This document shows positions 1 to 14,568 of a stretch of DNA of 14,568 nucleotides, piece by piece. This DNA is from a virus (lineage: Duplodnaviria > Heunggongvirae > Uroviricota > Caudoviricetes). How positions within the stretch are numbered: position 1 is the first letter of the stretch; each line of letters opens with the position of its first letter. Below the pieces are notes generated by a model. That model was not told the DNA's origin. It worked only from the letters and a program-made list of their open reading frames with translations, and did not search any database. The DNA lies in IMG/VR virus record IMGVR_UViG_2537562019_000027, one strand, 5' to 3'. A program made the position numbers and the translations under genes.

Positions 1-467
<467 letters not shown>

Positions 468-564
468 TTAGTTTTTTTATTCGCATAAAGAATATACTTA
501 ATAATATATACAGTAAGAACCATTAGTAACGATAACCCTGCTATCAGCTCAGTGATGTAGATAG

Positions 565-834
565 TCATTGCTTCATCTCCCTTTCCATTTCATCAATGTC
601 AACGTCATCAGGAAGATGGGAGCAATACGCCGCTATACCATGATGATTTATCTCATACCCTTTGAACGTTACCATCTGGCGCGTAATCTCAACTTCGTTC
701 AGGAATCCGTCATCGCATAACTGCCTGGCTATTTTCGATTTGGTCTGGATTATTGGTAGTGCCTGTTCTTTCAAAGCGCATGATATTTGTGCATCCCATG
801 CCTTTTCGAGAATGGCTAATTGTTTTTTATTCAT
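565..834 (-). CDS. Hypothetical phage protein (89 aa), translationally coupled to the helicase gene
   Basis: ORF with ATG overlapping the helicase stop (TGATG at 836-832); no family recognised. Confidence 0.55.
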   Translation of the reverse strand: MNKKQLAILEKAWDAQISCALKEQALPIIQTKSKIARQLCDDGFLNEVEITRQMVTFKGYEINHHGIAAYCSHLPDDVDIDEMEREMKQ

Positions 835-2270
835 CAGAATCCTCCTTTCTTCTTGGACTGCGGTTCCTCGCGTTCACGTCGGCGCATTTCAGCAGACTGT
901 TGGTCTGTGTCATAAATAGCGCCATTTGCCTGAATGCAATACACCGTGCCGGTATTGCCATGACGATTGAGGCGAAGGATTAGTTCGGTTTCACCAGGAG
1001 GAACGCTGTCATCAAAAGCACCTTCACGATGGATCCCCACCCAATAATCGCAATCCTGTTCAATCTGCCCTGTATCTCGTGAGTCACTTGGTAATGGGCG
1101 TTTATTGGTTCGGCTTTCCAGTGCGCGGTTAAGCTGTGTCAGAAGCACAACAACGCAATCAAGCTCTTTGGCAAGGTTCTTCAGTCCTTTGGTGATCATG
1201 CCGTAAGCAAGGTCGTTGCGATCGGCCTTTTCAGCGGTCATTAGTGTCAGGTAATCGACCAGAATCATGCCAACACATCCTTTTTCTCGCTTGATTCGAC
1301 GGCTTTCGCTGACGATTTGAGCCAGAGATAATCCCGGCGTGTCGTCGATGTAAAGCAGGTCGATTTCACTCAAGCGATTGGCTGTTTCGATCGCCCTGTT
1401 GAAGTCACCATCGTAATCACCCTGATAGCCGTCATCAGCGTCATTTGTCGCCGGAAGGTAAAAAATATTCGGGTTAACACCTGACTTCTGTCCTACCAGT
1501 TTTTCCAGTATCTGGTCACCGGGCATTTCAAGGCTGAACATCAGAGCGGGCTTTTTCTCATGCACTGCGCAGTTGATTGCCATCTGGCTGTATAGCGTCG
1601 TTTTCCCCATCTTAGGGCGAGCGCCAATGACAAACAGAGAGCCTTTCACCAGACCTTTCGGTGACAGCATCCTGTCCAGCGATGGGATCCCTGTGCTCAT
1701 TCCCCGTTGTTCGCCTGATGGGTCAAATCGCTTCTCAAGGTCGCTAACCCAGTCTTCCATGACCTCGCCAAATGAGCGAAGGCCGCGACGCGATCCGGTT
1801 TTTGCATGGTCTGTCAGTTGCGTGAAAATCGCCTGAATAGCTTCGTACTTCTGCGTCGCAGTCATTCCGTTGCGGGAATAGAGCAATTCCGTCGCTTCAG
1901 TCATGCGGTTGATGGCGTAGCGTTCCATTGCGGTTTCGCGAACCTGCATTGCATAGGCAACGATGTTTGCGGCGCTCGGCGTGTTCTTTGCGATCTCAGC
2001 GATATAAGCAAAACCGCCAACAGACGCCGTTAACGATTTACGCTCCAGTTCATCGAAAAGCGTCAGGCCATCTACTGGCTTTTGCTCCCGGTGCATTCTG
2101 GTTATTTCTTCGAAAAGGATTTTGTGTGATCGGCTGTAAAATGAATCAGGCTTCAGCATCGCCAGAACTTTCTGGACGCGCTCACTGCTGTCATCATCCA
2201 GAAGCAATCCACCAATCACCGCCTGCTCTGCCTCGATGCTATGGGGCGGCGCATAAAAATTATCGGTCAT
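834..2270 (-). CDS. DnaB-family replicative DNA helicase (P22 gp12-like)
   Basis: 478-aa ORF with Walker A GARPKMGKTT and DnaB-like layout. Start taken as ATG at 2270-2268 (MTDNFYAPP...); the ORF track extends to a GTG at 2285. Sits immediately downstream of the O-like gene. Confidence 0.9.
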   Translation of the reverse strand: MTDNFYAPPHSIEAEQAVIGGLLLDDDSSERVQKVLAMLKPDSFYSRSHKILFEEITRMHREQKPVDGLTLFDELERKSLTASVGGFAYIAEIAKNTPSAANIVAYAMQVRETAMERYAINRMTEATELLYSRNGMTATQKYEAIQAIFTQLTDHAKTGSRRGLRSFGEVMEDWVSDLEKRFDPSGEQRGMSTGIPSLDRMLSPKGLVKGSLFVIGARPKMGKTTLYSQMAINCAVHEKKPALMFSLEMPGDQILEKLVGQKSGVNPNIFYLPATNDADDGYQGDYDGDFNRAIETANRLSEIDLLYIDDTPGLSLAQIVSESRRIKREKGCVGMILVDYLTLMTAEKADRNDLAYGMITKGLKNLAKELDCVVVLLTQLNRALESRTNKRPLPSDSRDTGQIEQDCDYWVGIHREGAFDDSVPPGETELILRLNRHGNTGTVYCIQANGAIYDTDQQSAEMRRREREEPQSKKKGGF

Positions 2271-3150
2271 CGTGTTCACCCTCACGAACTTTCAGGTAGG
2301 TATTATCGTTAAGCAGGAAATCAAATCCCTTTTTGTGCCAGACGGTTCCTCGCTGATGGTTTGGGCGCTCTTCGAACATCCATCGGCAATTTTCGCCTAC
2401 GTATCTCAAATAATTTCTCCAGTCCTGCATCGTGAACCCATGCCCGTCAAGCTGGCGGGTTATCACTCCGGCTTTGCGCCAGAACGTTCGGATCTGGTTT
2501 TTACGCTTGTCATTCAGTGCGCGGATTCTTGGCGCTTCAGGAAGGATTTCGTGGTAAGCATCGACAACATCCTGACAGCTAACGGAAGGTTTTTTCTTGT
2601 CAGACTTTTTGTCTGCTGTGGCACTCTCTAATACGTCAGTATTAGAGATATTATTTATATTATTGTTTATGGACAACCGTTGGACAACCGTTGGACAATC
2701 TCCGCTGAGAGCCTCGCCATTACTGGTGTTTGCGTTGGACAACCGTTGGACAACCGTTGGACAATTTTTTGCCTGAAAATCGTCATATTTAACGATTGTA
2801 AACAGGCTAAATTTCTTCCCCATCGAGCAAATATTAAGCATCCCTTTCGACTCAAAAGTCCGTAATAAGCTCCGAACTTTGTTGTCGGGGATGAATGTTT
2901 CTCTGACCAGCGACGGGCGTCCAGTTATCATCTGACCGCGATCAACAGTTATCGGCCCGATATCCGTATTGACGACAGTAGATTCGTGATTAGCCTTGAG
3001 GATTAAGTGAAGCCAAAGATGTACTGCCTGAGAGTCCTTATAGAGCCTGCTGTCCATAAACTGGCGGTGTATATAGGCATACCCCATACTGGATGCCTCC
3101 TGATGTTGTACAGGGTTATGCCTGTAATCAGCTAACTTAACGACGCCCAT
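2260..3150 (-). CDS. Replication initiator, lambda O-like (iteron-binding), with the origin inside the gene
   Basis: 296-aa ORF directly upstream of and overlapping the helicase gene; contains two clusters of tandem 11-bp iterons plus AT-rich flank, as for lambda ori within O. Confidence 0.75.
   Translation of the reverse strand: MGVVKLADYRHNPVQHQEASSMGYAYIHRQFMDSRLYKDSQAVHLWLHLILKANHESTVVNTDIGPITVDRGQMITGRPSLVRETFIPDNKVRSLLRTFESKGMLNICSMGKKFSLFTIVKYDDFQAKNCPTVVQRLSNANTSNGEALSGDCPTVVQRLSINNNINNISNTDVLESATADKKSDKKKPSVSCQDVVDAYHEILPEAPRIRALNDKRKNQIRTFWRKAGVITRQLDGHGFTMQDWRNYLRYVGENCRWMFEERPNHQRGTVWHKKGFDFLLNDNTYLKVREGEHDDR
2668..2765. repeat. Replication origin iterons: two clusters of 3 tandem copies of GTTGGACAACC, with AT-rich flanks
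   Basis: Tandem copies at 2671-2699 and 2734-2765, separated by about 35 bp; AT-rich stretches at 2641-2670 and 2765-2815. Confidence 0.8.
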
Positions 3151-3298
3151 GTTTCACTCCTGCTTTGGCTAGTCTGTAAACACCAACAAGGCGCTCTGCG
3201 AACGCCCTGTTATTTGCTGCGGCTACCACTAATCCCTCAGGTGAATCAGGGTGTCGAATCTCTTCTTTTTCCTGGTATTTCTTACGACGTTTTGTCAT
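3137..3298 (-). CDS. Small hypothetical protein (53 aa) between cII-like and O-like genes
   Basis: ATG at 3298-3296 preceded by AGGAG at 5-nt spacing; stop just inside the O-like start region. Translation MTKRRKKYQEKEEIRHPDSPEGLVVAAANNRAFAERLVGVYRLAKAGVKHGRR. Not in the ORF track (under 60 aa). Confidence 0.45.
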   Translation of the reverse strand: MTKRRKKYQEKEEIRHPDSPEGLVVAAANNRAFAERLVGVYRLAKAGVKHGRR

Positions 3299-3330
3299 AA
3301 TTACTCCTGTGGATTGATCCAGTAATTCCC

Positions 3331-3627
3331 TCAGAATTGCATATCAATTTGCTTAAAATCCTCGGTGGCGGCCGGGGATTTTTTCTTTGTGATTTCATCA
3401 AGCGCATACTTAAAAGCCCTGCTAATTGGACTGATGTCTGATGCCATTCCGAAAGCACACAAGACCGAAGCAATAAACCGCCAGTCCGTTCTGCTTATCT
3501 TCGATTCATGACAACCAATCATCTTTGCCAGACCGCGCTGAGTAAGCGTTGACAGGTTGATAAGTAAATCTGTTTCAGCGCGATCAACGTCACGCTGTGT
3601 TGGCTTGCTGTAGCTTGCTTGTGCCAT
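3331..3627 (-). CDS. cII: CII-like transcriptional activator (P22 C1 / lambda CII family)
   Basis: 98 aa; C-terminus KKKSPAATEDFKQIDMQF resembles lambda CII ...KKRPAATERSEQIQMEF; located after cro and nutR as in lambdoid phages. Confidence 0.75.
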   Translation of the reverse strand: MAQASYSKPTQRDVDRAETDLLINLSTLTQRGLAKMIGCHESKISRTDWRFIASVLCAFGMASDISPISRAFKYALDEITKKKSPAATEDFKQIDMQF

Positions 3628-3660
3628 TTGTTAATTTTCCTATATTGATATTGAGTTATA

Positions 3661-3685
3661 GCGGCACACCCAATGGATTTGCCGC
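3661..3685 (-). terminator. Hairpin between nutR and cII (tR1-like candidate)
   Basis: Inverted repeat GCGGCA...TGCCGC with 6-bp stems; no clean U-run, so a rho-dependent or weak terminator at best. Confidence 0.3.
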
Positions 3686-3694
3686 TGATGTTTG

Positions 3695-3735
3695 CTCACC
3701 CGGTTAGAGGTGAAAGGCCAGAACTGTTAAAGAGC
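3695..3735 (-). promoter_or_regulatory. nutR: boxA (GCTCTTTAACA, minus strand 3735-3725) and boxB hairpin (3714-3695)
   Basis: boxA matches the consensus and is identical to the nutL boxA; boxB stem TCACC/GGTGA with a loop containing CUAACC, shared with the nutL boxB loop. Confidence 0.6.
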
Positions 3736-3742
3736 AATTTGC

Positions 3743-3928
3743 TTATGCCGCTTGGCGGTAAGCACTTTCTTGATACTTCAGGGCGCCAGCTGTAACGATT
3801 TCCAATCGATAGGCGTCTTTCTCTGGGATAACTTCTTTCCACTGAGAGACTGCTGCATCGCTAATGCCTAGTGCTTTAGCAACAGCACGCTGGGTTCCGA
3901 AGTGGTCAATAACATCTTTTTTGTACAT
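3743..3928 (-). CDS. cro: Cro repressor (P22 Cro-like)
   Basis: 61 aa, MYKKDVIDHFGTQRAVAKALGISDAAVSQWKEV..., which I recognise as near-identical to P22 Cro; divergent from c2 across an operator region. Confidence 0.9.
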   Translation of the reverse strand: MYKKDVIDHFGTQRAVAKALGISDAAVSQWKEVIPEKDAYRLEIVTAGALKYQESAYRQAA

Positions 3929-4008
3929 AGACTCGCTCCGAAATTAAAGAACACTTAAATTATCCACCAAAGGAATCTTAAGTCAAGTTTATTTAAGATG
4001 TCTTAACT
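3929..4008. promoter_or_regulatory. OR/PR/PRM region with P22-type palindromic operators
   Basis: Minus-strand PR: TTGACT (3986-3981), 17-bp spacer, ATAATT (3963-3958), GGAG before the cro ATG. Operator-like palindromes ATTAAAGAACACTTAAAT (3943-3960), around 3969-3989, and ATTTAAGATGTCTTAACT (3991-4008). Confidence 0.7.
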
Positions 4009-4659
4009 ATGAATACACAACTGATGGGTGAGCGTATTCGCGCTCGCAGAAAAGAACTCAAGATTAGGCAGGCTGCCCTTGGCAAGATGGTTGGCGTGTC
4101 TAATGTTGCTATTTCCCAATGGGAGCGATCTGAAACTGAGCCCAATGGCGAAAACCTATTGGCCTTAGCCAAGGCTTTGCAGTGCTCCCCTGATTACCTG
4201 TTGAAAGGAGAGGATAGTCTTTCAAACATTGCCTATCACAGCAGGCATGATCCAAGAGGTTCGTATCCTCTAATTAGTTGGGTAAGCGCAGGATGTTGGA
4301 TGGAAGCTGTAGAGCCATATCATAGGCGTGCAATAGATAACTGGTACGACACAACGGTAGATTGTTCTGAAGACTCTTTTTGGCTCGACGTTAAAGGCGA
4401 TTCAATGACTGCCCCGGCAGGACTGAGTATTCCTGAGGGGATGATTATTCTCGTCGACCCAGAAGTCGAACCACGTAATGGAAAGCTGGTAGTCGCCAAA
4501 CTTGAAGGGGAAAACGAGGCGACATTCAAAAAGTTAGTTATTGATGCCGGTAGAAAATTCCTGAAACCACTCAATCCACAATACCCAATGATTGAAATCA
4601 ATGGGAACTGTAAAATCATTGGCGTTGTCGTTGATGCCAAGCTAGCAAACCTTCCTTAA
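4009..4659 (+). CDS. c2: C2/CI-type prophage repressor (HTH plus LexA-like S24 peptidase domain)
   Basis: 216 aa, MNTQLMGERIRARRKELKIRQAALGKMVGVSNVAISQWERSE...GDSM...K, which I recognise as near-identical to P22 C2; start abuts the operator (leaderless-like). Confidence 0.95.
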   Translation: MNTQLMGERIRARRKELKIRQAALGKMVGVSNVAISQWERSETEPNGENLLALAKALQCSPDYLLKGEDSLSNIAYHSRHDPRGSYPLISWVSAGCWMEAVEPYHRRAIDNWYDTTVDCSEDSFWLDVKGDSMTAPAGLSIPEGMIILVDPEVEPRNGKLVVAKLEGENEATFKKLVIDAGRKFLKPLNPQYPMIEINGNCKIIGVVVDAKLANLP

Positions 4660-4679
4660 GGGGCTTTCGCCCCTTTTTT
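4660..4679 (+). terminator. Rho-independent terminator after c2
   Basis: GGGGC-TTTC-GCCCC followed by TTTTTT immediately after the c2 stop. Confidence 0.75.
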
Positions 4680-4723
4680 ATTTCCCGTTAAAAATCAAAG
4701 ACAAACTAAATTCACGCCCATAA

Positions 4724-4778
4724 AATTAAGTTTTCTTCAAAAATGCACTTGACCAATAAATTAAGAAGTCTTAAATTT
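4724..4778 (+). promoter_or_regulatory. OL/PL: promoter TTGACC-17-TAAATT overlapped by P22-type operator palindromes
   Basis: TTGACC at 4749-4754, TAAATT at 4772-4777; operator-like AATTAAGAAGTCTTAAATT (4759-4777) and AATTAAGTTTTCTTCAA (4724-4740). Confidence 0.6.
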
Positions 4779-4823
4779 AAGCCATCAGCAGGACGCTGGA
4801 AGCCAAACGGAACAGATTGGCAG

Positions 4824-4863
4824 GCTCTTTAACATCGACGGACTCTCAACCTAACCGTTGAGA
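4824..4863 (+). promoter_or_regulatory. nutL: boxA (GCTCTTTAACA, 4824-4834) and boxB hairpin (4844-4863)
   Basis: boxB is TCTCAAC-CTAACC-GTTGAGA, a 7-bp stem with 6-nt loop; lies between pL and N. Confidence 0.65.
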
Positions 4864-4973
4864 CCAGAACTTGAGTGGTTTTGGGGATGGCGCGAATTGC
4901 AGCTGCAAGACAGCGATCGAGAAGATAAGCACCTCGACGCGTCATGCGCCAAAGCCACTTAAAGGAGACCATC

Positions 4974-5279
4974 ATGGTAACCATTGTCTGGAAAGAATCC
5001 AAAGGTACGGCAAAAAGCCGCTACAAAGCTCGCAGAGCAGAACTTATTGCCGAGCGACGCAGTAATGAAGCACTGGCGCGAAAAATTGCGCTAAAGCTCT
5101 CTGGTTGCGTCAGAGCAGACAAAGCAGCATCACTAGGAAGCCTTTGCTGCAAGAAGAAAGAAGAAGTCGTTCGAAAAAATAGAAGTATTTATTACAAAGA
5201 TTCAAACCCGTTAGGAAACAAAATTCATGCAGTCCAAAAAATAAAATTGTACAGTAAACTACCGTACGGTGCTTATTGA
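4974..5279 (+). CDS. N: Antitermination protein N (phi21-type arginine-rich motif)
   Basis: ATG at 4974 with AGGAG 6 nt upstream; N-terminal GTAKSRYKARRAELIAERR is the arginine-rich boxB-binding motif I recall for phage 21 N; positioned after pL/nutL. Confidence 0.8.
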   Translation: MVTIVWKESKGTAKSRYKARRAELIAERRSNEALARKIALKLSGCVRADKAASLGSLCCKKKEEVVRKNRSIYYKDSNPLGNKIHAVQKIKLYSKLPYGAY

Positions 5280-5281
5280 GT

Positions 5282-5620
5282 ATGCTTATGGTGAAAAAGA
5301 CTATTTATGTTAATCCTGACCGCGGACAAAACAGAAAAGTATCTGATAGAGGTCTTACATCTCGAGACAGGAGGAGAATAGCGAGATGGGAAAAAAGGAT
5401 AGCATATGCATTAAAAAACGGTGTAACACCTGGATTTAATGCTATAGATGACGGTCCTGAATATAAAATTAATGAAGAACCAATGGACAAAGTTGACAAA
5501 GCATTAGCAACACCATTTCCTCGCGATGTCGAAAAAATTGAAGATGAAAAATATGAGGATGTAATGCACAGAGTTGTTAATCACGCTCACCAACGAAATC
5601 CAAATAAAAAATGGTCATAG
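5282..5620 (+). CDS. Hypothetical protein (about 110 aa), low-GC moron gene; start uncertain (ATG 5282 or 5288)
   Basis: ORF in an AT-rich segment immediately after N, followed by a strong terminator; weak SD; no family recognised. Confidence 0.45.
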   Translation: MLMVKKTIYVNPDRGQNRKVSDRGLTSRDRRRIARWEKRIAYALKNGVTPGFNAIDDGPEYKINEEPMDKVDKALATPFPRDVEKIEDEKYEDVMHRVVNHAHQRNPNKKWS

Positions 5621-5641
5621 CCCACTTCGGTGGGTTTTTTA
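5621..5641 (+). terminator. Rho-independent terminator
   Basis: CCCAC-TTCG-GTGGG followed by TTTTTT, directly after the stop of the 5282-5620 ORF. Confidence 0.65.
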
Positions 5642-5656
5642 TTGTCTGAACAAATC

Positions 5657-5745
5657 TAATTTACTACCGCAAGCCACGCAGTGAAATGGGTGTGACTTGT
5701 GTTGGTCGCCAGAAAATGAAATTAGGCAGCAAACCACTTATTTGA
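5657..5745 (+). other. Diverged second copy of the N gene 3' end (no start codon); probable recombination remnant
   Basis: In-frame translation YRKPRSEMGVTCVGRQKMKLGSKPLI* parallels the C-terminus of the N ORF (YYKDSNPLGNKIHAVQKIKLYSKLPYGAY*), with nucleotide similarity (CAAAAAATAAAATTGTACAGTAAAC vs CAGAAAATGAAATTAGGCAGCAAAC). Confidence 0.5.
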
Positions 5746-5753
5746 GGTGAGAT

Positions 5754-6224
5754 ATGACAAAATCATGGAGCGTACCTTTTCCTGAATCAGAAACTGAACA
5801 TGATGGAATGCCTGTTTTCTGGAGATTCCAGGCGACAGTTGAAGAAGATGGGATAAAAATATTCGCACTTCAATATATAGCTTTTCATCAGACAGAGCAT
5901 TATGCATGGTTGGTTCCTGCGCATTGGATTGTTGATTTTAAACCAGCACCAAATCAGTGGTTACAGGAATGGAAACAAAAGAGAAATAGATATGCAATTA
6001 AGAAAGTAGCAAAAAATGCAGAAAGATCTTTTGCATTCCCAACGAAGAAACTTGCCATTGAAAGTTTATTGCGCCGGAAGAAATACCATTTAATGAGAAT
6101 CAAACAAGATTTGGCTGTTGTATCAACTCTTGTTGATGGGATGAAGAATATTGATACATCAACACCAGATATTGAATATAACTTTGGGCACAACCAAGAA
6201 ACAGAAAATTGGGTATTTTATTAG
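5754..6224 (+). CDS. Hypothetical protein (156 aa), low-GC moron gene
   Basis: ATG with GAGGTGAG SD; AT-rich codon usage; no family recognised; no obvious transmembrane segments. Confidence 0.6.
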   Translation: MTKSWSVPFPESETEHDGMPVFWRFQATVEEDGIKIFALQYIAFHQTEHYAWLVPAHWIVDFKPAPNQWLQEWKQKRNRYAIKKVAKNAERSFAFPTKKLAIESLLRRKKYHLMRIKQDLAVVSTLVDGMKNIDTSTPDIEYNFGHNQETENWVFY

Positions 6225-6418
6225 TACGAGTAAGCACTGTGTATTCATTCCAACGAGTGAATACACGGAGCAATGTCGCTCGTAACTAAACAGGAGCCGA
6301 CTTGTTCTGATTATTGGAAATCTTCTTTGCCCTCCGATGTGGGGGGCTTTTTATATGCATACCAATAACGCTTCACTCGAGGCGTTTTCGTTATGCAATC
6401 AAACAGAAGGAGCATCCT

Positions 6419-6589
6419 ATGCAACAGTTCGCTATTGCAGGGGCGGCATCGGTTCGCCCTTTCAACCCGATTTTATCGGTACAGCATTCACGAAAAAATA
6501 TTTTAACCGGAGCAGACTTTAAACAACCAAGAATGAAAAGCTTGCTCGAAAAGCTTTGGGATATTTTGAAACAACAAGGCCGTCCATGA
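6419..6589 (+). CDS. cIII: CIII-like protein (FtsH inhibitor family, lambda CIII homolog)
   Basis: 56 aa, AAGGAG SD; MQQFAIAGA...SLLEKLWDILKQQGRP resembles lambda CIII MQYAIAGW...SLLERITRKLRDGWKRLIDILNQPGVP. Confidence 0.7.
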   Translation: MQQFAIAGAASVRPFNPILSVQHSRKNILTGADFKQPRMKSLLEKLWDILKQQGRP

Positions 6590-6744
6590 GTTTTACAGAT
6601 AACTGGTCAGACGAAGAATTCATTCGTCAGATGAAAGAATTAATCGGTAACGAAGGAGATATTCATGTCACTTGCAACCACAGTGAAGGAGAGCAAGTTA
6701 CAGAGACGCATGTACACGCAGAAAGCTCTCTGGTATCGCCATAA
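6586..6744 (+). CDS. Small hypothetical protein (52 aa), in the kil-like position after cIII
   Basis: ATGA start/stop overlap with cIII; MSFTDNWSDEEFIRQMKELIGNEGDIHVTCNHSEGEQVTETHVHAESSLVSP; function inferred only from position. Confidence 0.4.
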   Translation: MSFTDNWSDEEFIRQMKELIGNEGDIHVTCNHSEGEQVTETHVHAESSLVSP

Positions 6745-6843
6745 TGGCGACCGCGAAGGAATGCGGGTATGCCTTAATTTGTCCCGAGTCGAAGTATTAA
6801 ATCAGCGTTATTTCCTTGGGCCGTGTCCATTCTGAGGTGAATT

Positions 6844-7551
6844 ATGGATTTGAATAAATTCGATGAGCCATTCAGCCCTGAAGATATCGAATGGCGAATA
6901 CAGCAAAGCGGTAAAACACGCGATGGCAAGGTGTGGGCTATGGTGCTGGCTTATGTCACGAACCGGGCAATCATGAAACGCCTGGACGATGTTTGCGGCA
7001 AAGCAGGATGGCGCAATGAATACCGCGATATTCCCAACAACGGCGGCGTTGAATGCGGCATATCAATAAAGATTGATTCCGAATGGGTAACCAAATGGGA
7101 TGCTGCTGAAAACACGCAGGTAGAAGCCGTCAAAGGTGGTCGTTCAGGTGCAATGAAGCGCGCTGCCGTTCAGTGGGGAATCGGTCGGTATCTGTATAAC
7201 CTTGAGGAAGGTTTCGCACAAACATCTCTCGATAAAAAGCAGGGATGGCACAGGGCAAAACTCAAGGATGGAACAGGATTTTACTGGCTCCCTCCATCGC
7301 TGCCGGGATGGGCAATACCAGCATCAGATAACAAACCATCACCAGAAAATACCAACCAGAAATCTCCATCGGTTGACTGCGAACAAATCCTGAAAGACTT
7401 CAGCGATTATGCGTCAACAGAAACTGACAAGAAAAAACTCATCGAGCGTTATCAGCGTGACTGGCAATTAATGGCTGGCAACGAGGAGGCGCAGGCTAAA
7501 TGCGTTCAGGTAATGAACATCAGAGTTAACGAACTAAAACAGGCGGCATAA
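6844..7551 (+). CDS. Rad52/Sak-family single-strand annealing protein (phage recombinase)
   Basis: 235 aa with GAGGTG SD; GGRSGAMKRAAVQWGIGRYLY motif is characteristic of Rad52/22-family annealing proteins; sits in the recombination module. Confidence 0.75.
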   Translation: MDLNKFDEPFSPEDIEWRIQQSGKTRDGKVWAMVLAYVTNRAIMKRLDDVCGKAGWRNEYRDIPNNGGVECGISIKIDSEWVTKWDAAENTQVEAVKGGRSGAMKRAAVQWGIGRYLYNLEEGFAQTSLDKKQGWHRAKLKDGTGFYWLPPSLPGWAIPASDNKPSPENTNQKSPSVDCEQILKDFSDYASTETDKKKLIERYQRDWQLMAGNEEAQAKCVQVMNIRVNELKQAA

Positions 7552-8019
7552 ATGTCTCACTTGGACGGAATTATTAAAAGATTCGAGTCCAGCTACAAAG
7601 TTAATGAAACAACAGGTTGCTGGGAGTCTACCTATTCAAAAAACAAAGGAGGATACACAAAATTTGTAGCCTTTGGCGTAACAATGCTTTCTCATCGGGT
7701 TGCTTTTGAGCTTTATCACTCCCCCATTCCATCTGGGAAGATGGTTTGCCACAAATGCGATAACCCATGCTGCGTTAATCCTGAACATCTCTTTTTAGGT
7801 AGCGCGCAAGAAAACATGGACGACAAGATAGCAAAAGGAAGGCATCGTGGAGCCAAGAAAGGTCATGCTCATCATGGTGCAAAATTAACAGAGTGGCAGG
7901 TTATAGAAATTAGGAAAAGACTCTCTGAAAAAGAGAGTCAGTACAAGATAGCAAAAGACATGGGTGTATCTCAATCAATTATAAGCAACATAAAAACTGG
8001 CAAGAGGTGGAGCAAATGA
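7552..8019 (+). CDS. HNH endonuclease (free-standing, homing-endonuclease-like)
   Basis: 155 aa; [26 protein letters not shown] is an HNH motif with cysteine zinc ligands; C-terminal HTH-like tail; coupled to flanking genes by TAAATG and ATGA overlaps. Confidence 0.8.
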
Positions 8020-8522
8020 GTTCTCGCGGGATAAATAAGGTGATTATCCTTGGTCGGGTAGGACAAGACCCGGAAGTTCGATACTCACCATCAGGAACAG
8101 CGTTCGCTAACCTGACAATAGCCACGTCAGAACAATGGCGAGATAAAAATACTGGCGAGCAAAAGGAATTGACTGAATGGCATCGTGTTGCTGTATCCGG
8201 GAAACTGGCTGAGGTCGTGGGGCAGTATGTGAAAAAAGGTGATCAGATTTATTTCGAGGGAATGCTGAGAACCAGAAAGTGGAAAGACCAGTCAGGGCAA
8301 GACCGTTACACAACCGAGGTTCATGTCGGAATTAATGGCGTGATGCAAATGCTTGGCGGCATTGGCGACAGCAAACAACAAGCAGCCAGCAGGCAATCAC
8401 AGAAGCCACAGCAGCAATCATCACCAGCACAACACAACGAACCTCCGATGGATTTTGACGACGATATACCCTTTGCACCAGTAACTCTCCCCTTCCCTCG
8501 TCACGCTATTCACGCAATTTAA
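8016..8522 (+). CDS. ssb: Single-stranded DNA-binding protein (SSB) with a C-terminal extension past the DDDIPF tip
   Basis: OB-fold N-terminus [29 protein letters not shown]..., Gln/Pro-rich linker, acidic tip MDFDDDIPF followed by 15 extra residues ([15 protein letters not shown]); start ATG 8016 with GAGGTGG SD. Confidence 0.9.
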
Positions 8523-8530
8523 GGACTTAC

Positions 8531-9079
8531 ATGAATCACTTAATGGTTGACCTTGAAACAATGGGCAACGGGCCATACGCGCCAGTTATTTCTATTGGGG
8601 CGGTATTCTTTGACCCGAATACCGGAGAAACAGGAGAAGAGTTCTCGGTAAATATCTCGCTTGAGTCATCAATGCGATATCGGGCGCGTCCTGACGCTTC
8701 AACGATTTTATGGTGGATGGAACAGAGTGAAGAAGCCAGAAAATCGCTAACCAGCAACACTCAAGAGCTTTCAACAGCTCTTTCATGGTTATCTGAATTC
8801 ATCATAAAGAACGCTAACCACAAATTCGTTCAGGTTTGGGGGAATGGAGCATCATTTGACTGCGTTATTCTCCGCAACAGTTATTCGCTGACAGGGCAGC
8901 CAGTTCCGTGGCAGTGGTGGAATGACCGCGACGTAAGAACAATCGTCGAGCTTGGAAAGGTAATAGGATTCGACCCTAAGCGAGATATGCCATTCAAAGG
9001 AACTCGCCACAACGCGCTTGATGATGCCATCCACCAAGCCAAATACGTTTCAGCGATCTGGAAAAAGTTAGCTAAATAA
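8531..9079 (+). CDS. DnaQ-like DEDDh 3'-5' exonuclease
   Basis: 182 aa; Exo I MVDLET, Exo II FDC, Exo III HNALDDA; AAGGA SD. Confidence 0.75.
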   Translation: MNHLMVDLETMGNGPYAPVISIGAVFFDPNTGETGEEFSVNISLESSMRYRARPDASTILWWMEQSEEARKSLTSNTQELSTALSWLSEFIIKNANHKFVQVWGNGASFDCVILRNSYSLTGQPVPWQWWNDRDVRTIVELGKVIGFDPKRDMPFKGTRHNALDDAIHQAKYVSAIWKKLAK

Positions 9080-9095
9080 TCAACCGGAGAAAAAC

Positions 9096-9389
9096 ATGCC
9101 AGCGCCTTTGTATGGTGCGGATGACCCGCGCCGCTGTTCCGGCAATTCTGTATCGGAGGTGCTGGATAAATTCAGAAAAAACTACGATCGAATAATGTCT
9201 CTACCGCAGGAAACGAAAGAGGAAAAGGAATTTCGCCACTGTATATGGCTTGCAGAGAAAGAAGAACGCGAGCGAATTTACCAGACATCAATCCGACCAT
9301 TCCGCAAAGCCACATATACCCACTTCCCTGAAATTGACCCGCGCCTGCGTCATTACCGCTCACGCTATGGCGCTATCAGTAATGACTGA
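9096..9389 (+). CDS. Hypothetical phage protein (97 aa)
   Basis: ATG with GGAG SD; tightly packed with neighbours; no family recognised. Confidence 0.55.
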   Translation: MPAPLYGADDPRRCSGNSVSEVLDKFRKNYDRIMSLPQETKEEKEFRHCIWLAEKEERERIYQTSIRPFRKATYTHFPEIDPRLRHYRSRYGAISND

Positions 9390-9399
9390 GGAATTAACA

Positions 9400-9690
9400 A
9401 TGAAAACAAAGAAGCTAAACATCGACATCGGCAAATACGTTATTACCGGAACCAAACACGATCTGATTCTTAGCGAAAGAGGAATTATCAAAGAAGGCGA
9501 GAATGCAGGGAAAGAAACACTAAGTCGTATCGGTTATTACAGCAAGTTTGAGCATCTGGTCAAAGAGTTATGCAACCGTGAAATCCTGTTATCTCAGGCG
9601 CAGACGCTACAGGATATTCAGCAGCATATCGATACTTTAGGTGTATCACTTAGCATGGCTGTTGACCAGTTCATGGAGAGTAAATCATGA
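9400..9690 (+). CDS. Hypothetical phage protein (96 aa)
   Basis: ATG at 9400 with GAGG SD 7 nt upstream (the ORF track extends it upstream in the same frame); no family recognised. Confidence 0.5.
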
Positions 9691-9854
9691 GAGGACTTGC
9701 ATACAATCCCGGCATTCTTCCGGCAGAAATGATTATTCGCCAACGCGTAAAGCCAATGCCATCGAGAGAGGAATTGCTTAAGAGAAATGGTTTCGGTTCT
9801 GTTAATGACAACAAATATCTGAATGCGATGTGGCGCAAAGGAGGCAACCAGTGA
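9687..9854 (+). CDS. Hypothetical small protein (55 aa)
   Basis: ATGA overlap with the upstream stop; [55 protein letters not shown]; not in the ORF track. Confidence 0.4.
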
Positions 9855-10003
9855 GTAACCGTTTTTACATGATGTGCTTGCGTGAAACTGTAGGTGATAA
9901 CGCCTCATTCCATTGCCATAACGGCAATGAGCATGGCGAGATGGCTATGAAGCATGGAAAACGCCTGTCGAAGTATATTGTGATGAGTGGGGTGGGTGAA
10001 TGA
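9851..10003 (+). CDS. Hypothetical small Cys/His-containing protein (50 aa), coupled to the methyltransferase gene
   Basis: GTG start preceded by GGAGG at 6-nt spacing, GTGA overlap upstream and ATGA overlap with the MTase start; [31 protein letters not shown]... Confidence 0.4.
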
Positions 10004-10728
10004 TTTGCCTTCACAACGCAGACTGCTTTGACATCTTTCCGCAAATCGCCAGCAACTCCGTAGATCTTGTATGTGCCGATATTCCATATGGAACAACTCG
10101 GTGTCGCTGGGATTCTGTTCTCGACCTGCAGTTGATGTGGAAGCAGATTTACCGTATTTCCAAACCGAACGCTGCAATTGTTCTGTTTTCCGCTCAGCCT
10201 TTTACCAGCGTGCTGGTCAACAGCAATCTTCGTGACTGGAAAACAGAATGGATTTGGGAAAAGCCACACGCGACAGGATTTTTGAACGCAAAAAAACAAC
10301 CTTTAAGAGCGCATGAAAATATTGAAGTTTTTTACAGAAAGCAACCGACATACAACCCACAGATGACGTATGGGCACGCCAGAAAAACCTCAACAAGAGG
10401 TAGGCTGAATACTGATGTATATGGCGATGCGCTGAAAAAGGTCGTTTACGATTCAACAAGTCGCTATCCGAGAGACGTGCAGAAATTCTCCAGCGACAAG
10501 CAAAAGCAGGCACTTCATTCAACACAAAAGCCACTGGCTCTGGTGAGATATCTGATTGAAACATATAGCAATATTGGCGACACAGTGTTGGATTTCACTA
10601 TGGGTAGCGGAACTACTGGCGTTGCGTGCCAACAATCAGGACGCCGATTTACAGGAATAGAAAAAGATCCAGAAATTTTTCGTATCGCATTAGAGCGTAT
10701 GGGAATTAAACAGGAGCATGCAGCATGA
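10000..10728 (+). CDS. Orphan DNA N6-adenine (or N4-cytosine) methyltransferase, beta-class
   Basis: 242 aa; DIPY (DPPY-type motif IV) near the N-terminus and LDFTMGSGTTGVA (AdoMet motif I) near the C-terminus, plus STQKP motif; no adjacent restriction endonuclease evident. Confidence 0.9.
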   Translation: MICLHNADCFDIFPQIASNSVDLVCADIPYGTTRCRWDSVLDLQLMWKQIYRISKPNAAIVLFSAQPFTSVLVNSNLRDWKTEWIWEKPHATGFLNAKKQPLRAHENIEVFYRKQPTYNPQMTYGHARKTSTRGRLNTDVYGDALKKVVYDSTSRYPRDVQKFSSDKQKQALHSTQKPLALVRYLIETYSNIGDTVLDFTMGSGTTGVACQQSGRRFTGIEKDPEIFRIALERMGIKQEHAA

Positions 10729-10746
10729 TTTTTGTGGAGGCAACCA

Positions 10747-11133
10747 GTGAGCGAAATTAATTACCAGGCACTGCGTGAGGCGGCGGAACGTGCAATTCCA
10801 GCAATGGAACGCCTGTTAATGTTGCCAGCTGATGATGATTTGTTAAGTGAACAGGAACTTAAAGATTACGGTGTGGATATTGATGCGCTCAACGCCTTCA
10901 AATTTCTGGCCGGACCAGAAACCGTGCTGGCGCTGCTGGATGAGCTGGAAGCCAAAGACAAGCGGATTGCTGACATGGATGCGCGGGAGGTTGTACTGCC
11001 GCGTGCGCACGATGTTCACCCATTAGGGCCGCAGTCGGCGAAAATTTTTTGTGAGTTTCACCGGAGTATCGTGAACAGATGCGCCGATGAGATTCGCAAG
11101 GTTGGCGTCAAAGTCAGCATCAAGGGGAATTAG
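10747..11133 (+). CDS. Ea22/Ead-like prophage protein
   Basis: GTG start with GGAGG SD (the ORF track extends to TTG at 10732); VSEINYQALREAAE...ALLDELEAKDKRIA is typical of E. coli prophage Ea22-like proteins (from memory). Confidence 0.6.
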   Translation: MSEINYQALREAAERAIPAMERLLMLPADDDLLSEQELKDYGVDIDALNAFKFLAGPETVLALLDELEAKDKRIADMDAREVVLPRAHDVHPLGPQSAKIFCEFHRSIVNRCADEIRKVGVKVSIKGN

Positions 11134-11137
11134 GGAT

Positions 11138-11929
11138 ATGGCTGAACTAACCAAAGAATGGCTGAAGCAAACTATCGCTCAATACGAAGCCAATCGTGAT
11201 GAATTACCGTTTGGACTGGATACCAACAGTGCCATTGAGCTTCAGGCGTTCAAGTTGGCGCTGGCATCGCTGGAAGCAGAACCAGTTGCTTATATTTTCA
11301 AACATCCGGCTGGAAAATTATTCTGGGCTTTAACGGATGAAAGCAATAAAGAGCAATCGGACGTTATTCCTGTTTATGCCGCCCCTCCAGTGCCAGTAGT
11401 ACCTGCTGCATTACCTGAGAACGACGATGAGGACGGGCATGACATTGATTATCTTGAGCCATCTGAAGTTTACTCGCTTGGGCGAACAGCTGGCTGGAAC
11501 GCCTGCCGTGCTGCCATGCTTCATGGTGCCGAACCTGTAAGCCAAACTTACAAGTTGCCTCCCCTGTCATCCAGAGAAGTAAACGACGCGGCATGGAAAT
11601 TACACAACATGCTGACTGAACACGGCCCTCTAAATGGGTGTCAGTTCAACAATTTGAAAGAGTGCTTCTATGAGGCATTAAAGGTCGCAATGCGCAACTA
11701 TCCGGTAACTCCGGATGGTTGGATAAGCTGTAGTGAGCGAATGCCGAACGATAAACAGTATGTTTGGTGTTGGGGTAAGTCTTACGGCTGGACTGAGTGC
11801 AATACCTTCGAAGGGTATTACGATTGGTCGAGAAACAAATGGTGGGCAGTTACTGACGATGGGGAAGAACCGGCATCGAAAGTAACTCACTGGATGCCTC
11901 TACCAGAACCGCCTCAGGAGGTGAAGTAA
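11138..11929 (+). CDS. Prophage protein with DUF551-like C-terminal domain
   Basis: ATG at 11138 right after the upstream stop; Trp/Cys-rich C-terminus DGWISCSERMPNDKQYVWCWGKSYGWTECNTFEGYYDWSRNKWWAVTDDGEEP resembles DUF551 (from memory). Confidence 0.65.
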   Translation: MAELTKEWLKQTIAQYEANRDELPFGLDTNSAIELQAFKLALASLEAEPVAYIFKHPAGKLFWALTDESNKEQSDVIPVYAAPPVPVVPAALPENDDEDGHDIDYLEPSEVYSLGRTAGWNACRAAMLHGAEPVSQTYKLPPLSSREVNDAAWKLHNMLTEHGPLNGCQFNNLKECFYEALKVAMRNYPVTPDGWISCSERMPNDKQYVWCWGKSYGWTECNTFEGYYDWSRNKWWAVTDDGEEPASKVTHWMPLPEPPQEVK

Positions 11930-12207
11930 TGGACTCCTTCGCGAAATATACAATTATTGACTGGATAGCCTTCCTTCAGGTTTTGCTCATCTGGTTTTAT
12001 ATGGCTTACAGGAGTGGACAGTGGATTGTCAGTGTAGCCTGTAGCAAGGGATGGCGTTGGTGGAACAGAAAGAATAAAAAAGCACTGGCATTGGATTCGT
12101 TTTACGAAGCATTCAATCTTAACAGCCTTCAGCCTGGTTCTGTCATTGTAGTCACCACTCAAAGCGGCATGACCATTCAGATTCATAAACCAAAAGAGGA
12201 AAAATGA
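11929..12207 (+). CDS. Hypothetical protein (92 aa) with hydrophobic N-terminal segment
   Basis: TAATG overlap with upstream gene; IIDWIAFLQVLLIWFYMAY is a likely transmembrane helix. Confidence 0.5.
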   Translation: MDSFAKYTIIDWIAFLQVLLIWFYMAYRSGQWIVSVACSKGWRWWNRKNKKALALDSFYEAFNLNSLQPGSVIVVTTQSGMTIQIHKPKEEK

Positions 12208-12293
12208 TGTGGCCTATATGTGTTAATTGCGGACGGATGTGCCTATCTGGATGGTGCCGAAAGTGCGACAAATGCACGAAGAAAAGACAATAA
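12204..12293 (+). CDS. Candidate Cys-rich micro-protein (29 aa)
   Basis: ATG overlapping the upstream stop; MMWPICVNCGRMCLSGWCRKCDKCTKKRQ has six Cys in CxxC-like spacing. Speculative. Confidence 0.3.
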   Translation: MMWPICVNCGRMCLSGWCRKCDKCTKKRQ

Positions 12294-12365
12294 CAATCCT
12301 CGCACTCGCGGGGATTTCTTTTATCTGAACTCGCTACGGCGGGTTTTGTTTTATGGAGATGATAA

Positions 12366-12533
12366 ATGCACTTCCGAGTCACAGGTGAATGGAATGGAGA
12401 GCCATTCGACAGGGTCGTCGAAGCAGAGGGCATCAACGACTGCTATAACCACTGGATGATATGGGCGCAGATAGCGCATGCAGACGTAACCAATATTCGA
12501 ATTGAAGAACTGAAAGAACACCAAGCCGCCTGA
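12366..12533 (+). CDS. Hypothetical small protein (55 aa)
   Basis: ATG with GGAG SD; stop codon sits in the loop of the following terminator hairpin; MHFRVTGEWNGEPFDRVVEAEGINDCYNHWMIWAQIAHADVTNIRIEELKEHQAA. Confidence 0.5.
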   Translation: MHFRVTGEWNGEPFDRVVEAEGINDCYNHWMIWAQIAHADVTNIRIEELKEHQAA

Positions 12534-12546
12534 TGGCGGTTTTTTA
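12526..12546 (+). terminator. Rho-independent terminator
   Basis: CCGCC-TGAT-GGCGG followed by TTTTTT. Confidence 0.6.
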
Positions 12547-12555
12547 TTGCCTGAT

Positions 12556-12571
12556 TTGCAGGTTCGATTCC
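12556..12571 (+). other. 16-nt segment matching an internal part of the tRNA-Arg (argW-type) 3' half
   Basis: TTGCAGGTTCGATTCC equals the T-stem/T-loop part of the argW sequence as I recall it (...AATTGCAGGTTCGATTCCTGCAGGGGACACCA); it diverges immediately afterwards. Confidence 0.45.
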
Positions 12572-12590
12572 CTATTCGGAGATAGCACTC

Positions 12591-12791
12591 ATGCAACACG
12601 AACTACAGCCTGATTCACTGGTTGATTTGAAATTCATCATGGCCGATACTGGCTTTGGTAAAACCTTCATCTACGACCGGATTAAGTCCGGCGACCTGCC
12701 AAAAGCCAAAGTTATCCACGGGCGAGCAAGATGGTTATATCGTGACCATTGTGAATTCAAAAATAAGCTCTTAAGCCGCGCCAATGGGTAA
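12591..12791 (+). CDS. torI: Excisionase / recombination directionality factor TorI (AlpA/Xis family)
   Basis: 66 aa, MQHELQPDSLVDLKFIMADTGFGKTFIYDRIKSGDLPKAKVIHGRARWLYRDHCEFKNKLLSRANG; I recognise this as KplE1 TorI; GGAGA SD; at the prophage end next to att. Confidence 0.85.
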   Translation: MQHELQPDSLVDLKFIMADTGFGKTFIYDRIKSGDLPKAKVIHGRARWLYRDHCEFKNKLLSRANG

Positions 12792-12864
12792 AATAGCGGG
12801 TAAAATATTTCTCACATCTAAAAAACACCATTCTAATCAATCCCCTGCCGCGTCAAGTAGATGT

Positions 12865-12879
12865 CTGCAGGGGACACCA
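12865..12879 (+). other. attR core candidate: copy of the last 15 nt of tRNA-Arg (argW-type), CTGCAGGGGACACCA
   Basis: Matches the acceptor 3' strand, discriminator and CCA of argW as recalled; 74 bp downstream of torI; flanked by inverted repeat TCCCCTGC / GCAGGGGA. Confidence 0.55.
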
Positions 12880-13267
12880 GATACCCTTCAAACGAAATCT
12901 ACCTTCACCCCGTAAAAGATGGGTTTGGCAGCACACTTGCCTTATATCTACTCATTTTTACTGCAACAGGTTGAAATCTCAGCACTGTCAGAAAGCGCTG
13001 ATGACTAAACAGCCCTGGGCCGGGCGATGTAACCATCACACAGAATCCTGATAGCGAAATATGGCGTGACTCGATACTTCACTCCGCAATGCATTCCTTG
13101 ATGAATTCGCAGGACCGTGATACACGGGACAGGTCACTGAATGACGACAATGTCCTGGAAATCAGCGAACCGCGCATCTGAAGTACATTTGAGCGACTGT
13201 ACCAGAACATGAATGAGGCGTTTGGATTAGGCGATTATTAGCAGGGCTAAGCATTTTACTATTATTA

Positions 13268-13311
13268 TTTTCCGGTTGAGGGATATAGAGCTATCGACAA
13301 CAACCGGAAAA
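13268..13311. terminator. Hairpin downstream of cscB (possible terminator)
   Basis: Inverted repeat TTTTCCGGTTG ... CAACCGGAAAA with 11-bp arms; no clean U-run on the cscB transcript side. Confidence 0.35.
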
Positions 13312-13320
13312 AGTTTACGT

Positions 13321-14568
13321 CTATATTGCTGAAGGTACAGGCGTTTCCATAACTATTTGCTCGCGTTTTTTACTCAAGAAGAAAATGCCAAATAGCAACA
13401 TCAGGCAGACAATACCCGAAATTGCGAAGAAAACTGTCTGGTAGCCTGCGTGGTCAAAGAGTATCCCAGTCGGCGTTGAAAGCAGCACAATCCCAAGCGA
13501 ACTGGCAATTTGAAAACCAATCAGAAAGATCGTCGACGACAGGCGCTTATCAAAGTTTGCCACGCTGTATTTGAAGACGGATATGACACAAAGTGGAACC
13601 TCAATGGCATGTAACAACTTCACTAATGAAATAATCCAGGGGTTAACGAACAGCGCGCAGGAAAGGATACGCAACGCCATAATCACAACTCCGATAAGTA
13701 ATGCATTTTTTGGCCCTACCCGATTCACAAAGAAAGGAATAATCGCCATGCACAGCGCTTCGAGTACCACCTGGAATGAGTTGAGATAACCATACAGGCG
13801 CGTTCCTACATCGTGTGATTCGAATAAACCTGCATAAAAGACAGGAAAAAGTTGTTGATCAAAAATGTTATAGAAAGACCACGTCCCCACAATAAATATG
13901 ACGAAAACCCAGAAGTTTCGATCCTTGAAAACTGCGATAAAATCCTCTTTTTTTACCCCTCCCGCATCTGCCGCTACGCACTGGTGATCCTTATCTTTAA
14001 AACGCATGTTGATCATCATAAATACAGCGCCAAATAGCGAGACCAACCAGAAGTTGATATGGGGACTGATACTAAAAAATATGCCGGCAAAGAACGCGCC
14101 AATAGCATAGCCAAAAGATCCCCAGGCGCGCGCTGTTCCATATTCGAAATGAAAATTTCGCGCCATTTTTTCGGTGAAGCTATCAAGCAAACCGCATCCC
14201 GCCAGATACCCCAAGCCAAAAAATAGCGCCCCCAGAATTAGACCTACAGAAAAATTGCTTTGCAGTAACGGTTCATAAACGTAAATCATAAACGGTCCGG
14301 TCAAGACCAGGATGAAACTCATACACCAGATGAGCGGTTTCTTCAGACCGAGTTTATCCTGAACGATGCCGTAGAACATCATAAATAGAATGCTGGTAAA
14401 CTGGTTGACCGAATAAAGTGTACCTAATTCCGTCCCTGTCAACCCTAGATGTCCTTTCAGCCAAATAGCGTATAACGACCACCACAGCGACCAGGAAATA
14501 AAAAAGAGAAATGAGTAACTGGATGCAAAACGATAGTACGCATTTCTGAATGGAATATTCAGTGCCAT
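13321..14568 (-). CDS. cscB: Sucrose:H+ symporter CscB (LacY-family oligosaccharide permease)
   Basis: Complete 415-aa ORF, start ATG at 14568-14566; MALNIPFRNAYYRFASSYSFLFFISWSLWWSLYAIW... with the 12-TM LacY-like pattern; I recognise it as E. coli CscB. Confidence 0.9.
   Translation of the reverse strand: MALNIPFRNAYYRFASSYSFLFFISWSLWWSLYAIWLKGHLGLTGTELGTLYSVNQFTSILFMMFYGIVQDKLGLKKPLIWCMSFILVLTGPFMIYVYEPLLQSNFSVGLILGALFFGLGYLAGCGLLDSFTEKMARNFHFEYGTARAWGSFGYAIGAFFAGIFFSISPHINFWLVSLFGAVFMMINMRFKDKDHQCVAADAGGVKKEDFIAVFKDRNFWVFVIFIVGTWSFYNIFDQQLFPVFYAGLFESHDVGTRLYGYLNSFQVVLEALCMAIIPFFVNRVGPKNALLIGVVIMALRILSCALFVNPWIISLVKLLHAIEVPLCVISVFKYSVANFDKRLSSTIFLIGFQIASSLGIVLLSTPTGILFDHAGYQTVFFAISGIVCLMLLFGIFFLSKKREQIVMETPVPSAI

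Follow-up and report, generated by a model that had tools for sequence, protein, structure and literature searches.

The locus at positions 4,974 to 6,224 of the window, i.e., the whole 14,568-nucleotide stretch of caudoviricete DNA analysed here (IMG/VR record IMGVR_UViG_2537562019_000027), is very probably an HK022-type nun module within an N gene of the phage 21 type, in an imm21-like prophage of E. coli, and the same confidence extends to the history proposed for it below. The parts follow the order phage 21-type pL/nutL, class II-tailed N, nun, terminator and fossil (the start-less 3′ end of a canonical N), which is also the order found in mEp235, mEpX1, Kapi1, PDP110P1, PA28, 06-3462 and Stx1a-converting phages. 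The first-pass annotation of this DNA had described a mosaic recombination junction with a moron between two N tails. The mosaic junction is confirmed for the locus, and so is the moron, which can now be identified as HK022 nun together with its promoter and terminator.

The N gene runs on the plus strand from the ATG at 4974, the start used in the phage 21 annotation, to the stop codon at 5277-5279 (4974-5279). Of the 101 residues of its product, 1-99 match phrog_271, the profile of the N family (E 4.6e-31), and the Pfam profile PF25694 (N_peptide) aligns to residues 4-57 only, with 18.4 bits, under the cut-off of 27.9. The 5′ two thirds of the gene (codons 1-61, 4974..5156, plus strand) carry the phage 21-type arginine-rich motif and the conserved central region, and the DNA of this part is 98.4% identical to phage 21 and 100% identical to mEp235. 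Upstream of N lies a nutL of the phage 21 type (4824..4863, plus strand), with boxA (GCTCTTTA) at 4824-4831 and the boxB hairpin (TCTCAACCTAACCGTTGAGA) at 4844-4863, coordinates which were carried over from the annotation of the phage 21 record. Over the pL-nutL DNA (4660-4980), 1 of 321 bases differs from phage 21, in which residues 8-29 of N are the boxB-bound peptide of PDB 1nyb.

The arginine-rich motif, nutL and central region of phage 21 N are thus the same as in the window, and the two proteins are identical through residue 57. Beyond this residue, however, the C-terminal modules are different, since the C-terminus of phage 21/lambda N matches the downstream fossil, whereas the C-terminus expressed from the window is of class II. 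The expressed N is therefore a chimera when compared with phage 21, as had been supposed from the first reading. The accompanying claim that its C-terminus has been swapped holds relative to phage 21 but is not peculiar to this prophage, because the swapped tail is standard in every nun-carrying phage, and the event is therefore old and widespread. The class II 3′ end comprises codons 62-101 and the stop (5157..5279, plus strand), ends in ..KNRSIYYKDSNPLGNKIHAVQKIKLYSKLPYGAY*, and overlaps the nun promoter region; the last 29 codons of N, at 5190-5276, encode YYKDSNPLGNKIHAVQKIKLYSKLPYGAY. This tail is AT-rich, with a GC content of 31%, compared with 37% for nun, 48% for the 5′ part of N and 45% for the whole window.

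The nun gene (5282..5620, plus strand, 112 codons) encodes an HK022-type transcription termination/exclusion factor, and an alternative start at 5288 would give a product that begins MVKK. The full length of the protein matches phrog_5632, 'Nun-like transcription termination factor' (E 8.5e-71), and 110 of its 112 residues (98%) are identical to HK022 Nun, with 97.6% identity in DNA. Neither its arginine-rich motif for lambda boxB nor its last 23 residues differ from those of HK022 Nun, and the latter are unchanged across six loci. The published account of Nun mechanism and specificity places the arrest segment in the C-terminus, at residues 87-109, including K106, K107 and W108 (PMC5386594).

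A putative constitutive promoter of nun, PNun (5227..5255, plus strand), lies inside N codons 85-94, with the -35 hexamer ATGCAG at 5227-5232 and the -10 hexamer TACAGT at 5250-5255. The record of O276, which has the HK022 immunity region, annotates a 'nun gene promoter -35/-10' at positions 766-771 and 789-794 (locus L015), and the window has exactly the annotated sequence, shifted by +4461. Work by King, Madsen and Weisberg from 2000 is said to give a further basis for this location. The PNun hexamers are retained in 66 of 70 nun loci, all of them viral loci from a scan of viral contigs, and the nun-less class II allele of Salmonella is without them. ATGCAG and TACAGT match the consensus poorly; a strict sigma-70 scan of 5100-5290 found no promoter, and a relaxed scan of 5100-5330 returned nothing convincing. 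At the other end of the gene, a terminator scan places an intrinsic terminator at 5619..5645 (plus strand), consisting of the stem-loop AGCCCACTTCGGTGGGTT followed by a T run. This terminator is conserved in mEp235 and in loci L010-L013, and HK022 and the divergent locus L082 carry variants with compensated stems.

Judged from these elements, the class II tail, nun and the terminator appear to form a self-contained promoter-gene-terminator unit, i.e., a moron. Its base composition deviates from that of the surroundings, and the genes that flank it are adjacent in collinear relatives without the cassette. Morons and novel joints are reportedly the features of lambdoid phage mosaicism treated by Juhala et al. 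in 2000 (J Mol Biol 299:27). Lambdoid morons are likewise promoter-gene-terminator units of deviant composition that are expressed in the prophage, lie between genes which are adjacent in relatives, and have one sharp non-homologous joint. Unlike in a typical moron, however, the promoter in the window lies inside the 3′ coding region of an essential upstream regulator, and the flanks are two pieces of one gene, which provide ready-made homology arms.

The second of these pieces is the fossil of a canonical N tail (class I, phage 21/lambda-type; 5652..5745, plus strand), which comprises codons ~69-99 and the stop, without a start codon. Its open frame (5650-5745) begins after the TGA at 5647-5649 and closes with the stop at 5743-5745; it reads TNLIYYRKPRSEMGVTCVGRQKMKLGSKPLI, and the peptide of 27 residues ends in ..NLIYYRKPRSEMGVTCVGRQKMKLGSKPLI*. 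The start-less segment that had been reported at 5657-5745 is thus real, but 5657 is out of frame, and the frame runs from 5650. The two parallel N tails of the first-pass annotation are also both present, but they are not of equal length, with 29 residues in one and 27 (26 as quoted there) in the other. Each is followed by the start of a gene, as had been noted, with the ATG of nun at 5282 or 5288 and that of the next gene at 5754.

The 3′ ends of live N genes match positions 5659-5756 closely, with 96.9% identity in phage 21 and 98.9% in vB_EcoP-611R6. These matches bear out the earlier reading that the downstream copy is the C-terminus of phage 21 N, and they agree with its description as an original 3′ end left as a fossil. 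Through phage 21 N, the fossil can also be aligned to the C-terminal part of lambda N that is resolved in the antitermination complex (PDB 6gov, chain N). The gene that follows (5754..6224, plus strand, 471 nt, 156 aa, phrog_1636) belongs to the leftward operon and is found directly 3′ of canonical N in nun-less phages. It is 99.6% identical to its counterpart in vB_EcoP-611R6, and a search of relatives recovered the uninterrupted arrangement in both this phage and Huey, where only 8 nt separate canonical N from this 471-nt gene. In phage 21, that phage's own downstream region comes directly after N.

The resemblance between the expressed tail and the fossil is weak but above chance, and the deciding evidence lies in the matches to N genes outside the window and to the family profile. 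At the protein level, the local score is 33, against 17.4 +/- 3.7 for shuffles (33 or more in 14 of 5000), and at the DNA level the score is 15, against 7.9 +/- 1.4 (reached in 1 of 2000). Two collinear, weakly similar tails in tandem are what a duplication of the N 3′ end in place, followed by divergence of one copy, would leave behind, and the first-pass annotation had described the tails in this way. This origin is almost certainly wrong, since live N genes elsewhere share 97-99% identity with the fossil, whereas the expressed tail shares only about 60% with it; the two tails share only YY..G..QK.KL.SK, and the expressed class II end is ..KDSNPLGNKIHAVQKIKLYSKLPYGAY. Moreover, a Salmonella prophage has the class II core independently, in an N gene without nun, and with deep synonymous divergence, i.e., 5 codons identical to the window, 12 with synonymous and 6 with nonsynonymous changes. 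Four or more C-terminal classes are also found on the same N 5′ region across genomes, which again stands against duplication in place. Because 12 of the 18 codons changed relative to the nun-less Salmonella N are synonymous, the class II tail is an old N allele under purifying selection, and it occurs with arginine-rich motifs of at least two types. The two tails of the window are thus two old allelic classes of N C-terminus placed side by side.

The region in which these classes differ corresponds to the lambda N residues that were observed inside RNA polymerase (PMC8632103). That a class II N is functional may be inferred from the viability of mEp235, whose N is 99% identical to that of the window, with one residue different. 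The mEp phage collection was isolated as Nus-dependent plaque formers.

The novel joint, which connects the end of the nun cassette to codon ~69 of canonical N, lies at 5646..5659, where homology to canonical N begins with AAYCK ATT TAY TAC. The same right joint is found in mEp235, PA28 and L010-L013, and a near-identical one lies behind a Nun homologue of only 66% identity; it is the only novel joint, common to almost all nun loci. The left side, in contrast, is a gradual homeologous transition, in which divergence from phage 21 sets in from about 5157 and the homology of HK022 to the window starts at 5162-5165. The junction between N and nun is itself collinear with the ordinary junction of N with its next gene. 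The first reading had held that the duplicated ends mark the exact boundaries of the cassette, which is right for the sharp right side, at about 5646-5659, but not for the left side, which is gradual from near 5157 and does not begin at 5188.

A different origin would be a single insertion of a mobile cassette into canonical N, transposition-like or site-specific, with a 9-bp target duplication, and two near-identical 9-mers are indeed present, ATTTATTAC at 5187-5195, where the tails start to differ, and ATTTACTAC at 5659-5667, at the start of the fossil. These 9-mers, however, are the homologous Ile-Tyr-Tyr codons of two N alleles, and both the divergence from phage 21, which begins ~30 nt further left, and the start of HK022 homology are misplaced for such an event. 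The cassette contains no transposase, recombinase or terminal inverted repeats, the collinear N-to-nun junction is not that of an insertion, and class II tails exist without nun. Cassettes at unrelated sites with 9-bp duplications were not found, and the 222 E. coli sites with a listed feature all lie in N-type genes. A single insertion is thus very improbable, and the side-by-side placement of two N alleles is retained.

The fossil is present in 64 of the 70 nun loci, and its tail variants, SKPLI (50), P[AT]YYD (12), PLYEG (1) and SIPLI (1), form the same set as in live N proteins. Between the window and PA28, the class II tail is 91% identical, nun 93.8%, the fossil 97.7% and the next gene 99.2%, and the genes 3′ of the fossil differ from locus to locus. 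The fossil has diverged less than the cassette and shares the tail variants of live N, and its role is therefore probably that of a homology arm for the spread of nun. The low divergence could also reflect selection on the fossil instead of repeated recombination. On that view, the downstream tail would be kept for a function of its own, as a 5′ leader of the next gene or the region where its translation starts, as a small peptide (from an internal ATG or GTG) or as an RNA element. Such a function would fit a frame that is open in every inspected copy, the high frequency of the fossil among nun loci, its presence even behind the Nun homologue of 66% identity, and the greater divergence of the cassette, although the cassette is functional; the Shine-Dalgarno sequence of the next gene also sits in the last ~15 nt of the fossil. 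However, the fossil frame contains no in-frame start with a Shine-Dalgarno sequence, the 5′ edge of the fossil is ragged and variable (CTA, CGA or AAA, and 19 nt shorter in L082), and nonsynonymous changes (I to N, M to T) are found in PA28-type fossils. HK022, O276 and HK75 manage without it, whereas the HK022-type relatives L062 and L064 have it, and its tail variants mirror those of live N, as exchange with live N predicts. A retained function is for these reasons considered unlikely, and the role of homology arm is preferred.

Of the phages with this order of parts, mEp235 is 99.4-100% identical to the window from pL through the fossil, and differs from it in the gene after the fossil, which has 624 nt; L010 has a phage 21-like orf and ral at this place. 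In PA28-type phages, a 1-nt deletion makes N 112 aa long, i.e., longer than that of the window. The inspected mEp235-like records annotate neither the fossil nor a promoter inside N, though N and Nun are annotated, and literature text searches found no description of the fossil or of an N relic in HK022.

The N 3′ end of the window is 96.7% identical to the ~120 nt that precede nun, including PNun, in HK022 and likewise in HK75 and in the hybrid O276. HK022 and HK75 keep the class II tail as a start-less relic 5′ of nun. N is absent from HK022, where putL borders directly on the class II relic at a position equal to 5165 of the window, and the stop codon of N in the relic is mutated from TGA to TGG. 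Its terminator sequence is different from that of the window, the canonical fossil is absent, and IS903 lies downstream. A candidate trace of the fossil after the HK022 nun terminator (GCAAACAACAGAAT vs. GTAAACAGAACCGT) was too short to call.

Among 5426 complete E. coli genomes, the class II tail was found in 220 and nun in 219. In the odd genome (H204), the match ends at 5266 and an IS1203 lies between N and nun, which rules it out as a nun-less class II allele in E. coli. The carriers amount to ~4% of these genomes and include Shiga-toxin strains of O26, O103 and O157, in which RefSeq calls both N and Nun hypothetical proteins. The class II tail and nun occur together in 29 phage records, and a scan of genome contigs with Nun, directed at other species, gave at least one locus. 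The linkage of class II with nun is not universal, because the divergent loci L082 and L085 have nun without a preceding class II tail. The arrangement is genuine but common, is already present in sequenced phages, and is ordinary lambdoid mosaicism.

In the proposed mechanism, PNun would transcribe nun in the repressed prophage, with the transcript ending at the terminator, and Nun would block superinfecting phages with lambda-type nut sites, while the phage 21-type nut of the prophage itself would be no target. A search of the whole window for lambda-type boxB gave a single match, with 2 mismatches, at 10429; 0.05 matches were expected by chance and 10 of 200 shuffles also had one, and the match was taken as chance, leaving no good lambda boxB in the window. 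After induction, transcription from pL would produce the chimeric N, which would act on nutL so that polymerase is carried past the nun terminator into the downstream genes.

As for the history, a single ancient illegitimate joint would have linked codon ~69 of a canonical N with the DNA that follows the nun terminator. This comparison of alleles fits either of two directions, i.e., a canonical N may have received the cassette, or a class II N-nun phage may have acquired a canonical N tail. The module would since have been bracketed by the central region of N as left arm and the fossil as right arm, and homologous double crossover between these arms would move it among lambdoid phages. Such movement would account both for the near-identity of the fossil to live N and for the varied arginine-rich motifs and downstream genes around one cassette. 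HK022 and HK75 would derive from this arrangement, with putL having taken the place of the 5′ part of N.

The C-termini of N and of Nun both thread into the RNA polymerase cleft, and nun shares the operon transcript of N after induction. The class II tail might also be a compatibility determinant, selected for protecting the elongation complexes that the phage's N has modified against Nun. Selection for compatibility would explain why class II tails and nun are so strictly paired in E. coli, and why canonical tails stand beside nun only in dead form. This additional role is a decidedly doubtful one, and the module proposed above does not include it.

The locus shows how a phage-exclusion gene may spread, with nun as a promoter-gene-terminator unit whose promoter lies within the end of N. 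The two N pieces around this unit may act as homology arms for almost any lambdoid phage. For HK022, the textbook N-less phage, the relic suggests that its ancestor had N and then nun; the region of the nun promoter consists of N coding sequence. The same N body is found with class I and with class II tails, a domain swap made by nature in which the polymerase-binding part of N could be studied. The current understanding is unchanged by these findings, and the locus is a clear example of lambdoid mosaicism.

The window covers the early region of a lambdoid/P22-like prophage in the orientation opposite to the lambda map, with genes for a DnaB-like helicase and a LexA-type repressor (4009-4659) and, on the minus strand, a cII-like gene (3331-3627) and a P22-type cro (3743-3928). 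Next come pL/nutL, N and the locus discussed here, then the remaining early-left genes, among them those for a Rad52-like recombinase and SSB, and at the right end of the window a host transporter gene. The stretch 5100-5800 is 100% identical to prophages of E. coli O114:H49 90-9280 and ETEC-2264. Between the repressor terminator and the N start, 1 of 321 bases differs from phage 21; it follows that the operators, pL, boxA (4824-4831) and boxB (4844-4863) belong to the phage 21 type. The recombination module appears to have received an insertion of the homing-endonuclease type, an HNH endonuclease ORF (7552-8019) between the Rad52-like recombinase and SSB genes. The prophage end (12460-13320) adjoins the host MFS transporter gene and carries a torI-like excisionase gene, annotated in the identical E. 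coli record; neither an integrase ORF nor a tRNA gene was found within the window.

N spans 4974-5279, with the same ATG start as is annotated for phage 21. The protein matches phage 21 N at every position up to residue 57, drifts thereafter and ends in ..KNRSIYYKDSNPLGNKIHAVQKIKLYSKLPYGAY (vs. ..KQNRIYYSKPRSEMGVTCVGRQKIKLGSKPLI in phage 21), bearing out the first-pass annotation's proposal that the N C-terminus had been swapped. C-terminal regions are the most variable parts of N proteins (PMC8632103). A comparison of 120 N homologues showed that one phage 21-type N body bears several C-terminal classes, i.e., the canonical class I (variants ..SKPLI, ..PLYEG, ..PAYYD and a lambda-like form), the class II form present in the window, a Cronobacter form (..KKPVNHPTHLINAHQKMRGKSIPLI) and a P22 gp24-like form. 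The class II tail is also found on a second arginine-rich motif type (MTVVITYLADDNARNRRRARR..), and its core (YYRDVNPLGNKIHAVQRMRLSSKPLI) occurs in the N of a Salmonella Anatum prophage without nun, where the next gene starts 9 nt past the stop. Between the window and this Salmonella allele, 5 of the 23 core codons are identical, 12 differ synonymously and 6 nonsynonymously (half of these being K/R), a codon pattern of purifying selection on the peptide; the expressed class II tail is an old allele, not a scar. The chimeric N is very probably active: the phage mEp235, with an N one residue different, comes from a collection whose members were isolated as Nus-dependent plaque formers (PMC11893012). 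In phage PA28 (L003 1689-2027), the loci L072-L077 and Stx1a-converting phages, a 1-nt deletion near the N end yields a 112-aa product (..PPYGLIEYAYGEKDYLC) whose frame overruns the nun start; the PA28 nun ORF is intact (93% identity), and the PA28 record annotates merely a 46-aa 'Nun-like' product.

Along its whole length, the product of the ORF at 5282-5620 hits the PHROG family 'Nun-like transcription termination factor' (E 8.5e-71), and it shares 110 of 112 residues with HK022 Nun; the identical part includes the arginine-rich motif and the last 23 residues, which bind inside the polymerase cleft (PMC5386594). An intrinsic terminator (5619-5645) follows. A 45-63-nt piece resembling the nun 3' end (query 294-356) stands alone in the phage 434 records OL657226/OL657227 (~31756-31818), where it is annotated 'Nun C-terminal peptide-containing protein', and likewise in about 44 E. 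coli genomes, which may reflect reuse of the polymerase-arrest peptide in a different protein. The RefSeq/PGAP label for both N (WP_000256573.1) and Nun (WP_000930322.1) in E. coli, e.g., in strain 90-9280 (L014 8875-9521), is 'hypothetical protein', despite about 4% of complete E. coli genomes having both.

Downstream of the terminator, a frame that opens after the TGA at 5647-5649 and stops at 5743-5745 reads TNLIYYRKPRSEMGVTCVGRQKMKLGSKPLI. It has no start codon, as the first-pass annotation had noted; the start of 5657 given there is out of frame, and the two tails, described as equal in length, are 29 and 27 residues long. Their mutual similarity is weak and above chance, the observed score being reached by 14 of 5000 protein shuffles and 1 of 2000 DNA shuffles. 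Decisive for the identity of this fossil is the external comparison: over window 5659-5756, identity is 96.9% with the 3' end of phage 21 N, the source suggested at first reading, and 98.9% with that of phage vB_EcoP-611R6. With phage 21 N as the bridge, the fossil can be aligned to lambda N, where it corresponds to the C-terminal 37 residues in the antitermination complex (6GOV).

The uninterrupted arrangement is present in relatives: vB_EcoP-611R6, a nun-less phage, has a 99-residue N with the canonical tail, then 8 nt, then the window's post-fossil 471-nt gene (fossil 98.9%, gene 99.6% identical), and phage Huey is arranged in the same way. Judged from these alignments, the cassette (class II tail, nun and terminator) has two dissimilar junctions. 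At the left one, canonical and class II tails are collinear up to the stop codon, the nun ATG occupies the usual position of the next gene's ATG, and divergence from phage 21 is gradual from about 5157, as if a homeologous crossover had taken place within the conserved centre of N. At the right one, N codon ~69 (AAY CKN ATT TAY TAC ..) begins no more than about 10 nt past the terminator T-run. The exact boundaries claimed earlier thus hold on the right and not on the left, which is not sharp at 5188. The same right joint occurs in mEp235, PA28 and four E. coli loci whose N has another arginine-rich motif. In the IMG/VR contig L082, a Nun homologue of only 66% identity comes after a different gene instead of the class II tail; behind it lie a terminator and, joined at nearly the same point, the fossil of a lambda-type N tail (LYKQPGERGITCSGRQKMKGRSIPLI*), so the right joint is old. 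The genes ahead of nun in L082 (557-1960) are an N of the P22 gp24 type and an orf of 147 aa. A second divergent Nun homologue (58% identity), ending in ..SKKKW without the final Ser, lies in contig L085 (494-2301) directly after the repressor/pL region without N, with a homologue of the 147-aa orf downstream.

The class II tail appears to hold the nun promoter, PNun. HK022, whose nun locus is a close relative of the window locus, lacks N and keeps ~120 nt from the 3' end of a class II N between putL and nun (HK022 record X16093; L005 1440-1559), start-less, 96.7% identical to the window tail and with the N stop codon mutated; HK75 and the hybrid phage O276 carry the same kind of relic. The O276 record annotates a 'nun gene promoter' inside it, which at an offset of +4461 and with identical sequence corresponds to a -35 of ATGCAG (5227-5232) and a -10 of TACAGT (5250-5255), within N codons 85-94. 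This position agrees with King, Madsen and Weisberg (2000), who reportedly placed a constitutive PNun directly 5' of the nun coding sequence and are said to have expected its transcripts to terminate past nun. The hexamers match the consensus poorly and were not detected in promoter scans; they are retained in 66 of 70 nun loci (TACAGT or TATAGT), and are absent from the nun-less Salmonella allele, whose nearly identical peptide is encoded by GC-rich codons. GC content is 31% in the class II tail, 37% in nun and 48% in the 5' part of N. With promoter, gene, terminator and deviant GC, the cassette therefore qualifies, by its sequence, as a moron whose promoter is embedded in the N end. An inverted repeat (GTACAGTAAACTACCGTAC, 5249-5267), called terminator-like on the minus strand by a scan, overlaps the -10 and the likely transcription start, and could be either chance or regulatory.

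Between the window and PA28, identity is 91% in the class II tail, 93.8% in nun, 83% at the terminator/joint, 97.7% in the fossil and 99.2% in the next gene, i.e., the fossil has diverged less than the functional cassette between nun lineages. Its tail variants in 70 nun loci (SKPLI 50, P[AT]YYD 12, PLYEG 1, lambda-type SIPLI 1) are the same set as in live canonical N genes, and the following gene varies by locus (471 nt in the window and PA28, 624 nt in mEp235, a phage 21-like orf plus ral in the E. coli locus L010). We infer that the fossil behaves as a homology arm, the simplest reading being repeated homologous exchange with nun-less phages through crossovers within or left of it; the different arginine-rich motifs would arise because exchange occurs in the central part of N on the cassette's other side. 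Selection may also act on the fossil itself, at least on its last ~15 nt, which contain the Shine-Dalgarno sequence of the next gene; wider selection is disfavoured by the missing start codon, the ragged 5' edge, the nonsynonymous changes in PA28-type copies and the absence of the fossil from HK022, O276 and HK75.

The class II tail and nun are each present in 29 phage records, and in 220 and (in one piece) 219 of 5426 complete E. coli genomes, respectively. The remaining class II genome, E. coli 53_142304 (L016 1315-3107), has IS1203 exactly between the N end and nun, at the position of window ~5266, where it cuts nun off from the greater part of its promoter region. In 194 complete E. coli genomes, no less than 80% of window 5100-5800 is present, a stretch that includes the fossil. 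A class II N relic with PNun in HK022, which lacks N, points to an ancestor with N followed by nun. The contigs L062 and L064 combine an HK022-type left side (putL and the start-less relic) with a canonical N fossil after nun, which suggests that HK022 descends from an ancestral arrangement of N, nun and fossil.

On the observed sequence features of the locus, the following activities can be proposed. In the repressed prophage, nun mRNA would start at PNun and end at the terminator, and Nun would bind lambda-type boxB on incoming phage transcripts and arrest polymerase, the action described for Nun (PMC5386594). The prophage nut is of the phage 21 type, and a search of the window found no good lambda boxB. 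On induction, N would be made from pL transcription and would carry polymerase past the nun terminator as far as the recombination genes.

The initial observation is real and its interpretation essentially right. The published phages mEp235 and mEpX1 have the same locus as the window, and their records list N and Nun as adjacent. No description of the fossil, the HK022 N relic or the overlap of promoter and N was found in the literature searched, in which the older HK022 work is incompletely covered. The locus is an instance of well-known lambdoid mosaicism, of a kind already known, and the gain is modest and lies in mechanistic detail.

Follow-up and report, generated by a model that had tools for sequence, protein, structure and literature searches.

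The mosaicism of phage genomes has long been debated, with exchange targeted to conserved boundary sequences on one side and random illegitimate joints filtered by selection on the other. To our knowledge, few sharply defined natural examples of targeted boundary exchange exist.

For lambdoid phages, the linker or boundary model (Susskind and Botstein, 1978; Botstein, 1980; Clark et al., 2001, on HK620) describes short conserved sequences at gene boundaries that have non-homologous modules on either side, so that exchange preserves the placement and expression of genes (summarized in PMC3233612, PMC2327257, and PMC2839356). The 16-nt sequence GGAGGCAACCAGTGAG, found twice around a DNA methyltransferase gene in the window (the whole stretch of DNA that was analyzed, 14,568 nt), resembles these linkers: it is conserved among related phages at a gene boundary (59–61% exact in independent samples), always lying over a stop/start overlap or immediately ahead of a start codon, homology breaks at it (that to the P1-like phage JL22 begins exactly at 9840, and outside the 16 nt the two copies in the window agree at 4 of 30 nt upstream and 8 of 30 nt downstream), and its left and right partners reassort, with 32 combinations and seven complete four-gamete rectangles seen among the matches listed. 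In contrast to the lambdoid linkers, it is a defined translation signal that lies over the upstream stop codon, and the units that it sets apart are single genes, not functional modules. From these sequence comparisons, the 16-mer is probably the core of an intercistronic junction at which recombination swaps genes in register while their signals are kept, and the locus is a new instance of the known linker mode of lambdoid mosaicism. No paper with the 16-mer string was found in the searchable literature, outside which Clark et al. (2001) lies.

A second comparison is offered by the T4-type phages, in which PeSLs (promoter-early stem-loops) of about 100 bp carry a promoter and a terminator-like stem-loop, and PeSL cassettes are therefore transcriptionally autonomous (Arbiol et al., 2010, PMC2839356). 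Mini-circles of these cassettes have been shown, and shuffling by homologous recombination between copies has been proposed (PMC2839356). Our locus resembles PeSLs in that regulatory sequences recur at the gene boundaries of a hyperplastic region whose genes are non-essential, and in that ORFs bracketed by two copies in one phage are replaced by a single copy in a relative. It differs in the size of the shared core, which is 16 nt (about 80 nt when the usual flanks are included), and in its content, only a Shine-Dalgarno sequence and a start codon inside one operon; mini-circles, too, have been observed for PeSLs, whereas the 16-mer junction is known here from sequence comparisons. The resemblance to integron cassettes lies in the single-gene units, the recurring delimiter, the upstream promoter, and a slot that is empty or variably filled among relatives. 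Unlike in integrons (attC/attI), the annotation of the 22-kb stretch considered here lists no integrase, the 16-mer is no attC-type imperfect palindrome, and the junction overlaps coding sequence and start and stop codons. Morons, as described by Hendrix and colleagues in 2000, reportedly have their own promoter and terminator and no conserved flanking sequence. The present case shares with them an accessory gene, an apparently orphan DNA methyltransferase, between conserved neighbors in a temperate phage; unlike a moron, the methyltransferase unit is part of an operon whose orientation it shares, and its promoter and terminator signals do not exceed the background.

The repeat and its setting in the prophage operon

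The annotation used is that of RefSeq/PGAP for an identical sequence, NZ_CP024240.1 from Escherichia coli O114:H49 strain 90-9280, over a 22-kb stretch, and the region is the early-left operon of a P22-like/lambdoid prophage (Table 1). The annotated order begins with a LexA-family (CI-type) repressor, several small genes and a Rad52/Rad22-family annealing protein, which are followed by HNH, SSB, 3'-5' exonuclease, anti-RecBCD, DUF5405, and DUF2737 genes. The 50-aa ORF, the DNA methyltransferase, ead/Ea22-like, DUF551, DUF4752, and torI come next, and then the host csc genes.

Table 1. Positions of the junction copies and of the surrounding genes in the window.
Feature	Position	Strand	Basis or remark
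Rad52/Rad22-family single-strand annealing protein	6844..7551	+	PGAP; same operon as methyltransferase
HNH, SSB, 3'-5' exonuclease, anti-RecBCD protein	7552-9389		Following the annealing protein gene
HNH gene	7552-8019		Part of recombination module
DUF2737 gene	9687..9854	+	Pfam PF10930, E=1.4e-29; PGAP
Junction copy 1, GGAGG	9840-9844	+	Shine-Dalgarno
Junction copy 1, spacer CAACCA	9845-9850	+	
Junction copy 1, GTG	9851-9853	+	Start of 50-aa ORF; then AG of Ser codon
Junction copy 1, TGA	9852-9854	+	DUF2737 stop, overlapping GTG
50-aa leader ORF (X')	9851..10003	+	Alignment, X family table, translation of L126 form
Beta-class N6/N4 DNA methyltransferase, 242 aa	10000..10728	+	Pfam PF01555, E=3.5e-29
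7-nt spacer TTTTTGT	10729..10735	+	Methyltransferase stop to junction copy 2; right-hand joint of methyltransferase-specific DNA
Junction copy 2	10736..10751	+	Shine-Dalgarno and GTG start (10747) of ead/Ea22-like gene
ead/Ea22-like gene, 128 aa	10747..11133	+	Pfam PF13935, E=6.5e-21

The methyltransferase matches its Pfam family with 102.8 bits (gathering cutoff 26.7), and has motif IV (DIPY, residues 27–30) near the N-terminus and motif I (FTMGSGTTG, residues 199–207) near the C-terminus. Its relatives in the PDB include DpnA, MboIIA, and CcrM. No restriction enzyme is annotated across the 22-kb stretch around it, where an unrecognized nuclease is possible. The neighbors of the methyltransferase unit are the DUF2737, Ea22-like, and DUF551 genes. 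Consensus scans of positions 9400–11400 found no promoter-like site on the + strand, and terminator-like sites no more often than in shuffled sequence. No Rfam family reached its gathering threshold across the whole window, junction included.

A direct repeat search confirmed the two exact copies that the initial annotation had reported, at 9840–9855 and 10736–10751, both of which are on the + strand, and the 16-mer was found in none of 200 dinucleotide shuffles of the window. In each copy, GGAGG is followed after 6 nt by a GTG, the annotated start codon in RefSeq/PGAP, in agreement with the earlier reading of both as Shine-Dalgarno sequence plus start, and the two proteins that begin there (the 50-aa ORF and the ead/Ea22-like protein) both open with V-S. 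The DNA between the copies does hold the 50-aa ORF and the methyltransferase gene, both annotated there, although it measures 880 bp (9856–10735) and not the 896 bp first given, which is the start-to-start distance. The repeat is exactly 16 nt long, as the identity of its flanks is at the random level and no longer degenerate repeat was found around it in the window. At copy 1, the codons K-G-G-N-Q-stop at the end of DUF2737 come from the junction sequence; in contrast to this overlap, the 7 nt directly upstream of copy 2 are non-coding. To the right of copy 2, the conserved 5' end of the Ea22-like gene (VSEINYQALREAAE...) lengthens the homology, as seen in the conservation profile. A chance origin of the repeat is ruled out by the shuffles and by its recurrence at gene junctions of viral contigs in IMG/VR, at least 120 of which contain the 16-mer. 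The initial annotation held that such a repeat is not expected by chance in 14.5 kb; by calculation, about 2.5% of random stretches of this length should contain an exact direct repeat of 16 nt (1.06e8 position pairs / 4^16), and chance is excluded mainly because of the recurrence.

Recurrence and reassortment of the junction

In every occurrence among the matches listed, a substantial ORF starts at the GTG of the 16-mer, and in most of the listed occurrences an upstream frame reading ...(A)(A/E)Q(L/I)RKGGNQ ends at the overlapping TGA. The 30-nt flanks of 138 occurrences (loci L002–L165 and the two window copies) were clustered, and the 16-mer, sought at other gene boundaries, recurs there with 19 upstream and 13 downstream flank classes among the matches listed. 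The genes downstream of it mostly belong to the Pfam family Ead_Ea22, together with PAPS_reduct, DUF7446, and the unit formed by the leader ORF X' and the N6_N4_Mtase gene, while the proteins upstream are Ead_Ea22 or have no Pfam match, and differ in their N-termini. A Pfam search of gene X (the resident gene of which X' retains the N-terminus, see below), of the 50-aa ORF, and of several partner genes returned no family. Two or three junction copies lie on one strand, 241–2435 nt apart, in 26 of the 120 listed loci; because this sample was ascertained on the 16-mer and includes related prophages, counts from it are not independent events. The accumulation of HSP edges at 9855 and 10736 likewise comes from a biased sample.

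Two samples were drawn independently of the 16-mer. Among 79 close relatives of DUF2737, 48 end in the exact 16-mer and 78 in a form within two mismatches of it, and the next gene is one of at least eight different genes. Among 78 relatives of the window's Ea22 gene, 46 start with the exact 16-mer and 60 with a form within one mismatch. Other junctions serve about 23% of the Ea22 starts and the hkaH-like genes found after DUF2737, so expression does not depend on the 16-mer and exchange is not confined to it. In these independent samples, GGAGG and T13-G14-A15 are near-invariant and position 12 is G or A, with the variation concentrated at spacer positions 8–9 and at position 16. This pattern points to a constraint on the Shine-Dalgarno sequence and the start/stop overlap, and not on the encoded peptide tail. 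Spacer variants mostly, but not strictly, track the downstream gene, and are too weak a signal for placing crossovers. In most contexts, the conservation continues for about 20 nt upstream of the 16-mer (the ...AAQLRK tail) and for about 45 nt downstream of it (the Ea22 N-terminus).

Phage HK620 has a copy with one mismatch, GGAGGCAGCCAGTGAG, at the junction between hkaH and hkaG (Ea22-like). In contrast, no copy of the 16-mer within three mismatches was found in P22, and the junction is therefore not general to P22-like phages.

Filled and empty sites and the capture of the methyltransferase gene

The contigs L313 and L316 and E. coli A28 carry DUF2737, a single 16-mer and Ea22, without the methyltransferase gene; the identity of L313 and L316 to the outer flanks of the window is 92–94% and 96.5–98%. 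A synthetic query for the empty site was matched in one piece in E. coli A28 and TUM1880. In other strains, the slot between DUF2737 and Ea22 is occupied by other genes, and since the X'-methyltransferase unit fills this same slot, two junction copies bracket it. The unit was found in 18 of 5,426 complete E. coli genomes, being chromosomal in six and plasmid-borne in 12. In the P1-like phage JL22 the identical unit stands behind a different gene, as it does in about a dozen E. coli plasmids of 70–370 kb (most of them 90–120 kb), and the homology to the window again begins exactly at 9840.

The left side of the unit has a history of its own. Gene X, which encodes 214 aa, is a resident gene that often follows DUF2737 at a 16-mer-type junction, and the alignment shows X' to be the N-terminus of gene X (9856–9929) fused to a methyltransferase leader. 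A 40-bp deletion between 9929 and 9930, carried by the window, JL22, L124, and L125, frameshifts X' relative to the 62-aa form of L123 and L126, which ends in ...CDEWGG. About 26 codons of X are kept in the window and about 30 in the undeleted form, and 32 HSPs end at 9929. At the 3' end of X, the junction to Ea22 differs in sequence from the 16-mer. In E. coli E94, the methyltransferase gene lies in the same slot without the left 16-mer and with a variant right junction; it is joined there to another resident gene, hkaH-like, of which the first 17 codons remain. Forty-three loci of more distantly related methyltransferase homologs showed no junction context. Judging from the alignments, the left 16-mer is the native start of gene X, and the 50-aa ORF is a fusion remnant rather than a gene in its own right. 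Because of the X' fusion and of E94, the original capture would have proceeded through joints inside resident genes and not at the left 16-mer. The compared loci indicate that the methyltransferase gene entered the slot at least twice by illegitimate in-gene joints that kept the resident start signals, and that a 16-mer-type junction was used on the right side only. When the gene later moved among P22-like prophages and P1-like plasmids, recombination could have drawn on a longer stretch of homology that continues rightward from either copy: 16 bp plus 74 bp of the X N-terminus at copy 1, and about 200 bp from the 5' end of Ea22 at copy 2. The comparison does not allow the crossovers that brought the unit here to be placed within the 16 bp.

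The initial annotation had taken the methyltransferase module for a cassette exchanged by recombination at a conserved gene-boundary sequence. The relatives with a single 16-mer and no methyltransferase (flanks 92–98% identical), the recurrence of the junction, and the edge of the JL22 homology at 9840 favor this reading, which is partly supported. It needs correcting for the native status of the left copy in gene X, the missing left copy of E94, the capture through joints inside resident genes, and crossovers that cannot be tied to the 16 bp.

These observations could also be read as passive inheritance, in which X and Ea22 natively start with the junction, the methyltransferase gene was spliced illegitimately into X, and the result was spread by long homology, the direct repeat playing no part in the mobility of the unit. 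The start of X at a 16-mer-type junction with its kept codons, and E94 as a second, independent in-gene fusion without the left 16-mer, agree with it. So does the setting of methyltransferase homologs with at most 81% amino-acid identity, which lie in unrelated contexts without the 16-mer. In addition, 90 bp of left homology would be available for such spread, the X N-terminus being present in 233 further E. coli records, many of which are P1-like plasmids. However, passive inheritance leaves unexplained why gene pairs that share only the 16-mer exist in all four combinations of DUF2737 or a JL22-gp100-like gene upstream with X' or Ea22 downstream, a complete four-gamete rectangle, and why the spacer is identical across 13 downstream gene classes; somewhere in the history, an exchange must have taken place at least once within the 16-mer or precisely at its edges. 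We regard passive inheritance as unlikely.

Convergent selection, by which the 16-mer would have arisen independently at many genes as an optimal ribosome-binding site and start, is very improbable. It would account for the invariant Shine-Dalgarno sequence and start/stop overlap and for the spacing fixed at 6 nt, but not for the identity, across unrelated contexts, of the spacer CAACCA, which is functionally neutral, and of the AG after it, and other Ea22 starts work with wholly different junctions. When species-representative genomes were scanned for the 19-mer formed by the 16-mer with an AAA prefix, the eight matches (two in Escherichia and six in metagenome-assembled records, with about four expected by chance) indicated descent. 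A target-site duplication or site-specific insertion of a methyltransferase cassette by a transposon, integron or integrase, to which the direct repeat around the unit and the single copy at empty sites might point, can hardly be entertained, as only the leader ORF and the methyltransferase gene, and no transposase or integrase, are annotated between the copies, a repeat search found no terminal inverted repeat by which the two ends of the 880 bp would pair, every site has the same 16-mer, which also surrounds unrelated units and stands alone at hundreds of junctions, and both copies sit in native contexts while E94 has no left copy.

Probable exchange at the junction and its meaning

The exchange of genes at a shared intercistronic junction, which is the reading that we prefer, has in its favor the recurrence of the 16-mer, its fixed register to the ORFs, the reassortment of its partners, the empty and alternative sites, and the presence of one unit in two phage types. 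The junction would have its home in the early-left accessory operon (ea, exo-xis-equivalent) of P22-like and lambdoid prophages of Escherichia, and the same-gene block of P1-like phage-plasmids appears to carry it as well. Its function would be that of a translation signal, in which GGAGG stands 6 nt before a GTG (sometimes ATG) start codon that in most cases overlaps an upstream TGA, and this stop/start overlap would permit translational coupling. Dozens of otherwise unrelated gene pairs have it in common, and because of this, and of the similarity that in most contexts reaches about 20 nt farther upstream and about 45 nt farther downstream, the junction can be regarded as an identity patch, or linker. 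Phages and prophages residing in the same cell would recombine at this linker and exchange whole genes, with the crossovers presumably falling within the junction or immediately beside it.

The candidate enzyme is the Rad52-like annealing protein of the prophage itself, acting with the exonuclease and SSB, and RecA may take its place where the flanking homology is longer. Rad52-like phage recombinases are reported to dominate exchanges on short and diverged homology (PMC3945230), and RecET is able to use 5–13 bp, at low frequency (PMC2327257). Sixteen base pairs is short for efficient homologous recombination, which is a point against linker exchange. As longer similarity flanks the 16-mer in most contexts, crossovers may lie beside it rather than inside it.

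A bolder version can be drawn by analogy with integrons, and we hold it to be doubtful: the junction, with its 16-nt core and its context of about 80 nt, could be a preferred, high-frequency exchange site that provides the early-left operon with an integron-like cassette system without an integrase, in which phage single-strand annealing proteins would loop out and capture single genes from between junction copies, in the manner of the PeSL mini-circles. If this were true, lambdoid prophages and P1-like phage-plasmids would trade defense and modification genes, such as the methyltransferase and the PAPS-reductase-like genes, and each gene would always arrive in frame with a translation start already in place.

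The junction also bears on the tails of the Ea22 proteins, whose divergent C-terminal domains end in a common K/R-G-E tripeptide of unknown significance (Dydecka et al., 2020, PMC7093339). The tails seen here are similar in being a short shared motif with lysine or arginine and glycine. At the examined loci, the tail R-K-G-G-N-Q-stop arises from translation of the following gene's Shine-Dalgarno sequence and spacer, and the same reading may extend to the K-G-E of lambda. The junction thereby offers a simple explanation for the conserved C-terminal tails of Ea22-family proteins.

The current understanding of phage mosaicism is left unchanged by these results, as the route is an ordinary one that has long been proposed. 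What the locus provides is an example of boundary exchange with a 16-nt core, a functional reading, numerous partner genes, and sites that are filled as well as sites that are empty, and illegitimate in-gene fusions (X' and the E94 leader) are visible at the same place. In addition, the junction is usable as a bioinformatic anchor for listing accessory and anti-defense genes in E. coli prophages and P1-like plasmids.

Gene units at the 16-mer

The first ~30 codons of gene X, a 214-aa gene natively starting at the 16-mer (the exact direct repeat providing the SD, spacer and GTG start), are a shuffled module in their own right, and they are found with three partners: the 214-aa body, a DUF551-type C-terminus (ending in SHWMPLPEPPQEAK), and the methyltransferase leader. 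Other units lying between two copies of the 16-mer are the PAPS-reductase-domain and DUF7446 genes listed in the table, the latter occurring with any one of three different genes upstream.

Locations of the features in the window and in the comparison loci (L-numbers)
Feature	Location	Remarks
Gene X N-terminus module	L205 2664-3100; L005 11223-11867	
PAPS-reductase-domain gene, 335 aa	L074 7783-8852	exact 16-mer on both sides, 1054-nt spacing
DUF7446 gene, 84 aa	L058 2720-2976	exact 16-mer on both sides, 241-nt spacing
Leader ORF	L123 2811-2999; L126 828-1016	undeleted 62-aa form
istA gene, IS100 (IS21-family), and its surroundings	window 1-345 (L001 1-946)	
HNH endonuclease gene	window 7552-8019	recombination module, flanked by ssb and the gene for the Rad52-like annealing protein

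The methyltransferase leader and the E. coli E94 variant

A 40-bp deletion at window position 9929/9930 shifts the frame of the leader ORF, shortening it from 62 aa to 50 aa, and this deleted form is shared by the window, the P1-like phage JL22, and loci L124 and L125. Despite this deletion, the leader stop still overlaps the methyltransferase ATG. In E. coli E94 (L336 2293-3283), the methyltransferase occupies the same slot, here without the left 16-mer, and is preceded by MKQMTLIEMDGFLKGKC, an hkaH-like N-terminus, followed by DEWGG and a stop codon. The DUF2737 gene of this strain carries a frameshift, and the methyltransferase ORF reads through the variant of the right junction, GGAGACAACCAGTGAA.

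Prophage surroundings and an inverted near-copy of the junction

The istA gene sits a few hundred bp past the DnaB-like helicase gene, with one small hypothetical ORF intervening. The rightward-operon side of the prophage appears truncated, and the prophage is probably defective.

A near-copy of the junction was also observed in inverted orientation (window 9841-9859 versus 11882-11900, 17/19 complementary), its second arm lying within the DUF551 gene, where it codes for a V-T-H-W-M-P-L motif. This is probably a coding-sequence coincidence, though an unexpected one for this particular 16-mer.

Shared C-terminal tails upstream of the junction

Proteins of unrelated families encoded 5' of the junction all share the terminal residues RKGGNQ (window 9828-9854; loci L003-L122), their final codons doubling as SD and spacer for the gene that follows. 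Ea22 proteins have a conserved C-terminal tripeptide, K/R-G-E, the significance of which was described as unknown (PMC7093339); this tripeptide is likely explained in the same way, by a downstream gene's SD and spacer being read as codons.

Follow-up and report, generated by a model that had tools for sequence, protein, structure and literature searches.

The window analysed here, the whole stretch of 14,568 nt, covers the right-hand end of a P22-like prophage, one with the known KplE1/HK620/Sf6 IntS-TorI module (Table 1). Positions 12300-13300 are 100% identical to three E. coli chromosomes, including that of the O114:H49 strain 90-9280, and the prophage in the matching genome spans ~43 kb, with the window as its right end. 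The attL side can be read in NZ_CP024240, which is identical to the window across the same interval: ~43 kb upstream, the left prophage end consists, in order, of yfdC, a tRNA-Arg(CCT) gene, the phage P' arm, and intS. The tRNA gene is complete (GTCCTCTTAGTTAAATGGATATAACGAGCCCCTCCTAAGGGCTAATTGCAGGTTCGATTCCTGCAGGGGACACCA); argW ends there with ...GGGCTAATTGCAGGTTCGATTCCTGCAGGGGACACCA and is followed by TTTATCAGTTCG... and then intS. The end of the prophage opposite the window of this genome thus retains an intact argW together with the P' arm and intS, and in the window the gene for the recombination directionality factor (RDF), torI/hkaC, lies immediately upstream of attP/attR.

The remainder of the window is prophage on one side and bacterial chromosome on the other. 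It opens (positions 1-345; locus L006, 7024-8046) within istA of a copy of IS100, an IS21-family element, that has the prophage replication genes on one side and the nin region on the other and lies beside truncated genes; the prophage may be defective. On the host side we find the csc sucrose-utilisation genes (cscB, cscK, cscA, cscR), which replace dsdC and most of dsdX in the known variable argW-dsdCXA island.

Table 1. Features of the torI-attR region and the adjoining host flank, in window coordinates.
Feature	Position	Strand	Remarks
Intrinsic terminator of the upstream small ORF (12366-12533)	12523..12549	+	stem-loop plus T-run
Upstream tRNA-like piece, TTGCAGGTTCGATTCC	12556..12571	+	equals argW nt 46-61
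Family-wide box core, GTTCGATTCC	12562-12571	+	
TorI-binding pentamer in the box, GTTCG	12562-12566	+	
torI Shine-Dalgarno sequence, GGAGAT	12578..12583	+	position-wise conservation
torI, recombination directionality factor (excisionase) and TorR inhibitor	12591..12791	+	66-aa ORF
Phage part of the functional attR	12768..12879	+	begins at published primer attR-IHF2
Two direct GGGTAAAA repeats (12786..12805)	12786-12793 and 12798-12805	+	
Putative left (C) core half-site, AGTAGATGTC	12856..12865	+	putative role; 37 distinct variants compared
attR core, CTGCAGGGGACACCA	12865..12879	+	equals argW nt 61-75; phage matches stop here
Putative 7-bp overlap, TGCAGGG	12866-12872	+	placed from the inverted repeat
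Right half-site, GACACCA	12873-12879	+	
Bacterial flank, csc sucrose locus	12880..14568	.	same flank directly 3' of argW in an independent prophage record
cscB	13321-14568	minus	

Two short segments of the plus strand match argW exactly. The upstream one (TTGCAGGTTCGATTCC, 12556-12571) corresponds to nt 46-61 and the downstream one (CTGCAGGGGACACCA, 12865-12879) to nt 61-75; each is unique in the window and free of mismatches, and we calculate that a perfect 16-nt match would arise ~7e-6 times at random in 2 x 14.6 kb. The pieces have one C in common, such that 31 nt of window sequence account for 30 nt of tRNA, and torI (12591-12791) is bracketed in the 293 bp between them. The original prediction was accurate in these respects: both segments are where it placed them, they rebuild the 3' end of an argW-type tRNA (30 nt, nt 46-75, for the ~31 nt proposed), the interval of about 290 bp measures 293 bp and holds the torI ORF, and the argW at attL, which it had named as a check, matches both pieces. 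ARAGORN identified zero tRNA genes in the window. A tRNA gene or pseudogene with a cloverleaf can be dismissed, since argW is represented just by nt 46-61 and 61-75, separated by 293 bp.

Our comparisons, together with published work on the module, support the downstream piece as the attR core, the site of IntS strand exchange. Matches to free phages (HK620, Sf6, N7, Kapi1, and others) all stop exactly at 12879, and the core is shared, as CTGCAGGGGACACCA(T), with the argW 3' end at the phage/host boundary. As a reference for attB, we used vB_EcoS-733R5, an unrelated prophage in whose record argW is joined directly to the flank seen in the window (...ACACCAGATACCCTTCAAACG). For KplE1 the core has been published as CTGCAGGGGACACCAT, the Kapi1 authors give the same integration site, and strand exchange within the core has been published for both KplE1 and Kapi1. 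The att identity block in this strain is 15 nt, not 16, and the same 15 nt are annotated in K-12 as the pseudogene pawZ. The end of phage homology, the published core, and the argW at attL all agree with the assignment of this piece to the attR core, as had been predicted.

The record that served as attB reference shows argW being used in the reverse sense by a different prophage (ON470608; 1000-1035 and 42253-42327). Its 441-aa integrase lies directly against the 5' side of the tRNA. Bacterial argW nt 1-27 are retained at the left junction, while argW is complete at the right one, with a phage-supplied 5' part in which position 5 is changed from T to C. The same record contains a gene annotated as a retron-type reverse transcriptase.

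Read as the inverted repeat G(A/G)TGTC - TGCAGGG - GACACC, the real core fits the layout of tyrosine-integrase cores, in which two inverted half-sites flank an overlap of 6-8 bp; the repeat suggests an overlap of 7 bp, at 12866-12872. In most genera, the 10 nt that precede TGCAGGG in attP and attR also resemble the T-loop. The typical form of this putative left half-site is (A/G)TTCGATGT(A/T), compared to GTTCGATTCC in the tRNA, and the form found in most other genera is TTCGATGTA, compared to TTCGATTCC; across 37 variants, 4-7 of the 10 positions are identical to the tRNA T-loop, against an expectation of 2.5. The E. coli-type half-site has diverged (AGTAGATGTC) and has T-GAT--C in common with the tRNA GTTCGATTCC.

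Repeats of GGGTAAAA are found on both arms around the core (window 12786-12805; P' arm in locus L204, 6888-6925), and the HK620 record annotates the equivalent 23 bp of P-arm repeats as an attP repeat. In Emek and phiEt88, GGGTAAAA has become GGGCATAA, both on the P arm and in the copies beside int, a joint change on the two arms that is as expected for arm-type sites co-evolving with the integrase. From this pattern we infer that the repeats are the IntS arm-type sites of the P arm.

Several other observations concern the junction. A 43-codon ORF (12784-12915), the counterpart of HK620 hkaB, begins at the end of torI and crosses the attR core; because it runs into host DNA, its 3' part is chimeric in the prophage. 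Some E. coli chromosomes contain a torI-attP-intS joint, most simply explained by tandem prophages at argW, and several E. coli records of ~30-40 kb that are filed as separate replicons resemble excised circular phage genomes.

The torI product is 100% identical to HK620 HkaC, Sf6 gp18, and K-12 TorI, and its match to the TorI NMR structure (PDB 1Z4H) extends from end to end; the gene bears the name torI in the RefSeq annotation of the matching genomes. No Pfam-A match at E <= 1e-3 was found for TorI (12591-12788) or for two of its relatives. TorI is usually placed among the AlpA-type excisionases. The more distant AlpA-type RDFs of the Pseudomonas F116 group were considered as a comparison and set aside, as their RDF and integrase genes are convergent and the gene order differs. 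The E. coli-type modules differ in what lies further upstream: three or more distinct genes and terminators converge on TTTTTTATT(G/A)CCTGATTTGCAGG just before the upstream tRNA-like piece, which therefore marks the left edge of an exchangeable module.

This upstream 16-mer is identical, along with its neighbouring sequence, in HK620, Sf6, the CUS-3 prophage, and K-12 KplE1. Since the free phages HK620 and Sf6 carry it, it was not made at the argW of this host. The module as a whole is no different from that of KplE1 (CPS-53), HK620, Sf6, and CUS-3 at argW, with the same TorI (100%), the same core (CTGCAGGGGACACCA), the same order torI-attP-intS, the same P and P' arm repeats, and the same 16-mer upstream of torI; what differs is the carrier, here another P22-like prophage with IS100 beside its replication genes, and the right flank, which is the csc locus rather than dsdC. 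The architecture, which had been thought unusual, is therefore the normal one for the KplE1/HK620/Sf6 module, and the suggested comparison with the KplE1 prophage of E. coli K-12 returns the same 16-mer, torI, and core. The RDF gene also does not sit inside att sequence, as had been proposed: a 135-bp attR, with its boundary at primer attR-IHF2 (CTCTTAAGCCGCGCCAATGG; window 12768-12787), has been reported to suffice for excision in vitro, and the 16-mer lies 197 bp outside it.

The CUS-3 GenBank record (CP000711) treats the 16-mer itself as the att core, annotating TTGCAGGTTCGATTCC as the core of both attL and attR, and it is indeed a perfect 16-bp direct repeat at the two prophage ends. That record ends 308 bp before the real attR core and consequently omits torI. 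It is truncated: the CUS-3 prophage of UTI89 runs on through torI to the CTGCAGGGGACACCA core beside dsdC, the CUS-3 attL aligns with HK620 attP-int from the core onward, and all free-phage homology reaches 12879. Had the 16-mers served as a recombination site, the products would be a 5' part of argW joined through the 16-mer to torI, and a phage arm joined through the 16-mer to the core, the P' arm, and int. Both are absent, with no contiguous match in 5,426 complete E. coli genomes or in any locus that we fetched, and the reading of the 16-mer as the true core is almost certainly wrong. The repeat has thus misled the annotation of CUS-3 and has been labelled a cII promoter in HK620, and it can mislead prophage-boundary calling at argW.

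The view of a single tRNA 3' half cut in two by torI likewise finds no support, because the upstream piece is phage-borne and the attP core bears a T-loop-like half-site of its own. Insertion of torI into one long identity block is rejected for the same reason, as it would leave no such half-site at the core. Judging from the sequences, the phage carries two overlapping partial copies of the T-loop region, one contiguous with the crossover site and the other before torI, rather than two halves of one copy. All TorI-family loci that we found (in phage records, IMG/VR, GTDB genomes, and metagenomes) are directed to the same tRNA-Arg(CCU) core, with the metagenome scan yielding solely 100%-identical E. 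coli-type loci.

We surveyed the sequence that precedes the genes of TorI relatives, drawing on phage records, IMG/VR contigs, and a single genome from each GTDB species. A recurrent layout emerged, consisting of GTTCGATT(C/T)CC, 5-8 nt, GGAGAT, 5-6 nt, and the ATG of the TorI-family gene. It is seen in 69 distinct upstream variants from at least seven enterobacterial genera, in phages or prophages of E. coli, Salmonella, Citrobacter, Enterobacter, Serratia, Pantoea, Edwardsiella, and Erwinia; the surveyed sequences are phylogenetically related, and such counts overstate the independent support. The 69 variants hardly differ in the 10-mer or the Shine-Dalgarno sequence, while the 5' flank of the box (TTGCAG-, CCAG-, ACAG-, CCAA-, CCCT-, or CTCA-) and the spacer vary. 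Across the loci collected (765 kb), we counted 154 occurrences of the 10-mer before torI-family genes, four in argW, and none elsewhere; chance would give 1.5.

The number and form of the copies differ among lineages. Prophages of E. coli, Citrobacter, Serratia, Pantoea, and Edwardsiella have one copy (with GATTTCC in Citrobacter), as do the Salmonella Emek/g341c-type loci, whose TorI is 47-52% identical, and Erwinia phage phiEt88, whose TorI is 36-39% identical. Erwinia phage Midgardsormr38 has two exact copies, and in an Enterobacter prophage a degenerate one (GGTTCGATTTC) is preceded by a weaker, partial repeat. Certain relatives have no box at all (Dryocola, Tatumella, several Pantoea, and phages Chronis and EhrS49), and it is therefore dispensable; the Dryocola sequence resembles a clean deletion of ~24 nt between TTGCCTG and the Shine-Dalgarno sequence. 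The literature that we searched, from which several key papers on the module were absent, contained no description of a conserved box, and a full-text search for the 16-mer returned none; the conservation across the TorI family, shown by these alignments, seems to be new relative to the papers found.

Could this box be a functionless tRNA leftover? Such a neutral scar might descend from an ancestral attP that had ~30 nt of identity to the tRNA and later received torI and the P arm, or else from a previous integration or deletion at argW. In its favour, the 16-mer agrees with argW nt 46-61 at every position, the two pieces are adjacent when placed on the tRNA, and in Serratia and one Pantoea (BAV) the upstream copy goes on as ..CCTG, with the TG of the tRNA. 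The Shine-Dalgarno GGA-A is in register with GGACA of the acceptor strand, which hints at a decayed copy, although the 6/14 matches are not significant. That relatives survive without the box, which is hence non-essential, also accords with a scar. However, the 10-13-mer is intact even though the adjacent intergenic bases and the protein (47-52% and 36-39% identity) have diverged, and the T-loop-like half-site of the attP core clashes with a single split copy. Furthermore, the base following ..GATTCC is C in most lineages, where the tRNA has T, and no uninterrupted ancestor (phage arm, 30-nt tRNA block, and int) exists among the 5,426 E. coli genomes. A neutral scar is therefore an unlikely account of the box. 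Of the earlier suggestion that the upstream piece records successive integrations, the origin from tRNA or att sequence remains plausible, and the box probably derives from a second, ancient tRNA/att copy; the conservation of the box goes far beyond that expected of a neutral scar.

As a conserved element, the box can be compared with known ones. As a fragment of a tRNA at an att site, of which K-12 pawZ is an example, the downstream piece is exactly what would be expected; the upstream piece, in contrast, lies off the junction, is carried by the free phage, and shows the kind of conservation seen in functional elements. Its position invites comparison with the PI promoter and cII box at the start of lambda xis, as it lies at the same place in the map, after a homologous terminator and before the RDF gene. 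The HK620 record in fact annotates a PI promoter and cII site here; on that reading, TTGCCTGATTTGC would be the cII box, and transcription initiated close to the torI ATG would provide Int but no Xis. The prophage encodes a CII-family protein, and a lambda-like phage has a genuine lambda PI cII box (TTGCGTGTAATTGC) in the same place after the same terminator. The likeness of the 16-mer is partial, however: the window has TTGC-N5-TTGC, with a spacing of 5 rather than 6 nt (TTGC-N6-TTGC), and other genera retain GTTCGATTCC and not the TTGC repeats. In addition, we found no sigma-70-like promoter in 12200-13000, a search in which activator-dependent promoters fit the consensus poorly, and hkaC is now known to encode the RDF itself. 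We regard a cII-dependent promoter as very improbable. The leftmost TTGC of the E. coli 16-mer may nonetheless be inherited from a lambda-type cII box, in which case the family-wide tRNA-like part is 10-13 nt and not 16.

The joint conservation of the box and the Shine-Dalgarno sequence would be accounted for by control at the RNA level, in which the box of a read-through transcript (GGUUCGAUUCC) pairs with the Shine-Dalgarno sequence and spacer (GGAGAU..AACC) and limits torI translation. RNAalifold predicts exactly this hairpin from 14 diverse sequences, and folds of single sequences recover it too, among them those of E. coli, phiEt88 (-9.2 kcal/mol), and Pantoea BAV (-10.7 kcal/mol). The consensus structure is weak, though, at -3.6 kcal/mol, and the covariation term (+0.12) lends no support; nearly all predicted pairs are invariant and so uninformative. 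Shuffling gives z-scores from +0.96 to -1.8, the invariant CG of the box is left unpaired in the model, and the Emek-type, Midgardsormr38, and Serratia sequences adopt other folds. Such a hairpin thus seems improbable to us. A mimic of the tRNA T arm, or another conserved RNA structure, was rejected on the same grounds of weak energy, zero covariation, and insignificant z-scores.

A protein-binding site on the DNA remains to be considered, and the two recombination proteins are the obvious candidates. If IntS alone were the ligand, the box would be a core-binding site of the B type that occludes the torI start or acts as an accessory attP site in integration. The box equals the 10 nt that abut the putative overlap TGCAGGG in attB, and the conserved 10-12 nt stop at the boundary between the B half-site and the overlap. 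It shares TT-GAT with the left half-site of attP and is retained in phiEt88, which has the same target tRNA but a different RDF and different arm-type repeats. GAGATA, which usually begins 7 nt past the box and is conserved jointly with it as part of the Shine-Dalgarno region, mimics an arrangement of half-site, 7 bp, and half-site in most lineages, in that the region reads as a B-type left half-site, 7 nt, and a weak match to the right half-site. Against this, phage half-sites prefer G(A/G)TGTC, and an operator under selection would be expected to look like them rather than like the weaker B site; there is no arm-type repeat near the box, which is also unnecessary for excision in vitro. Isolated core half-sites are moreover poor binders of lambda-type integrases. 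We consider a site for IntS only to be quite unlikely.

TorI itself is the other candidate. Five TorI sites (I1-I5) are known on attL, and are inactivated by mutation of GTTCG, GATCG, or GTCCG (Panis et al. 2010, PMC2951348). The box has the same GTTCG (12562-12566) in the same orientation, as does the argW T-loop. Unlike the attL sites, the box is located at the opposite end of the prophage, ~300 bp away from the attR core and beside the start of torI. It also differs in number and extent. The TorI sites on attL cluster, whereas the E. coli-type box has a single direct GTTCG, at 12562, and is itself single (only Midgardsormr38 has two exact copies); an inverted CGAAC is found at 12599, within torI. 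The conserved 10-13 nt of the box are those of the tRNA T-loop, while the attL sites share the pentamer alone, so that TorI binding leaves the invariant ATTCC unexplained. Finally, phiEt88 retains the box although its P' arm is without GTTCG-type pentamers and its RDF is 36-39% identical, a pattern that a constraint linked to the integrase or the tRNA fits better than a TorI site.

Taken together, the locus is best described as the attR junction of the IntS/TorI module with, upstream, a phage-borne box that is a candidate regulatory site for torI, and not as a split tRNA; we judge the chances of this description being right to be evenly balanced. The box is a cis-element at the left edge of the module, between the intrinsic terminator and the torI ribosome-binding site, and its copy of the T-loop sequence that flanks the attB crossover (GTTCGATTCC) could serve to control torI expression. 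TorI is a candidate binder because the box contains its published pentamer GTTCG, and IntS a possible one because the box equals the B-side core half-site. As the production of TorI has been reported to be the excision switch, such a site would tune prophage stability.

The recombination system itself is already known, and what lies at this junction is a standard attR of a well-studied module whose core is annotated in K-12 as pawZ; as first written, the finding of a split tRNA has little consequence. The box is of more interest. The KplE1 authors note that the excision switch relies on expression of the RDF gene, in a manner still to be understood. We suggest tentatively, as a possibility that we lean against, that the T-loop box is this missing control of RDF expression in a widespread group of tRNA-integrating phages, with TorI and/or IntS binding a copy of the attB half-site on the torI ribosome-binding region and thereby setting the threshold for excision. 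If this were true, the specificity of TorI for GTTCG would be a specificity for the tRNA T-loop, and the argW T-loop at attL or attB may be an unrecognised RDF site. Found across genera on the translation start region of torI, and containing the TorI pentamer, the box offers a concrete and cheaply testable candidate for the control of excision.
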